From the NCBI GenBank assembly GCA_035471625.1, contig DATIPT010000069.1:15757-79756 (forward strand): a stretch of DNA of 64,000 nucleotides, in the 5' to 3' direction. Under the pieces are notes generated by a model that saw only the letters and a program-made list of their open reading frames with translations, was not told the DNA's origin and did not search any database. Below are positions 1-64,000 of this stretch, in pieces. How positions within the stretch are numbered: position 1 is the first letter of the stretch; each line of letters begins with the position of its first letter. The translations under genes were made by a program, and so were the position numbers. The stretch comes from Anaerolineales bacterium (GTDB lineage Bacteria > Chloroflexota > Anaerolineae > Anaerolineales > E44-bin32).

Positions 1-1266
1 ATGGTCATCGGCGACGTGCAAGCCGAGCCTGGCTGGTTGCTCCCGGACGGCCTGCCCGAAGCCGGTCAGATTCGCGGTTGGATCGGGGCTCCCCTGATCG
101 TCCGGGATCGGGCCGTCGGAATCTTGAATGTGGACAGCCGGACTCCGGGCACGTACGGTGAGGCCGAGGTCGCTGATGTGATGGCCTTCGCCGATCAGGC
201 GGCGGCGGCCGTGGCCAATGCCCAACTCTTTTCCGAGACGCAGGAGGCCCGCCAGCGGTACGCGACACTCTTCGAAGACAGCGTCGACCCGGTCCTGATC
301 ACGACGCCCACCGGGGAGATCACCGACGCGAATGTCGCGGCGCTGGATTTCTTGGGCTATACCCCGGAGTCGCTGCGCGGGCTCGACATCCTCAGCCTCC
401 ACAGGCCCAAGGCAGATGTACCGGCGGCTCGCGACCTGAGCGCCGGAGATACCCTGGCGTACGACGCCACGGCGATCCACCGCGATGGTCGGGGACTCCC
501 GATCGAGGTCCATGCCAAGCGCATCGAAGCCACCCCCCAACCGACGGTGCAATGGATCTTGCGCGACGTCTCCGAGCGGATGGCGCTCGACGAGCTCCGC
601 CGTGATCTGACCTCGATGATCTTCCACGACCTGCGGTCGCCCCTGGGGAATGTCATCTCGAGTCTGGAGCTGTTGCAGGTTTCCCTGGCCGAGTCGGATG
701 AGACGACTCGGTCGGTCCTGTCGATCGCCGTGCGCTCGAGTCGGCGCCTGTCGCGATTGGTCGAATCCCTTCTGGATCTGGCCCAGCTCGAGAGCGGCCA
801 GGCGGTCCTGCACAAGACTCAGGGTTCGATGAGCGCCCTGATCGCCGAGACCGCCGAGGAAGTGCATCCGCTGGCCGAGGGGCGCGGCCACATGATTCAA
901 TTCTCGCTGCCGCGCGGGGAGCCGCTCGTCATCGATATGGACGTCGACATGATCCGACGGGTGTTGATGAATCTTCTCGAGAATGCGATCAAGTACACGC
1001 GCAATCCGGGGCGGATCCTGGTCTCGGGCCGACGCGAAGGGACGTCGGTCATCGTCGGCGTCCGCGACAGCGGGCCGGGCATCCTTCCGAAGGATCAGGT
1101 GGCGATCTTCGACAAGTTCGCCCGACTGCGTCAGGAGGGGCAGCCCAAGGGGCTTGGGCTCGGCCTTGCGTTCTGTCGGCTCGCGGTCGAGGCCCACGGG
1201 GGTCGCATCTGGGTCGAGAGCGAGCCGGGAGCGGGGGCCCTGTTCTCCTTTGAACTGCCGGCCTGA
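1..1266 (+). CDS. GAF-PAS sensor histidine kinase (5' end cut by window edge)
   Basis: Open from base 1. H-box 'FHDLRSPLGNV', N-box 'LMNLLENAIKYT', G-boxes 'DSGPGI' and 'GLGLGLAF'. A PAS-like segment 'DPVLITTPTGEITDANVAALDFLGYTPESL' follows the tail of a GAF domain. Confidence 0.9.
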   Translation: MVIGDVQAEPGWLLPDGLPEAGQIRGWIGAPLIVRDRAVGILNVDSRTPGTYGEAEVADVMAFADQAAAAVANAQLFSETQEARQRYATLFEDSVDPVLITTPTGEITDANVAALDFLGYTPESLRGLDILSLHRPKADVPAARDLSAGDTLAYDATAIHRDGRGLPIEVHAKRIEATPQPTVQWILRDVSERMALDELRRDLTSMIFHDLRSPLGNVISSLELLQVSLAESDETTRSVLSIAVRSSRRLSRLVESLLDLAQLESGQAVLHKTQGSMSALIAETAEEVHPLAEGRGHMIQFSLPRGEPLVIDMDVDMIRRVLMNLLENAIKYTRNPGRILVSGRREGTSVIVGVRDSGPGILPKDQVAIFDKFARLRQEGQPKGLGLGLAFCRLAVEAHGGRIWVESEPGAGALFSFELPA

Positions 1267-1294
1267 GGGCCGGGCGCGGAGGTTTCCCGAGAAC

Positions 1295-2116
1295 ATGCGT
1301 GAACTGGTGAAAGGCGTCTTCCTGCAGGACGAGTATCCCGGGGTGCGGCTCGGCGCCGTCGTCGTGGATGGTTCGGCCCTGTTGATCGACAGCCCGCTGC
1401 GGATCGAGGACGGGCGCGATTGGCTGGCGGCTATCGGGGTGCAGCCGAAGTACATGGTCTTGTTGGATGACCACCCCGACCGGGTGTACGGCGCCCGCGG
1501 GCTCGACCTGCCGCTGGTGGCCCACCGGGAAGCGCGCGAGGCCATCGCCGCGTGGCCTGATACGTTGCGCGCCGGCGGTCTCTTGCAGGGCGCCGAGGTC
1601 GACCGGCTCAAGCGGGTCAGCGGGTTGGCGCGCGCCGTGCCTCATATCGGCTTCGAAGATGTGTTGCGGTTGTACGTGGGGGAATCGGTCCTCGAAGTGC
1701 ACCACCGCCCGGGGCCACGACCGGGATCTTCGTGGGTGGTCGTCCCGTGGGCGCGGGTCGTCTTTGTCGGGGACGCCATCTGGCAGCGCGAACCGCCCTA
1801 CCTGGGCGAAGCCGACCTAGAAGCCTGGCTGGAAGCATTGGCGGCCCTGCGGAGCTCGGCCTTTGCCCGCTACAAGATCGTATCTGCCCGGGACGGAGTC
1901 GTGCCTCGCCCGGCGATCGCCAAGATGGCGTCCTTCCTGCGCAAGGTGGCCCACCGAATGGAACGCTTGCAGGATCAGGGGGAGGATCCATCGGCCGCCG
2001 GCGATCTGGCCCCCCAGTTGGCCAGAGGTTTCCGAATCCCTGCCAGTCGGCGGGAGCAGGCGCTGATCCGCCTCAAGGCCGGCCTGACCCGCCTCTTCGA
2101 AGAACAATACGCCTGA
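1295..2116 (+). CDS. MBL-fold (metallo-beta-lactamase-like) protein with degenerate metal motif
   Basis: ATG at 1295 is in frame with track ORF 983..2116, just after the kinase stop. 'GSALLIDSP...YMVLLDDHPDRVYGARGL' resembles the MBL HxHxDH region but the first His positions are replaced. Function uncertain. Confidence 0.5.
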   Translation: MRELVKGVFLQDEYPGVRLGAVVVDGSALLIDSPLRIEDGRDWLAAIGVQPKYMVLLDDHPDRVYGARGLDLPLVAHREAREAIAAWPDTLRAGGLLQGAEVDRLKRVSGLARAVPHIGFEDVLRLYVGESVLEVHHRPGPRPGSSWVVVPWARVVFVGDAIWQREPPYLGEADLEAWLEALAALRSSAFARYKIVSARDGVVPRPAIAKMASFLRKVAHRMERLQDQGEDPSAAGDLAPQLARGFRIPASRREQALIRLKAGLTRLFEEQYA

Positions 2117-2118
2117 GC

Positions 2119-2925
2119 ATGCCGGCCGGAGACGCCTCCCCGGTCCCGCCCGAAGGAAGCTCGCACGACCAGCCGATCCATCCCCCGGAGACGCTGACCT
2201 CGGTCGAGGCCGTCGAGCAGCTGCGCGCCGGAGCGCGTGACTACCTCGGCCTGACTCTTACGCCCCCCCAACTCGAGGCATTTGCGTGGTACCTCGACCA
2301 GCTGCTCCTGTGGAATACCCGCCACAACCTGACGGCGATTGTTGAGCCGTCGGAGATCGCCCTCAAGCACTTCCTCGATTCCCTGACGCTCCTCCCACGC
2401 CTCGGCCGCGCCGCAGGCGGGCGGATCATCGACATCGGAACCGGCGCCGGGTTTCCCGGCCTGCCGCTCCGGATCGTCTCCGAGTCGTTGCGCCTGACTC
2501 TGGTCGAGGCTACCGCCAAGAAGGTGGACTTCTGCCGTGCCGTCATCAGCGGACTCAGCCTGCGCCGAGTCGAGGTGCTGCACGCCCGAGCAGAAGACCT
2601 GGGTCATCTCGATGAACACCGCGAGCGGTACGATGTGGCCCTCGGTCGCGCCGTGGCCGCGCTGCCCGTCTTGGTCGAGTACCTGCTGCCTTTCGTGAAG
2701 GTCGGGGGGCGAGTGCTGGCACAAAAGGGGGAGGGCGGACCGGCGGAGGCCCAGCAGGCCGAAGCCGCAATCCGCCTCCTCGGGGGAGGCCTGCGGCAGA
2801 TCCATCCGGTCGAGCTGCCGGGGGTCGCCGAAGCCCGCTACATCCTCGAGATCGACAAGATCGCCGCGACGCCCGAGACCTACCCGCGTCGAGCAGGGAT
2901 CCCGACCAAGCGTCCGTTGCGCTAG
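2119..2925 (+). CDS. rsmG: 16S rRNA (guanine527-N7)-methyltransferase RsmG/GidB
   Basis: 'WNTRHNLTAI', 'ALKHFLDSL' and SAM motif 'IIDIGTGAGFPGLPL'. ATG 2119 is 3 nt after the upstream stop. The stop TAG overlaps the recF stop as CTAG (2922-2925). Confidence 0.85.
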   Translation: MPAGDASPVPPEGSSHDQPIHPPETLTSVEAVEQLRAGARDYLGLTLTPPQLEAFAWYLDQLLLWNTRHNLTAIVEPSEIALKHFLDSLTLLPRLGRAAGGRIIDIGTGAGFPGLPLRIVSESLRLTLVEATAKKVDFCRAVISGLSLRRVEVLHARAEDLGHLDEHRERYDVALGRAVAALPVLVEYLLPFVKVGGRVLAQKGEGGPAEAQQAEAAIRLLGGGLRQIHPVELPGVAEARYILEIDKIAATPETYPRRAGIPTKRPLR

Positions 2926-4148
2926 AGGTCGGGAGCAATCGGGTCCTGCGCCATCGACAGCGTGCCGGCGCGCAGTTCCCAAACGGTGCCGGAGGCAAGA
3001 AACGCCGGCGGGAATAACCTCAGGTCGGCGGCGGTCCAGACTGATTGTGGGACGCGGCCGACGCGCTCGAGCACGTCGTTGCGGCGAGCCTGATCGAGTT
3101 CGGCCAGAGTCTCGTCCAGCAGCAGGACCGGCCACTCGCCCGTGCGCGCATAGAGCCACTCCGCTTGGGCAAGCTTGGAGGAGATCATGGCTGTCCGGTT
3201 CTGGCCGCGCGATCCGTACGACCGGAGGTCGACTCCCTCGGCGAGGAAGCGAAAGTCGTCGCGGTGGGGTCCGACGACCGTCATGCCGCGGGCCAGTTCC
3301 TCTGGCCGGGCGGCGGCGAGGGCGCGGCGGAGTCCGTCGGCGACCGAGACCTGGGAGCGGGCGGCCCAATCCTCGGTGTCCTCGAGCGGCAGGGCCATCT
3401 GCCCATCGGAGGCTCGAGCGAGCCCGGAAGGGCGGTAGGTCAGGCGCAGACGTTCGGTCCCGCGCGTCAGGCTGGCGTGGATCGGCTGGGCCAGCCGTTC
3501 GAGTTCGGCGAGGGAGACGGCCCGCGTTCGCACCAACTTGGCCGCGGACTCGATCAACGGGGAATCCCAGACCTCGAGCTGGCCGGGATCGCCGCCCCGG
3601 TCCTGGAGATGTCGCAGGAGCGCGTTGCGCTGCGTCAGGGCCCGGTTGAACTCGGAGAGCGCCTGAGCGTAGGCCGAGTCCGCCTGGGCCAACGTGCGGT
3701 CTAGGAAGCGTCGCCGCTCCGCCGGAGGGCCTTCGAGCACTCGCAAGTCTTCCGGAAGGAACAGGACAGCATTGAACACTCCGGCAAGGTCGCCGGCCCG
3801 GCGGCGGACACCGTTCAGGAGGATTTCCTTCAGGATGCGCGACTCGCCGCCGTTCCGGCCCGCGTCGGCGATCAGACGGATCTCCAAACGCTGGGGCTGG
3901 TCGCCACGCCTGATCTCGGCGACGATGCGGGCGAAGGCGCCCGGCTCAGCGCCGACGAGGAAGTTGATCAGTTCACGGTCACTCGCCGACCGTGACGAGG
4001 CGGCGTCGACCAGGTAGTCGATGGCTTCGAGAAGGCTGGTCTTCCCTTGAGCGTTGGGTCCGATGACGAGCGTCGTCCCCGGCTGGAAATCCATTTCGAG
4101 GCGGATGAAGTTGCGGAAGTTCGTGAGAGAAAGGTGGACGAGCTGCAT
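2922..4148 (-). CDS. recF: DNA replication/repair protein RecF
   Basis: N-terminus 'MQLVHLSLTNFRNF', Walker A 'GPNAQGKTSLLEAI', signature 'SRGQNRTAMISSKLAQ', Walker B 'PVLLLDETLAELD'. Start set at the ATG at 4148 (MQLVHL); the track ORF extends to 4250. Confidence 0.9.
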   Translation of the reverse strand: MQLVHLSLTNFRNFIRLEMDFQPGTTLVIGPNAQGKTSLLEAIDYLVDAASSRSASDRELINFLVGAEPGAFARIVAEIRRGDQPQRLEIRLIADAGRNGGESRILKEILLNGVRRRAGDLAGVFNAVLFLPEDLRVLEGPPAERRRFLDRTLAQADSAYAQALSEFNRALTQRNALLRHLQDRGGDPGQLEVWDSPLIESAAKLVRTRAVSLAELERLAQPIHASLTRGTERLRLTYRPSGLARASDGQMALPLEDTEDWAARSQVSVADGLRRALAAARPEELARGMTVVGPHRDDFRFLAEGVDLRSYGSRGQNRTAMISSKLAQAEWLYARTGEWPVLLLDETLAELDQARRNDVLERVGRVPQSVWTAADLRLFPPAFLASGTVWELRAGTLSMAQDPIAPDL

Positions 4149-4282
4149 CGCCGGCGCGAATTCTAGCATGGGGATGGGCCAAGCCGCGGTTGCCTGCGTT
4201 GTGGTTCCGACGTATAACTGTGTCCGCCGGAGACCCGCATTCAACCCCATTGCCTCTGCGAGGCCGGAAAGTCGAGGTTCCC

Positions 4283-5464
4283 ATGAGACGCATCCTGACG
4301 CTAGTCGGAGCGGCGCTGCTCCTCTCGGCGTGCGCTCCCGAGGATCTTGCCGCGGTGGTGTCCCAGGTCCAACTCCCCGACCTGGTCCTGCCAGAGTTGC
4401 AGAGTGGCACGATCGGCAGGGACCTCTTCCTGTTTGAAGATCAGATCGACTTCGACGGCGTCGTTGAGGGGGACTTATTTGCCAGCGGCGAGACCGTCTC
4501 GATCTCGGGCTCGGTCGAAGGGAGCATCTACACCTACGGAACGGACGTGACGATCGACGCCGAGGTCAACGGCGGCGTGTTCGTCTTGGGGCGCGAGGTC
4601 GAGTTCGGACCAACCGCTCAGATCGGGCAAGGTGTCGTTTTCGCCGGGATGCTGCTCAACATGCAGGAGGGCTCGAAGGTCGGCGGCGGGGTGACGGCGG
4701 CAGGCTATCAGGTCATCCTCGACGGCTCGATCGGACAGTTCGTGCGCGGGGCGATGCTTCGCTTGCGCCTGGACGGGACCGTCGGAGCGGGCGGCAATGG
4801 ACTCCTCCCGCGGTTTCAGGGATTGGTCCTCAACCCGCACGCGCCGGCGCTGTCGGTCGCCCGGGTCGGCTTGGCACGGCCGGCCGCCGAAGGCGGGATC
4901 GCCGAAGACCTGCAACCGGTCCTGGATGTCGTCCTCCGCATCGGGCGGGAGTTGGTGACCCTCCTGTTCTTTGGCCTGCTGGCGGGCTTCTTCCGGCCGA
5001 CTCTGTTCTTTGTTTGGGCCGACCGCGTCCGGGTTACTCCCTTGGTCTCGACGGGCTATGGAATCTTCGTCCTCATCGGCGGCTACATCGGGGGCGCGCT
5101 GGCCGCCGTGCTGATCGGTGTCCTGACGTTCTGGCTCATCAGCCTGGGGCTGGATGGGCTGGCGATGGCGGCACTCGGGATCGGCGGGGGATTTCTGATC
5201 CTCGGCATGATTCTCCTGACGCTGTTTGCGGCGTACGGGACGAAGCTCATCGTCGGGACCTTGCTGGGCCGGTGGATCTTGTCGCGCGTGGCGCCGGCGG
5301 CCGTCCACAGCCGCTTTGGCCCGCTGCTGCTGGGCGCCCTGGTCTATGTCCTGCTCGCGGCGATACCGTACTTCGGTCAGGCGCTGGCGATCGTAGCAAC
5401 CCTGCTCGGCCTGGGGGCGGTCTGGCTCGTCTGGCGGGATATGCGAATGGCACGCCAGATCTAG
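4283..5464 (+). CDS. Lipoprotein-signal protein with bactofilin-like beta-helix repeat domain and polytopic C-terminal membrane domain
   Basis: 'MRRILTLVGAALLLSAC' gives a signal peptide with lipobox LSAC. A repetitive 'GDLFASGETVSISGSVEGSIYTYGTDVTIDAEVNGGVFVLGREVEF' segment is typical of bactofilin/DUF583-like beta-helices. About 5-6 hydrophobic helices follow in the C-terminal half. Confidence 0.6.
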   Translation: MRRILTLVGAALLLSACAPEDLAAVVSQVQLPDLVLPELQSGTIGRDLFLFEDQIDFDGVVEGDLFASGETVSISGSVEGSIYTYGTDVTIDAEVNGGVFVLGREVEFGPTAQIGQGVVFAGMLLNMQEGSKVGGGVTAAGYQVILDGSIGQFVRGAMLRLRLDGTVGAGGNGLLPRFQGLVLNPHAPALSVARVGLARPAAEGGIAEDLQPVLDVVLRIGRELVTLLFFGLLAGFFRPTLFFVWADRVRVTPLVSTGYGIFVLIGGYIGGALAAVLIGVLTFWLISLGLDGLAMAALGIGGGFLILGMILLTLFAAYGTKLIVGTLLGRWILSRVAPAAVHSRFGPLLLGALVYVLLAAIPYFGQALAIVATLLGLGAVWLVWRDMRMARQI

Positions 5465-5491
5465 GGGCGGCTTCTCCCAGGATGTCAGGTC

Positions 5492-5520
5492 TTGTAGGAA
5501 CCCAGAGCCGGGGCTAGAAT
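5492..5520 (+). promoter_or_regulatory. Candidate promoter TTGTAG-N17-TAGAAT upstream of the DUF308 gene
   Basis: Hexamers at 5492-5497 and 5515-5520 with a 17-nt spacer. Implies a ~130-nt 5' UTR. Confidence 0.4.
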
Positions 5521-5655
5521 CCGGACTGTCGGAGATCATCGGAACCGGCCGCACCCGAAGGGGTTAGGCAGGCGGGTGTGCGCTACTCAGCGACCGCGGC
5601 ACGCCGCTCGGTCGCCCCGAAATCGATACCCCTATCTATCGGAGGAGAGAACAAC

Positions 5656-6192
5656 ATGACTGCTGCGACTATGGAACCGCAGACCCAGGACAAGAGCATG
5701 TGGTGGATCCCGCTCGTTGGCGGGATTGCAGCGATCATCCTCGGCGCGCTGCTTCTGACGGCGCCGGCGATGACGACGGCCACGCTCGTCGTCTTCCTGG
5801 GCATCTACTGGATGGTCTCGGGGATCATCAACATCGTCAGCATCTTCACCGGCGACAAGGCCGGCTGGGGCTGGCGATTGTTCGTCGGCATCCTGGGGAT
5901 CATCGCCGGGATCCTGGTGCTCCAGCATCCGCTGTGGAGCACGCTGCTCGTCCCGACCGTGCTGGTCATCGTCCTGGCGGTTGACGGCCTGATCATCGGG
6001 GTGATGCAGCTGATCAACGGCTTCACCGGCGGCGGCGCGGGAGCGATCATCCTGGGGATCCTGAGCATCATCTTCGGGATCATCCTGCTCGCCAACCCGA
6101 TGCTGGCCGCGATCGGCCTTCCGCTCGTGATGGGGATCTTCGCCGTCATCGGCGGGATCGCCGCCGTGGTTCAAGCCTTCCGCATGAAGTAG
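5656..6192 (+). CDS. HdeD/DUF308-family membrane protein
   Basis: ATG 5656 is preceded by GGAGGAG. 'WWIPLVGGIAAIILGALLL' and 'LGIYWMVSGIINIV' repeats form six hydrophobic helices. Paralogous to 8966..9526. Confidence 0.75.
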   Translation: MTAATMEPQTQDKSMWWIPLVGGIAAIILGALLLTAPAMTTATLVVFLGIYWMVSGIINIVSIFTGDKAGWGWRLFVGILGIIAGILVLQHPLWSTLLVPTVLVIVLAVDGLIIGVMQLINGFTGGGAGAIILGILSIIFGIILLANPMLAAIGLPLVMGIFAVIGGIAAVVQAFRMK

Positions 6193-6204
6193 GTCGCACG
6201 ACCT

Positions 6205-6255
6205 CCGGCCGCGGTCCCGGCGGGCGTGCACGCGGGCCGCGGCCGGCTTGTTCTG
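6205..6255 (+). terminator. GC-rich hairpin after the DUF308 gene
   Basis: CCGGCCGCGG (6205-6214) pairs with CCGCGGCCGG (6237-6246), then CTTGTTCTG. The loop is long, so confidence is modest. Confidence 0.4.
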
Positions 6256-6290
6256 CCTCGCAGCATCCATCCACCGAAGGGAACCCCGAC

Positions 6291-7151
6291 ATGGCGACTT
6301 CCTCCGCAACTCCCTCGACCGGCCGAAAGATCGGCGCTTGGGCGATGCTCGTGCTGGGTGGGCTGGGCGTGCTCTTGTTGGTCGCCGGGATCGTCAGCGT
6401 GTGGGCCCTGAACACCCCGGCGACGAACCTCTTGACGTCAACCATCGAGACCGTGCTGGGGCCACTGCAGCAGGCTCAGACCGGGTTGCAGGAGGTCGAT
6501 GCCGCACTCGACTCGGCCCAGACGGCTGTCACCGACATGCAGCTTCAGGTCGAGAAGATCGGGGTCGATCTCCAGGCGGACTCGCTGATCCTCAAGAAGC
6601 TTGGCGAGCTGGTCGGCGATGACCTTCTCACTTCCGTCGACAACGCGCTCGAGACCCTGGGCCGGCTAAAGCTGACGCTGGCGGGGATCCAGGGGATCCT
6701 CGACGGCCTCGACAACCTCCCGTTTGTGGACTTGCCGGAGTGGGCCCAAGACATCAGCGATGCCATCACTGAAATCGAACGTGTCGGGGGCGAGGTGCGA
6801 GAAACGCTCGCCGCCCTCGAGGCGGTACGGCTGGGCGCGATCGAGAAGGCCGTGAGCGCCGTGACCGACAAGGCGAAACAGATCGAGGGCCGTCTGACCA
6901 ACGTCCAGACGCGCGTGCAGACGGCCGAGTCGCGCCTGGATCAGATCGTCGGGACCCTTGAAGGTTGGCGGGATGGCTTGCCGCGCCTGATCGACGTCGC
7001 CTCGATCATCGTTACCCTCCTGTTGGCCTGGCTGGCGTTCGGTCAGTGGGCCCTTCTCAGCCTCGGCTGGAGCTATGTCCGCACCGGGAGGTGGATCCCG
7101 TTCTATCCGCTGGCGAAGGATCCGGGAGCGGGGAACCGCGCTCCGGCCTGA
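6291..7151 (+). CDS. Membrane-anchored helical/coiled-coil protein, function unknown
   Basis: N-terminal TM 'AWAMLVLGGLGVLLLVAGIV', a long Q/E/L-rich helical segment, and C-terminal TM 'IIVTLLLAWLAFGQWALL'. No recognisable catalytic motif. Confidence 0.6.
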   Translation: MATSSATPSTGRKIGAWAMLVLGGLGVLLLVAGIVSVWALNTPATNLLTSTIETVLGPLQQAQTGLQEVDAALDSAQTAVTDMQLQVEKIGVDLQADSLILKKLGELVGDDLLTSVDNALETLGRLKLTLAGIQGILDGLDNLPFVDLPEWAQDISDAITEIERVGGEVRETLAALEAVRLGAIEKAVSAVTDKAKQIEGRLTNVQTRVQTAESRLDQIVGTLEGWRDGLPRLIDVASIIVTLLLAWLAFGQWALLSLGWSYVRTGRWIPFYPLAKDPGAGNRAPA

Positions 7152-7165
7152 GGCCCTCGCGGCGG

Positions 7166-7615
7166 ATGGATGTCAGCCGAATCACGGATCAGCTGTTCGT
7201 CGGTGGGCGACCCCATCGGACGGACGGCGGCGCGCTGCGCCAGTTGGACCTGGACCTGGCGATCTGCATGCTCCCCGGACGTCCCGCGGACGTCGTTTCG
7301 GGCCTCGGCCTTCCGCTTCTGCACCTGCCGACCCGTGACAATCTACTCTTCCCGATCCCTCTCGAGAGGCTCGAGCAGGGTGCCGAGACCGCCTTGCGTG
7401 TGCTTGAGGGCGGCGGCAGGGTCTGGACCTACTGCCGTGAAGGGCGCCACCGCAGTGTGGCGATGGCGGCGTGCATCCTCATTGCCTCCGGGATGCCTGC
7501 GCGTGCCGCCGCGGATCTCTTGAAGGCCAGGCGGCGGCGGGCGGATCCCTACGCTTGGCACATCTGGAGGCGTATCCGGGCCTTCGAGGCGCGAAGGAGC
7601 GAGGGCCATCGTTGA
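7166..7615 (+). CDS. Dual-specificity (Cys-based) protein phosphatase
   Basis: CX5R active-site loop 'YCREGRHRS' and opening 'ITDQLFVGGRP', typical of DSP-fold phosphatases. ATG 7166 is in frame within track ORF 6965..7615. Confidence 0.75.
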   Translation: MDVSRITDQLFVGGRPHRTDGGALRQLDLDLAICMLPGRPADVVSGLGLPLLHLPTRDNLLFPIPLERLEQGAETALRVLEGGGRVWTYCREGRHRSVAMAACILIASGMPARAAADLLKARRRRADPYAWHIWRRIRAFEARRSEGHR

Positions 7616-7620
7616 CGCGT

Positions 7621-8553
7621 ATGCATGACCTGCATGTGATCATCAACCCTTCCTCGCGTCCCACGGCGATCCTGCATATCCTGAATTCGGTCTGCCATGA
7701 ACTGGGCGTGGCCTGGGAGATCGAAGTCACCCGCGGACCCGGGGATGGCTTCCGCATGGCGCAAGCAGCCCGAGACCGCGGCGTTCCAGTCGTGGCGGTG
7801 TACGGGGGCGACGGGTCGGTGATGGAGGCGGCCCGAGGGTTGATGGGCGGTTCGACCCAGTTGGCGATTCTGCCTGGCGGGACGGCGAACGCCGTGGCGG
7901 TTGAGTTGGGCATCCCTGTGGATGGCGCCCAGGCCATACGGTTGGCGTGCGGCGAAGGCGCCGTGTCCCGACCGCTCGACATGGGGCGCGTCGGGGACGT
8001 CTACTTCGTCTTGCGTGCCGGGATCGGGATCTCGGCCGAGCAGGTGCGCAAGGCCGACCGGGCCTTCAAGAACCGCTTCGGCAAGATGGCGTACGCCCTG
8101 GCCCTTGCGGAGGTCTTGAAGACCCCTGCACGCGCGGCGTACCGGGTCGTCCTTGATGGACGCCCAATGGAATGGGAAGGGGCCGGATGCATGATCGACA
8201 ACGCAGGAGGCTTTGGCGTACCGGGGTTGACGCACGATCCGGCGGTCGACCTCTCGGACGGCCTCCTGGACGTTTTCTTCACCCGCACCCTTTCGCAGCG
8301 CTCGACGCTGGCGATCCTGGCGGACGCGGCGGATGTCCCGGTGTTGACTCACAATGAGCGCCATGCCGCCCGGCGGATCGAGATCGAGGCCGAGCCGCCT
8401 CAGGCCGTGCAGTTGGACGGAGAGGTCTGGGGTGAGACGCCGGTGACGGTCGAGGTTGTCCCGGCGGCGGCGCACGTCATCGTGCCCGCCGACGAAACGC
8501 TGGGCCATCCGCAGCGGAGACGCGGGGTCTCCCGGACGACGCCGATCGTCTGA
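7621..8553 (+). CDS. Diacylglycerol/lipid kinase family protein (YegS/DagK-like)
   Basis: 'VAVYGGDGSVMEAARGL' and 'LAILPGGTANAVAVELGIP' are the DAGK catalytic-domain signatures. Starts 6 nt after the phosphatase stop. Confidence 0.85.
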   Translation: MHDLHVIINPSSRPTAILHILNSVCHELGVAWEIEVTRGPGDGFRMAQAARDRGVPVVAVYGGDGSVMEAARGLMGGSTQLAILPGGTANAVAVELGIPVDGAQAIRLACGEGAVSRPLDMGRVGDVYFVLRAGIGISAEQVRKADRAFKNRFGKMAYALALAEVLKTPARAAYRVVLDGRPMEWEGAGCMIDNAGGFGVPGLTHDPAVDLSDGLLDVFFTRTLSQRSTLAILADAADVPVLTHNERHAARRIEIEAEPPQAVQLDGEVWGETPVTVEVVPAAAHVIVPADETLGHPQRRRGVSRTTPIV

Positions 8554-8566
8554 AGGCGGATCCGGG

Positions 8567-8932
8567 CTACTTCTCGTCTGGAAGGAGCAGGTTCAGCCCC
8601 CACGATACGACGCTGACGATCACGCCCCCGACGAGCGCCGGAAGAAAGCCGTCTATCGTGAAGGGGATCCCGAACAGACTTTGGGCAATCTGCGCGGAGA
8701 GCCACAGGGTGAACGCGTTGATGACGAGAAGGAATAGTCCAAGGGTCAGCAGAACCAGGGGGCAAGACAGCAGCCGCAGGAGCGGCCGGACAAAGGCGTT
8801 GATCAAGCCCAGGACAATCGCCGTCACCGCCACGTAGAGCGGGCCATCGCCTTCGACGTGGATCCCGGGCACAATGGCCACGGCCACCCCGAGGGCGATT
8901 GCGGTTACCAGCCAGCGGATCAGCAAACGCAT
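8567..8932 (-). CDS. Phage-holin-4-like (DUF360) small membrane protein
   Basis: 'MRLLIRWLVTAIALGVAVAIVPGIHV' ... 'GLINAFVRPLLRLLSCPLVLLTLGLFLLVINAFTLWL' matches the pattern I recognise for this 4-TM family. Confidence 0.75.
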   Translation of the reverse strand: MRLLIRWLVTAIALGVAVAIVPGIHVEGDGPLYVAVTAIVLGLINAFVRPLLRLLSCPLVLLTLGLFLLVINAFTLWLSAQIAQSLFGIPFTIDGFLPALVGGVIVSVVSWGLNLLLPDEK

Positions 8933-8965
8933 ATCGCCACCTGTGACCCCGACGCCACGGCGGCG

Positions 8966-9526
8966 CTAGGCCGACAGAGCCTGGCGGGTCTTGCGCCAGA
9001 GCGAGTACGCCACCCCGAAGAGCGCCAGCCCGGCGAGGACGTTCAGCGCGCCGAAGATCAGGGGCAGGGCGATCCCGCTGAGCAACGGCCGGGCGAGCAG
9101 GACGACGCCGAGCAGAAGGGACAGGACGCCGACGATGAACGCCGTCGCCCCCTGGCCACGGACGGCGCGAACGATCTGCAGGATCCCGACGACGATGCCC
9201 AATGCGCCCAGCACCAGCACGAGGGCTGCCGGGAGAATCACGAGGCTGAGGGTCGGATGGCCGAGGACGATCAGGCCGGCGGCGATCCCCGCCAGACCCA
9301 CCAGCAAGGAGACCCCCCAGTTCCTTCGGTGCCCGGCGCTGAAGATCCCGGCGATGGCGAGCAGGCCAGACATCAACCAGTACAGACCCAGAAGGACCAG
9401 GACGAGTTCGAGGGCGGCTTGTGGGGCGCTCAGGAACATCAGGCCGACGAACACGGCGAAGACCCCCTCGAGGAACGGCATCCACCACAACATCGGATCG
9501 CCGGTCTTGACCATATCTTGGAACAT
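8966..9526 (-). CDS. HdeD/DUF308-family membrane protein (paralog of 5656..6192)
   Basis: ATG 9526 with a GGAGA upstream. 'LWWMPFLEGVFAVFVGLMFL' and 'LGLYWLMSGLLAIAGIF' are collinear with the other DUF308 protein. Confidence 0.75.
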   Translation of the reverse strand: MFQDMVKTGDPMLWWMPFLEGVFAVFVGLMFLSAPQAALELVLVLLGLYWLMSGLLAIAGIFSAGHRRNWGVSLLVGLAGIAAGLIVLGHPTLSLVILPAALVLVLGALGIVVGILQIVRAVRGQGATAFIVGVLSLLLGVVLLARPLLSGIALPLIFGALNVLAGLALFGVAYSLWRKTRQALSA

Positions 9527-9557
9527 CGTGTCTCCTGGCGTGTGGCGGCGCGAGGGC

Positions 9558-10073
9558 TCAGGCCTGAGTACCCACCTCAGCCGGCTCCTGTTCCGGTTGC
9601 CAGACGTCGGACGCCCGGTCGATGAAGAGGACTCCATCGAGGTGGTCGATCTCGTGCTGGAAGATGCGCGCCAGCCACCCGCGTGACTTCAACCGGAAGG
9701 GCCGCCCGTGGCGGTTGAGGCCGGTGACGGTCACCCACTCGTGCCGTTCGACGTCTCCCACATAGCCGGGGATCGAAAGACATCCCTCGACGCCCTCGAC
9801 CATCTCCGACGAGCGCCGGGTGATCTCGGGGTTGACGACCGCATAGAGCTTGCGCGGCCCGTCCGGATGGTCCTCGTCGAGCGGCCATTCGACGACGATG
9901 ACGCGTTGGCCGACGGCGATCTGAGGGGCCGCCAGGCCGACGCCAGGCGCCTCGCGCATCGTCTCGATCATGTCGTCGATCAACGCCTGCAGACCCGCGC
10001 TAAACGAGCGGACCTTGTGCGCCTTCTCGCGCAGCTTGGGATTCTCGAGGGTGATGATCGTTCGGGCGGTCAT
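9558..10073 (-). CDS. def: Peptide deformylase
   Basis: The three PDF motifs 'GVGLAAPQI', 'EGCLSIPG' and 'QHEIDHLDG'. ATG 10073 overlaps the upstream gene's stop (ATGA, 10070-10073). The track ORF extension to 10679 is rejected. Confidence 0.9.
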   Translation of the reverse strand: MTARTIITLENPKLREKAHKVRSFSAGLQALIDDMIETMREAPGVGLAAPQIAVGQRVIVVEWPLDEDHPDGPRKLYAVVNPEITRRSSEMVEGVEGCLSIPGYVGDVERHEWVTVTGLNRHGRPFRLKSRGWLARIFQHEIDHLDGVLFIDRASDVWQPEQEPAEVGTQA

Positions 10074-11704
10074 GGCGTATCGAGATCTGGCGTTTCGGGT
10101 GAGGGTGGCGCCGCTTGGTCGTGGTAGGCAGCCAGCCATTCTACCATCTCGTCCTGGCGTCGCTTGCGATCGTCCTGGAGCTTGCGGTCGACCAAGGCCT
10201 CCTGGGCGCGGACAATATCCTGCTGGGCGGCGGATGGGTTGAGGACGCCCTCGAATGTGAACGTCGCCGTCCCCACATTGGCGACGACGTCCCCAAAGTT
10301 CAACATGAGTCCGATCGGTCCGCGTCGGTCGACCTCGGTCCCGAGGATGTTTTCGAGCGGGGCCACCTTGCGGGTTTCCCGGCCCAGCGGCTTCTTGTGC
10401 AACGAGACGATGTGGGTCGGGGTGATCTGGTAGAGATCGTTGGCCCAGTCGGCGAACTCGTACAGGAGCCACAAGAAAGCGGCCACGGCGGAGCCGAGTA
10501 GCGCCGGATAGAAGAGCCGCGAAGCCGACAGGCCGATCCAGCCGGCGGCCGACCCAACCGCCAGACCCACGACCACGAGGAGCAGCAGACCTGGGAGGAG
10601 CAGGCGCCGGACCAAGACGGCCAGGTGCTTGCGGTAGGTAATGACTCCAGCCTCCTCGAATCTCGCTTCGAAGCTCCAATGGTCTAGGCCGGCGCGCAAG
10701 GGACCGCGACTCTCGTCGTCAGGGGGCGGGCGCAGCGGGCGGGTGGTCTCGGGAGGTGGGCCGGTCTCGAGGCGTTGGCGCAACGCCGACTGGATCGTCG
10801 CCCGGTCGGCCTGGAGGTTGTTCCGTTGCAGACGCTGGCTGAGCGCCTCGATCGTCGCGGCGAACGGCTCCGGGTGAGGCGTGTCACGGAACGTGATCGC
10901 GCCCGTGTAGGTGCGAACCTCGACATCGCCGAACCCGAGCTGACGACCCAGCAGACCCGACTGAATCTCGACCGACAGGATCATGCGCAGCGGGCTCTCC
11001 TGGCGGTTGTCGTACAACCCGATGACCTTCTCGAGCCAGATGACGCGCCGGTCGGTGGCGACGTAGTAGTCGTTGCGCCAATCCAGGGCGCGCCAGATCG
11101 CCCAACCGGCACCGAGCGCGAGCATCAGCGAACCGCCGAGGAGCGCCGCCGTCTGGGAGGCCAGGCCGCCGGTCGCCGCCGCGCCGAGGCCGGCCGACAC
11201 GAGGATCAACGGGAACAGCAGTCCGCGGGCGAGGACAGCCGGATGCCTGCGCGCCAGGGCGTGGATCACTTCTCCTTCAGCCAGCCAGGTGGGATTGAGG
11301 CGGGCCGAAAGACGCCGGGAGGCGGTCAGGAAATGAAGCCCGTCGATTGCCTCGGGGTGGGACTCGAGGAAGCGATCGAGGTCATCGGCAGGCCAGCGGT
11401 ACAAGGTCGCCGGTGTGGTCGCCCGCAGGGCCCAGGTCGGCGGCCGCGATGCCCGCCGGTGTTCCCCCAAGACGTCCCCGGGTCCGGCAAGGGTGAGTCG
11501 ACGAAGCTCTTGGCGTCGGCTGGCGTCGAGGATTTCGACCGACCCGTCCGCCAGGAACAACAAATCGCGCGAGGGGGTCCTCGGAGTAACGATCCACTGT
11601 CCCGCGCCGAATTCGACCGGCCGGAGGGAGATGCGCTCAAGTTCGGCGATGTCGACGCCGGCGAGAAACGGGGCCTGCTGAAGGAGATCGAGGCCGCGGT
11701 CCAT
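10070..11704 (-). CDS. Cyclic-nucleotide-binding domain protein fused to YdbT-like (bacterial PH domain) membrane module
   Basis: The N-terminal segment 'LLQQAPFLAGVDIAELERISLRPVEFGAGQWIV...LFLADGSVEI' is cNMP-binding-like. It is followed by TM pairs and repeated segments ('RRVIWLEKVIG...', 'YQITPTHIVSLHKKPLGRE') resembling bPH_2 repeats. Start taken at MDRGLD (11704). Confidence 0.7.
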   Translation of the reverse strand: MDRGLDLLQQAPFLAGVDIAELERISLRPVEFGAGQWIVTPRTPSRDLLFLADGSVEILDASRRQELRRLTLAGPGDVLGEHRRASRPPTWALRATTPATLYRWPADDLDRFLESHPEAIDGLHFLTASRRLSARLNPTWLAEGEVIHALARRHPAVLARGLLFPLILVSAGLGAAATGGLASQTAALLGGSLMLALGAGWAIWRALDWRNDYYVATDRRVIWLEKVIGLYDNRQESPLRMILSVEIQSGLLGRQLGFGDVEVRTYTGAITFRDTPHPEPFAATIEALSQRLQRNNLQADRATIQSALRQRLETGPPPETTRPLRPPPDDESRGPLRAGLDHWSFEARFEEAGVITYRKHLAVLVRRLLLPGLLLLVVVGLAVGSAAGWIGLSASRLFYPALLGSAVAAFLWLLYEFADWANDLYQITPTHIVSLHKKPLGRETRKVAPLENILGTEVDRRGPIGLMLNFGDVVANVGTATFTFEGVLNPSAAQQDIVRAQEALVDRKLQDDRKRRQDEMVEWLAAYHDQAAPPSPETPDLDTP

Positions 11705-11759
11705 CGGGCGTCGGTGATTGTAGCACGCAGGCCTTGTGTTCAAGCGCACCGCGCCCGAA

Positions 11760-11768
11760 TGCTATAAT
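11760..11768 (+). promoter_or_regulatory. Extended -10 element TGCTATAAT upstream of ftsK
   Basis: Exact TGnTATAAT, 22 nt upstream of the TTG start and 11 nt upstream of GGAGGA. Confidence 0.4.
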
Positions 11769-11789
11769 CCTCTTCTCCGGAGGATTTGC

Positions 11790-14162
11790 TTGGCGAAACG
11801 CAAAGCGCCATCCGGGCGAAAGGGCCGGAAATCCACGCGTTCCCGGCCCAGCGCATCCGGTACAACCTACCGGTCTCGGCGGCCTCCCCTCTTGGAGCGC
11901 CTGTCTCTCGATACCCTCGGCGGGCGCATCGCCGAGTTCGTGGCTTCCCACCGAACCGAGTTGATCGTCGGCGCTATCCTCATCCTGGCGGGGGTCAGCC
12001 TGGCGGCGCTCGTCGCTCCGGGTGGGTCTTCCCTGGCAGCGGCCTGGGCGGCGCTCTTGCGCGGGATGTTCGGGTGGGCGATCTACCTGATCCTGCTCCT
12101 GGGGATCCTGGCCGGGATCGGTTTCTTCCTACGACGGTTCGGGGTACGGCTTCCATCGGTGCGTGGTCGGCGGGTGGTGGGCGGGACGATGCTCCTGCTG
12201 GTCCTCGTGGCGGGGTTGCATGCGCTCGCCGGCGGGACCGATCCCACGATGGGTCGCTTCGCCGCCGCCGATGGGCGCGGGGGCGGCTACCTGGGGGAGT
12301 TCGTGTTGGGTGGTCTGACGGGGGCGCTGGGACTTGCCGGAGCTTGGGTCGTACTGCTGGTGATGGCGCTGGCCGGCGTGGCGCTGGCCCTCGACCTATC
12401 GCCCTCGGAAATCTTGGCGGCAGGGGCAGATACCGCCCGCCGGGCTGGAGAACAGCTGCCACGCCCGACGCGGCAGCGTGACGACAGGCCCCGTCCTCCC
12501 TTCGGGCGCCGTCAGGGTGCGACCGTTGGCCCCCCGGATCTTGGGCCTGTGCCGACGGGCAGTCGGGTTGCCGTCGATCCAGCGCCGGCAATCCCGGTGG
12601 CGATCGCAACTACGGCCCAGACATCGCGCCCCGCCTCAGCCCCGCTGGAGCCGGCTCCATCACCGGCACCACCACCAACGGTGTGGTCCCTGCCGACGGT
12701 CGAGGCGACTCTCGACAAGGGCGCCGTGGCCCGGGCCGATGATGAATTCGATCGGCAGCGTGCCCGACTCATCGAGGACACTCTGCTCTCCTTCGGCGCG
12801 CCGGTGCGCGTCGTCGAGATCAACCGGGGACCGACGATCACCCAGTTCGGGGTCGAGCCGGACTACACCGAAGGCCGCGCCGGTCGGCGGATGAAGGTCA
12901 AGGTCAGCAAGATCACGGCCCTGGCTGACGATCTGGCGCTGGCCCTGGCGGCGCCCTCGATCCGCGTGCAGGCGCCGGTGCCCGGCAAGGGCTTTGTTGG
13001 GATCGAGGTGCCAAACACCGAGATCCAGGTTGTGGCCCTGCGCGACGTGATGGAGGCTCCATCGTTCCAGAAGGTAACTTCGCGGCTACGCCTGGGGCTT
13101 GGTCAGGATGTCTCGGGAAGGGCGGTCGCCGCCGATCTGACGGCGATGCCGCACCTGCTGATCGCTGGAACGACCGGCTCGGGGAAGTCGGTGTGCGTCA
13201 ACGCCATCATCTCGTGCCTTCTGCTGCAGAACACGCCGGACGACCTGCGCTTCGTCATGGTCGACCCGAAGCGGGTCGAGTTGGCGCCGTACAACAACGT
13301 GCCGCACCTGATGGCGCCGGTCGTCGTCGAGTTGGAGCGGGTCGTCGGGGCGCTGCAGTGGGTGTCGCGCGAGATGAACGATCGCTACACACGTTTCTCC
13401 CAGGCCGGCGTCAGGAACATCGACGAGTACAACCGGCAACAGGAGGCCGCTGGTCAGAAGCGCCTGCCCTATCTCGTCCTAGTGATCGACGAGCTGGCCG
13501 ATCTGATGATGCTGGCGCCGGACGAGACCGAGCGAGTGATCACCCGGCTGGCGCAGCTGGCCCGGGCGACCGGGATCCACCTGATCATCGCCACCCAGCG
13601 ACCTTCCGTGGACGTCGTGACCGGTCTGATCAAGGCGAACTTCCCGGCCCGGATCGCCTTCGCCGTGGCGTCTTCGGTCGACAGCCGTGTCGTGCTGGAT
13701 CAGCCAGGCGCCGAGCGGTTGTTGGGCCGGGGGGACATGCTGTTCCAGGCCCCCGACAGCGCCGCTCCGCTGCGGATGCAGGGTGCCTATGTGTCGGAGC
13801 TCGAGCTGGCCAGGTTGCTCCAGCACTGGAAGGGCCAGGCGGTCGAGCGCGGCGTCGTGACCCCGCCCCTGGCCCCCAGCGCAATCCCGAGTGGGGTGAA
13901 GATGAAGCAAGGCGCGTTGTGGGACGACGACGGCGCCGAGGACGATGGCACTGATCCGCTGTATGACGAAGCGGTTGAGATCGTCCGGCGTATGCGACGG
14001 GCGTCGATCTCGCTCCTCCAGCGCCGCCTGCGGATCGGCTACACGCGTGCGGCGCGCCTGGTGGATCAGCTGGAGGAGAAGGGCATCATCGGGCCGGCGC
14101 AGTCCGGGTCGCAGGCGCGCGAAGTCCTCGACTTCGGCGAACTGGCCCCCTCGGCCGACTAG
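11790..14162 (+). CDS. ftsK: DNA translocase FtsK/SpoIIIE
   Basis: N-terminal TMs, Pro-rich linker, Walker A 'GTTGSGKSV', Walker B 'LVLVIDELADL', gamma wHTH 'ISLLQRRLRIGYTRAARLVDQLEEKGIIGP'. TTG 11790 is preferred because GGAGGA (11779-11784) precedes it and TGCTATAAT (11760-11768) would fall inside the ORF if ATG 11736 were used. Confidence 0.9.
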   Translation: MAKRKAPSGRKGRKSTRSRPSASGTTYRSRRPPLLERLSLDTLGGRIAEFVASHRTELIVGAILILAGVSLAALVAPGGSSLAAAWAALLRGMFGWAIYLILLLGILAGIGFFLRRFGVRLPSVRGRRVVGGTMLLLVLVAGLHALAGGTDPTMGRFAAADGRGGGYLGEFVLGGLTGALGLAGAWVVLLVMALAGVALALDLSPSEILAAGADTARRAGEQLPRPTRQRDDRPRPPFGRRQGATVGPPDLGPVPTGSRVAVDPAPAIPVAIATTAQTSRPASAPLEPAPSPAPPPTVWSLPTVEATLDKGAVARADDEFDRQRARLIEDTLLSFGAPVRVVEINRGPTITQFGVEPDYTEGRAGRRMKVKVSKITALADDLALALAAPSIRVQAPVPGKGFVGIEVPNTEIQVVALRDVMEAPSFQKVTSRLRLGLGQDVSGRAVAADLTAMPHLLIAGTTGSGKSVCVNAIISCLLLQNTPDDLRFVMVDPKRVELAPYNNVPHLMAPVVVELERVVGALQWVSREMNDRYTRFSQAGVRNIDEYNRQQEAAGQKRLPYLVLVIDELADLMMLAPDETERVITRLAQLARATGIHLIIATQRPSVDVVTGLIKANFPARIAFAVASSVDSRVVLDQPGAERLLGRGDMLFQAPDSAAPLRMQGAYVSELELARLLQHWKGQAVERGVVTPPLAPSAIPSGVKMKQGALWDDDGAEDDGTDPLYDEAVEIVRRMRRASISLLQRRLRIGYTRAARLVDQLEEKGIIGPAQSGSQAREVLDFGELAPSAD

Positions 14163-14166
14163 CCGC

Positions 14167-15135
14167 ATGGGCGGGCGCCTTCCTCGAAGCCCAGACGTGC
14201 GGCCGCGTCGATCAGCCCGATCGGGCTGCCTGGCGATCTCGATCCTGGCTGCGGCCGTTGCCGTCGTCGCTTGCGGGCGGCCGGCGCCGACAACGGTCGT
14301 CCCGACCGAGCCGGCCCCGGCGACCGCCGTCGTCCCGATTGAGCCAACCCCGTTTCCGTGGATTCTGATCGGCGAGGGCGTGGACTCCGCCGTCGTCGAT
14401 GCCGTGTCCGGCTGGGCGGCCGACATGGGAATGGACGCCCAGGTCGGGTCTCCGGGCGCCGTCGATCCGGATGGGTTGATGGCCGCGGTTGGGGCGGAAG
14501 CCGAGCTGGCTTCCGTGGCTGATGCGTGGTCAGACGAAGGGGTCCTGCTGGTCGTCCTCGAGCCGGCCATGATGCGCCCCGGACCGATCGTCAGCACGAT
14601 CGGCCCTGAGACGCGCCTGGATCAGGCCGGATTCCTGGCGGGGCTGGCCGCCGGTTATGCGACGAAGTTCGGGGGGGTTGGCCTTGTGGGCGGTGAAGAC
14701 GGATCGGCCTTCGCCTCGGGTTTCGGCGAAGGCCTGCGCTACGCGTGCCCGCGTTGCCGGCTTGAGTCGGTCTCGGATCCGGCGGCAGTTCCCTTCGGCG
14801 TCGATGTGCTCGTCGTTCCGCCGGCAACGGACGTGCCCACCGGCCAAGCCGGCCCGGGGGAGGTCTGGCTGGTCCTGACCGGGTCGGCGGCACCGGAAGC
14901 GTCGCAGCCGGTGGCAGCGCGAGTGGCCCTGGTGCCTGAGACCCTCGTCCTGGCGGCGCTGGAAGCTCTGACCAACGGGGAAGCCGGCCACGCGTGGGAG
15001 TACGGGGCCGAGAACGGTGGGCTGCAAATCACGGAGCTGGATCCGGAGGCCATCAGCCCGGGGCGAGAGCGCCTGATGCGTGAGGCGGAACTCGGGTTGC
15101 GCTTGGGGCAACTGGTTGTCGGGGGCGGAGAATGA
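14167..15135 (+). CDS. BMP-family (PnrA/Med-like) lipoprotein, divergent
   Basis: Signal/lipobox 'AAVAVVAC'. 'LDQAGFLAGLAAGYATKFGGVGLVGGEDGSAFASGFGEGLRYACP' resembles the BMP-family core. More divergent than the next gene. Confidence 0.6.
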   Translation: MGGRLPRSPDVRPRRSARSGCLAISILAAAVAVVACGRPAPTTVVPTEPAPATAVVPIEPTPFPWILIGEGVDSAVVDAVSGWAADMGMDAQVGSPGAVDPDGLMAAVGAEAELASVADAWSDEGVLLVVLEPAMMRPGPIVSTIGPETRLDQAGFLAGLAAGYATKFGGVGLVGGEDGSAFASGFGEGLRYACPRCRLESVSDPAAVPFGVDVLVVPPATDVPTGQAGPGEVWLVLTGSAAPEASQPVAARVALVPETLVLAALEALTNGEAGHAWEYGAENGGLQITELDPEAISPGRERLMREAELGLRLGQLVVGGGE

Positions 15136-15327
15136 CGCCCCGTTTGCGCCGCCATAGGACTCGTGCTATCATGCCTCCACCGGTCGGTCGGTACCGACCA
15201 GGAACCGGCCGCGCGCCGGAACGAAAGGGGTGATCGCGGGCCGAACCTTGGACGACGACGACCACCTCGGAATGAACACCTTCCCTGCGTGTCGATCTTC
15301 AAACCTCATTCCTAAGGAGACGAAGAC

Positions 15328-16347
15328 ATGAAGAAGACGTACGCCGTGTTATCGCTGCTGCTGGTTGCCTCGTTCGCCTTGGCGGCCTGCGCCGGCGCCG
15401 CCCCCGGCGCCGAGTTCAAGGCCTGCCAGGTGACCGACACCGGCGGCATTGATGACAAGTCCTTCAACCAGACGGCCTGGAAGGGCGTCGAGGACGCCGT
15501 CGCCGAGCTGGGGATCGAGGGCAAGTTCCTCGAGTCGCAGCAGCAAACCGACTACGAGAAGAACATCAACGCCTTCATCGAGGAAGGCTGCGACATCATC
15601 GTCACCGTGGGCTTCCTGCTCGGTGATGCGACCGCCGCCGGGGCCACCGCGAATCCCGAGGTGAACTTCTCGATCGTCGACTTCGCCTACGATCCGATCG
15701 TCCCGAACATCCTCGGACAGGTCTTCAGCACCAACGAAGCGGCCTTCCTGGCCGGCTACGCCGCCGCCGCTACCACCCAGACTGGCAAGGTCGGGACGTT
15801 CGGCGGCATCCAGATCCCGCCGGTGACCGTCTTCATGGACGGCTTCTCTCTGGGCGTGGATTACTACAACCAGCAGCACGGGACGGCCGTCGAGGTCCTC
15901 GGTTGGGATCCGGCGACGCAGACCGGCCTGTTCACCGGGAACTTCGAGAGCACCGATGACGGCCGCGCCATGGGCGAGAGCCTGATGGACGAAGGCGCCG
16001 ACATCATCATGCCGGTGGCCGGCCCGGTGGGGCTGGGAACCGCGGCTGCCGTTCAGGAGCGCGGTAATGCCTGGATCGTCGGCGTCGACAACGACTGGGC
16101 GATCGTGAACTCCGAGTATGCCGCAGTGATCCTGACCTCCGTGTTGAAGAACATGGACGTCACGACCCTGGCGGCCATCAGGGCGGTGGTCGACGGCACC
16201 TTCCAGGGTGGCGTTACCGTCGGCACGCTGGCCAACGGCGGCGTCGGGCTGGCCCCGCTGACGGGACCAGTTCCGGACGGCCTGCAGGCTGAGCTCGACC
16301 AGGTCAAGGCCGACATCATCGCCGGCACCATCGCCACCTCTCCGTAG
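15328..16347 (+). CDS. BMP-family ABC transporter substrate-binding lipoprotein (nucleoside-type)
   Basis: Lipobox 'LAAC'. 'DTGGIDDKSFNQTAWKGVEDA', 'EAAFLAGYAAA' and 'GKVGTFGGIQIPPV' are typical BMP/PnrA motifs. RBS AAGGAGA upstream. Confidence 0.85.
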   Translation: MKKTYAVLSLLLVASFALAACAGAAPGAEFKACQVTDTGGIDDKSFNQTAWKGVEDAVAELGIEGKFLESQQQTDYEKNINAFIEEGCDIIVTVGFLLGDATAAGATANPEVNFSIVDFAYDPIVPNILGQVFSTNEAAFLAGYAAAATTQTGKVGTFGGIQIPPVTVFMDGFSLGVDYYNQQHGTAVEVLGWDPATQTGLFTGNFESTDDGRAMGESLMDEGADIIMPVAGPVGLGTAAAVQERGNAWIVGVDNDWAIVNSEYAAVILTSVLKNMDVTTLAAIRAVVDGTFQGGVTVGTLANGGVGLAPLTGPVPDGLQAELDQVKADIIAGTIATSP

Positions 16348-16373
16348 TTCGAGACTCGCGCAAGGGACTCCCA

Positions 16374-16406
16374 CAGGGGCCGGCACAAGCCGGCCCCTGT
16401 CCTTTA
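16374..16406 (+). terminator. Intra-operon hairpin/attenuator between the BMP binding-protein gene and the ABC ATPase gene
   Basis: CAGGGGCCGGC-ACAA-GCCGGCCCCTG (11-bp stem) followed by TCCTTTA. Confidence 0.5.
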
Positions 16407-16505
16407 GGGCGGGGCGCCCGTGGGCCTGGCGCTTGCGCCCATGTGCATGATGCATGGTAGAATGGCCGTCCGTCCCCCCCCGCACCGCAGGCATCAGGAG
16501 TCGAT

Positions 16506-18065
16506 ATGGCGCCGATCCTTGAGCTACGCGGCATCACCAAGCGCTTCCCCGGAACTCTGGCCAACGACCATATCGATCTGACCCTCGAACAAGGCGAGAT
16601 CCACGCCCTGCTCGGCGAAAACGGTGCCGGCAAGACGACGCTGATGAACGTCTTGTACGGCCTGTACCAGCCCGACGAGGGCGAGATCTTCGTCCGCGGC
16701 AAGAAGCTCGAGATCCATTCTTCGATCGACGCGATCCGGGCCGGGGTCGGGATGGTCCATCAGCATTTCATGCTGATCCCCGTCTTCACCGTCACTGAGA
16801 ATGTGATGCTCGGTCAGGAAATGTTGCGGAGCGCCGTCTTCCTCGATCGGAAGGCCGCCGCCGAACGCGTGCGGGAGATCTCACAGGCCCACGGGCTCGA
16901 AGTCGATCCGGACGCCTACGTCAAGGATCTGCCGGTCGGCGTCCAGCAACGGGTCGAAATCGTCAAGCTGCTCTACCGGCAGGCCGACATCCTGATCCTC
17001 GATGAGCCCACGGCGGTCCTCACCCCCCAGGAGAGCAATGAGCTCTTCAAGGTGATGCGCTCGCTGGTCGCCGAGGGGAAGTCGATCATCTTCATCACGC
17101 ACAAACTGCGCGAAGTCCTGGCCGTCGCCGACCGGATCACGGTGCTGCGTCGGGGGGCGGTCGTAGGTTCGACCTCGCCGGCCAAGGCCGACCGGTCCAA
17201 GCTGGCCGAGATGATGGTCGGTCGCGCCGTCCAGCTCGAAGTCACCAAAGAGTCGCGTCCTGTCGGTGAGCTCGTCTTGGAAGTAGCCGATCTCGTGGCG
17301 CTCGACGAGCGACGGCATGTGTCCGTCGATGGGATCAGCCTGGAGGTGCGGGAGGGTGAGATCCTGGGGATCGCCGGCGTTCAGGGCAACGGCCAGACCG
17401 AACTGGTCGAAGTCGTCACGGGACTGCGCCGCGCCGTCTCGGGCCACGTCCGCATCCTGGGCAAGGATGTCATCGGCGCTTCGCCTCGAGCGATCACGGA
17501 GCTCGGGACGGCGCATGTCCCCGAGGACCGGCAGCGCGACGGCCTGGTGCTGTCGTATTCGGTGGCCGACAATCTGGTCCTGCAGACCTACTACTTGGCG
17601 CCGCATGCTCGCGGCGTGACGCTCCGCCCGGAGGCAATCAACACCGCCGCCGAGAAGCTGATCTCGGAGTTCGACATTCGGACGCCGAGCTCCCAGGCGA
17701 CGGCCGGATCGCTCTCCGGAGGCAATCAGCAGAAGGTCATCGTGGCTCGGGAGTTCTCGCGGCCGATCCGGCTCCTGGTCGCTTCCCAGCCGACCCGGGG
17801 ATTGGACGTCGGATCGATCGAGTATATCCATCAGCGGATCCTGGAGAAGCGGGAGCAAGGGACTGCGGTGCTCCTGGTGTCTCCCGAGTTGGATGAAGTC
17901 CTCCAACTCTCCGACCGGATCGCCGTCATGTACCGGGGACACCTGGTGGCGACGGTCGAGGCCGATCGGGTCACCAAGGAGCAGGTCGGGCTGATGATGG
18001 CCGGGATCGTCCCGGAGGGATTGGAAGCCCAGGCCAAAGTCCGCACGGTCGAAGCCACGTTGTAG
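16506..18065 (+). CDS. ABC transporter ATP-binding protein, duplicated ATPase (nucleoside/sugar type)
   Basis: Walker A 'GENGAGKTT', a Q-loop, Walker B 'ILILDEPT', a second-domain 'LSGGNQQKV' signature and 'LLVASQPTRGLDV'. Confidence 0.9.
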   Translation: MAPILELRGITKRFPGTLANDHIDLTLEQGEIHALLGENGAGKTTLMNVLYGLYQPDEGEIFVRGKKLEIHSSIDAIRAGVGMVHQHFMLIPVFTVTENVMLGQEMLRSAVFLDRKAAAERVREISQAHGLEVDPDAYVKDLPVGVQQRVEIVKLLYRQADILILDEPTAVLTPQESNELFKVMRSLVAEGKSIIFITHKLREVLAVADRITVLRRGAVVGSTSPAKADRSKLAEMMVGRAVQLEVTKESRPVGELVLEVADLVALDERRHVSVDGISLEVREGEILGIAGVQGNGQTELVEVVTGLRRAVSGHVRILGKDVIGASPRAITELGTAHVPEDRQRDGLVLSYSVADNLVLQTYYLAPHARGVTLRPEAINTAAEKLISEFDIRTPSSQATAGSLSGGNQQKVIVAREFSRPIRLLVASQPTRGLDVGSIEYIHQRILEKREQGTAVLLVSPELDEVLQLSDRIAVMYRGHLVATVEADRVTKEQVGLMMAGIVPEGLEAQAKVRTVEATL

Positions 18066-18078
18066 CGAGGGCGCCGTC

Positions 18079-19407
18079 GTGACCAAATCCAAGTCGAAGC
18101 CCAAACCGAACACCAAGCCGAAGAGCGCCTCATCCGACAAGACGCCCGACGCCGGGCATGTCTTGATCCAGGAGATGATGACCGAGCCCCCCGAGACCCC
18201 GGCCGCGAAGCGCTCCTTCTGGCGCCGTGCCCTGCAGGTGGTGCTGGTTCCCGCCTTGGCCGTGTTCACGGGATTGGTCGTCGGCGGGGTGTTGATCGCG
18301 GTGACCTCCCCGACGGTATGGGCGGCTTTCCAGGAATCGATCCTCCAGGGGATCGGGACGGCCTTCTACGAAGTGTTCCGGGCCTATGCCGGGCTGTTCG
18401 CCGGCGCCTTCGGAGACCCGGTCAAGATGATGGCCGCGATCCAGAGCGGCGACCCCCTGGCCTTGCGCCGGGCCTTTAACCCGATTCTCGAGAGCATGGT
18501 GGCGGCCACCCCGTACATCTTCGCAGGGCTGGCGGTGGCGCTGGGGTTCCGCGGCGGCCTCTTCAACATTGGAGCGGAAGGGCAGATCTTCGTCGGGGCG
18601 CTCGCCGCCGCCTGGGCCGGCTACGCATTCCAGGGGCTTCCACCGATCGTCCATATCCCCCTCTCCCTGGCGGCGGGCGCGCTGGGTGGGGCGCTGTGGG
18701 GCTTCATCCCTGGCTTCCTCAAGGCGCGCACGGGCGCGCACGAAGTCATCAACACGATCATGATGAACTACATCGCGTTCCGGCTGAGCGATTGGCTCCT
18801 GACCGGGCCGATGAAGCGCCCCGATTCGTTCAATCCCGTCAGCCCGACGATCCAGGACTCGGCCATGCTGCCGCGTTTCTTCCAGGATCCGATCCGCTTC
18901 CACCTGGGCTTCTTCGTCGCCTTGGGGGTCGCCTACCTGGTTTATTGGTTCCTGTTCCGAACCACCTGGGGCTTTGACCTGCGGACGGCCGGGGCCAACC
19001 CGAACGCGGCGCGCTATGCCGGGATCAAGACCAGTTTGTGGATCGTCTTGACGATGACGATCTCGGGAGCGCTGGCCGGCCTGGCGGGGACGAACGAAGT
19101 GTTGGGAGTCAATCACAACGTGGCGATGGCGTTCTCCTCCGGCTATGGATTTGACAGCATCGCCCTGGCGCTGCTTGGCCGATCCCACCCGCTCGGTGTC
19201 GTCCTGGCGTCGCTTCTCTTCGGGACTCTGCGGAGCGGGGCGACGCGGATGCAGGTCGTGTCGGGCATTCCGATCGACATCGTTTCGGTCATCCAGGCGA
19301 CGATCCTGGCCTTCATCGCCGCCCCGGCGATCATCCGAACGATCTACCGCCTGCGACAGCCCTCCGAGGCCGAAGAGGAAGTTCTGGTCCGTGGTTGGGG
19401 AGGTTAG
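18079..19407 (+). CDS. ABC transporter permease (BMP/nucleoside system)
   Basis: Polytopic protein; 'FNIGAEGQIFVGAL' and 'TGAHEVINTIMMNYIA' are typical of this permease family. GTG 18079 gives a Lys/Pro-rich N-tail. The alternative ATG 18175 cannot be excluded. Confidence 0.85.
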   Translation: MTKSKSKPKPNTKPKSASSDKTPDAGHVLIQEMMTEPPETPAAKRSFWRRALQVVLVPALAVFTGLVVGGVLIAVTSPTVWAAFQESILQGIGTAFYEVFRAYAGLFAGAFGDPVKMMAAIQSGDPLALRRAFNPILESMVAATPYIFAGLAVALGFRGGLFNIGAEGQIFVGALAAAWAGYAFQGLPPIVHIPLSLAAGALGGALWGFIPGFLKARTGAHEVINTIMMNYIAFRLSDWLLTGPMKRPDSFNPVSPTIQDSAMLPRFFQDPIRFHLGFFVALGVAYLVYWFLFRTTWGFDLRTAGANPNAARYAGIKTSLWIVLTMTISGALAGLAGTNEVLGVNHNVAMAFSSGYGFDSIALALLGRSHPLGVVLASLLFGTLRSGATRMQVVSGIPIDIVSVIQATILAFIAAPAIIRTIYRLRQPSEAEEEVLVRGWGG

Positions 19408-19410
19408 CCG

Positions 19411-20679
19411 ATGAGTGCAGCAGCCACTGCGGCCGTGCGTGAAGTCTCCGCTCCCCAGACGCGGCGGTTCGTCATGGGGGCGCTGTTCATCGTCTTCGGG
19501 CTCGTCCTGTGGTTCGGCTTCGCCCAGGGTGTTGAGGCGGACGCCGTCACGACGTTTGGCCTGACGCCGGGCGGCGTGACGACGACGCTGCGAGACTGGA
19601 CGCTGCAGACTCGCCCAGCGCTGACCGTCCTGGCGCTGGTCTGCGTCTTCATTGGCGCCGTCGAGCTCGTTCGGGGACTGGGACGGTTCCAGAATCTGGC
19701 ACTCGGACTGGTCGTGGGTTTCTTCGTCTTCGGCTTCCTGGTGTGGGCGACGGCAGGAAAGTCGATGAACCTGGGCGGCTTGTTGAATGCTTCCCTCGAC
19801 AAGGCCGTTCCGATCACGCTGGCGGCGCTCTCAGGCGTGCTGTGCGAGCGCGCCGGGGTTGTCAACATCGCCATCGAAGGGATGATGCTCACCGGGGCGA
19901 TGGTCGGTGCGATGATCGGGAGCGCCGCGCAGAACTCTATGGTTGGCTTGGTGGCGGCCGTGGCGGCGGGCGGCGGCTTGGGGCTGTTCCACGGCTGGCT
20001 CTCGATCAAGTACAAGACCAATCAGATCGTCTCGGGGACGGTCATCAACATCTTCGCCACCGGGATCACCTCGTACATCTCGGCCTTGCTGCTTCAATCG
20101 CGACCCGAGCTCAACAGTCCGGTAATCTTTCCGACGTTCCCGATCCCAGTGCTGTCGCAGATCCCGGTGATCGGGCCGATCCTCTTCCTCAACAATCCTT
20201 TCGTCTACTCGATGTTCTTCTTTTTGATCGTGATCCAGGGTGCCCTGTTCTTCACTCGATGGGGTTTGCGCCACCGGTCGGTCGGGGAGCATCCGAAGGC
20301 CGCCGATACCCTCGGGATCAATGTCTTCCGGACGCGATATGTGGCGGTCCTGCTAAGCGGGATGATGGCCGGGTTCGCCGGGGCCTACTACACCCTCGGG
20401 TCGGTCGGGCGCTTCGATGAGGTCATGACGGCCGGGCGTGGCTTCATCGGCCTGGCGGCGATGATCTTCGGAAACTGGACTCCGTTCGGGGCGTTTGGCG
20501 CCAGCCTGCTGTTCGGCTTCGCCGATGCGATGTCGTCCAAACTGGCGATCCTGGGGATCGCCATCCCGTCGCAGTTCCTGCTGATGACCCCCTACATCGC
20601 CACGATGGTCGTCCTGGCGGGTGTGGTCGGACGCGGTCAGATGCCCGCGGCCGACGGGGTTCCCTACGAAAAAGAGTGA
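19411..20679 (+). CDS. ABC transporter permease (second subunit)
   Basis: ATG follows GGGGAGG, 3 nt after the upstream stop. 'VVNIAIEGMMLTGAM' and 'VGEHPKAADTLGINV' are permease motifs. Confidence 0.85.
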   Translation: MSAAATAAVREVSAPQTRRFVMGALFIVFGLVLWFGFAQGVEADAVTTFGLTPGGVTTTLRDWTLQTRPALTVLALVCVFIGAVELVRGLGRFQNLALGLVVGFFVFGFLVWATAGKSMNLGGLLNASLDKAVPITLAALSGVLCERAGVVNIAIEGMMLTGAMVGAMIGSAAQNSMVGLVAAVAAGGGLGLFHGWLSIKYKTNQIVSGTVINIFATGITSYISALLLQSRPELNSPVIFPTFPIPVLSQIPVIGPILFLNNPFVYSMFFFLIVIQGALFFTRWGLRHRSVGEHPKAADTLGINVFRTRYVAVLLSGMMAGFAGAYYTLGSVGRFDEVMTAGRGFIGLAAMIFGNWTPFGAFGASLLFGFADAMSSKLAILGIAIPSQFLLMTPYIATMVVLAGVVGRGQMPAADGVPYEKE

Positions 20680-20742
20680 CACCGTGCCGGGTGATCGCCG
20701 GCTTAGGCTCGGCCCGTCTCCGCCCATGATGGCGGGATCCTG

Positions 20743-21453
20743 ATGTTCGCCGAACCGGCGTTGACCCGCTTTGATTTGAGATTCTCGGTCGCCGGGATTC
20801 CGGTTCGGATCCACCCTCTCTTCTGGCTCATCGCCGTCCTGCTCGGGTTCTCCGCCGGCGACCCGCTCTTCATCGTGATCTGGGTCGCCGTGGTCTTGAT
20901 ATCCATCCTGGTCCACGAGTTTGGCCACGCGTTGGCGTTTCGTGCTCTGGGAGAGCGCTCGAAAGTGGTCTTGTACGGCATGGGGGGCCTGACAATCCCT
21001 GAGAGCGCAACCTGGGGAGGCCTCGGGCAGCGGACCTACGGAACCGCGCAACGCGTCCTGATTTCTGCTGCCGGTCCGGCCGCCGGCTTCGGGTTGGCCT
21101 TCGTCGTCTTCGTGGCCGCCATCGCCGGAATGCTGACGACGGCCGCCCTGTTCGAGAACTTCTACGTCCAAGCGCTCTTCGACGCTCTCCTGTGGGTCAA
21201 CGTGGTTTGGGGATTGGTGAATTTGGCGCCTGTGCTTCCCCTGGACGGCGGCCAGATCGCCCGTTCAATCCTGGAACGGCTGGATCCGCTTGGAGGGCTT
21301 CGCAAGGCGCTATGGGTCTCGACGATCACGGGCGGCGTGATTGCCGTGGTGGCGTTCTTCACCCAGTACTACTTCGCGGCGTTCCTCTTCTTCATGCTGG
21401 CGGCGGGCAGCAGCCGGCTGCTGCGCGGCTCCGGGGCGAGCGGCCTCAGCTAG
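20743..21453 (+). CDS. Site-2/M50-family membrane metalloprotease
   Basis: HExxH 'LVHEFGHAL' within a TM helix and a distal 'NLAPVLPLDGG' motif. Confidence 0.75.
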   Translation: MFAEPALTRFDLRFSVAGIPVRIHPLFWLIAVLLGFSAGDPLFIVIWVAVVLISILVHEFGHALAFRALGERSKVVLYGMGGLTIPESATWGGLGQRTYGTAQRVLISAAGPAAGFGLAFVVFVAAIAGMLTTAALFENFYVQALFDALLWVNVVWGLVNLAPVLPLDGGQIARSILERLDPLGGLRKALWVSTITGGVIAVVAFFTQYYFAAFLFFMLAAGSSRLLRGSGASGLS

Positions 21454-21540
21454 CGGGCCGCCTCGCCGCGTCTCCATCTCTGTTTCGACGTTTACCCGAG
21501 ACCATGAAAGAAGGGAAACCGGTCGATCCCGAATTCGGCT

Positions 21541-23130
21541 CTAGAGGGCGGCCAGGAGCCGGAGTTCGGGCAGGAGCAACGGAACGGCCGCCGCTGCGCC
21601 GATGGCCAGGGCGCCGAACGTTGCGAACGCCCCGGATGGAAGCACGACCCCGAGCAACGCCGCCGCTCCGCAGGCAACGCCTGCACTGAGGACGGCCCTC
21701 GCAACAGGTCGGCCGATGCGGCCGATGGAAGGATAGGTTCGCCGCAGCAAGAACAGGAGGATCGCCGCCTCGAGGCTGAAGGCGATCGAGTTGGAGAGGG
21801 CGATTCCCACAGCGCCGAGCGGCCGAAAGAGCAGCGCCGCCGAGACGGCGAAAGTCGTGAGGCCGATCAGCGTTGTCCGGAGGGGGGTGCGCGCATCCTG
21901 TTGGGAGTAGAAGGCGCGCGCCCCGACTTCCAGCAGACTGTGGCCCAGCAAGCCGAGCATATAGGCCCGGGCCGCCGCCGCCACCAGGGCCGTACCCGCC
22001 GGATCGAATCCGAAGACGATTTGCACGAGGGGCTCCATCCCGTATAGGAAGAGGGCCGCCACGGGGATCGCGAGCACGGTCAGGACGCGCACGGCGCGGG
22101 CCAGAAGCGCTTCGAACGCCTGCGCGTCCCGACGAGCGTGCTGGCCGGAGATCGTCGGGAGCAGGGCGGTGGCGATGGCGGTGGCGATCAGGGTCTCGGG
22201 AAGCTGCATGATCAGCCAGCCGAAAGTCAACGCCGTGACCGACCCGACGGCAAGGCGCGAGGCCAGGTTGTCCTGGATGATGAAGATCAACTGAAAGGCC
22301 CCGATGGTCAGAACGCGGGGGCCCATCAACCGCGCTACACGCAGCAACCCAGGATCCCTGCGGTCGAGGGACGGGGTCCAGCGGAAGCGATAGCGGATCA
22401 ACCCTGGGATTTGCACGCCGAGGTGGAGCGCGGCGCCGAGAATCACCCCGTAGACAAGACCGTGGACGCCCAGGCCGGCTGCCGGCAACGTGATCGGGCC
22501 GAGGGTGATCGGGGTCGTGGGGGCGAGCACGAGGGCGCCAAAGATCTGGCCGAGGTCATAGACGATCGGGGCCAGGGCCGGCAGGAAGAAGTGCCGGTTC
22601 GATTGCAGGCCGGAGACGACGATCCCGCTGAGTGAGAAGAGCAGGGTCGCAATCAGGTTCAGCCGCATCAGGCTGACGACGAGTGTCTGGAGCTCGGGCT
22701 CGAACCCGGGCGCGACGCCGAACTCGCCGCGCACGATCGGACCGGCGAGCGTACCGACAAGGATCGCAAGGCCAGCTGTAATCAGGAAGACCCAGTTGGC
22801 GACGCGGCTGAACAGGGCCCAGAGGGCCGGCCGGCCTTCCTTCTCAAGCGTGGCGGAAAGGACGGGGATCAGTGCCAGCCCGAGGGCGCCACCGGAGATC
22901 ATCGCGAAAAGCAGGTCGGGAACATTGTTGGCGGCGTTGAAGGCGTCGAGCTCGGCGCTCACGCCGAATTGACGACCGATGATCGCCTGGCGGAAGACCC
23001 CGAGCGCTTTGTCGATCGCAAAGAGGAGGGAGATTTGGAGCGACGCCCAGGCGATGGGCGAGAGGCGTCGCCGGAAGGAGAACCGACGCGGTGGTTCGAC
23101 CGCAGCGGTGGTCAGCTTGGCGCTCCCCAC
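21541..23130 (-). CDS. murJ: Lipid II flippase MurJ/MviN
   Basis: 'GVFRQAIIGRQFGVSAELDAFNAANNVPDLLFAMISGGAL' is the conserved MurJ N-terminus. About 14 TM segments. The GTG start at 23130 overlaps the upstream gene by 19 nt, so the start is uncertain. Confidence 0.85.
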   Translation of the reverse strand: MGSAKLTTAAVEPPRRFSFRRRLSPIAWASLQISLLFAIDKALGVFRQAIIGRQFGVSAELDAFNAANNVPDLLFAMISGGALGLALIPVLSATLEKEGRPALWALFSRVANWVFLITAGLAILVGTLAGPIVRGEFGVAPGFEPELQTLVVSLMRLNLIATLLFSLSGIVVSGLQSNRHFFLPALAPIVYDLGQIFGALVLAPTTPITLGPITLPAAGLGVHGLVYGVILGAALHLGVQIPGLIRYRFRWTPSLDRRDPGLLRVARLMGPRVLTIGAFQLIFIIQDNLASRLAVGSVTALTFGWLIMQLPETLIATAIATALLPTISGQHARRDAQAFEALLARAVRVLTVLAIPVAALFLYGMEPLVQIVFGFDPAGTALVAAAARAYMLGLLGHSLLEVGARAFYSQQDARTPLRTTLIGLTTFAVSAALLFRPLGAVGIALSNSIAFSLEAAILLFLLRRTYPSIGRIGRPVARAVLSAGVACGAAALLGVVLPSGAFATFGALAIGAAAAVPLLLPELRLLAAL

Positions 23131-24428
23131 TGCTGGAGATAGTACAGGGCCGGCTCAAACCCCGGGTGCATATTGACTGCGGCGCGCATGTCTTCTATCG
23201 CCCGTTGTCGATCCCCGATCGCGTCGAAGGCCAGGCCGCGCCAGTAGTAGCTTTCCTCGAGGACCGGCTCGCTCATCGTGACGAGAGTCTGAGTAGCCAG
23301 GTTGATGACCTTGTCGTAGCGTCCGGAATAGTAGTAGGCCCAATACGGGCCTGTCTGGTACCAGAGCATCCGCCACGGGCGGTTCTCCGGATCTTGGACG
23401 GCCAGCTGGGCATCGATGGCGAACGCTTCGTCATAGGCCTGGGCGGCGCCGGCGTAGTCGTCGAGGGCGACCAGGCTCGATCCACGATTGAACCAAGCGA
23501 AGAACTGATCCCGCCCGGATGACCCGAAGATCTCCTGGGAGGCTCGGTCGGCGGCCGTCAGGACTGCGGCTGCTTCATCCGCGTGAGGTCCGAGCAGGGC
23601 CATGACTTCCGCTTCGCGTTCCGGAGGGAAGATGACCAGGTACGTGTAGTTGAAGTGACCCCAATACTTGACCAGGTCGTCGTACGGAAACGGGAAATCG
23701 GCCATGATGTACGAGTCTTGGGTGAGGACCTGCTGCTTGGCGTCGTCGTAGCCGGTGATGAGGGCATAGTGCCCCATCCACCCTTCGAAGCCGTAGCCTT
23801 CAAAGCCCTTCTCGACGATGACGGGGAAGCCGGCGGCGACCAGGCGCTTGATCAGGTCGAGGTCGCCGCCCGCGCGAACGACGGCGCGGAGATCGGTCTC
23901 GGCGTTGACGAACTCCGCCAACTCATAGGGCATGACGTTCTTGTCGCGCGGGTTGGGTTTGGTGAACTCGGCCACCGGACGTTGGTCGCCATCCCAATCC
24001 CAAAAGGAGAGGCCCATCGAGAGCGTCGCCGGGCCGCAGTTGTTCCATTTCTGATACTCATGGCGCACACCGACCAGGCTCACAACCGGAGGCAAGGGCG
24101 TTGCCGTCGGACCGAGGGTAGCCGTCGGACCGAGGGAAGCCGTCGCCGGAAGTGGCGCGGTGAGGGTGGGAGTCGATGGCGGGGCGGGCGTTGGAGCGAC
24201 CGCCGTCAGAGTCTGTTCGACGATCGCCGCCAGGGTCGGATCGGGGGTGAAGACGGCCTCCCCGGGTGGGAAGAGTGCGTACCAGACTTGGGCGCGGGCT
24301 TCGGAGAGTCGCCATCCGATGCGGTCCTGCACGGGTGGGAGAGTTGAAGCCGCGGCTGCGCCCGCGCCACATGCGACGATGAGACCGAGGCCGAGTACCC
24401 AGGGGAACCAGCGAGATCGCTTGCGCAT
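23112..24428 (-). CDS. Membrane-anchored C39-like cysteine peptidase domain protein with C-terminal TPR repeats
   Basis: N-terminal TM and a Pro/Thr linker. Catalytic-Cys context 'KWNNCGPATLSM' and His context 'GHYALITGYD'. C-terminal TPR-like 'AAQAYDEAFAID', 'YYWRGLAFDAIGDRQRAIEDM'. Confidence 0.7.
   Translation of the reverse strand: MRKRSRWFPWVLGLGLIVACGAGAAAASTLPPVQDRIGWRLSEARAQVWYALFPPGEAVFTPDPTLAAIVEQTLTAVAPTPAPPSTPTLTAPLPATASLGPTATLGPTATPLPPVVSLVGVRHEYQKWNNCGPATLSMGLSFWDWDGDQRPVAEFTKPNPRDKNVMPYELAEFVNAETDLRAVVRAGGDLDLIKRLVAAGFPVIVEKGFEGYGFEGWMGHYALITGYDDAKQQVLTQDSYIMADFPFPYDDLVKYWGHFNYTYLVIFPPEREAEVMALLGPHADEAAAVLTAADRASQEIFGSSGRDQFFAWFNRGSSLVALDDYAGAAQAYDEAFAIDAQLAVQDPENRPWRMLWYQTGPYWAYYYSGRYDKVINLATQTLVTMSEPVLEESYYWRGLAFDAIGDRQRAIEDMRAAVNMHPGFEPALYYLQQWGAPS
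24103..24150. repeat. Tandem 18-bp repeat (about 2.6 copies) in the linker of the C39-TPR gene
   Basis: GCCGTCGGACCGAGGGTA, GCCGTCGGACCGAGGGAA, then GCCGTCGCCGGA. Encodes the 'LGPTATLGPTAT' repeat in the Pro/Thr linker. Confidence 0.8.
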
Positions 24429-24479
24429 CGAGGTCCGGTGTCCGCCACCTCCGAAGCTCGGGGACGCGGCGGGTCGGGG

Positions 24480-24485
24480 ATTATA
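24480..24485 (-). promoter_or_regulatory. -10 box TATAAT (minus strand) upstream of the C39-TPR/murJ genes
   Basis: The reverse complement of ATTATA at 24480-24485 reads GCTATAAT. GGAGGTGG RBS lies downstream, before ATG 24428. Confidence 0.35.
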
Positions 24486-24535
24486 GCCGATGGAGCCAAG
24501 GGTCCCCGGCGAAGGCTACGGCCTTTCCCGTCGCG

Positions 24536-25321
24536 TCAGGAGGGCTCCCAAATCACGCTGGCTCGCTTGCGAAATCGATCGAGGACGCGCACCAGCGAGG
24601 TGCCCAGAAGGCCGATGAGCAGGAAATTGCCAAGGGCGCGCATGCTATCCCAGGCGAGGGAAGTGACCACGTAGTAGCGCGCGTATCGGGCGAGGAGCTC
24701 GGAGGCGGGCAGCGACGGAGCCCAACTCAGATCCGGCGCGCCCAGGGCATAGGGCCAGAAGTACAGGTTGGTCATCGCGCCATAGAGCAAGCCCCAGGCC
24801 GCCCCCACGGCGGCGAGGATCCATATCGGGGTGCGCCGCGGCAGCAAGGCGGCGGTCATGCCGGCCCAGCCGGCGGCGAGCATCTGGTAGGGAGTCCACG
24901 GGCCCAGGCCGCCCGGGGTCACAGGGTCGGACACGAGCAGGGTCAGGGCACCCATCAAGAAGCCGAGGCGCGGTCCGAAGACGAATCCGACCAGGAGGAT
25001 CAGCAGAAACACGGGGGAGAAGCCGCCCGGGAGAGGCAAGAGATTGTCGGCCACCCGCAAGGCGGTGTTCAGGCCGATCAAGGCTCCCAACATCGCGATC
25101 GTGTGGATCGTAAGACCCTGCTGGGCTTCTGTCAGGATGGCCAGCAGGATCAACGCCATCGAGGCGCTGAACAAGAGGAGCGACGTGCGCGCCTCGGCCG
25201 GGGCCGTGAGGCCGGCGCGACCGGTCACGGCCGGAGCCCAGAAGGGGAAGAGAAAGAACCCCACCCCGGCCAGGGTCAGGCCCGCGAAGAATAGATTGCC
25301 GAGATTCAACTGAGAGCGCAT
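24536..25321 (-). CDS. Polytopic membrane protein, ECF-transporter S-component-like
   Basis: Six or seven hydrophobic helices. The 'GGFSPVFLLILLVGFVFGPRLGFLMG' and 'GLGPWTPYQMLAAGWAG' patterns resemble ECF S components. Start ATG 25321 is preferred over GTG 25390. Confidence 0.5.
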   Translation of the reverse strand: MRSQLNLGNLFFAGLTLAGVGFFLFPFWAPAVTGRAGLTAPAEARTSLLLFSASMALILLAILTEAQQGLTIHTIAMLGALIGLNTALRVADNLLPLPGGFSPVFLLILLVGFVFGPRLGFLMGALTLLVSDPVTPGGLGPWTPYQMLAAGWAGMTAALLPRRTPIWILAAVGAAWGLLYGAMTNLYFWPYALGAPDLSWAPSLPASELLARYARYYVVTSLAWDSMRALGNFLLIGLLGTSLVRVLDRFRKRASVIWEPS

Positions 25322-25394
25322 GCAGAAGACCGGCAGGACACCCGGCGCGCCGGGCAGTATATCACGCACGTTCTTGGAGGCGTCTGGCACGGGC

Positions 25395-25400
25395 TATAAT
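25395..25400 (+). promoter_or_regulatory. -10 box (GCTATAAT) 7 nt upstream of the LysM gene ATG - leaderless candidate
   Basis: TATAAT at 25395-25400, ATG at 25408, no SD sequence between them. Confidence 0.4.
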
Positions 25401-25407
25401 CGCCTCA

Positions 25408-26235
25408 ATGAAGGGCACCAAGAGTCTTCGCCGGGCAGCCGGGAGGCTGGCCTTGATCGTAGGGCTGGTGGCCGGCCTGGCCGGTGCAAGTCTGGGCATG
25501 GTCTCTGCGGGTTTGGCGGCGCCCCAGTCGCAGGGATTTCAGACGCCCACGCCGGGTCCTGACGGGAAGATCATCTACATTGTCAAAGCCGGCGACGACC
25601 TTTGGACGATCGCCGCCTTGAGCGGCAAGACCGTCGAAGAGATCATGGCTCTAAATGGCATTCAGCCCGGCGACTTCATCACGCCAGGGATGCAGCTGCT
25701 GCTCGGGTTGGCCGGCCCGGTCCTGCCGACGGCCGCTCCGGAGAGCCGACCAACAATGACGATCCGCCCCCCGACGCCGACGCCGATCTTTGGTGCCGGC
25801 GCCATCTGTGTGCTGCTGTTCCTGGATGTCAACGGGAACGCCCGCATCGACGAAGGCGAACTTCCCCTGGAGGGTGGCCAGATCAGCCTGGCCGAGCCTT
25901 CGGGCATCATCGCCGGCGAACACACCACCTCTGCAGATCCCGAGGGCTACTGTTTTGAAGATGTTCTGAATGGCGACTACAACGTAAGCGCCGCCGCGCC
26001 CCAGGACTACAACCCCACGACGGCGATGAACACCCCGATTCGCTTGGCGCCTGGCGAGGTCAAGTACATCGAGTTCGGCGCTCAAGCCAGCGCAGCCATC
26101 AGCGGGAGTGGAGGAGGCGGGACCTCCCAGTCGTCCGTCTTGGGAGTCCTGGGTCTCGGGCTCCTGGTCGCCGCCGGCGCGCTCGGCTTCTTGGCCTTTC
26201 GCTATGGCCGGCGGACGCCGATGAGCCTCCGTTAG
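25408..26235 (+). CDS. Secreted LysM-domain protein with beta-sandwich (SdrD-B/Cna-B-like) domain and C-terminal TM anchor
   Basis: Signal peptide. LysM 'YIVKAGDDLWTIAALSGKTVEEIMALNGI'. 'DVNGNARIDEGELPLEGGQISL...GDYNVSA'. Gly-rich, TM and basic tail. Confidence 0.75.
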   Translation: MKGTKSLRRAAGRLALIVGLVAGLAGASLGMVSAGLAAPQSQGFQTPTPGPDGKIIYIVKAGDDLWTIAALSGKTVEEIMALNGIQPGDFITPGMQLLLGLAGPVLPTAAPESRPTMTIRPPTPTPIFGAGAICVLLFLDVNGNARIDEGELPLEGGQISLAEPSGIIAGEHTTSADPEGYCFEDVLNGDYNVSAAAPQDYNPTTAMNTPIRLAPGEVKYIEFGAQASAAISGSGGGGTSQSSVLGVLGLGLLVAAGALGFLAFRYGRRTPMSLR

Positions 26236-26300
26236 CACGGGCCTTCGAATCGTCTCGAGCCGAAGCCATGTCACGCCGCCCTGAGGCGGCCTGGCCGGAG

Positions 26301-27425
26301 TCAGGAGCCGCTGGCGCCGCTCGGCAGGAGGGCCCGCAGGGCGGCGAGCAGCGTCAGCACGTTCTCCGGTTGCGCCGAGTGCCCCATCAGGCCGATTCTC
26401 CAGATCTTGCCGGCGAGTGGGCCGAAACCGCCGGCGATCTCGATGTTGAACTCAGACAAGAGACGTCGGCGGATCTGGGCCTCGTCGAAAGCCCCGGGAA
26501 GCTGAGGTGTAGTCAGCGTCGGCAGCCGCCGGACTTCCGGAACGAGAAGCGAGAACCCCATCGATTCCAGCCCCTGCCACAAGAGTCGGGCGTTGGCCTG
26601 GTGCCGCTCGAAGCGCTCCAGAAGGCCTTCTTCGAGGGCAAGTCGGAGGGCCTCACGCAGGGCGTATGCCGTGCTGATCGGGGCGGTGTGGTGGTAGGGG
26701 GGAGACTCACCCCAGTACTTGTCGAGCAATTCGAGGTCGAGATAGAAGACCGGCGGGGGAGTCCGACGGCGGGCGATGGCCTGGCGGGCCCGATCGCTGA
26801 CTGTGATCGGCGAGAGTCCCGGAGGCGCGGAGAGGGCCTTCTGCCCGGCCCCATAGGCAACATCAACCTGCCACGCGTCGACCTCGACCGGGAGCCCTCC
26901 CAGGGAGGTGACCACGTCGAGGACGAGTAGGGCGCCATGGCGGTGACAGCTCTCGGCGATCGCCGCGATGTCCGGCTGTCGGGCGCCGGTCGAGGTTTCG
27001 GCGTGGACCAGGGTCACCACTTTCGCCGGCCGAGCGGTCAGGGCCCGATCGATGGCAGCCGGATCTTGGACCTCTCCCCACGGGGCCTCCAGGCGGACGA
27101 CCTCCGCGCCGTAGCGGGTTCCCATCTCGGCCAAACGCCCGCCGAAGAAGCCGTGGACGCAGGCCAGCATTGCATCTCCCGGCTCGACCAAGTTTCCGAT
27201 AGCGGCTTCCATGGCGGCCGTCCCCGTCCCGGAGACCGCCAGCGTCAGGGCGTTTTCGGTTTGGAAGACGCTTCGCAGCATCTCCCGAATGTCCGCCAGG
27301 ATGACGAGGAAGTCCGGATCGAGGTGCCCGACGAGCGGGGTAGCCATCGAACGCAGGACCCGCGGGTGGACCATGCTCGGACCCGGGCCGAGCAGCAACC
27401 GAGGCGATGGGTCGAGATCGCGCAT
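26301..27425 (-). CDS. Class V aminotransferase (alanine-glyoxylate / serine-pyruvate type)
   Basis: 'LLGPGPSMVHPRVLRSM', 'AVSGTGTAAMEAA', 'LVHAETSTGARQ' and the PLP-Lys context 'VAYGAGQKAL'. ATG 27425 is in frame; the 665-aa track ORF extension is rejected. Confidence 0.85.
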   Translation of the reverse strand: MRDLDPSPRLLLGPGPSMVHPRVLRSMATPLVGHLDPDFLVILADIREMLRSVFQTENALTLAVSGTGTAAMEAAIGNLVEPGDAMLACVHGFFGGRLAEMGTRYGAEVVRLEAPWGEVQDPAAIDRALTARPAKVVTLVHAETSTGARQPDIAAIAESCHRHGALLVLDVVTSLGGLPVEVDAWQVDVAYGAGQKALSAPPGLSPITVSDRARQAIARRRTPPPVFYLDLELLDKYWGESPPYHHTAPISTAYALREALRLALEEGLLERFERHQANARLLWQGLESMGFSLLVPEVRRLPTLTTPQLPGAFDEAQIRRRLLSEFNIEIAGGFGPLAGKIWRIGLMGHSAQPENVLTLLAALRALLPSGASGS

Positions 27426-27430
27426 CCGGG

Positions 27431-28186
27431 TCAGCCTTCGCTTGCTGATGCCATGGTCCCCGAGGCGGCGGCCGTCTTTGGAGGCCTCCGGGAGCTCACG
27501 AGATAGCCGACAAAGATGAGGATGATGGCGACGAGTTCGCTGATCCGGAACAGGCCAGGCCCGCCGAGGACGCCGATCGAGTGGGCCCCGGCCGCGACCA
27601 GGCCCCCGACTGCAATCAGGGCGACGCCGGCAACGTACGAGCCCGGCACCTCGCGATACCGCAGGAAGACCCAAACGGAATACAGGGCCGCCCCGATGAA
27701 CGCCGCGCTCCCCAGGATATTGGAGATCACGATGAAGATCCGCACCGGGATGAAGGGGAAGACCGAGACCTCGACAAAGCCGAGCGAGTCGGTGACGCTC
27801 AGCACGGCGGGATCGATCGGGTAGGTGAAGATCAACGCCGTCCCGATCACAGACAGCGCAAGGACGATCCAGATGTAGGCTCCCGCCAGCCGTCGGCCGG
27901 CCGTGAGGTACAGCGATCCGGCTCCCAGCCACGCGGCAACCATCAGGGCTCCGAAGGCGTAGTAGATGCGATACGTCGTAGGAGTCCAGACGCCTTGGCG
28001 CGCCGCGGCGACCTCCGCAGCCACCGCCACCGTCCATACGAGCAGCGCCCATGCCCAGAGCAGAGAGTGCATCCTTCGGCGTGCGTACCATCGGTAGGCG
28101 ACGACGACGGTAAAGATGGTGCTGACGAGCAGGTCTAGAGTCGACAGGGTGACGGCCATGAAGGCAACTCCCGAGAGTTGCCTCAA
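27431..28186 (-). CDS. Polytopic membrane protein, function unknown
   Basis: Seven or eight hydrophobic helices with consistent codon usage. Sits 5 nt upstream of the aminotransferase. An alternative start at 28159 is possible. No motif recognised. Confidence 0.55.
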   Translation of the reverse strand: MRQLSGVAFMAVTLSTLDLLVSTIFTVVVAYRWYARRRMHSLLWAWALLVWTVAVAAEVAAARQGVWTPTTYRIYYAFGALMVAAWLGAGSLYLTAGRRLAGAYIWIVLALSVIGTALIFTYPIDPAVLSVTDSLGFVEVSVFPFIPVRIFIVISNILGSAAFIGAALYSVWVFLRYREVPGSYVAGVALIAVGGLVAAGAHSIGVLGGPGLFRISELVAIILIFVGYLVSSRRPPKTAAASGTMASASEG

Positions 28187-28312
28187 GGGTAATCCTCGCG
28201 AAGCGGCCGGTCAACCCTGGCGCCCGGCTTACAGGTGGATTGCATTCGCAACCCCGCGTCCGGAAATCCGGCATACTGGTGGCGAAGGGCGAAGGCAAGA
28301 AACCGGCCCCAG

Positions 28313-28345
28313 AAAGCGAGGCTCGCTGCCGCTGCCTCGCTTTTT
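28313..28345 (+). promoter_or_regulatory. Terminator-like hairpin with T5 tail inside the 5' region of the GGDEF gene (candidate attenuator / small RNA 3' end)
   Basis: AAAGCGAGGC (28313-28322) pairs with GCCTCGCTTT (28334-28343), 11-nt loop, and a run of five T at 28341-28345. No upstream + strand gene is present to terminate. Confidence 0.4.
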
Positions 28346-28476
28346 GCGTGCCGCCGGGCCTCCAGGTGATTGCCTCCCTGAACGGCGGCCTCTATACTTG
28401 GGAGAATCCATGGATCCCTGCGATTCTGCCGCCAGAGCCGCCAATCCGGGGCAGCATCCGGCCCTCTGACCCATCG

Positions 28477-29880
28477 ATGGAGCCTGATTTTGTCCGACTG
28501 ATCGAGCACTCGCCCGACGCAGTCTTTCGTTGGAGCTTCGACCGCGGCCTGACCTATGCCAATCCTGCCTTCGCGCGACTGACGGGATACCCTCCGGAAG
28601 CGGGGCTGGAGTCCAAGGACTTCTTGCGGCGCTTGGTCGCAGCCGATGCGTGGGGCCCCATGGCGGAGGCGATCGAGCGCCTGCGGCGGGGAGAGGGGCC
28701 AGAGACGCTCCTGACTCGCGTGGCGCATCACGATGGCGGCGTGGTGTGGATGGACCTGGCCCTCGCGCCGGTCGAAGAAAGTGGCGGGAACGTCGTCGGG
28801 TTCGACGGGGTCGGGCGAGACATATCCCAGCAGCTCGAGGTGGCCGATCAGCTCCGGCGGCGCACGATGGAGCAGGCGACGCTCCTGCAGGTCCAGCGGG
28901 AGCTGCTGGCACAATTGGATCTCAACCCGACGCTGAACAAGATTGTCGAGCGCGCCTTGCGCCTGTTGGACGCCACAACGTGCACGATCTTCCTTGTGGA
29001 GGCCGACGGCGAAAGCTTGCGGCCGCTGGCGTCGGCAGGGGAATTCGCCGACGAACTGATGAGTCAGCGACCGAAGATCGGCCAGGGTCTGACCGGTTGG
29101 GTCGTCGAACACGGACTGCCCCAACGCGTCGATCACAGCAGCCAGGACTTCCGACCGCGGCACGTGGAGGGCACCCCCGAGGAAGATGAAAGCCTTCTGT
29201 GCGCGCCGCTGGAGATTGGGGGACAGGTGGCGGGCGCGCTCTTGCTGAGCGGCCAGGCCGGGCAATTTAGTGAGAACGACCTGGACTTTCTGGTCGCCCT
29301 GGCGCAGGTCGCTTCCCTGGCGATCGCCAACTCGCAGACTTTCGATCAGGTGCAGCGTCAGGCTACGATTGACAACCTCACCGGAGCGTTCAACCGCCAC
29401 TTCCTGGCTCAGAACCTTCGGAACGAACTGGCGCGGGCGGCGCGGCTCGGATATTCCGTGGGGTTGCTGATGGTCGACGTCGACAACCTCAAACGGGTTA
29501 ACGATCGCCACGGGCACCTCGTCGGTGACGAACTGCTCAAGGCCGTCGTCGACGGCCTGCGAGCGGTCAGCCGTGAGACCGACTGGGTGGCACGATACGG
29601 CGGCGATGAGTTCGCCGTGGTCTTGCCGGGATGCCCCCCTGACCAACTGCACGCCGTCGGGGAAAAGCTGCGCCGCAGCGTCGCCGGCCGGCGCCTGCGC
29701 TTGGCCGACGGAGAGAGCCTGGGCATCACCGTCAGCCTGGGGGGATCGGTCTTTCCCGAGGTCGCCGGCGATTTCGATACCCTGATGGCTCAGGCAGACG
29801 CCAATGAGCGGCGGGCAAAGCAGGCGGATGGCGACCGGGTTATCGTCGAGCCGCGTCCCAGGCCTCCCGGGGCCCGCTAG
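28477..29880 (+). CDS. PAS-GAF-GGDEF diguanylate cyclase
   Basis: PAS 'LIEHSPDAVFRWSFDRGLTYANPAFARLTGY'. GAF 'LRPLASAGEF...GLTGWVVEHGLPQRV'. GGDEF 'GAFNRHFL', 'MVDVDNLKRVNDRHGHLVGD', 'RYGGDEFAVVLPG'. Start ATG 28477 was chosen because the 79 codons upstream look non-protein-like. Confidence 0.85.
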   Translation: MEPDFVRLIEHSPDAVFRWSFDRGLTYANPAFARLTGYPPEAGLESKDFLRRLVAADAWGPMAEAIERLRRGEGPETLLTRVAHHDGGVVWMDLALAPVEESGGNVVGFDGVGRDISQQLEVADQLRRRTMEQATLLQVQRELLAQLDLNPTLNKIVERALRLLDATTCTIFLVEADGESLRPLASAGEFADELMSQRPKIGQGLTGWVVEHGLPQRVDHSSQDFRPRHVEGTPEEDESLLCAPLEIGGQVAGALLLSGQAGQFSENDLDFLVALAQVASLAIANSQTFDQVQRQATIDNLTGAFNRHFLAQNLRNELARAARLGYSVGLLMVDVDNLKRVNDRHGHLVGDELLKAVVDGLRAVSRETDWVARYGGDEFAVVLPGCPPDQLHAVGEKLRRSVAGRRLRLADGESLGITVSLGGSVFPEVAGDFDTLMAQADANERRAKQADGDRVIVEPRPRPPGAR

Positions 29881-29894
29881 CTCCCTGGATCCGA

Positions 29895-30395
29895 ATGGCG
29901 GGGATCAAAGCAGGATCCAAATACTCCCGGTTGTACGAGGAACTGCGCCTCGAGCCAGGGCCGCGCCTGAAGCTGACGATCTCCGATATCGAGGCGATCC
30001 TCGGCGAGCCGCTGCCGGCATCGGCCCGCACCGACCGCGGGTTCTGGGGCAACCGCCGCAGTGGACTGCAATCTTCGGCCTGGCTCGAAGCGGGGTTCCA
30101 TGTGGAGGAAGTCGACCTGGCGGCGGGCATCATCGGGTTCGTGCGCCGATCGAGCGCCTTCACGCTGCGAGTAGAGGACGGGGAGGTCCGCTGGGACGGT
30201 GCCTTGGTCCTGGCGTTGCGGTCGTACCTCGGGATGAATCAGTCTGAGTTGGCGGACGCGCTGGGCGTGCGCCAGCAGACGGTCAGTGAATGGGAATCCG
30301 GACAGTACGAGCCAAGCCGGAGTCGCTCGAAACACCTGTCGCTGATTGCCGAGCGAGCCGGCTTCAGTCCAACCTCCGCAGAGAGCAGGGGTTGA
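29895..30395 (+). CDS. XRE-family HTH protein with uncharacterised N-terminal module
   Basis: C-terminal HTH 'LGMNQSELADALGVRQQTVSEWESGQYEPS'. The N-terminal ~90 aa carry 'ISDIEAILGEPLPASARTDRGFWGN' and 'SAWLEAGFHVEEVDLAAGIIGFVR'. Starts 14 nt after the cyclase stop. Confidence 0.7.
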   Translation: MAGIKAGSKYSRLYEELRLEPGPRLKLTISDIEAILGEPLPASARTDRGFWGNRRSGLQSSAWLEAGFHVEEVDLAAGIIGFVRRSSAFTLRVEDGEVRWDGALVLALRSYLGMNQSELADALGVRQQTVSEWESGQYEPSRSRSKHLSLIAERAGFSPTSAESRG

Positions 30396-30531
30396 CAAGA
30401 CATCCGTTACCGTGTATAGTGGCAATCACCAGGGAGGATCCCTGGTTCCGGGTGGCTGGTGGTCTGGCGACCCCAGCGAGGACGCCCGGGCGCCGGCCCT
30501 GCAGGGGGTGGGGTCAGAGCCCGGGCGTTCT

Positions 30532-31632
30532 TCACCCGGAGGAGAGTTGGCGGTCGGTCGCTGGCGGGGAAGGCGGCACCACCAATTGCGCAAGCCGGCC
30601 AAGGGCTGCCTGCTGACTGGGTCGGGCCATGCGGAAGAACGGGACGGATAGGAGGCGAGGGGTCATCAGAACGCGGTAGCGGTCGTGAAGGCGCGTTCCC
30701 TCGGGGATGGATTCGATCTCGACCGTGTTCAGTGCCATGCGACGCCCGTCCGAAGGGCGGGAAATCTCTTCGGTGTAGTACTCAAAGGGGTGCCAGTCGA
30801 CGATGGTGTGGACGCTCTTGATCTGCTCGCCGTGCGTGCAGTGGGTTGTCGTCCCGACGCCGCTTCGACCGTCGGGGCCCGGGGGACGCTCATTGGTGAG
30901 GCCGAACCACTGGGAGCGAAGTCGCGGGTCGTTGAGCCAGTCCCATACGACTTCTGGCGGGGCTGGGAGATCGACGGTGTTTACGATGTCGGCCTCGGCC
31001 GTGCCGACATGGACGCGTCGGGCGCTCTGCAACACCGCCCAACGCTGGCGAAGGTCGAAGCTGAAGGTCTGGATCGGCTCGAAGTTCTCGTAGCGCTCGA
31101 TCTCGGGGTGCATGCCGCTCGTCGGAATAGCCAGGTGCCGGGCAGCCGACTCGGTGATCATGGCGTAGGCCTTCCAGCCGGTCTGTTCCTGCACCTGGTT
31201 CTTCAAGAGGCGATGGGCCAGGTTGACGGACGATCCCATCGGCTTCTTCCCGGATCCGAGCGCCTGGACGATGTACTCGCCTGTATGGATGACGAACTTC
31301 AGGTCCAGGACGGGCACGGCGCTGCAGGCGGAGCAAGAACAGGTGGTGTGGAGACGGATCGACTCGACGCGGCCGAGGAAGAGACAGTAGGTCTGTTCAA
31401 CGAGCTCGAGTAGGGTTTCGCCGCGCGGGAATCGATCTTGGGGGGCGAAGGCGAAGACTGCATCGCCTTCGACTTCGGCCAGATGGAGGGTCGGTGTCAG
31501 ACGGCCGACGACAAGCTGGAGGATTTCGGAGAGGATGTCGTGGGCGTGCTCGAGTTCCGTTTCGGAGAGGAACCGGGTGAACCCGCTGATGTCGGCGAGG
31601 ACCAGAACGCCTTGCTCGGTCTGTGGGCGCAT
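30532..31632 (-). CDS. DUF2652 (nucleotide-cyclase-fold) protein fused to SRPBCC/START-like domain
   Basis: 'VLVLADISGFTRFL', 'EVEGDAVFAF', 'IHTGEYIV...MGSSVNLAHRL' parallel class III cyclase metal and substrate motifs. Cys cluster 'CSCSACS'. The C-terminal 'VWDWLNDPRLRSQWFG' is SRPBCC-like. Confidence 0.7.
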   Translation of the reverse strand: MRPQTEQGVLVLADISGFTRFLSETELEHAHDILSEILQLVVGRLTPTLHLAEVEGDAVFAFAPQDRFPRGETLLELVEQTYCLFLGRVESIRLHTTCSCSACSAVPVLDLKFVIHTGEYIVQALGSGKKPMGSSVNLAHRLLKNQVQEQTGWKAYAMITESAARHLAIPTSGMHPEIERYENFEPIQTFSFDLRQRWAVLQSARRVHVGTAEADIVNTVDLPAPPEVVWDWLNDPRLRSQWFGLTNERPPGPDGRSGVGTTTHCTHGEQIKSVHTIVDWHPFEYYTEEISRPSDGRRMALNTVEIESIPEGTRLHDRYRVLMTPRLLSVPFFRMARPSQQAALGRLAQLVVPPSPPATDRQLSSG

Positions 31633-31719
31633 GAACGACGCCTCCTCCGGCCTGCACAGCAGAGCGGGTTGAGGGTGGAAGGCCTGTTGTTCGTTTCGTG
31701 GCTGGCCGAGGCGCCCGTC

Positions 31720-34431
31720 TCACCCCGGGCGGCGGCCAAGGAATCCGCGCAGCACTGCGTGGAGTATACCCCCGTTGCGGAAGACTTCGACCTCGGAGGG
31801 CGTATCAAGGCGAATCCGAGTGTGGAAGGCGAAGGACGATCCATCGGGTCGGTGTGCCTGGACCTCGGTCGCGCCGCCCGGCCGCAGCGCGGCGTCGAGG
31901 CCGAGCAGGTTGAAGACCTCGTTGCCCGTGATCCCAAGACTGGAGGCGGTCTGTCCGTCGGGGAACTGAAGCGGAAGGACGCCCATTCCGATCAGGTTGG
32001 AGCGGTGGATCCGCTCGTAGCTTGCGGCGATGACCGCCCGGACGCCCAGCAGCCGGGTTCCCTTGGCGGCCCAGTCGCGCGACGAACCGGTCCCGTACTC
32101 GCGGCCGGCAATCACAATGAGCGGCACACCCGCCTGCCGGTACCGCTCGGCGGCGTCGAAGATGGTGACGGTTTCGCCCGTAGGGTGGTGAACCGTGATC
32201 CCGCCCTCCGTTCCGGGGACGAGCAGGTTCTTCAAACGAATGTTGGCAAACGTGCCGCGGGTCATGATCCGATCGTTGCCGCGCCTGGATCCGTAGGAGT
32301 TGAACTCTCGGGGCCCGACGCCGCGCTCGATCAGGTAGCGGCCCGCCGGAGAGTCGGCCGGGATGACCCCGGCGGGAGAGATGTGATCGGTCGTGACCGA
32401 GTCGCCGAGCAGGGCGAGGACGCGTGCCCCGGTCAGGTCCGGGATGGTCCCCGGTTCATCGGGGATGCCATCGAAAAAGGGAGGTTCCTGGATATAGGTA
32501 GAGTCCGGATCCCAGGGGTAGAGCTGCGAATCGGAGGGCGGGATGGCGTTCCAGGAGTCGTTCCCGGTGAAGACCTCGGCGTAGCGCTCGCGGAACAGAG
32601 CCGGAGAGATTTCCTGCTGAATCACGGCTTGGACCTCGGCCGGGGACGGCCAGAGATCGCGCAGGTAGATGGGAGTACCGTCGGGGGCCGTCCCCAACGA
32701 TTCGGTGGTCAGATCGATCCCCATTCGGCCCGCCAAGGCAAAGGCAACGACGAGCGGAGGCGAGGCCAGGAAGTTGGCCCGCACATGCGGATGAACCCGT
32801 CCTTCGAAGTTGCGATTCCCGGAGAGGATCGCAGCGACCACCAGGTCACCCTCACTGATGGCTTTGACGACTTCGCCGGCCAGCGGACCGCTGTTCCCGA
32901 TGCAAGTGGTGCAGCCATAGCCAACGACGTTGAAGCCGAGTTGGGCCAACGGTTCGAGCAGGCCCGCTCGCTGCAAGTATTCGGTGACAACGCGCGAGCC
33001 GGGTGCCAGGCTCGTCTTGACGTGGGGTGCTACCTTCAGGCCCCGCGCTACGGCATTCCGGGCAAGCAGCCCCGCCGCAACCATCACCGATGGATTCGAG
33101 GTGTTGGTGCACGAGGTGATGGCTGCCAGGACGACCGAGCCATGGCCGATCACGGCCGAGCCCCCGTTCGTCCCGATCTGAACTTGCGTGGCGAGGCGCT
33201 CCTGGGCGAGCCCGTATCCGCCCGTGCGTACGTCCTCGGTCAGGGACTGGCGCAGGCCGGGCCCGACCTGGGCCAGGGGAACTCGATCCTGGGGTCGTTT
33301 CGGCCCAGCCAGGCTCGGCTCGATCGTGGTCAGGTCGACGTCGAGGATCTCGCTGAACTGAGGGTCCGGCGTCGCGACGGTCCGGAAGAGGACCTGCTCC
33401 TTGCAGTAGCGTTCCACGAGGTCGATCCGATCTTCCTCGCGTCCTGTCAGCCGGAGATAGCGAAGGGTCTCATCGTCTACCGGGAAGAAGCCGACAGTGG
33501 CGCCGTACTCCGGGGCCATGTTGGCGATCGTCGCCCGATCGGGGAGGGACAGGCGTTGGAGTCCGGGGCCGAAGAACTCGACGAACTTGTCGACGACGCC
33601 GTGGCGTCTCAGCTTCTGGGTGATCGTCAGGGTGAGGTCGGTCGCCGTTGCGCCGGCCGGGAGTTCTCCGTGCAGGCGTACACCCACGACTTCGGGAAGG
33701 ACGATAACCAGCGGCTGGCCAAGCATCGTCGCCTCGGCCTCGATGCCGCCCACACCCCAGCCCAAGACGCCCAGGCCATTCACCATCGTTGTATGCGAAT
33801 CCGTGCCCACCAGGCTGTCCGGAAGGGCAAGGGTCCCGTCCTGTGTGGTCTGGGTCTCCACGACCCTGGCCAGGTATTCGAGATTCACCTGGTGGACGAT
33901 CCCGGTGGCCGGAGGGACGACCCGGAAGTTGCGGAAGGCCGCCTGTCCCCAGCGAAGGAACCGGTAGCGCTCGGCGTTGCGCTGGAATTCAAGGTCAGCG
34001 TTTCGTCGAAAGGCTTCCGAGGACGCGAAGAAGTCGACTTGGACGGAGTGATCGATGACAAGGTCCACAGGGAGCCGGGGGTTGATCCGGCCCGGGTCCC
34101 CGCCCAGGCGGGCAAGCGCCGAGCGCATGGCGGCCAGATCGACGACGGCCGGAACCCCGGTGAAGTCCTGCATCAGGACGCGGGCCGGAAGAAAGGGGAT
34201 TTCGGGGCGTGAGTCCTGCTTCGGCTTCCAGTCCGCCACGGCCCGGACGGCGTCCATCCCAGAGAGTTGGCCGTCGGCCTGGCGCAGGACCGACTCGAGC
34301 AGGACGCGGATGGAGAACGGCAAGGTCTCCAGCCGGGTCAGGCCGGCCTCCTCGAGGGAGAGCAGGCGGAAGAAGTCGACTTCGCCGGCTTGGGTTGGAA
34401 GCCGACGGCGTGCCTGGAGGGCTGTGGTCAA
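31720..34431 (-). CDS. acnA: Aconitate hydratase A
   Basis: '[26 protein letters not shown]', '[10 protein letters not shown]', '[12 protein letters not shown]', '[16 protein letters not shown]'. TTG start 34431 with GGAGA upstream. Confidence 0.95.
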
Positions 34432-34492
34432 ATCCTGCGTCTCCGGTTCAGGGTGGGGCGGCGGGGCCGCCGGGACCAGCGTCCGGCCTCGG

Positions 34493-34516
34493 GAGGGAGG
34501 CCTCCCTGAGTATAAT
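34493..34516 (+). promoter_or_regulatory. Inverted repeat AGGGAGG-C-CCTCCCT abutting a TATAAT box in the acnA / multi-GAF kinase divergent region
   Basis: 7-bp arms at 34493-34507. TATAAT at 34511-34516. Confidence 0.35.
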
Positions 34517-34630
34517 CGATGCGCTAGGCGGGCGGGGCCTCCTCGGGCCGCGTACTGCCGTCCCGGGGCCGTCCGTCAGGGCGGCTCGTTTGCTTTCGGA
34601 CACGGGCTTTGCGTCGGATAGGATTGAGGC

Positions 34631-37600
34631 GTGGATCGGGAGAAGCAAAGGACAACGCCTGGGATAGGCTCGGTGCGCACGGCCCCGCAGGCCGCTGCGC
34701 CCGACGTCGCGGCGGGGATCGAGATCGATCCCCGCGTCGAAGGCCCCTTGGGGGCGATCCTCGGCTCTCTGGTGACGCATGCAATGGCCCTTCTCAAGGG
34801 CGACGGAGGAGGCTTCTACCTAGCCGACCCCGGTGAGCGGACGCTGCAATGCGTCGTCGTGACCGGTATTCCCTCGAATATCCTGGGGAAGGTCCTGCGC
34901 TACGGCGAGGGCGCCGCTGGCAAGGTTGCCGAAGAAAAGGTTGCCCTCAACGTCGAGGACTACCGCACCTGGCAGGGACGGTCTCCGCAGTTCGAGGCCT
35001 CGGCGCCCTTCCGCGCCGTGGCCAGCGCACCGACCCTTGTGCGCGGCGCCGTCGTCGGAGTCCTGCATGTCTTGCGGACTTCCGGCGGGGATCCTTTTTC
35101 CGCCGCCGATGTCGAGGTGTTGTCGATCTTTGCCGACCAAGCCGGCATGGTTCTGGAGAACGCTCGTCTCCTGGAAGAGACCAATCGCCGGATCCATCAA
35201 CTCTCCATGTTGAACGAACTGACCCGAGTGGCCCTCGCTGCCGGCGACCTTGCTTCGATGTCGCAGGGCCTTGTCGAAGGGATCGAATCCTTGGTGGGAG
35301 CCGACGGGTGTCACCTGGTTGTGTGGAACGAGGACGAGAGCGTCGCCGTACCTTTGGCCGCCTCGGGCCTGTTGCGAGAGACCTATCGGGATATCCGACC
35401 CGTCGCGGGCCGACTGACCCTGACCGAGAGCTCGCTTCGGGAGGGGAGGCCTCTCGCCGTCGAGGATTGCCGGAACTCCCCTTTCCTCAGCCCCGAGATC
35501 GCTGCCGACTGTCCGTATGAGTCGATGCTGGGCGTGCCGTTGATCGTCGAGGACCGATGGATGGGGGCGGTCCTGCTCGTCTACCGGGAGCGACACTCGT
35601 TCGGCCCGGATGAGATCCACCTGTGTGAGCAGGCTGGCGGCCAGGTCGCACTGGCCTTGGCCAAGGTCCTGGCCTCGGAGGCCGATCGGGAACAGCGCGA
35701 GCAATTGGAGGGGTTGCGGCGTGCGGGGCTGCGCCTAACCGCCAGTCTGGAACGCCAAGCTGTCCTCGAAGCGCTTTTGGAAGAGGCCATCGATCTGGTC
35801 GGGGGGATCGATGCTCACATCTTCCTCTTCGACGGCCGCGCCCTGACGTTCGGGGCGGCGCTCTGGGACGGAACGTTCCGGTCCGCACCCTGGTCGGAAC
35901 CGCGTCCCGAGGGTCTGACATGGCAGGTGGCCCGCAGCGGAGGGCGAGTGGTTGTGCAAGATGCGGGTGATCACTCGTTGTACCGCCAAGCTCCCTGGCA
36001 AGGAAGCATCGTCGGTTTGCCCCTTCGCATTGGTGAGCATGTGCGCGGGGTGATGACAATGGCCTTCGGGAGTCCGGGCGCTGTGACCGACGGCCGGCTG
36101 CAGATCCTCGAACTCCTTGCGGATCAAGCTGTCGTCGCTATCGAGAATGCGCGGCTTTATGATGCCGCCGACGCCGAGCGGCGGCGGATTCGACTTCTCT
36201 ACGTGGTCAGTCGTGAGATCTCGACGAGCCTGGACCCGGCCGAGATTCTGCGGCGGGCGGTCAGCCTCGCGGTTGTCCACCTGGGAGGGAACCGCGGGGC
36301 GGGGTACGTGCTGGAGCCCGCCACAGGCCGGCTACGGCTGGTGGCCGCGGAGCCTGTATCTGAGGTCTCCCTGGAGGAGCAGGACCGGAAGTTGGGGCTC
36401 CGCCTGGGGCGCGGTTTGGCGGGTTGGGCAGCGGAGCGCCGGGAACCGGTCCTAGCATCGGATGTCCTTCATGATGAGCGGTGGGTCCCTGTGCCGGGGA
36501 TGGAATCCGAGGGCGGATCGGCCATGGCTGTGCCGATCGTCTCGGCGACCGATGTGCTGGGGAGCCTGGTCCTCCTGTCCAGCGAGCCCCTCGACGAAGG
36601 GCACCTCGAGCTGTTCCAGGCGATCGCGCGACAGGTCGGCCTGGCCCTGGCCAATGCCCAGCGCTACCAGCAGGTCACCCGTCGGTTGGCGGAGTGGACG
36701 GCGCTCCAGCAGGTTGCCAAGGTCGTCAACCGACGGCTGGAGCTTCTTCCCCTTCTCGATGAGATCGTTCGTCAGGTGAGCGATGTCTTGGGATATCCGG
36801 TCGTCGAGATCTCCCTGATTGAGGGGGACGAACTCATCCTGCAAGCGGCCAATGGGTCGGAGGTGGTCGGATCCAAGCGGCTGTCGCTGACACAAGGGAT
36901 TATTGGTCGGGCGGTCCGCACGAATCGTCCGACCCACGTGCCCGATGTCGAGGCCGATCCAGATTATGTGGTTGGAGTCCCTTCCACGCGTTCGGAGATC
37001 GCGGTGCCCCTGTACAAAGGGGACATCGTGGTGGGCGTGCTGAACGTGGAGTCACCGGTGACCGGAGGGCTGACTGAGGAAGACCTGGACCTGTTGACGC
37101 TCCTCGCCGATCAAGTGTCCGTCGCTCTGGAGAACGCCGCACTCTACGAGAGGCTGCGCCGGCACACCGCGGACCTTGAAGCGACGGTCTCCGAGCGGAC
37201 GGCTGAACTGCAGACCGCCTTGGCGGAGTCCCGGGCGGCGGACCAACTGAAGACTCGATTTGTGGCCGACGTCTCGCACGAGCTACGAACACCGCTGACC
37301 AACATTCGCCTCTACCTCGACCTGCTGGACAAGGGAAGGAGCGAGCGGTTCGCCGACTACCTAGAGACCCTCCACCGAGAGACGAATCGCCTGATTGACT
37401 TGATCGAGGATCTGTTGACGGTCTCCCGTTTGGACGCCGAGACGGCCGAGATGACTCCGGTCTGGATCGACCTGAACAGCATGGCCTTCAGCCTGGTGGA
37501 AGATCGGCGTCGTCTGGTCTCCAAGCTGGACCTGGGGATCGGGTTCGAGCCCCAGTCGGATCTGCCCCTCGTGCGCGCCGACGAGCGCATGATTTCACAA

Positions 37601-37957
37601 GTCCTGGCGAACCTGATGACCAACGCGGTGAACTACACAATGCCCGGGGGATCCATCACGGTCCGAACGGACACGATCGCGGATGGTCAGAACAAGTGGG
37701 CGCGCCTGTCCGTGATTGACACCGGGCTCGGGATCTCCGAGAGCGAGGCTCCGCGGCTCTTCGAGCGCTTCTTTCGGGGCTCGGCCAGTCGTGCGCGGGG
37801 TATCGCCGGAACCGGGTTGGGTCTGGCGATCTGCAAGGAAATCCTGGATCGACACGGGGGCCGGATCACGGCCGCCAGCACAGAGGGCATGGGCTCAACG
37901 TTCACCATCTGGCTTCCCGTCCAGCGGGCCAGCGAGATCGCGACAACCCCCGCCTAG
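34631..37957 (+). CDS. Multi-GAF (about five tandem GAF domains) sensor histidine kinase
   Basis: Repeated GAF endings ('VLENARLLEE', 'AIENARLYDA', 'ALANAQRYQQ', 'ALENAALYERL'). H-box 'SHELRTPLTNI', 'LMTNAVNYT', 'DTGLGI', 'GTGLGLAICKEI'. The GTG 34631 start is uncertain. Confidence 0.85.
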   Translation: MDREKQRTTPGIGSVRTAPQAAAPDVAAGIEIDPRVEGPLGAILGSLVTHAMALLKGDGGGFYLADPGERTLQCVVVTGIPSNILGKVLRYGEGAAGKVAEEKVALNVEDYRTWQGRSPQFEASAPFRAVASAPTLVRGAVVGVLHVLRTSGGDPFSAADVEVLSIFADQAGMVLENARLLEETNRRIHQLSMLNELTRVALAAGDLASMSQGLVEGIESLVGADGCHLVVWNEDESVAVPLAASGLLRETYRDIRPVAGRLTLTESSLREGRPLAVEDCRNSPFLSPEIAADCPYESMLGVPLIVEDRWMGAVLLVYRERHSFGPDEIHLCEQAGGQVALALAKVLASEADREQREQLEGLRRAGLRLTASLERQAVLEALLEEAIDLVGGIDAHIFLFDGRALTFGAALWDGTFRSAPWSEPRPEGLTWQVARSGGRVVVQDAGDHSLYRQAPWQGSIVGLPLRIGEHVRGVMTMAFGSPGAVTDGRLQILELLADQAVVAIENARLYDAADAERRRIRLLYVVSREISTSLDPAEILRRAVSLAVVHLGGNRGAGYVLEPATGRLRLVAAEPVSEVSLEEQDRKLGLRLGRGLAGWAAERREPVLASDVLHDERWVPVPGMESEGGSAMAVPIVSATDVLGSLVLLSSEPLDEGHLELFQAIARQVGLALANAQRYQQVTRRLAEWTALQQVAKVVNRRLELLPLLDEIVRQVSDVLGYPVVEISLIEGDELILQAANGSEVVGSKRLSLTQGIIGRAVRTNRPTHVPDVEADPDYVVGVPSTRSEIAVPLYKGDIVVGVLNVESPVTGGLTEEDLDLLTLLADQVSVALENAALYERLRRHTADLEATVSERTAELQTALAESRAADQLKTRFVADVSHELRTPLTNIRLYLDLLDKGRSERFADYLETLHRETNRLIDLIEDLLTVSRLDAETAEMTPVWIDLNSMAFSLVEDRRRLVSKLDLGIGFEPQSDLPLVRADERMISQVLANLMTNAVNYTMPGGSITVRTDTIADGQNKWARLSVIDTGLGISESEAPRLFERFFRGSASRARGIAGTGLGLAICKEILDRHGGRITAASTEGMGSTFTIWLPVQRASEIATTPA

Positions 37958-37966
37958 CCCTGGTTT

Positions 37967-38617
37967 CTAGAGCAGGACCGCCACAGGCTCGAAGCTGCGC
38001 CGGTGGACCGGAGACGGTCCCCAGCGACGGAGCGCCCGCAGATGAGCCTCCGTGCCGTACCCCTTGTGCTCGGAGAAGCCGTACGTGGGGTATTGGTGGG
38101 CGAGAGCGTCCATCACGCCGTCGCGGGCGACCTTGGCCAAGACGGAAGCGGCGGCAATGCTGAGAGAGCGTGAATCGCCTTGATCGATGGGCGACTGGGC
38201 AAGGGCGACGTCCGGAAGTGCGAGGTGATCGATCAGGGCGTGGCGCGGCCGCAACGACAAGGATTCCAGCGCCCGCTGCATGGCCAAGCGGGTAGCGACC
38301 AAGGGCCCGACGGCGTCTACCTCCTCCGCCTCGGCCCAGCCGATGGCCCAATCGAGGGCGATGAGGCGGATGGATGCGGCGCAACGAGCGCGCGCCGTGG
38401 CGCTGAGCGCCTTCGAGTCGCGAACGGCCTGCAGGGCCGAGGCGAGATCAAAGCGCTGAATCGGGAGGATGACGGCGGCGGCGAAAAGGGGGCCGGCGAG
38501 GGCGCCCCGCCCGACCTCGTCGATACCGGCGATCGGCAGCTCCCCGCGCCGGGCGAGGTCCCGCTCGAACTGAAGGTCTGGTCGTGCGGCGGCTTCACCG
38601 TGGGGCATAGCGTCCAC
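37967..38617 (-). CDS. rnhB: Ribonuclease HII
   Basis: 'IAGIDEVGRGALAGPLFAAAVIL', 'DSKALSATAR', 'DQGDSRSLSIAAASVLAKVARD', 'GYGTEAH'. Overlaps the upstream GT2 stop. Confidence 0.85.
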   Translation of the reverse strand: MDAMPHGEAAARPDLQFERDLARRGELPIAGIDEVGRGALAGPLFAAAVILPIQRFDLASALQAVRDSKALSATARARCAASIRLIALDWAIGWAEAEEVDAVGPLVATRLAMQRALESLSLRPRHALIDHLALPDVALAQSPIDQGDSRSLSIAAASVLAKVARDGVMDALAHQYPTYGFSEHKGYGTEAHLRALRRWGPSPVHRRSFEPVAVLL

Positions 38618-39320
38618 GACTCCAGTTGAACCGGACTCGCAGCAGGTCGGTGAACATCGCCAGCGAGTCTTGCACGAGGCGGACCCGGCTTCCGGGAACG
38701 TGGTACCAGGGAGCGGGGACCTCCAAGACGCGGTACCCGCGTTGCCTGGCGAGGAACAAGACCTCTACGTCGAAGGTCCAGCCATCGAGACGCTGAACGG
38801 AGAAGAGATCTTCGGCGACGCTGGCGCGGAACGACTTGAACCCGCACTGGGTATCGCGGATGCCCGGAACAACGAGCAACTGGACCAGCAAGTTGAAGGC
38901 CCGACCGAACCAGTGGCGGTGTGCGGGTTCGTCGTAGCGGACGGCCCCCGCTGCTTCACGCGAGGCAATGGCGATATCGTAGCCATCGAGGGTCGGAGGC
39001 AGAAAGCGCGGGAGTTGCTCGATCGGCATCGACAGGTCGGCATCGCACATGAACCGAACGTCGCCGGAAGCGGCCAACATGCCGCGCCGCACTGCGCGGC
39101 CCTTCCCGGCGATCGGCTCGCGCAGCAAGCGCAGGCTTGGCAGGCTGCGCATCATCTCCTCGACGATCCCGGCGGTGTTGTCCTGGCTACCGTTCTCAAC
39201 GACCAGAACTTCCGAAGCGTACGGTTGCTGGGCAAGGTAGCTGCCGACGCGGCGCAGCGTCGTCGGCAGGCGCACTTCTTCATTGTGGGCCGGGATGATC
39301 ACGCTGAGAAACGGGTTCAA
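38595..39320 (-). CDS. Family 2 glycosyltransferase (polyprenol-phosphate sugar transferase-like)
   Basis: 'LSVIIPAHNEEVRLPTTL', 'EVLVVENGSQDNT', 'VRFMCDADLSMP' (DxD region). Confidence 0.85.
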   Translation of the reverse strand: MNPFLSVIIPAHNEEVRLPTTLRRVGSYLAQQPYASEVLVVENGSQDNTAGIVEEMMRSLPSLRLLREPIAGKGRAVRRGMLAASGDVRFMCDADLSMPIEQLPRFLPPTLDGYDIAIASREAAGAVRYDEPAHRHWFGRAFNLLVQLLVVPGIRDTQCGFKSFRASVAEDLFSVQRLDGWTFDVEVLFLARQRGYRVLEVPAPWYHVPGSRVRLVQDSLAMFTDLLRVRFNWSRGRYAPR

Positions 39321-39327
39321 AGGGGAG

Positions 39328-40167
39328 TCAGCCCAGGAGATTCGGATAGAGGATCAGCGCCGCGAACGCCGACAAGATGCATGCCTCGACGACGACCATG
39401 ACCACGAGCAAGGTGATCTGTCGACGTTGGAGCCGGGCTCGTCGTCGCCGCGGCCGGGGGGGGACTTTGCGTTGGTCGAGTTGGAAAGGTCCCGCCTCGT
39501 CGAGGGCCTGTGGGGCCTCGGGCAGAGGCCGAGAGGGGCGGACCGGCCTGGCCTCCGGCTGGACCTCCGGTTCCGGCTCCGGCGGGTGAAGCAGCACGTT
39601 CACCAGAATCTGCACGTCCTCGCCGTCCATGATCGGGGGACGCTCACGCAGGCTTCCGGCGAAGTGCTCGATGGCGTCGGCGAGGACGATCCGGGCCTCG
39701 GGGTGAACGGTGTCGACATGGGCCGCCGGGTTGGTGAACGCCAGCACCGGCTCGACCTGCGGGACCTCGTAGCCGGCGTCGCGGAAGTAGCGGCGCAGGA
39801 CTTCGGCGGTGTCGAAGGCCGCCTGTTGAAGGTTCGGCCGAGCGGGGCGGAAGCGGCCGCCGGCATGGGTCAGCCACTCGGCACCCTTGGCGCGGTAGAC
39901 GCCCTTGGTACCCGAGGGCTGGATCACGAATACGCCGGGGGGGCCGATCAGGATCAGTGAAGCGATCAGGCCGGTCCCCGGAACGAGTGCGTTTCGGATC
40001 AAGACGAAGTCGTTCGGCAAGTTCCGGCCGAGCTGGTCGCTGACGCCTTCCTGGGCCTGCATCTGGCCGTACCAGGCCGTCCCGAAGCGGAGCGTGGCAC
40101 GCAGGCGGTTCTGGAAGGTGATCCCCATCCCTTCTTCGCGGAACTCAGACCGTTCAATGACTCGCAT
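39328..40167 (-). CDS. NERD-like domain protein with Pro-rich linker and C-terminal TM anchor
   Basis: 'GVSDQLGRNLPNDFVLIRNALVP...LILIGPPGVFVIQPSGTKGVY...EW' follows the NERD layout. C-terminal 'ITLLVVMVVVEACILSAFAALIL'. Confidence 0.55.
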   Translation of the reverse strand: MRVIERSEFREEGMGITFQNRLRATLRFGTAWYGQMQAQEGVSDQLGRNLPNDFVLIRNALVPGTGLIASLILIGPPGVFVIQPSGTKGVYRAKGAEWLTHAGGRFRPARPNLQQAAFDTAEVLRRYFRDAGYEVPQVEPVLAFTNPAAHVDTVHPEARIVLADAIEHFAGSLRERPPIMDGEDVQILVNVLLHPPEPEPEVQPEARPVRPSRPLPEAPQALDEAGPFQLDQRKVPPRPRRRRARLQRRQITLLVVMVVVEACILSAFAALILYPNLLG

Positions 40168-40243
40168 GGCGCCTCGTCCAGATTATAGGTCAGTCTCGCG
40201 GCGAGACAAACGCCGGAGGTACAATGCAGGGAGGGCACGTTTC

Positions 40244-41569
40244 ATGCCACGGAGAGCCATCCTGACCTGGGTCGCCGTCGTGCTGTGGACTGGCGCCTCG
40301 ACCGTCCCGCCGCCGCAGACCGAACCCGGCCCCGTAGTCGTCCTTTCGGTAGAGGGCCCGCTCACTCAGGCGTCGGCCGAGTACCTCGAGCGAGGCCTCC
40401 GGGTAGCCGAGCAGGGCGGGGCGTCCCTCGTTGTTCTTGAGATCGACACCCCCGGCGGCTCCGTCGACGTCATGAACCGCATGGTGCAGCAGATCCGCGG
40501 CAGCGCGGTGCCCGTCGCCGTCTATGTCTCGCCCCGCGGGGCGATCGCGGGCAGCGCTGGGACCCTGCTGGTGCTGGCCGGGCACGTCGCCGCCATGGCG
40601 CCGGAGACGGCGATCGGCGCCGCGAGCCCTGTCGGCGCGCAAGGCGAGGACCTGGGTGAAACCCTGGCCGCCAAGACGCGCGAAATCCTCAAGGCCACCG
40701 TACGCAGTTTGGCCGCCTGGCGCGGGGAGGCGGCGGTCGGGATGGCGGAGTCGGCAATCGATGAGGCCTCGGCGGCGTCCGCCGAGGAGGCCCTGGCCTC
40801 TGGGATGGTGGACCTGATCGCCTCGGACCTCACCGAGCTCTTGGCCCAACTTGACGGTCGATCGGTGGCGGGAAGCCAGGGGCCGGTTGTGCTCCAGACG
40901 GCCGCAAGCGATCTCGAGCGCGTCGAGCCCACGCTCGTGGAACAGTTGCTTCAGGCGCTCACCAACCCTAATCTCGTCTTTCTGCTCCTTTCACTAGGAG
41001 TCCAGGCGATCCTGATCGAACTCTCAAGTCCTGGGGGGTGGGTCGCCGGTTTCATCGGCGTCGTGGCGCTGGCCCTCGGAGCCTACGGGTTGGGGATCCT
41101 CCCGGTCAACTGGTTTGGTTTGGTGTTCATTGCTGCCGCCCTCGTTCTCTTCATCTTGGACTTGAAAGCCCCGACCCACGGGGCCCTGACTGCGGCCGGA
41201 CTCGGCAGCTTCATCGTCGGTGCGCTCGTCCTCTTCAACTCGCCTGGGACACCCTCCTTCCAGCGCGTGTCCGTCCCACTCGTTGTCAGCGTTGGCGTCT
41301 TCATGGCCGGGCTGTTCTTCGTCCTGCTGACGTTTGTCGTTCGGGCCCAGCGCCGGCCGGTCGTGGTCGGCGCGCCGGCGGTCATCGGCAAGATCGGCGA
41401 GGTTCGGCGACGCCTGAACCCGAGCGGCCAGGTCCAGGTCGCGGGCGAGCTGTGGGCGGCCGAGGTGGAAGACGAGGGGATGATGATTGAAGAGGGCACC
41501 CGCGTTGAGGTCACCGGTGTGGAAGGCCTGCGCCTGCGGGTCAGGCCCTCGGGGAAGAAGCCCGGTTGA
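40244..41569 (+). CDS. NfeD-family membrane-bound ClpP-class serine protease
   Basis: 'VLEIDTPGGSVDVMNRMVQQI', 'AGSAGTLLVLAGHVAAMAPETAIGAASPV', a central TM bundle and a C-terminal OB-like 'GQVQVAGELWAAEVED...RVEVTGVEGLRLRV'. Confidence 0.8.
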   Translation: MPRRAILTWVAVVLWTGASTVPPPQTEPGPVVVLSVEGPLTQASAEYLERGLRVAEQGGASLVVLEIDTPGGSVDVMNRMVQQIRGSAVPVAVYVSPRGAIAGSAGTLLVLAGHVAAMAPETAIGAASPVGAQGEDLGETLAAKTREILKATVRSLAAWRGEAAVGMAESAIDEASAASAEEALASGMVDLIASDLTELLAQLDGRSVAGSQGPVVLQTAASDLERVEPTLVEQLLQALTNPNLVFLLLSLGVQAILIELSSPGGWVAGFIGVVALALGAYGLGILPVNWFGLVFIAAALVLFILDLKAPTHGALTAAGLGSFIVGALVLFNSPGTPSFQRVSVPLVVSVGVFMAGLFFVLLTFVVRAQRRPVVVGAPAVIGKIGEVRRRLNPSGQVQVAGELWAAEVEDEGMMIEEGTRVEVTGVEGLRLRVRPSGKKPG

Positions 41570-41630
41570 CGTTGCCTCTCTGCGACTGTACACTAGCCAC
41601 ACTTCGTTCGGTCGGCATAAGGAGATACCC

Positions 41631-42209
41631 ATGGCAGACGGATCCAGCCGCCTGATCGTTCGGACCGGTCCCAATCCGGGGACCGTCTTCGACCTGACCA
41701 AGGAAGTCACGATGCTCGGCCGGGATGTAACCAACGACATCCCGTTGGGAGACGCCGAGATTTCCCGCCAACACGCGCGTCTGACGCGTACCCCTGGTGG
41801 GATGGTCCTAGAGGATCTGGGATCGACCAACGGGACCTTCGTCAATGGGGAGCGATTGACCTCACCGCGGGTCCTGCAATCGGGTGATCTTGTCGGAATG
41901 GGCGAGAACGTGACCCTGACGTACGAGTCGACTTTGCCGGAAGGTGCTGCAACCGTGATGGGTGCGGCGGCGCGCGTGTCACCGCCGCGGCAGGCCGCCC
42001 CGCCGCGGCAGGCGCCGCCACCGCCGCCCCCCGCGGCGCAGGTGGCCGTTCCTGGCGAGGAGCCCGCGGGTCGGACGGGAGTCGGGCGCTGGGCCGTCGC
42101 CGGATGCGGTTGCCTGCTCATCCTGGTCGCGTGTGTCGGTCTGCTGTGGTTCCTGGATGCCTACTATCCGGATGTTCTCTACGCGCCATTGGGTTGGTTC
42201 GGTTTCTGA
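41631..42209 (+). CDS. FHA-domain protein with Pro-rich linker and C-terminal TM
   Basis: RBS AAGGAGA. 'LGRDVTNDIPLGDAEISRQHARL...LEDLGSTNGTFVNGERL'. C-terminal 'WAVAGCGCLLILVACVGLLWFL'. Confidence 0.85.
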   Translation: MADGSSRLIVRTGPNPGTVFDLTKEVTMLGRDVTNDIPLGDAEISRQHARLTRTPGGMVLEDLGSTNGTFVNGERLTSPRVLQSGDLVGMGENVTLTYESTLPEGAATVMGAAARVSPPRQAAPPRQAPPPPPPAAQVAVPGEEPAGRTGVGRWAVAGCGCLLILVACVGLLWFLDAYYPDVLYAPLGWFGF

Positions 42210-42233
42210 GAGAGGTGCGTTGTTCACCCATCC

Positions 42234-42268
42234 AAGGCGGCCGGAAGGCCGCCTTCTTGCTTCTCTGT
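42234..42268 (+). terminator. Intrinsic terminator after the FHA gene
   Basis: AAGGCGGCC-GGAA-GGCCGCCTT (9-bp stem, GNRA-like loop) followed by T-rich CTTGCTTCTCT. Confidence 0.6.
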
Positions 42269-42285
42269 CAAGACGTGGACTCGCG

Positions 42286-42291
42286 TAGAAT
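42286..42291 (+). promoter_or_regulatory. -10 box TAGAAT 6 nt upstream of the pcm ATG - leaderless candidate
   Basis: TAGAAT at 42286-42291, ATG at 42298, no SD. Confidence 0.35.
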
Positions 42292-42297
42292 GGTCAT

Positions 42298-43077
42298 ATG
42301 AGACGCTGGCTTCTCATCGGGGGCTTGGCAGTGGTTGTCGTCGTTGGCGGCGCAGCCATTGCGGTCTATCTGAGAGCCGACGAGGTTCCCGAGGCGCCCG
42401 ATGGGCCATCGGTCGAGGACCCGACGATGGCGGCTAGGCGCGCCCAGTTGGTCCAGGAGGGCGTCATCGGGTGGGGAGTGCAAGATCCCGAGGTCATCGA
42501 TGCCCTGCGCACTGTCCCTCGACACCTCTTTGTCCCTTCCGACTACCTCGACCAGGCCTATGCGAACCATCCCCTGCCGATCGGATACGGCCAGACGATC
42601 TCGCAGCCGTACATCGTCGCCCTCATGACGGAAGCGCTGGGAATCGAGGCCGGCGACAAGGTGCTTGAGATTGGCACGGGTTCTGGGTATCAGGCGGCCG
42701 TGCTGGCCGAGGTCGGTGCCGAGGTCTTCTCGATCGAGATCATCGAGCCCCTGGCGGCGGCGGCGACTGAGCGTCTGGGACAGCTGGGATATGGCTCGGT
42801 CCGCACCCGGGCGGCGGACGGCTACTACGGATGGCCCGATGAAGCCCCCTTCGACGCCATCATCGTGACCGCCGCGCCCGACCATGTCCCCCAGCCCCTC
42901 TTGTCCCAGCTGGCGCAGGGCGGGGTCATGGTCATCCCGGTCGGCCCGCAAGGTGGGTATCAGGAACTGTGGCAGATCACCCGTGTCGATCTAGATCGCT
43001 TCGACACCCTCAGCCTGGGCGGAGTACGCTTCGTCCCGCTGGTTCACCCTTCTGAAGGCTTCGGTCCCGAAGAGTAG
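42298..43077 (+). CDS. pcm: Protein-L-isoaspartate O-methyltransferase with N-terminal TM
   Basis: 'VPRHLFVP', 'GQTISQPYIVALMTE', 'VLEIGTGSGYQAAVLAE', 'IIVTAAPDHVPQPLLSQLAQGGVMVIPVG'. Confidence 0.85.
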   Translation: MRRWLLIGGLAVVVVVGGAAIAVYLRADEVPEAPDGPSVEDPTMAARRAQLVQEGVIGWGVQDPEVIDALRTVPRHLFVPSDYLDQAYANHPLPIGYGQTISQPYIVALMTEALGIEAGDKVLEIGTGSGYQAAVLAEVGAEVFSIEIIEPLAAAATERLGQLGYGSVRTRAADGYYGWPDEAPFDAIIVTAAPDHVPQPLLSQLAQGGVMVIPVGPQGGYQELWQITRVDLDRFDTLSLGGVRFVPLVHPSEGFGPEE

Positions 43078-43083
43078 CCTCGC

Positions 43084-45450
43084 TCAGGTAGGCTGGGCCG
43101 GAGGGCTCTGGAAGACGAGGCCGGCGATGAGGTAGGCCAGGCCGCCGAGGATCAGACTGGCGGTCAACCCCAAGTCGAGCATCACCATTGACGATAAGAC
43201 CCCGGCAACCCCGGAGGCAGCGCCGTTGACAGCCCAGGCCAGGCCGACGGCGGCGCGGTCGCCGGCGGCATATCTTCGGATCCCGGCCGGGAACGGCGCA
43301 CCCATCAGGAGTCCCAGCGGGACTAGGAAGACCAGCGCCAACAGGGCTCGTCCGGCGATAGGCCATCCGAGGATCTGTGGAAGGAGTGCCCGCAACAGGA
43401 TTGCCAGGGCGACCGCCATCGCAGCCAACGCGAACAGGATCGGGCGGGTCGGCCAGCGATCCGAAAGGCGACTGCCGACGCCGGATGCCAGGAGGAGGGT
43501 GGTGACGACGAAGATGAACGCCGCGGTCGGGCGTTCGAGGGGCAGCGTCAATCGCTGGAGCATCGAGACCTCGACAAGAAGGAAGCCGCCCCCGATCGCG
43601 CCGAAGAAGATCCATCCGTCCCCTGGCAAACGGCCGCGCCCACGCCTGGAGCGTGCGGCGGCGGCGAGCAGGCCTCCCGCCAGCGCAATCACCAGCAGCA
43701 GGAGAGCCAGCAGAACAAGGTAGCCGCTGCCGCCAAAGGGCTGCCACGTCCGCCCCAGCGCGGCCAGGGCTTCGGAAGTCTGTTCCCACCGGAAGAAATG
43801 GAAGAAGAACGGCCGATCATCCGTCGCGGGCTCGACGCGGAAAGGATAGGACTCGATGAGTCCCTCAGGATCGGCCAAGAGCTGGCGGAAGAGATCCGGA
43901 TACGGATCGTTCGGGATCCGGATGAACCGGTTCGTCTCTTCCGACTGCAAACGGGGCCAGTAGATGGGATCGAAGCCGTTGCGCTCAAGAAAGACGCGCA
44001 CCGTCTGGAGTTCGGCCTGGGTCCATGGATCGAGGGAGGCGATCAATGTGGACGTGCGCAGAGTCCGGAAGGCGATGACCCGCTCGGCCGGCTCAAGGCC
44101 TTGCCGTCGCAGGGCCGTCACGGCCGTGGTCCAGGCGCGCAGCGACTCGGCCGGAGGCGTTGTGAGCCACCGGTCGACAAGGAGCAGACCTCCCGGTCGG
44201 AGTCGGCGAATTGCCGCACCAAAGGCTTCGAGGGTCAGGTCGTCGGTCTCGGTCAGGCTGAAAGCCCCCGACGCAACCGGTCGGAAAGGGTCTGAAAGAG
44301 CGAACCGGACGATCTCGTAGCTCTGGTCGGTCCGTTCCAGTGCGCTGCGGCTGTTGGAGGCAAGCCACCGGACTCGGGGGTGCTCGAGCACGGAGTGTGT
44401 GTAGTCGCGGTGGGACGCGAGGAGGGCGTCGGCCACAAGAGGCTCGTCGATCGGAAGGGTCACCGACTTCGCTCCACAGCCCACAGCGAGGGCGGCGTCG
44501 AACCCGGCTGCGGAGCGCACGACCAAGACCTCGGCACCGGGTCGCAGGGCGCAGCCGATCCCGATGGGCAGCGCATCCGCCAGATCTCGGGAGGTGGGGC
44601 CATCGGGATCGAGTGCCGTGGCCGGCCAGGGCCCATCGCCGTCGAGGAAGATGCCCGCTTGAGCGGGAAGGTCGCCGGTGTAGCCGAGGCTGAGCCCGGG
44701 GTAGCTGTGCACGCCAGCGCTCTCGAGGATCTCCAGCCGCGCCGACATGCTCTCGCGGAATACGGCAACTCTGGCTCCCGGGTAGGTTCGGGCCTGGGCG
44801 AGGGCTTTGTTCGGCGAGAGCTGCAGGTGAAGCCAGGGGGGAGGCTGAACTGCGAGCCCAATCAGGAGGAGCGATCCGAGTGCAGCCGTCCAGCGCATCG
44901 CCTTGGGCTCGGAGAGCCATGCAGCACTGGCAAGGCCGGTTGCGGCGGCGAACAAGATCGCCGACTCGAGACGGCCGAGGCTTGTGGCCAGGAGCGCCAG
45001 CAGGGGGCCGGCTGCGGACCCGATGAGGCTGGCGGCGTACGTCGGGCCGGGGGCATCGCCGGCGGCCGCCAGGGCGGCGCCGGTGAACCACCCGGCGAAG
45101 AAGAAGGGGAGCCCGGCGCTCCCAAAGTACAGGATGAGAATCAGCACCTGGCGCCGGTCCCAGGCAACGGCGTACGAGTCGAACGGGAAGGCGTTGAGGA
45201 GGCCGTACGCCAGGACGATCGAGATCGAGGTGGCGACGGCCAGGCGGGCGGGGGAGGCCGGGCGGCTGCGCAATGCCAGGGCCGTCCCGCCGGCCGCCGT
45301 TCCCAGGACGGCCAGGCTCACAACAAGGAAGGCGAAGTGATAAAACTGCTGTATCGCGTACAGCCGCAGCAGCGCGACCTCGAAGCACAGCGCTCCGGCC
45401 GACAGCAAGAACAAGGCGACGGCAGGACGGAAAGAGGAACCGTGTGTCAT
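43084..45450 (-). CDS. Fused polytopic membrane / spermidine-synthase-like (class I methyltransferase fold) protein
   Basis: N- and C-terminal multi-TM blocks flank a soluble region ('VLVVRSAAGFDAALAVGCGAKSVT', 'LRPGGLLLV'). Start ATG 45450. The 205-codon track extension overlaps mgsA on the opposite strand and is rejected. Confidence 0.7.
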   Translation of the reverse strand: MTHGSSFRPAVALFLLSAGALCFEVALLRLYAIQQFYHFAFLVVSLAVLGTAAGGTALALRSRPASPARLAVATSISIVLAYGLLNAFPFDSYAVAWDRRQVLILILYFGSAGLPFFFAGWFTGAALAAAGDAPGPTYAASLIGSAAGPLLALLATSLGRLESAILFAAATGLASAAWLSEPKAMRWTAALGSLLLIGLAVQPPPWLHLQLSPNKALAQARTYPGARVAVFRESMSARLEILESAGVHSYPGLSLGYTGDLPAQAGIFLDGDGPWPATALDPDGPTSRDLADALPIGIGCALRPGAEVLVVRSAAGFDAALAVGCGAKSVTLPIDEPLVADALLASHRDYTHSVLEHPRVRWLASNSRSALERTDQSYEIVRFALSDPFRPVASGAFSLTETDDLTLEAFGAAIRRLRPGGLLLVDRWLTTPPAESLRAWTTAVTALRRQGLEPAERVIAFRTLRTSTLIASLDPWTQAELQTVRVFLERNGFDPIYWPRLQSEETNRFIRIPNDPYPDLFRQLLADPEGLIESYPFRVEPATDDRPFFFHFFRWEQTSEALAALGRTWQPFGGSGYLVLLALLLLVIALAGGLLAAAARSRRGRGRLPGDGWIFFGAIGGGFLLVEVSMLQRLTLPLERPTAAFIFVVTTLLLASGVGSRLSDRWPTRPILFALAAMAVALAILLRALLPQILGWPIAGRALLALVFLVPLGLLMGAPFPAGIRRYAAGDRAAVGLAWAVNGAASGVAGVLSSMVMLDLGLTASLILGGLAYLIAGLVFQSPPAQPT

Positions 45451-45510
45451 AGCCGCCTGCGTTGATTGTACGCGCGATCGAGGAACGGACTTTGACCCAG
45501 GAGGACGAAC

Positions 45511-45963
45511 GTGCACACTTCTCTCGAGATGCCTGTCCGCAAACGCGTGGCCCTGGTCGCTCACGACAATCGCAAGAATGATCTGTTGGATTGGGCGGTC
45601 TACAACCGAGATTCTCTCGCCGGGCACGACTTGTTCGCCACGGGTCGGACGGGCAACATGCTGGCCGAGGCCCTGCACCTCCCGGTACAGCGCCTGATCC
45701 ATGGCCCCCTTGGCGGCGACCAACAGCTCGGGGCGCGCATCGCCGAGAACGAGATCGATTTTCTGGTGTTCTTCTGGGATCCGCTGCAGCCGATGCCGCA
45801 CGACCCGGACGTCAAGGCCTTGCTGCGGATCGCCGTGCTCTACAACGTGCCGACGGCGTGCAATCGGGCGACGGCCGACTTCCTGATCTCGTCGCCGCTG
45901 ATGCAGGCTAGCTACGAGCGGATCATCCCCGACTACCTGTCCCGGCTGACGGGCGAGGCCTGA
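45511..45963 (+). CDS. mgsA: Methylglyoxal synthase
   Basis: 'VALVAHDNRKNDLL', 'ATGRTGNML', 'GPLGGDQQLGA', 'FFWDPLQPMPHDPDVKALLR'. GTG 45511 after AGGAGG. Confidence 0.9.
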   Translation: MHTSLEMPVRKRVALVAHDNRKNDLLDWAVYNRDSLAGHDLFATGRTGNMLAEALHLPVQRLIHGPLGGDQQLGARIAENEIDFLVFFWDPLQPMPHDPDVKALLRIAVLYNVPTACNRATADFLISSPLMQASYERIIPDYLSRLTGEA

Positions 45964-46161
45964 GGATCGTCCAGGCTCCCTGCCCATCGCTCCGTGAGAC
46001 TTGGGAGGGGTACGTGTCGGGTGCGGGGGTCCGCGCCCCCCCCGTGCGACATCACAGTGGCTCAATGCACCAGTTAACGAGGCTCATACATTGGGCCTAC
46101 TCCGGTCTAATACGGGGAGCTCAGAATGCGGGCAATCTGAAACACGGTTGGAGGTATCAAA

Positions 46162-46557
46162 ATGATGAGGTACTACTGGAGAACGCCCGCCCGCATTTCC
46201 CGCACGAACGCCGCGTGGGGATACACCGGTGGAAGCCGCATGCCGGTTGATATTCGTGAAGACGACGAAGCCTACCGGATCACCGCCGCCGTCCCCGGGC
46301 TGAAGGCCGACGACGTGGAGATCCAGGTCTTGGAGGATGTCGTCACCCTGCGCGTCAAGACCGAGGCCGAAGACGAGGAACGACCGGCCTACCTGCTGCG
46401 CGAGATCCGTGAGGGGAACATGGAGCGCAGCTTCCGCCTCCCGGCTCCGATTGATCCGGCCGGCGCCGAGGCGACGGTCGAGGACGGGATGCTCCATCTG
46501 CTCCTGCCCAAGGCCGAGGTCGTCCGGCCCAAGATGATCACCGTCAAGTCCAAGTAA
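46162..46557 (+). CDS. Hsp20/alpha-crystallin small heat-shock protein
   Basis: 'VDIREDDEAYRITAAVPGLKADDVEIQVLEDVVTL' ... 'FRLPAPIDPAGAEATVEDGMLHLLLPK'. GGAGG RBS. Confidence 0.85.
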   Translation: MMRYYWRTPARISRTNAAWGYTGGSRMPVDIREDDEAYRITAAVPGLKADDVEIQVLEDVVTLRVKTEAEDEERPAYLLREIREGNMERSFRLPAPIDPAGAEATVEDGMLHLLLPKAEVVRPKMITVKSK

Positions 46558-46584
46558 CCTCGCGAAGCAGCCTCTCATTGCCAG

Positions 46585-46610
46585 GCCGGACCCCTTGGGG
46601 TCCGGCTTTC
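46585..46610 (+). terminator. Intrinsic terminator after hsp20
   Basis: GCCGGACCCC-TT-GGGGTCCGGC followed by TTTC. Confidence 0.6.
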
Positions 46611-46706
46611 GCGTTGGAAGGAGGCGGAACGGCCAGCCGGCCGGGTAGAATTGGGCGATCTCCCGTTGGCCGTCCGGAGCCGCGGGCCCATTGCGAGAGG
46701 TGGGTC

Positions 46707-47261
46707 ATGAGCAGCGAAGCCAAGGAAGTCTCGACGCAGGAGATACCCGCCCGACGCGTGGGTTGCGTCCGGCGCGGCCTTTACATCTTCATCGTCGCCG
46801 TGGTGATCCTCAGCTTCGCGGCGGGATCGATCTACTACCTGTGGGTCCAGCCCATCAGCCAGGAAAGGGCCTCCCTGGCCAGCAGGCTAGAGGCGGCCGT
46901 CGCCGAGCTGGAAGACCTTCGACCGCTCGTGGCGGAGAACGAGCGCCTGCAGGCTGAAGCCAAGAACGCAGCGCTGCAGTTGCTGGTCCTGTCGGCCCTT
47001 GTCGACGTCAACGCGGCGCGCGTCAGCCTGGCCCTGGGAGATGCGGAGGCGGCCGCCGCCACGCTGGCCTCGATTGAACGCGGGTTGTCCGCGCTTCAGA
47101 GCCGTCTGACCGGTGAAGAAGCTCGGGCCGTCGGGCAGATGCGGGATCGGCTGGCTCTGGTGCGCGGGGAAATCGCGGCGGATGCCTTCGCCGCGGGACG
47201 GGACCTTGAAGTGCTAGCAAACGATCTAGCGCAGCTGGCGGAGGCTCTTCAAGCTCCGTAG
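46707..47261 (+). CDS. Single-pass membrane coiled-coil protein, unknown function
   Basis: ATG 46707 after GAGAGGTGGG. TM 'LYIFIVAVVILSFAAGSIYYLW' followed by an Ala/Leu/Glu-rich helical segment. No motif recognised. Confidence 0.5.
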   Translation: MSSEAKEVSTQEIPARRVGCVRRGLYIFIVAVVILSFAAGSIYYLWVQPISQERASLASRLEAAVAELEDLRPLVAENERLQAEAKNAALQLLVLSALVDVNAARVSLALGDAEAAAATLASIERGLSALQSRLTGEEARAVGQMRDRLALVRGEIAADAFAAGRDLEVLANDLAQLAEALQAP

Positions 47262-47315
47262 CGCGCAAGACAGCCTTCGTCGGTTGCTTCTCGCCGACTG
47301 GCCTCCACCCCGGGC

Positions 47316-48428
47316 TCAGTACCGCAGACGGGCGCCGATCGAACCCGCATCCTCCAAGCCCGTCGCCGGTCCGACGATATCGACTTCGCCCCCATCGCGC
47401 AACACTCGCCGGATGGCGAGCTCCACGGCATCGGGGATCTCGCGGTACGGCTTGCTGCAATACGGGCATCCATCGAGAGGCCGTTTGGCCGTCAGGTCGC
47501 CGCAGCCGGTGCACTCGAAACCGGGTGCCCGGAAGCCGTCGCGTACAAACATCGTCATCACTCGTCCCTGCTGGACCGCCTGCAGCGTTTCGTCCAGGTG
47601 CACGACACCATCCTGTCCCTTGGCAGCGGCCGTCACGAGCGCCTCGACCCGTTCGTGCTCGGCCCGGCTCTCGGACGCCTCGGCCAGGCCGAGGACGCGT
47701 TCCTGGATCTCTTCGATCCCGGCATCCATCTCAATCGCGAACTCGGCGACGATCAGGCTTTGCCAGGTCTTGGGGAGCAGGGAGCGAAAACGAGGAGTCG
47801 TCGTCGGATGGCCGCCCAGCAGGATCCGGCGGGTCCGGCGACTCTGGAAGTAGGCCGCCGCCGCCTCGGCGCTCTCGCGCAGGTTGCGGTCGGCGACCTC
47901 CTGCGTGTGGCGGGTCCGTCCAGCGATCCCCCCGAGCCGGCCCGGGAAGCTCGAGGCGCCGCCCCGCTTCGTCCGGCGAATGGGCTCGCCCAAGGTTCCG
48001 GCCTCCTCTTCCAAATGGCCGAGGTGGAAGTGGAAGAGGCGCAGGGCGCGCTGGTCGACGATCGCCACGGCGCTGTTGCCATAGTTGTCGAAGAGATCCG
48101 CCAGGGGCTTGATGTACGGCCGGTCCGACCAGCGGGCGCGGCTGCGGAGGGTGAGATCGAAGGAGTAGGCACGGAAGAAGTGGCCGGCTCGATGGCTGAA
48201 CATCGCCAAGCTTCGACCTCGGTGGCCGCGTCCGTAGTCAAAATGATGCAGAACGGCTTCGATATCGTCGTCGGCGTCGCCCTCGAAGGGTCGCAGGATC
48301 TCGCGCAGACGGGCCCGAACCGCGTCCGGCGCGGAGTTCATGGGATCGAGGTCCACGTAGACACTGAGGATCGGTGACGAGGGGGCGTATCCGAGCAGTT
48401 CCTGCACGACCGGTTCGTCGATCATCAT
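47316..48428 (-). CDS. eRF1/Pelota-like (bacterial archaeo-eukaryotic release-factor-like) protein lacking GGQ
   Basis: The M-domain-like stretch 'PYIKPLADLFDNYGNSAVAIVDQRALRLFHF...RRTKRGGASSF' is collinear with eRF1 'KKHGRGGQSALRF'. The C-domain-like region has a Zn-ribbon insert 'CTGCGDLT...CPYCS'. GGGAGGGG RBS. Confidence 0.65.
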   Translation of the reverse strand: MMIDEPVVQELLGYAPSSPILSVYVDLDPMNSAPDAVRARLREILRPFEGDADDDIEAVLHHFDYGRGHRGRSLAMFSHRAGHFFRAYSFDLTLRSRARWSDRPYIKPLADLFDNYGNSAVAIVDQRALRLFHFHLGHLEEEAGTLGEPIRRTKRGGASSFPGRLGGIAGRTRHTQEVADRNLRESAEAAAAYFQSRRTRRILLGGHPTTTPRFRSLLPKTWQSLIVAEFAIEMDAGIEEIQERVLGLAEASESRAEHERVEALVTAAAKGQDGVVHLDETLQAVQQGRVMTMFVRDGFRAPGFECTGCGDLTAKRPLDGCPYCSKPYREIPDAVELAIRRVLRDGGEVDIVGPATGLEDAGSIGARLRY

Positions 48429-48445
48429 CCCCTCCCAGGAGACGG

Positions 48446-49639
48446 TCAGGGGCGGGCGTCGAGCGTGACGGGGATATCCAGTTGCTGGCCGCCACGTAGG
48501 ACGGTCAGAACAACCTCCTGCCCGACTTCCGTCTCCTTCAACAGATGTGAGAGCAAGTCGGAGAAGTCTTGGACGACGTGGCCGTCAATGGCGACGATCA
48601 GGTCGCCGCCGGCGGTCAATGCCGACCCGTTGCATCGGCCGGCGCCGACGAGCCCGGCGCGCGCCGCCGGACCGCCGGGCGTGACGCATGTGACATACGC
48701 GCCGGTGGCCTCGGGCGGGAGGCCGAGGGCCTCCACGGTGCGAAGATTCCAGGCCGATTCGTTGAGGCTGGTCACGCCGAGGTAGGGGTAATCGTAGCGT
48801 CCAGTTTCAATCAGCGCTGGGGCCACCCGGCGGACAATGTTCACCGGGATGGCGAATCCCACCCCGCTGTTGGCGGCCTCGCCGGCGACGGTGAAGGTCT
48901 CGGTCCGGATGGCCCGGTTGACGCCGACGACCTCACCGGCGAGATTGATCAGCGGACCCCCGGAGTTGCCGGGGTTGAGGGCGGCGTCGGTCTGAAGGAT
49001 GTCGCCGGCGGTGTAGAAGCTGTCTCCGTCGGGGGTAGACCGCTGCGAGTCCAAGGTCCGTCCAATCGCCGAGACGACGCCCAGGGTCATGGTGCCCGTC
49101 AAGCCGAAGGGATTCCCGATCGCCACCACCAGGTCGCCGACCCGGACGTCGTCCGAGTCGCCAAGGGGGAGAGGGGTTAGAACCTCGGGCGACACCTCGA
49201 CGCGGAGCAACGCGAGATCCGAGTCCGGGTCGGTGCCCACCACATCGGCCCAGGCTTTCAGGCCGGAGGTGAAATCGACCTCGACCTCTGAGGCGCCTTC
49301 GACGACGTGCTGGTTCGTCACGATGTGGCCCTGGCGGTCGATCACGAAACCCGACCCCTGAGACAACGGCACGTTCGAGTCGTGCGCCCCGCCGATGTCG
49401 CTGTAGACCCAAATCGTGACGACACCCGGGCTGGCGGCCGCGTACAAGTCGGCCAGGTCCGGCAGACCGGTCTCGACGGTCCCAACCGAGGTGGGAAGCG
49501 GCGCCAGGGTCACGGCCGGCGCTCCGACTTCTGGCGTCGGAAGCGGCGCCTGGGTCGGCAGCGTGCAGGCCAGCGAGGCGGCGAGAAGTGCTCCTACGGC
49601 GGACCATCCGCCGATCCAGCTCCTGAGCGATCGCGTCAT
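48446..49639 (-). CDS. HtrA/DegP-family serine protease with PDZ domain
   Basis: Catalytic contexts 'IVTNQHVV', 'DSDLALLRV', '[18 protein letters not shown]'. C-terminal PDZ '[18 protein letters not shown]'. The start overlaps the J-protein stop (ATGA 49636-49639). Confidence 0.9.
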
Positions 49640-50592
49640 TCGATACCATTCCGTTTTCGCCGCAGCGCGGCAAGTCGCTCGAATAGGTCCTTCTCTTCCG
49701 GCGTCAGGTTGCGAGGGATCCGGACCTTCAAGCGGGCGTACAGATCACCCTTCTGTGATGGTTTGTGGAGAGCGGGCATCCCGCGTCCCTTGAGGCGGAA
49801 GACCTGGCCGGGTTGGCTTCCGGCCGGGATCTTGAGGACAACTGCGCCGGTCGGGGTGGCGACGCTGGCCTCGCCGCCCAGGGCGGCAATGCTCACCTCG
49901 ACCTCCACGTCGACGTGAAGGTTGTCCCCGTCGCGGCTGAAGCGCGGGTCCTGGGCAACGTCGATCATCAGGTACAGGTCGCCGGTGGCGCCGCGCCCCG
50001 CCTCGCCCTGTCCGCTGACGCGGACCCGCGTTCCCGAGCGAGCTCCCGGCGGGATCTTGACCTCCAGGTTGCGGCTGTTGCGCCGGATCTTCCGCTGCGT
50101 ACCGTGGTAGGCCTCCTCGAGAGAGATCGACACTTTCTGTTCGAGATCACGCCCGCGGGGCCGCGCCCCGCTGGCGGTCATCCCGCCGAAGATGGCCTGG
50201 AAGAAATCGGAGAAGCCGCCGCCGAACAGGCTGTCCAGATCGCCCACTTCGACGCGAACCCCGCCCGGGGCGCCGCCCATCCACTGGGACCAGTCGAATC
50301 CACCGGGGGCCCCGCCCATCGAACGCCACTGCTGGTAGGATGCGCCCAGCCGATCGTACTTGGCGCGCTTCGTCGGATCTCCGAGGACTTCGTAGGCCTC
50401 GTTGATCTCCTTGAAGCGGTTCTCGGATTCGTTGTCTCCGGGATTCTTGTCGGGGTGGAACTTGACCGCCAGGCGCCGATAGGCGCGCTTGATCTCCTTT
50501 TCGTCGGCGTTCCGCTCGACACCAAGAATCCGGTAGTAGTCCTTGTATTCCAATGCAGCCTCGCTCGATTTCATTGTAAAGGCCGACTTCAA
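49636..50592 (-). CDS. CbpA-like J-domain co-chaperone (no zinc-finger domain)
   Basis: J-domain '[36 protein letters not shown]', a G/F-rich segment, and two DnaJ C-terminal beta domains. No CxxCxGxG repeats. Alternative start at 50574. Confidence 0.85.
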
Positions 50593-50752
50593 CAGGCGTC
50601 AAGCGACAGGGTCCGGGCGAGCTCACCGGAGGCGCCCCGGGCGACCACCGTCCAACGGACGCTCACGCGCCGGCCCTGGCTCGGAAGTCCCCGGCAGGGC
50701 CAAGAGTCGTCGCGGGGCGCTGCCGAGAGATGCGGCGGCATGGGGTCCGTGC

Positions 50753-50758
50753 TATGAT
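50753..50758 (+). promoter_or_regulatory. -10 box (GCTATGAT) 6 nt upstream of the REC-GAF gene ATG - leaderless candidate
   Basis: TATGAT at 50753-50758, ATG at 50765, no SD. Confidence 0.4.
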
Positions 50759-50764
50759 TCCGGC

Positions 50765-51937
50765 ATGGCTGGCACCTCGACGCGCGAGCGCGTTCTCGTC
50801 GTCGATGAGGATCCTGATGTCCTCGACCTACTCGAGCGGCAGGTGCTGGAGCCCATGGGCTACACGGTGGCGACGGCCGACGACGCCGGAGCCGCGATCC
50901 AGCACGCACTGAATTTCTCCCCCGATCTGATCATCGCCAGCCTGATGCTCCCCGGCCTGTCGGGCAAGGATCTTCTGGTGGCTCTCCGGTCACAGGGGAT
51001 GGACGTCCCGATGCTTGTCACGGCGCCGGAAGGCATGGAGGGAGATGCCATCCAGGCCTTCCGGCTGGGCGCCCGCGACTACCTGGTGAAGCCCTTGCGT
51101 GAGGCCGAAGTCGTTGCGGCCGTCGAGCGAGCGTTGAATGACGTCCGCCTGCGCCTCGAGCGGCAGCAGCTGGCCGACGAGTTGGCCGAGAGCAACCGCC
51201 AGCTCGAACGGCGGGTCCGAGAGTTGACGACGCTGTACGGGATCGGGAAGGCGGTCACCTCGACCACCAACCAGAGTCAGCTGTTCGCCAAGCTGATGGA
51301 GGGCAGCCAGTACGTGACCGAGGCCGACCTGGGCTGGGTGCTGCTCGAAGAGGACGACAGCGAGCAGCTGGTGCTGCGCGCCCAGAAGAACCTGCCGCCG
51401 GCGTTGGCGGCGAAACTCCACCAGCCATGGGACGACGGAGTCAGTTCCCTCGTGATGCTATCGGGGGAGGCGCTCAGCATTCACGGCGAGGGCTTGGGTC
51501 AATTCAAACTGGCCCGTTTCGGGAAGGCGGCCCTCCTCGCCCCGATCAAGGTCCGAGATCAAGCCATCGGGGTCATCTGTGTCGCCCGTCAGGATCCGCG
51601 GCCATTCGGGGAGCGCGAGCAGGCCATGCTCGAGGCGGTCGCCGACTACGCCTCGATCTCCCTGGTCAACGCCCGCCTTTTCCAGGCGCTGGAGGGACGG
51701 GCGCGACATCTGCAGCGCGTGCTCGATCAGTCGGGAGGTCTGTCGAATCTCGAGGCGGCCGCAGACCTGCGGCGGAGCCTGGCTGATCTCGACCATCGGC
51801 TGGGCCAGACGCTGGAGGCCGGCAATCCGACCGAGATGCGCGCTGCCGCCGAGGCCTCCCGGGCCAAAGTGGAGGAGCTCCTGAGACGGTTGGCGGCCGC
51901 CGCGGAAGAAGGCTCCCCGGCTGGCCCGCGGCCCTGA
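50765..51937 (+). CDS. Response-regulator receiver - coiled-coil - GAF protein (no DNA-binding output)
   Basis: 'RVLVVDEDPDVLDLL', 'DLIIASLMLPGLSG', 'GARDYLVKP'. GAF ending 'SISLVNARLFQALE'. Confidence 0.8.
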   Translation: MAGTSTRERVLVVDEDPDVLDLLERQVLEPMGYTVATADDAGAAIQHALNFSPDLIIASLMLPGLSGKDLLVALRSQGMDVPMLVTAPEGMEGDAIQAFRLGARDYLVKPLREAEVVAAVERALNDVRLRLERQQLADELAESNRQLERRVRELTTLYGIGKAVTSTTNQSQLFAKLMEGSQYVTEADLGWVLLEEDDSEQLVLRAQKNLPPALAAKLHQPWDDGVSSLVMLSGEALSIHGEGLGQFKLARFGKAALLAPIKVRDQAIGVICVARQDPRPFGEREQAMLEAVADYASISLVNARLFQALEGRARHLQRVLDQSGGLSNLEAAADLRRSLADLDHRLGQTLEAGNPTEMRAAAEASRAKVEELLRRLAAAAEEGSPAGPRP

Positions 51938-51963
51938 CATCCGCCCCGCCTCGACCGGATCTC

Positions 51964-53883
51964 ATGGATCCGCCGCTCATCCTCATCGCTGACGACAACC
52001 GAGACATCCGAGAGTTCCTCGAGCAGGCTGTCCTGATCCCGGCTGGATACCGCGTGCGTGCCGTCGGCGACGGGCTCTCGGCGGTTGCCCTGACCCGCGA
52101 GCTGCTGCCGGATCTGGTCATCACCGATCTCCAGATGCCCGGGATGCAGGGGCTCGACGTGATTCGGCGGATTCGCCAGGATCGGAACGGGCCTCCGGTC
52201 ATCCTGATGACGAGCGAGGGATCGGAGCAAGTGGCCATCGAGGCGTTGCGGGCTGGCGCCGTCGACTACCTGGCCAAGCCCTTTGAAGCCGAGCAGTTGC
52301 TGGCGGCGGTCGGCAGGGCTCTGGCCGAGGGTCGGCGCTGGCGCGCCGTCCGTCAGGAGCAAGCTGATGCCGAAGTTTCAGCCGCCACTCTGGAGCGCAG
52401 GCTGCAAGAGCTGGAGGCGCTGTCGCTGATCGGGCGGACCGTCACGGCCGTGCTGGACCTCGACGAGGTCCTGACGACGGTCGTCGATGCCGCGGTGCGC
52501 CTGACCGGGGCCGAGGAGGGCAGCCTGCTGCTCCTCGACCCGGCGAGCGGCGAACTCTACATGCGAGCCTCCAAGAACTTCGACGAGGAGTTCGCTCGGA
52601 CCTTCCGGCTGCACGTCAAGGACTCGCTGGCGGGGCAGGTTCTCGCGACCGGCGAGCCGGTGATCCTCGACCAAGCATCGCCACAGAAGATCAAGACGGC
52701 GTATCTGGTTCACTCCCTCCTGTATGTGCCCCTGCAGGTTCGCGGAAGGACGATTGGCGTTCTGGGAGTCGACAACCGCAAGGCGGGCCGGAGCCTGACC
52801 GCACAGGACCGGACGATAATGCTGGCGATGGCCGACTACGCAGCAATCGCCATTGAGAATGCGCAGCTGTACCAGGCCAGCGAAGCGGAGCGCCGCAAGA
52901 TCGAGACGGTCCTGACCCAGACCGAGAGCGGGGTCCTGGTCCTCGATCCTGAGAACCGGATCGTCCTGCTCAATCGGGCCGCCCGCCAGATCTATGGGAT
53001 CGAGCGGAATGTCGACGGCCGATCGATCGCCGAGGTGGTCGACGATCCGCGCCTGCTGGCGTTCACGCGGGCCGGAAGTGAGATCACCCGCCGGGAGGAG
53101 ATCGAGGCGCCCGATGGGCGGGTCTTCATCGCCCAACGTTCGCTCATCCCGCCGCTTGGCCAGGCGATCGTGATGCACGACGTCACTCACCTCAAAGAAC
53201 TCGACCGCATCAAGTCGGAGTTCGTCACCACGGTTTCCCACGACTTGCGCTCCCCGCTTACGGCGATCCTCGGGTACGTCGAGTTGATCGAACGCGCCGG
53301 CGACGTAAACGACCAGCAGCGCGAATTCATCCGGAGGGTCCGACTCTCCGTGGAGCAAATGACTCACCTGGTGACAGACCTGCTCGATCTGGGAAGGATC
53401 GAGGCGGGGCTGGACGCTACCCGCGAGGCGACACCGGTCTCCGTCCTGGCCCGCTACGCGCTGGACGGGCTGCGCAATTCGGCCGAGGTCAAGCGACTGG
53501 TGGTCATCGCAGATCTCCCCGATGAGCTGCCCCTGGTGCGGGGAGATCCCTACCGCCTGCGGCAGATGATCGGGAATCTCCTCGAGAATGCCATCAAGTA
53601 CACCCCCGAAGGCGGAAAAGTGACGATCCGAGGGAGCGCCGAAGGAGAGCAAGTCATCCTGCGGGTCGTCGATACTGGCCCGGGGATCGCTGCCGTCGAG
53701 CAGCCCTACATCTTCGACAAGTTCTTCCGTGGCAGCAATGTGCCCGAGGACAGCGGCGGGACGGGGTTGGGGCTATCGATCGTCAAGTCGATCGTGGATA
53801 GTCACCAGGGGCGAATCTGGGTCGACTCGGAGATCGGCAAGGGGACGACCTTCACCGTGGTCCTGCCGCGCGCCGAAGCCTGA
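51964..53883 (+). CDS. Hybrid REC-GAF-PAS histidine kinase
   Basis: 'LILIADDNRDIREFL', 'DLVITDLQMPGMQG', 'GAVDYLAKP'. GAF 'AIAIENAQLYQ'. H-box 'SHDLRSPLTAILGY', 'LLENAIKYT', 'DTGPGI', 'GTGLGLSIVKSI'. Confidence 0.9.
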   Translation: MDPPLILIADDNRDIREFLEQAVLIPAGYRVRAVGDGLSAVALTRELLPDLVITDLQMPGMQGLDVIRRIRQDRNGPPVILMTSEGSEQVAIEALRAGAVDYLAKPFEAEQLLAAVGRALAEGRRWRAVRQEQADAEVSAATLERRLQELEALSLIGRTVTAVLDLDEVLTTVVDAAVRLTGAEEGSLLLLDPASGELYMRASKNFDEEFARTFRLHVKDSLAGQVLATGEPVILDQASPQKIKTAYLVHSLLYVPLQVRGRTIGVLGVDNRKAGRSLTAQDRTIMLAMADYAAIAIENAQLYQASEAERRKIETVLTQTESGVLVLDPENRIVLLNRAARQIYGIERNVDGRSIAEVVDDPRLLAFTRAGSEITRREEIEAPDGRVFIAQRSLIPPLGQAIVMHDVTHLKELDRIKSEFVTTVSHDLRSPLTAILGYVELIERAGDVNDQQREFIRRVRLSVEQMTHLVTDLLDLGRIEAGLDATREATPVSVLARYALDGLRNSAEVKRLVVIADLPDELPLVRGDPYRLRQMIGNLLENAIKYTPEGGKVTIRGSAEGEQVILRVVDTGPGIAAVEQPYIFDKFFRGSNVPEDSGGTGLGLSIVKSIVDSHQGRIWVDSEIGKGTTFTVVLPRAEA

Positions 53884-54190
53884 CCCCGGCACGGCGCACC
53901 GGCCGCGCGCCGGGTCGATCCGCGATCTTGGGCGGTGCACGGTTCACTGCGGATCGCGGTCTTCCCGCGTTGGAGGCCATTGGCAGGCGGTAGACGCGAG
54001 CCTCCGCCGGGGCGGTGAGGGGGGTAACCCGGCGGAGGCCTTCGCCAAAGGAGGAGACAGCGATTGGCAATGGGGTGCCCGATCTTGTCTCCGCTCGCTA
54101 TAATACGTCTCGGCAAGGGAGCGCTTCCACGAAGAAGGTCACGCACCCCGAGTGACGTTGCTCCGAGGCCCTTCGCCAGAGCCTTCACGG

Positions 54191-55441
54191 ATGCGAGATT
54201 CGGCAGACCTCCGACGGCGTTTGGATCGCCTCGGCCGCAAGCGGCCGGCGCGGGCTGAGCCGCGTCGCCCAGATCGGGTTGCGGCGCGGGACCTGCCGCC
54301 GGGCGAAGAGATAGCAACCTCGCGCGGAACCGCCTACCGGATTGAGAGTCGCTTCTCTCTCGATCATGAGCACGGTCGGTGGCCGCTCCACGCCGCGTTG
54401 AGCTACGATCCGGCCCTGGCGGCGCGCCTTGCACGACCGCAGGAGACCAATGGACTTGCGCCGGAACGCCTTGGATTCCTCGATACCGAGACGACCGGCC
54501 TGGCCGGTGGAGCGGGAACCATCGTGTTCCTGGTCGGGATCGGCCGGTTTGTCGGGAACGAGTTCCAACTGCGCCAGTACTTCTTGAGGGACCCTTCGGA
54601 AGAGGCGGCGATGCTGCTGGCGCTGCAGGAGGACCTCGAACCCGTCGAAGGCTTTGTGACCTTCAATGGCCAGCGCTTCGACCTGCCCCTGCTCGAGATG
54701 CGCTACACGACCGGCTTGCGGCGCCGCTGGCGCCTGAGCGACCTCCCCCAGTTGGATCTGCTCTTTCCGGCGCGGCGACTCTGGCGGAGCAGCCTGCCGG
54801 ATTGCACCCTAGCCACCTTGGAGACAGAACTCCTCGGGGTACAGCGTACCGACGAGGACATTCCGGGGTGGGAGATCCCCGGTCTGTACGTCGACTACTT
54901 GCGATCCGGACAGACCGACGCCATCCACCGCATCGTGTACCACAATGTGCAGGACATCCTATCGCTCGTCGGCCTGGCGGCGCACGTGCTCGACCGGCAC
55001 GCCGGCGACATCGGTGGGCTAACGGAGGCCGAGGCCCTGGCGCTCGCCCGCTGGCATTCCCGCCTGGGCAACCGGGGCGAGGCTGAGTCGTACTACCTTG
55101 CCGCGCTCGAGGCCGGCGACCCGGGAACCCGCCGGGAAGCCCTGCGGGGGTACACGGCGCTGCTCAAGAAGATGGGTCGGCGGGAGGAGGCGGTTTCCGG
55201 CTGGGACGCCTGGGGGGCCCTGGCGCCGGAAGACCCGACGCCGGCCATCGAACTGGCCAAGTACTTCGAGTGGGAAGCGCACGATCCGGCCTCAGCGATT
55301 CGCTGGACCGAGCAGGCCCGCGCCAGCCTGGATGCGTGGCCGGTCGACTGGCGTCGCAAGGCAATGGAGGCTGAGATCGAACACCGCCTGGAGCGGCTTC
55401 GCAAGAAGGCCTCGTCCTCCGCGGCCATCCCTCGCCGGTGA
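54191..55441 (+). CDS. RNase H-like (YprB-type predicted exonuclease) domain protein with C-terminal TPR-like repeats
   Basis: 'LGFLDTETTGLAGGAGTIVFLVGIG', 'FVTFNGQRFDLPLLEMRY', 'YHNVQDILSL'. C-terminal 'EAESYYLAALEAGD'. An alternative GTG start at 54152 is possible. Confidence 0.65.
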   Translation: MRDSADLRRRLDRLGRKRPARAEPRRPDRVAARDLPPGEEIATSRGTAYRIESRFSLDHEHGRWPLHAALSYDPALAARLARPQETNGLAPERLGFLDTETTGLAGGAGTIVFLVGIGRFVGNEFQLRQYFLRDPSEEAAMLLALQEDLEPVEGFVTFNGQRFDLPLLEMRYTTGLRRRWRLSDLPQLDLLFPARRLWRSSLPDCTLATLETELLGVQRTDEDIPGWEIPGLYVDYLRSGQTDAIHRIVYHNVQDILSLVGLAAHVLDRHAGDIGGLTEAEALALARWHSRLGNRGEAESYYLAALEAGDPGTRREALRGYTALLKKMGRREEAVSGWDAWGALAPEDPTPAIELAKYFEWEAHDPASAIRWTEQARASLDAWPVDWRRKAMEAEIEHRLERLRKKASSSAAIPRR

Positions 55442-55447
55442 ACCCGG

Positions 55448-56239
55448 CTACCGGGCCAGCAACCCCCACCGTTCCCGGGCTCGGCGCTCGAGGGCCCCAA
55501 ACACCAGTTGGTCGCTGGCCAATCCAAGGGTGATGATGATGAGCATCACCGCCACCACCTGACCCATATCATTCAACTCGCGGCCCATCATCAAGAGATT
55601 GCCAAGCCCCGGAAGCGCGTACAGAAGCTCCCCGGCCATCAGCGAGCGCCATGCGAACGCCCAGCCGAGCTTCATCCCGGTCAGGATTGACGGCAAGGCG
55701 GCCGGCAGGATGACATATGGGTACAGCTGCCAGCCGCGCGCACCGAGGTTGCGCGCGGCCCGGATGAACACCGGAGGAGAGTTGCGGACTCCATCCTCGG
55801 TCGCCTGGCTGATGGCCAGCACCGACCCCATCACCACAACGAACAAGATCGCTTGCGGGTTCAAGCCGAACCACAGGAGGGCGAGGGGGAGCCAACAGAT
55901 GCTCGGAAGAGCCTGCAGTCCCATCACGACCAGCCCCAGGGTTTCCTTGAGCCACCGAACCTGGGCGAGTAGCAACCCAAGTGTCAGTCCGATCACGGTG
56001 GCGATCAGGTACCCCTGCAGCAGGCGGCCAAGAGAGCCGAGGATCCCCTTGGCGAACATCCCCATGGAGAAGCCGCTCAGGAGGGAACTGGCAACGGCCG
56101 AGGGCGACGGGAAGATGTAAGCGGGCCACAGGCCCATCCATGCCAGGACCTGCCAGGCGACCAGGATCCCAAGGAGAAAGAGGCCCCGGCGGATCCACAG
56201 GTTGGCCCGGGGCGAGAGGCGCCGTGCGACATCAGTCAT
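55448..56239 (-). CDS. ABC transporter permease (nitrate/sulfonate/taurine type)
   Basis: Six TM segments and an EAA-like loop 'ISQATEDGVRNSPPVFIRAARNLGA'. Confidence 0.85.
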   Translation of the reverse strand: MTDVARRLSPRANLWIRRGLFLLGILVAWQVLAWMGLWPAYIFPSPSAVASSLLSGFSMGMFAKGILGSLGRLLQGYLIATVIGLTLGLLLAQVRWLKETLGLVVMGLQALPSICWLPLALLWFGLNPQAILFVVVMGSVLAISQATEDGVRNSPPVFIRAARNLGARGWQLYPYVILPAALPSILTGMKLGWAFAWRSLMAGELLYALPGLGNLLMMGRELNDMGQVVAVMLIIITLGLASDQLVFGALERRARERWGLLAR

Positions 56240-56996
56240 GGCGAATGGCCTCCGTCAGTTGCAGGTCGGAGGCGATCCGACCGGCCAGTTCAGCGGTGGC
56301 GAGATCGTCGATGTGGCGGGGGCGAGGCAGGTGGATCGGATGGTCGGCCAGGATCCGTCCGGGGCGCGGGCTGAAGACGACGACCCGGTCGCCCAAGACG
56401 ACCGCCTCACGGACATTGTGGGTCACGAACACGACGGTCTTGCCCATCCGCATCCACAGTTCCTGAAGCTCATCATGCAGGAGCTGCCGGGTGATCGCAT
56501 CCAATGCGCCGAAGGGTTCATCCAGAAGGAGGACGGCCGGATCGACGGCCAGGGCGCGCGCAAGGGCGACCCGCTGCTTCATCCCTCCCGAGAGCTCATG
56601 GACCCAGGCATCGTCAAAGGCCTCCAGATGGACCATTTTCAACAGTCGATCCGAAGTCTTGTGACGCTCCGCTGCCGGAACCCGCTTCATTCTCAGACCG
56701 AACTCAACGTTGTCGCGGACCGTCAGCCAGGGGAACAGGGCGGCCTCCTGGAACAGCAGCACCCGGCTAGGGTCTGGGCCGGTGACAGTCTCGCCGTTGA
56801 CATGAACCTGGCCGGAAGACGGCGTCTCGAGCCCGGCCAGGATGTACAGGAGTGTCGTCTTTCCGCACCCTGAAGGCCCGATGGCGCAGACGAATTCGCC
56901 GGCGGCGACGGTGAGGTTGATCTCCGAGAGCGCCAGCAGGTCTCCCGAGCGCGTCGGATAGAACTTGCTCACGGTGACGACTTCGAGGGCTTGCAT
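56232..56996 (-). CDS. ABC transporter ATP-binding protein (SsuB/TauB-like)
   Basis: Walker A 'GPSGCGKTT', signature 'LSGGMKQRVALARAL', Walker B 'LLLDEPFGALD'. Overlaps the permease start by 8 nt. Confidence 0.9.
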   Translation of the reverse strand: MQALEVVTVSKFYPTRSGDLLALSEINLTVAAGEFVCAIGPSGCGKTTLLYILAGLETPSSGQVHVNGETVTGPDPSRVLLFQEAALFPWLTVRDNVEFGLRMKRVPAAERHKTSDRLLKMVHLEAFDDAWVHELSGGMKQRVALARALAVDPAVLLLDEPFGALDAITRQLLHDELQELWMRMGKTVVFVTHNVREAVVLGDRVVVFSPRPGRILADHPIHLPRPRHIDDLATAELAGRIASDLQLTEAIRHD

Positions 56997-57014
56997 CGGA
57001 ATGCACCCCCTGCG

Positions 57015-58055
57015 CTAGCGGACCTGAGGGTACCCCTCTTCCTCCAGCAGCTCGTTCAGGATGGTGAGATCGTAGATCCCGTCCAAGTCTGGTTGCTCTC
57101 GCAAGAAGCCGGCGGCGAAGGCGGCTTCGGCCGAAGCGACCAGGGATGTGGAAATCGGATCCCAGGTCGGCCGCAGGCGCGACCATGCCATCGAGAGAAC
57201 GGCCGGGTCGAGTTCCTTGCCGGTCATCCGTCCGATCTCTTGATTGAGGAGGGTCTGGGCCTCGTCCGGGTGGGCCAAGGACCATTCGGTGACGACGAGG
57301 TGCGCCGACAGCCAGTTCCGGACAATCTCGGGGTGGTCGCGGAGCAGGCTGGGGCGGACGATCACATGGGCGGTCACGAAGTCGCCGTTGGGCCACAAGT
57401 CGCGCTCGTCGAGGAAGAGTTCCCCGCCGCCCTCGACGATCAAGCGGGCAGCCCACGGCTCCGGGACCCAGGCGCCATCGATCTGGCCGAGACGGAAGAG
57501 GTTCAGGATCTGTGAGTTCTCGGTCGGAAAGATCTCGACATCCCCACCGCGCTCGACCGTATCGAAACCGTGGGCGATCAAATAGCTGCGTAGAGCCACG
57601 TCCTGGGTATTCCCCAGCTGGGGGGTGGCCAGGCGACGCCCGCTCAGGTCTGGGGGAGTCGTGATGCCGGCCTCCGGCCGAACGACCAACGCTGCGCCGC
57701 CGCTCGTGGCGCCGGCCACGATTCGAAGCGCCTCGCCCTGGGATTGCACATATCCGTTGATGGCGGGGTTCGGGCCAATGTAGGACATGTCGATCTCACC
57801 GGCGAACATGGCCTCGATGACCGACGGGCCGGCGTTGAACTGGATCGGCTCGATCTGCACCTGCGGTCCAAGGGCCGTCTGGAAGTCCCCGCGCGCCAGT
57901 CCGATCAGGGCCTGGCTGTGGGTGATGTTCGGGAAGTAGCCGACTCGCAGAACCATGGCGCCATTCGGATCGGAACGTCCGCTGGTGGAGCAGGCGGCCA
58001 ACAGGAGGCCAAGTGCGAGGGAGTAGAGGCGAGGAAGGAGGGGCCGGCGGGGCAT
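57015..58055 (-). CDS. ABC transporter substrate-binding lipoprotein (NMT1/SsuA-like)
   Basis: Lipobox 'LLAAC'. 'LRVGYFPNITHSQALIG' and 'IDMSYIGPNPAI' are typical of this family. Confidence 0.8.
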   Translation of the reverse strand: MPRRPLLPRLYSLALGLLLAACSTSGRSDPNGAMVLRVGYFPNITHSQALIGLARGDFQTALGPQVQIEPIQFNAGPSVIEAMFAGEIDMSYIGPNPAINGYVQSQGEALRIVAGATSGGAALVVRPEAGITTPPDLSGRRLATPQLGNTQDVALRSYLIAHGFDTVERGGDVEIFPTENSQILNLFRLGQIDGAWVPEPWAARLIVEGGGELFLDERDLWPNGDFVTAHVIVRPSLLRDHPEIVRNWLSAHLVVTEWSLAHPDEAQTLLNQEIGRMTGKELDPAVLSMAWSRLRPTWDPISTSLVASAEAAFAAGFLREQPDLDGIYDLTILNELLEEEGYPQVR

Positions 58056-58113
58056 TGGAGTACCTCCAGAAAGGAGGCCGCGGTGGGAGGCCGCCGCGTC
58101 CAGATTCAGTTCA

Positions 58114-59085
58114 TCACGTCTCCAAGGGTGCGGTCGTGGGGTGGTCCAACTCCTTGCGGACAGCGCGGTACAGGTTCTCCGCCTTGAGTTCAGCCAGAGT
58201 GTAGCATGGGCCGCCCAGCTTCTCCGCCAGAGCCGTCGCCAGTCCCTGATCGAAAGCGGCGTGTTCCATGTTGATGACGACCGATCGGACGTCGGACTGC
58301 CTGATCAGGTCGGCGATCCGGTGGGCTTCCTCCTGCGGCGGTAGCTCGCTCATCGAAACGTTCCCGGCGCCGTCGGTCAGCAGGATCAGCAAGGGGAGGA
58401 CGTCGGGGTGAGCGATTCGCTCCTGCTGGAAGAGTTCGTAGGCGAGGCGCAAGCCTGCCGAGAGAGGCGTCTTGCCGCCGACCGGGATGTCGGCCAGGGC
58501 CTTCTGGGCGAGTTGAACGGAATTGGTCGGCGGCAGCACCGTCAGGGCCCGATCCTTCTGGAAGACGATCAGGCCGACCCGATCTCGGCGTTGGTAGGCA
58601 TCGGTCAGGAGCGAAACGATCGCGCCCTTGGTCGCCGACATGCGCTCGGCCACGGCCATCGACCATGAGGCGTCGACGACGAAGAGGATCAGGTTGGCCG
58701 CACGGCGGACGCGGATCTTGCGCTGGAGATCGCTTGGCTCGATCGCCAGGGCCACCTCGTTGCGTTTGGCCAGGCGCCGACGCTGGTAAGGGGCGGCGGC
58801 GCGAAACGTGGCATCGAAGGCGATGTCGCTGGTCCGGCCCTGGGCCGGGCGGGCGGCGATGTATCGGCCGCGCTTGCGATCGGTACGGGTCTGGGTTCGG
58901 CGACCGCCCTGGCGGCGAGTCAGCCGGTCGATGGGGGATTCGAGGCGCCGGGGGGCGAAGGACTCGCCGACGCGCACCTTGTCGCCGCCCTCCCACCACC
59001 GGGCCTGAACCGAGGTCGACGTCGGCTGTCGACCGGGCTCCGGTGTGCCGGCCGGCGGACGTTCTTCCTCGCCTTCACGGATCAC
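58114..59085 (-). CDS. VWA-domain protein (BchD/ChlD C-terminal-like), Pro/acidic N-terminal linker
   Basis: MIDAS 'FVVDASWSM', 'DRVGLIVFQKDRALTVLPPT', 'GGKTPLSAGL', 'LILLTDGAGN'. The GTG start at 59085 overlaps the upstream stop (GTGA). Confidence 0.8.
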   Translation of the reverse strand: MIREGEEERPPAGTPEPGRQPTSTSVQARWWEGGDKVRVGESFAPRRLESPIDRLTRRQGGRRTQTRTDRKRGRYIAARPAQGRTSDIAFDATFRAAAPYQRRRLAKRNEVALAIEPSDLQRKIRVRRAANLILFVVDASWSMAVAERMSATKGAIVSLLTDAYQRRDRVGLIVFQKDRALTVLPPTNSVQLAQKALADIPVGGKTPLSAGLRLAYELFQQERIAHPDVLPLLILLTDGAGNVSMSELPPQEEAHRIADLIRQSDVRSVVINMEHAAFDQGLATALAEKLGGPCYTLAELKAENLYRAVRKELDHPTTAPLET

Positions 59086-60194
59086 GCCGTGTGGCGGGCT
59101 TTTTTTTTATCCTCGGCGGTGGCTTCGCCGGATCCATCGTCTCCGGCGGAGGGCGTCGGTTCGGGCTGTGCCTGAATCTGTTGGATGCGCGATTGCAGGT
59201 CGTCGAGCGCGACGTCGGATTGCTGGAAGGGCCCGCGGCGCAGCCGATGAGGCAGCGCCAGCTCCGCCGCCAGGGCGATATCCCGATCGGTGAGGCGCGT
59301 GCGCCCTTCGTATGCGGCGTGGGCCCGGGCGGCTTTCAAGATGACCAGATCGGCCCGGTGGCCGTCGACACGCAGGGAGGCGGTCAGGGTGGCAATGGCG
59401 AAAAGGTCGCGGGGCGAGTACTCGACGTGGTCGACCAAGCGCCGGGCGGCGTCGATCTCGCGGGAGAGTGTCTGCTCACGGTCGAGCCACTGGCGGCGGA
59501 AGCCGTCGGGGTCCGCCTCGAAGGCCAGGATTCGCTCCATGATGGCGATCCGGTCGTTGGGGTCCTGCAGCCCGCGGATTTCCACCGAGAGGGCGAACCG
59601 GTCCAGCAGCTGGGGCCGCAGGTCGCCTTCTTCGGGGTTCATCGTCCCGACGAGGATGTAGCGGGCCGGGTGGCTGAATGAGATCCCTTCCCGCTCGACG
59701 ATGTTCATTCCCAAGGCGGCCGAGTCGAGCAGGACGTCGACGACGTGGTCGTCGAGCAGATTGACTTCGTCGATGTACAGCAGACCTCGGTTGGCGGCGG
59801 CGAGAACGCCGGCTTCGAAGTGCCGCTCGCCTTCCTTAATCGCCCGCTCGATGTCCAGGGTCCCGACCACCCGGTCTTCGGTCGCCGAGACGGGTAGGTC
59901 GACGAAAGACGTGCGTCGCAGGGCGGTCGGTAGTGCCTTCCCGGCTGCGGATCGCTCCCGGCATTCGGTGCACCAGGTTGTGGGTTGATCCGGATCGCAG
60001 CCGAAACGGCAGTCGGCAACTACCCGCACTTCGGGAAGGAGTTCCGCCAGGGCGCGAGCGGCGGTGGATTTGGCCGTTCCGCGCTCGCCGCGAATCAAGA
60101 CGCCACCGATCCGAGGGTTCACGGCGTTGAGGATCAGGGCGCGGCGCATCCGCTCCTGGCCGACAATAGCGGTGAAGGGAAAGACCACGGTCAT
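59082..60194 (-). CDS. ChlI/BchI-like AAA+ ATPase (Mg-chelatase subunit I family)
   Basis: 'FPFTAIVGQERMRRALILNAV', Walker A 'GERGTAKST', Walker B 'LLYIDEVNLLDDHVVDVLLD', 'GTMNPEEGDLRPQLLDRF'. Start ATG 60194 (MTVVFPF). Confidence 0.85.
   Translation of the reverse strand: MTVVFPFTAIVGQERMRRALILNAVNPRIGGVLIRGERGTAKSTAARALAELLPEVRVVADCRFGCDPDQPTTWCTECRERSAAGKALPTALRRTSFVDLPVSATEDRVVGTLDIERAIKEGERHFEAGVLAAANRGLLYIDEVNLLDDHVVDVLLDSAALGMNIVEREGISFSHPARYILVGTMNPEEGDLRPQLLDRFALSVEIRGLQDPNDRIAIMERILAFEADPDGFRRQWLDREQTLSREIDAARRLVDHVEYSPRDLFAIATLTASLRVDGHRADLVILKAARAHAAYEGRTRLTDRDIALAAELALPHRLRRGPFQQSDVALDDLQSRIQQIQAQPEPTPSAGDDGSGEATAEDKKKARHTA
59100..59108 (-). repeat. A9 homopolymer (T9 on + strand) encoding KKK at the 3' end of the ChlI-like gene
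   Basis: Counted directly: t at 59100 plus eight t at 59101-59108. AAG is otherwise the visibly preferred Lys codon in neighbouring genes. Confidence 0.95.
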
Positions 60195-60249
60195 CGGCTT
60201 CTTCTCGCGCCGGATTATACCGCCGGGCGGCGCGCCGAAGGCCCCAAGG

Positions 60250-60278
60250 TTTACAAGTCTCCGGTTCACTCGTATAAT
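60250..60278 (+). promoter_or_regulatory. Sigma70-type promoter of rpsA: TTTACA-N17-TATAAT
   Basis: TTTACA at 60250-60255, an exactly 17-nt spacer, TATAAT at 60273-60278. AAGGA RBS about 10 nt before ATG 60311. Confidence 0.55.
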
Positions 60279-60310
60279 GCCCGAACCCTATCGATAAGGA
60301 AATCCCGTTC

Positions 60311-61666
60311 ATGGAATCAGCCAAAGAGCCCCTCGAAACACCGGCGGAGGACAAGCCGGAAGCCGAGGGTGCCGAAGCCCATCCGATGGATGCCTTCCTC
60401 GAAGAGGAAGCGTTCGGGATGGAAACGCCCCGACGGGGCGAAATGCGAACCGGCACCATCGCCCGAATCAGCGGGAACGATATTCTGGTGGACATCGGCG
60501 CCAAGTCGGAAGGCGTGATCCCGGCGTCGGAGATCGAACAGATGTCGGAAGAGGAGCGCGCCGAGCTCGTCGTCGGCCGCGAGCTGCCCGTCTACGTCGT
60601 GCGGACCGGCGACCGGGAAGTCGGGACCGTGCTCTCGGCGACCCGGGCGATGGAAGAGAGTGATTGGACCAAGGCCGAGGAGATGATGCAGGACCAGGAG
60701 GTCTTCGAAGGCCAGGTCAGCGGGTACAACAAGGGCGGCCTGATCGTCAAGGTCGGCAACCTGCGCGGCTTCATCCCGGCTTCTCAGGTCAGCCTGTCTC
60801 GCCGCCGGCGAGCCGATGGCGAGACGCCGGACAAGCGCTGGGGCAAGATGGTCGGCGAACCCATCATCGCCCGGGTGATCGAGGTCGACCGACGCCGCAA
60901 CCGCCTGATCCTCTCCGAAAGGGCCGCCGCGCGGGAAGCCCGCAAGGCTCTCAAGGAACGCCTGATCGGCGATCTGCAGCCCGGCGAAGTGCGCACGGGC
61001 CGGGTGATCTCGCTGGCCGATTTCGGCGCCTTCGTCGATATCGGTGGCGCCGACGGCCTGGTGCACCTGTCTGAGATCTCCTGGAAGCGCCTTGGCCACC
61101 CCAGCGAAGCTCTCGAGGTCGGCCAGGAGGTCCAGGTCAAGGTGCTCTCGGTCGACACCGAGCGCCGCCGGATCAGCCTGTCGATGCGGGAACTCGAGCC
61201 GGATCCGTGGGAGACGATCGTCGCCAATCTGAGCGAGGGTCAACTGATCGAAGGCCGGATCACGAAGATCACGAAGTTCGGCGCCTTCGCCAGCCTGACC
61301 GTCGCCGACGGCTACGAAGTCGAAGGCCTCATTCACATCTCGGAATTGGCGGACCGCCGGATCGAGTCTCCCGACGAGGTTGTGCAAGAAGGGCAGACGG
61401 TCACCCTGCGGGTGATCAAGATCGATCGGGCGCGCAAGCGCATTGGGCTGAGCCTGAAGCGCGTCTCTTCGTCGGAGTACGCTGAGATGGACTGGCAGGC
61501 GGCGGTCGGGGGGCCGGCTGCGTCGACGCCGACGTCGCCCGAAGTCGAGGATTTCGACGCCGAGTTGGATGAGGAGCCCGCCCCGGCGGAGGCCGACGAC
61601 GAGGAGCTCGACGACGACCTGGATGAGGATGACGACGACTTCGAGGACGACGACGACAGGGACTGA
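60311..61666 (+). CDS. rpsA: 30S ribosomal protein S1 with acidic C-terminal tail
   Basis: Four S1 repeats ('[24 protein letters not shown]', '[23 protein letters not shown]', '[26 protein letters not shown]', '[15 protein letters not shown]'). Strong upstream promoter and RBS. Confidence 0.9.
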
Positions 61667-61688
61667 GTCTGGGAACCAGAAACCGACG

Positions 61689-61720
61689 CCGGGCGCCAAG
61701 AGGCGCCCGGTTTGGCTTTT
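61689..61720 (+). terminator. Intrinsic terminator after rpsA
   Basis: CCGGGCGCC-AAGA-GGCGCCCGG followed by TTTGGCTTTT. Confidence 0.7.
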
Positions 61721-61813
61721 CGGAGGCCGAGCGCGCGATCCGAGCCCTCCGCGCCCGGTCTGGGATGTGGGTCGACTGGGACGGAAGGCCCTTTCCGTGG
61801 GCGAGTGTGTTTC

Positions 61814-61822
61814 TGGTAGAAT
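61814..61822 (+). promoter_or_regulatory. Extended -10 TGGTAGAAT upstream of clpC
   Basis: TGGTAGAAT at 61814-61822. The identical 9-mer also occurs at 16455-16463 upstream of the ABC ATPase gene. Confidence 0.35.
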
Positions 61823-61878
61823 CCGACCGATGCGGGCGAGATTGGCCGCCCGCGCGGAGTGATCTCGTGGCCGACAAG

Positions 61879-64000
<2,122 letters not shown>

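Follow-up and report, generated by a model that had tools for sequence, protein, structure and literature searches.

A probable recoded chlD-type gene with an A9 run between its ATPase and VWA parts in an Anaerolineales genome

Programmed frameshifting in Mg-chelatase genes, the fs-chlD family, has been described by Antonov et al. (2013, NAR; PMC3711429) and by Kuznetsov, Milenkin and Antonov (2022; PMC9227772), and the case has been reviewed (PMC5009743). In E. coli reporters, homologous poly-A sites were found to shift at 10% for A7, 40% for A9 and 63% for A11 (PMC3711429), and fs-chlD genes without a large subunit have been described in Anaerolineae (PMC9227772). In dnaX, the tau and gamma products depend on -1 frameshifting at A_AAA_AAG in E. 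coli and on transcriptional slippage at an A9 run in Thermus thermophilus, and dnaX of Chlorobi has a reversed, two-ORF form (PMC5009743, PMC3711429). The recoding of chlD is already published, and the locus analysed here, which lies in a 64,000-nucleotide stretch of Anaerolineales DNA (the window), is very probably a further case of the fs-chlD, or Mg-chelatase, programmed frameshift.

Junction of the two reading frames and families of their products

On the minus strand the ORF junction reads ...GAG GAT AAA AAA AAA GCC CGC CAC ACG GCG TGA, the 0-frame stop lying 15 nt, or five codons, past the A9 run (Table 1). The start of the ATPase is likely ATG 60194 (MTVVFPFTAIVGQ...), which is also the start of its homologues and gives 370 aa, while translation from GTG 60269, further upstream, would yield 395 aa. 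Counted from its GTG, the VWA ORF extends over 59085-58114 in the -1 frame (frame offset 2). The positions of the A9 run, the TGA, the GTGA overlap and the -1 frame of the VWA part, as given in the initial annotation, were all confirmed on the sequence, and the TAA at 59109-59107, placed there inside the start of the run, proved to be the last -1-frame stop. This TAA and the 0-frame TGA at 59084-59082 set the limits of the frameshift box (59106 to 59085), in which seven of the nine A's of the run are located, and the run holds an in-phase A_AAA_AAA inside the overlap. A conceptual fusion with one additional A has 693 aa and reads ...EDKKK-SPPHGVIREGEEE..., the junction of the shifted product being ...EDKKK-SPPHGVIR....

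Table 1. Features of the ATPase-VWA junction (positions in the window)
Feature	Position	Strand	Remarks
ChlI-like AAA+ ATPase, small subunit, 0-frame ORF	59082..60194	-	370 aa, end ...EDKKKARHTA*
A9 slippery run	59100..59108	-	encodes Lys as AAA three times in 0 frame; candidate site for slippage of RNA polymerase, for -1 ribosomal frameshifting on A_AAA_AAA, or for both
Frameshift box	59085..59106	-	sole interval for a productive -1 shift, 22 nt, limited by two stops
-1-frame ORF	58114..59106	-	acidic/Pro linker, next the region of the AAPxQ motif, next a VWA domain whose MIDAS motif is DASWS (Pfam, TIGR02442, PDB)
TGA stop, +1 frame	59075..59077	-	22 nt past the run; would end products of A-deleted or two-A-extra mRNAs (...KKKPATRRDP*)
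GTG in GTGA overlap with 0-frame stop	59083..59085	-	possible re-initiation codon, unconserved, for a stand-alone VWA protein

The A9 run is the sole A or T homopolymer of at least 6 nt in the window (GC 66.4%), for which 0.014 A9/T9 runs would be expected. Lysine is encoded by AAG 271 times and by AAA 55 times in 45 high-GC3 ORFs, in line with the preference for AAG in nearby genes that had been remarked on initially, and the only AAA-AAA codon pairs in these ORFs are those of the run.

Our family searches assigned the 0-frame ORF to AAA_lid_2, Mg_chelatase and AAA_5 in Pfam and to positions 1-353 of TIGR02442 and the BchI-ChlI model TIGR02030 (E = 1.5e-125) in NCBIfam, with ChlI (8osf/6l8d) and BchI (1g8p) as PDB matches of the N-terminal part. 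The -1-frame ORF matched VWA_2 and VWA in Pfam, covered positions 380-640 of TIGR02442 and matched the BchD VWA domain (2x31_A), and the BchD-ChlD model TIGR02031 matched both halves. The upstream ORF corresponds to ChlI or the N-terminal half of ChlD and the downstream ORF to the C-terminal half of ChlD; the latter amounts to the last two-fifths of a medium subunit of ChlD/BchD-like type. Joined by one additional A, they give one continuous match to the best model, TIGR02442 'putative cobaltochelatase' (positions 1-640 of 641), with a score of 772.7 bits, marginally short of the curated threshold of 779.45. Scores also stayed below the equivalog cut-off for TIGR02030 (418.8 bits against 466.95) and, with the fusion, for TIGR02031 (441.4 bits against 499.55). 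In the alignment of homologues the DASWS and LLTDGAGN motifs of the MIDAS-type VWA domain, which follows a Pro/acidic linker rich in E, D and P, are invariant; the protein furthermore carries a GxxGTAKS P-loop and a CxxxC...CxxC insert.

Conservation of the run and the competing explanations

Comparison of 39 genome loci (identity of at least 60%) revealed that in 32 of them, from species genomes of Anaerolineae/Chloroflexota, the VWA part lies in the -1 frame and an A7-A10 run lies in the overlap. The 0-frame stop follows the run by 1-55 nt, and no stop interrupts the -1 frame over about 950-1000 nt past it (752 nt in L061, which meets the contig end). The orthologue alignment proposed in the initial annotation showed the run, the -1 relation and the open -1 frame to recur in 32 species-level genomes. 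Together with the window, the 33 loci of this layout comprise 26 A9, two A10, two A8 and three A7 runs, which makes A9 or A10 in 28 of 33, and A9 in 25 of 32 when the window is left aside. The box measures only 10-13 nt in five loci (L035, L039, L046, L064 and L078), and the run is always inside it. The shift required is -1 in 32 loci versus +1 in one. Two loci with odd layouts, L048 and L058, stem from Nanopore MAGs.

The linker around the run is otherwise hypervariable, yet K363 is nearly invariant and K364 invariant. The 120 closest homologues of the ATPase are all short (334-425 aa), and apart from one 334-aa fragment they all end a short way past KKK or xKK, at a distance of 1-16 residues (2-10 in most). 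Tails with PKK, QKK and RKK show that the run is kept as nucleotides while the residues vary, and it is conserved across all three codon phases. Among the close relatives are also single in-frame proteins of 645-736 aa. Loci of in-frame relatives retain the run as A9 or A10, and each of their two other frames meets a stop 4-52 nt past it.

As judged from sequence comparison, the two ORFs very probably represent a single recoded gene of chlD type ("fs-chlD"). Read in the ordinary way, a template-length mRNA would yield the ChlI-like AAA+ ATPase of about 40 kDa, while some expression events would shift to the -1 frame inside the run and yield a ChlD/BchD-like protein of about 76 kDa, composed of the AAA+ module, the acidic/Pro linker and the VWA-MIDAS domain, whose N-terminal 365 residues would be the same as those of the small protein. 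A single message would in this way supply both subunits of an I/D-type AAA+ complex, the I-like motor as well as the D-like adaptor. The shift could arise when RNA polymerase adds one A on the T9 template, giving an A10 mRNA, or when the ribosome slips by -1 on A_AAA_AAA, either route leading to the same protein. Reporter data published for homologous sites of other genera suggest that shifting indeed takes place at this site. The original proposal, that a -1 shift or a one-A slip joins the VWA domain to the I-like ATPase and so provides a D-like product beside the free ATPase, is thus supported by conservation, by the continuity of the TIGR02442 match and by the reporter literature.

The junction might alternatively belong to two ordinary genes that are translated separately, with the VWA protein made by termination-reinitiation at the GTGA and the A9 run standing merely for three lysines. 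We consider this improbable, although the GTG at 59085 does overlap the TGA, gene callers give two genes in this species (L085), and classical Mg-chelatases normally have a stand-alone I-type ATPase that is paired with a distinct D protein (PMC9227772). Outside the window, the GTGA overlap occurs only in L085, which is 99.9% identical; in relatives of 87-89% identity (L086 and L087) the GTG is missing, and gene callers there start the VWA ORF 105-275 nt downstream, inside conserved sequence. In only 8 of 31 -1-layout loci does an ATG, GTG or TTG follow the run before the first conserved motif is reached, and a Shine-Dalgarno-like sequence preceded such codons in none of the 31, nor was one found upstream of the GTG of the window. 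The two-gene explanation is further opposed by the preservation of the run at nucleotide level over all three phases while the amino acids change, by the rarity of AAA as a lysine codon here, and by the close relatives that are single in-frame proteins. Since the GTGA start/stop overlap is not conserved, coupling, to which the initial annotation had resorted as a fallback, does not explain the junction, and with an unconserved start codon and no Shine-Dalgarno-like sequence it was rejected as a conserved mechanism. Given the GTGA overlap in this species, some stand-alone VWA protein may possibly be made by re-initiation.

Two other explanations ascribe the frame difference to a change in the length of the run. 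A slip of the DNA from A10 to A9 could have inactivated the gene, or made it phase-variable in the manner of a contingency-locus switch, with silencing of the D-like fusion and production of the ATPase fragment alone; poly-A is slippery for DNA polymerase as well (PMC3711429), and out-of-frame A9 and in-frame A9/A10 alleles both occur among the relatives. This is very improbable, as the VWA frame is intact in the 32 loci (59-76% protein identity, no secondary stops over about 950 nt), which is incompatible with long-term silencing and by which a pseudogene was rejected; moreover, the out-of-frame condition is the majority state across species, and the state of the run is steady within lineages (P0003 has A10 in three samples, and the window shares A9 with L085). 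Barely credible is an error of sequencing or assembly that concealed a true A10 and thereby a normal in-frame chlD-like gene. The independent assembly L085, from SRR20819515, likewise has A9 in a gapless match of 99.91% identity over 5824 nt, and the run is also A9, in unchanged phase, in the relatives that are 87% and 89% identical; sequencing error was ruled out on these grounds. The -1 layout is moreover found in 32 species genomes (25 with A9), and the short-ORF layout in 120 protein clusters, from many samples. These observations outweigh the two that speak for an error, namely that the closest in-frame homologues (L081-L084, 77-79% identical) carry A10 at exactly the homologous place, where removal of one A recreates a 0-frame tail homologous to that of the window, and that long-read assemblies, such as those of the odd Nanopore loci, are prone to homopolymer length errors.

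Ribosomal frameshifting and RNA-polymerase slippage

With one recoded gene as the preferred explanation, the comparative data bear on the route by which the frame is changed. The A9/A10 loci showed no excess of downstream hairpins (median -3.1 kcal/mol, control percentile 0.68), whereas the A7/A8 loci have G+C-rich stems of 6-8 bp (longer in L001) beginning 6-9 nt past the run, with a median of -10.7 kcal/mol and a percentile of 0.12, as is typical of ribosomal frameshifting; this contrast draws on 5-7 short-run loci, which are partly related, and ignores phylogeny. Furthermore, a +1-frame stop lies at most 25 nt past the run in 28/28 A9/A10 loci versus 30% of control positions. In the window every non-productive frame is closed nearby, by the 0-frame stop at 15 nt and the +1 stop at 22 nt past the run. 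The in-frame relatives, which keep the run and have both other frames closed as in Thermus dnaX, likewise speak for slippage of RNA polymerase. Because the A9/A10 loci combine a lack of hairpins with early stops in the non-productive frames, RNA-polymerase slippage is favoured for them, and we tentatively infer from these comparisons that it is slightly the larger contributor in the A9 class. Transcriptional realignment sites have A/T runs of at least 8-9, the length of the RNA:DNA hybrid, and the run of the window has nine. The dominance of the -1 direction was used by Antonov et al. to argue for ribosomal frameshifting; insertion-biased slippage of RNA polymerase would produce the same bias.

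The best hairpin of the window (59096-59070, -11.7 kcal/mol) begins 3 nt past the run. A hairpin at least as good is found at 39% of control positions, and L086 and L087 do not share the one of the window, which, being both unremarkable and unconserved, is unlikely to act as a frameshift stimulator. Folding of 80 and 141 nt around the junction gave z = -1.5 and -1.3, the 50-nt windows and the hairpin scan against gene-wide controls revealed nothing significant or conserved in the clade of the window, and an Rfam scan of 58800-59400 at E<=1 returned zero matches, including to the dnaX and IS frameshift elements. GAGG or GCGG is seen directly 5' of the run in many loci and follows clades and codon phase. 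The phase of the run is uninformative on mechanism for A9, which contains an in-phase heptamer whichever phase it has. The A7 runs, three in number, all sit exactly in phase, but close relatives account for two of them.

Taken more broadly, and with considerable doubt, the poly-A run of Anaerolineae chlD-like genes might be a frame-agnostic two-product switch that works mainly by RNA-polymerase slippage, with lineages flipping between the in-frame (A9/A10) and the -1 (A9) state, with a minority of lineages that have reduced the run to A7/A8, gained a hairpin 6-8 nt downstream and gone over to classical ribosomal -1 frameshifting, and with an I/D complex that is perhaps not a chelatase. If so, the in-frame layout would make its short product by slippage and the -1 layout its long product, and the non-productive frames would be closed within about 25 nt in the -1 layout and about 50 nt in the in-frame layout.

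Possible role and comparison with known recoding systems

The initial annotation had noted that no CobN/BchH gene is present in the window. This holds for every ORF down to 519 aa, as the ten largest ORFs included no CobN/ChlH-type large subunit in a Pfam scan. None was found either in the neighbour tables of eight related loci (10-kb flanks). The divergent neighbour in several of the relatives inspected is an S1-ClpC-RadA-DnaA gene block. With no H/N-type large subunit nearby and this gene block adjacent, the predicted I/D AAA+-VWA complex might have a non-chelatase role.

For annotation, the ATP-binding protein and VWA protein "genes" should be treated as a single chlD-type gene that is recoded and has two products. 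Annotation pipelines continue to divide the gene, for example in L085 and L086, just as RefSeq divided those family members that were described first. The locus is an addition to the evidence that the AAA+ I and D subunits of class I chelatase type can be made from one message at a set ratio, and the Anaerolineae set, with its 32 -1-layout loci, several in-frame loci that carry the run and short-run loci with hairpins, represents a compact natural experiment for separating the two slippage mechanisms.

The closest known system is the fs-chlD family, where the C-terminal part of chlD likewise comes after a ChlI-like ORF and is read in the -1 frame. The overlap in these genes holds a slippery site rich in A, either A_AAA_AAR or a poly-A stretch of 7-11, and RefSeq annotates them as two neighbouring genes. 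The family is reportedly also the subject of an article by Antonov in MBE in 2020. Its members in Chloroflexi include Anaerolineae (Anaerolinea, Levilinea, Longilinea, Ornatilinea and Brevefilum), some of the Chloroflexi members being without cobN/chlH or B12/chlorophyll pathways; the present genome is presumably outside the catalogued set. A downstream stimulatory RNA structure is usual, though not obligatory, in the fs-chlD literature, whereas the A9/A10 loci compared here are without one. That literature treats the event as ribosomal, while the present comparative data lean to RNA-polymerase slippage for long runs.

The resemblance to dnaX is one of mechanism, not of signal homology: an AAA+ gene yields a long and a short product with a common N-terminus at a poly-A slippery site, whereas the protein family and cellular role differ. 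Thermus dnaX, with A9 and nearby stops in both non-zero frames, resembles the in-frame relatives described here, and in Chlorobi dnaX the long product requires a shift, as in the window. Unlike dnaX, the present locus showed neither a Shine-Dalgarno-type stimulator upstream nor a conserved hairpin downstream. The BchI/BchD (ChlI/ChlD) Mg-chelatase and CobS/CobT cobaltochelatase pairs also combine an I-type AAA+ ATPase with a D-type protein of AAA+ module, linker and VWA-MIDAS domain (DASWS, TDG). In those classical pairs the N-terminal AAA+ module of the D subunit is diverged and inactive, whereas here one recoded gene would give a D subunit with an N-terminus identical to that of I, including the GxxGTAKS P-loop and the CxxxC...CxxC insert, and with scores under the TIGR02030 and TIGR02031 equivalog cut-offs.

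Junction of the two reading frames and the predicted fusion protein

The ATPase ORF, which most likely starts at ATG 60194, like its homologues, and encodes 370 aa, runs through an A9 run shortly before its end, and the VWA ORF follows in the -1 frame. The run, the GTGA overlap, the VWA frame and the TAA stop upstream of it, all described in the initial annotation, were confirmed. Since this TAA is the last -1-frame stop, a productive -1 shift is limited to a 22-nt interval (59106 to 59085) that includes seven of the nine A's. The run exceeds chance expectation, being the sole A or T homopolymer of at least 6 nt in the 64-kb window (66.4% GC), for which 0.014 A9/T9 runs are expected. The three AAA codons had also been described as unusual beside neighbours preferring AAG, and codon counts in 45 high-GC3 ORFs agree: lysine is encoded by AAG 271 times and by AAA 55 times, and consecutive AAA-AAA pairs occur solely in the run.

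Features of the junction and of the adjoining genes in the window
Feature	Position	Strand	Sequence or remark
Junction sequence		minus	...GAG GAT AAA AAA AAA GCC CGC CAC ACG GCG TGA
Final -1-frame stop before the VWA ORF	59109-59107	minus	TAA
A9 run	59108-59100	minus
GTG start codon	59085	minus	overlaps the 0-frame stop as GTGA
0-frame stop of the ATPase ORF	59084-59082	minus	TGA
+1-frame stop	59077-59075	minus	TGA
VWA ORF	59085-58114	minus	-1 frame
NMT1-type substrate-binding protein, ABC ATPase, permease	58055-55448	minus	directly downstream of the chlD-like gene, same strand
S1-domain protein gene	60311-61666	+	start of the S1-ClpC block
ClpC-like frame	about 61880 to window end (64000)	+

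Domain searches assigned AAA_lid_2, Mg_chelatase and AAA_5 to the upstream ORF and VWA_2 and VWA to the downstream one. In the NCBIfam search both ORFs matched TIGR02442 ("putative cobaltochelatase"), a model of 641 positions for a single protein; the ATPase accounts for positions 1-353 and the VWA ORF for 380-640. When the run is lengthened by one A, the conceptual fusion protein has 693 aa and matches this model in a single stretch (1-640) with 772.7 bits, slightly below the curated 779.45. PDB matches of the N-terminal part were ChlI (8osf, 6l8d) and BchI (1g8p), and that of the C-terminal part was the BchD VWA domain (2x31_A); the family alignment shows no variation in the MIDAS residues DASWS and TDG. 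The Walker A motif reads GxxGTAKS family-wide, with Ala replacing the canonical Gly before Lys, and most members carry a four-Cys insert (CxxxC...CxxC) in the AAA+ module, which in the window is CRFGCDPDQPTTWCTEC (both from window regions 60083-60106 and 59960-60010, minus strand, and related loci L001-L080).

Conservation of the run and of the -1 layout

A scan of GTDB with each species represented by one genome yielded 80 loci, in which the N and C parts were searched separately by tblastn; 39 of them, from Anaerolineae/Chloroflexota, share at least 60% identity. The comparison of orthologues proposed in the initial annotation was borne out in this set: the run, the -1 relation and the open -1 frame recur in 32 of the 39 loci, the VWA part being in frame in four others, in the +1 frame in one, and broken or truncated in two. 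An A run lies in the overlap of every -1 locus (32/32), with lengths, window included, of A9 (26), A10 (2), A8 (2) and A7 (3). The 0-frame stop follows 1-55 nt past the run, and the -1 frame stays open for ~950-1000 nt (752 nt in L061, ended by the contig end). The productive box spans just 10-13 nt in five loci and is there almost wholly the run, which pins the shift site to it. Lysine 364 is invariant and lysine 363 nearly so in an otherwise hypervariable linker. The 120 database proteins most similar to the 370-aa ATPase (76-100% identity) were all short (334-425 aa) and, leaving out one 334-aa fragment, terminated 1-16 residues (mostly 2-10) past KKK, PKK, QKK or RKK. As PKK, QKK and RKK represent the A run read in another codon phase, selection acts on nucleotides and not on lysines.

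Sequencing error at the run was excluded, since an independent assembly of the same species (L085, SRR20819515; 99.91% identical and gap-free over 5824 nt) also carries A9, as do relatives at 87% and 89% identity, in the same phase as the window. Pseudogene status was likewise excluded by the -1 layout with an open -1 frame kept across 32 loci. The +1 locus (L048, with A9) and a locus with several frame breaks (L058) both come from MFD MAGs based on Nanopore data, which makes homopolymer errors likely; the former layout, if true, would require deletion of one A or addition of two.

Translational coupling and the route of the predicted shift

The initial annotation had offered as a fallback that coupling at the GTGA overlap explains the junction, the VWA protein being made separately. 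Some VWA protein may be made separately in this organism by re-initiation at the GTG, but coupling cannot explain the conserved architecture. The overlap is confined to this species, and the junction start codon is absent from the 87-89% identical relatives L086 and L087, where gene callers place the VWA start 105-275 nt downstream, within conserved sequence. From the run up to the first conserved motif, the VWA frame holds an ATG, GTG or TTG in just 8 of 31 -1 loci, and none of the 31 has a Shine-Dalgarno-like sequence. The predicted fusion of ATPase and VWA by a shift in the A9 run, as put forward initially, is supported by conservation together with published assays on homologous sites.

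Either RNA-polymerase slippage or a -1 ribosomal shift would give the same product, ...EDKKK-SPPHGVIR.... Four comparative observations incline us to RNA-polymerase slippage for the A9/A10 class, window included; for the window locus we regard it with slightly better than even confidence as the main contributor. The A9/A10 loci are without a downstream stimulator hairpin: the one in the window (59096-59070, -11.7 kcal/mol) is equalled by 39% of control positions and is not kept in the nearest relatives, and the best hairpin 3-10 nt past the run has a median of -3.1 kcal/mol in long-run loci (control percentile 0.68) versus -10.7 kcal/mol in seven A7/A8 loci (percentile 0.12; Mann-Whitney p ~0.001, not corrected for phylogeny). 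Most A7/A8 loci have perfect 6-8 bp G+C-rich stems beginning 6-8 nt past the run, the classical geometry of -1 frameshifting. Stable G+C-rich hairpins 6-9 nt past the run occur in L043, L051, L052, L054, L073 and L001 (with a longer stem in L001), e.g., CGCCGG-N6-CCGGCG and GCUGAUCG-N7-CGAUCAGC, L004 being an exception. The +1 frame, irrelevant to a -1 ribosomal shift, is closed within 25 nt past the run in 28/28 A9/A10 loci versus 30% of control positions, and its stop is far in four of five A7/A8 -1 loci (43, 82, 34, 73 and 1 nt). Furthermore, close in-frame relatives retain the run (A10 in L081-L084, A9 in L088-L094), and the preferred length of the run in the family is 9, whereas 7 is sufficient for the ribosome. 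Three points speak against slippage: the -1 direction predominates, a hallmark of ribosomal frameshifting according to Antonov et al., although insertion-biased slippage would produce an equal bias; the A7 runs are all exactly in phase (3/3, ccA AAA AAA G); and independent short-run lineages are few. Published shifting in E. coli reporters grows with run length (A7 10%, A9 40%, A11 63%; PMC3711429), in favour of RNA-polymerase slippage. The occurrence of A7/A8 runs, mostly with a hairpin and a distant +1-frame stop, and of A9/A10 runs without these suggests two mechanistic classes in one gene family.

Gene neighbourhood and comparison with known recoding systems

As the initial annotation had observed for the window, a CobN/ChlH-type large subunit was found neither among its ten largest ORFs nor within the 10 kb flanking eight related loci. 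In several inspected relatives (L082-L084, L086, L088-L092) the chlD-like gene and a gene for an S1-domain protein are divergently arranged, with ClpC, RadA and DnaA beyond the latter. These neighbours are housekeeping and not tetrapyrrole genes, and the same block begins in the window. Among loci with inspected gene tables, the NMT1/ABC transporter arrangement is common only to the same-species contig L085, and the transporter is therefore probably not a functional partner of the chlD-like gene. The window also encodes several large GAF-domain signalling proteins, namely a 5xGAF histidine kinase of 1108 aa, a receiver-GAF-PAS histidine kinase and a PAS-GAF-GGDEF protein (34631-37954, 51964-53880 and 28240-29877, all +), and a receiver-GAF histidine kinase recurs close to the chlD-like gene in L081, L086 and L091. 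The second-largest ORF (993 aa, 43087-46065, minus strand, GC3 0.77) had no Pfam match at E <=1e-5.

The window locus is a further member of the fs-chlD family, and the recoding phenomenon itself is already published. The name, and the proposal that one gene is the source of small and medium subunits, reportedly appear in Antonov 2020 (MBE). Antonov et al. 2013 found that Mg-chelatase genes from, among others, Pseudomonas, Burkholderia, Delftia, Herpetosiphon (a Chloroflexi genus) and Methanococcales form a cluster with a -1 frameshift; RefSeq showed them as two adjacent genes (PMC3711429). The case is included in the review of Atkins et al. 2016 (PMC5009743). Kuznetsov et al. 2022 used the name fs-chlD, likewise proposed small and medium subunits from one gene, and reported it in Anaerolinea, Levilinea, Longilinea, Ornatilinea and Brevefilum; some fs-chlD Anaerolineae have neither a large subunit nor a B12/chlorophyll pathway, and what an I/D pair does where the large subunit is lacking was raised there already as a question (PMC9227772).

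Possibly new are the dichotomy of long runs without and short runs with a hairpin and the interchange of in-frame and -1 layouts. The fetched in-frame loci are single ORFs of 680-688 aa, and an A7-A10 run is kept at the same linker position in L081-L084 and L088-L094 as well as in L001, L003, L004 and L009, part of the latter four having an early -1-frame stop. Removal of one A from L082 yields the tail GAC GCC CGC AGG GCG TAG, homologous to GCC CGC CAC ACG GCG TGA of the window; a single A in the run thus sets lineages apart, and either layout is evidently viable. In L081-L084 and L088-L094 stops lie in both alternative frames 4-52 nt past the run, a reciprocal arrangement in which slippage would yield the short product. 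Thermus thermophilus dnaX is organized alike, with a run and nearby stops in both other frames (PMC5009743).
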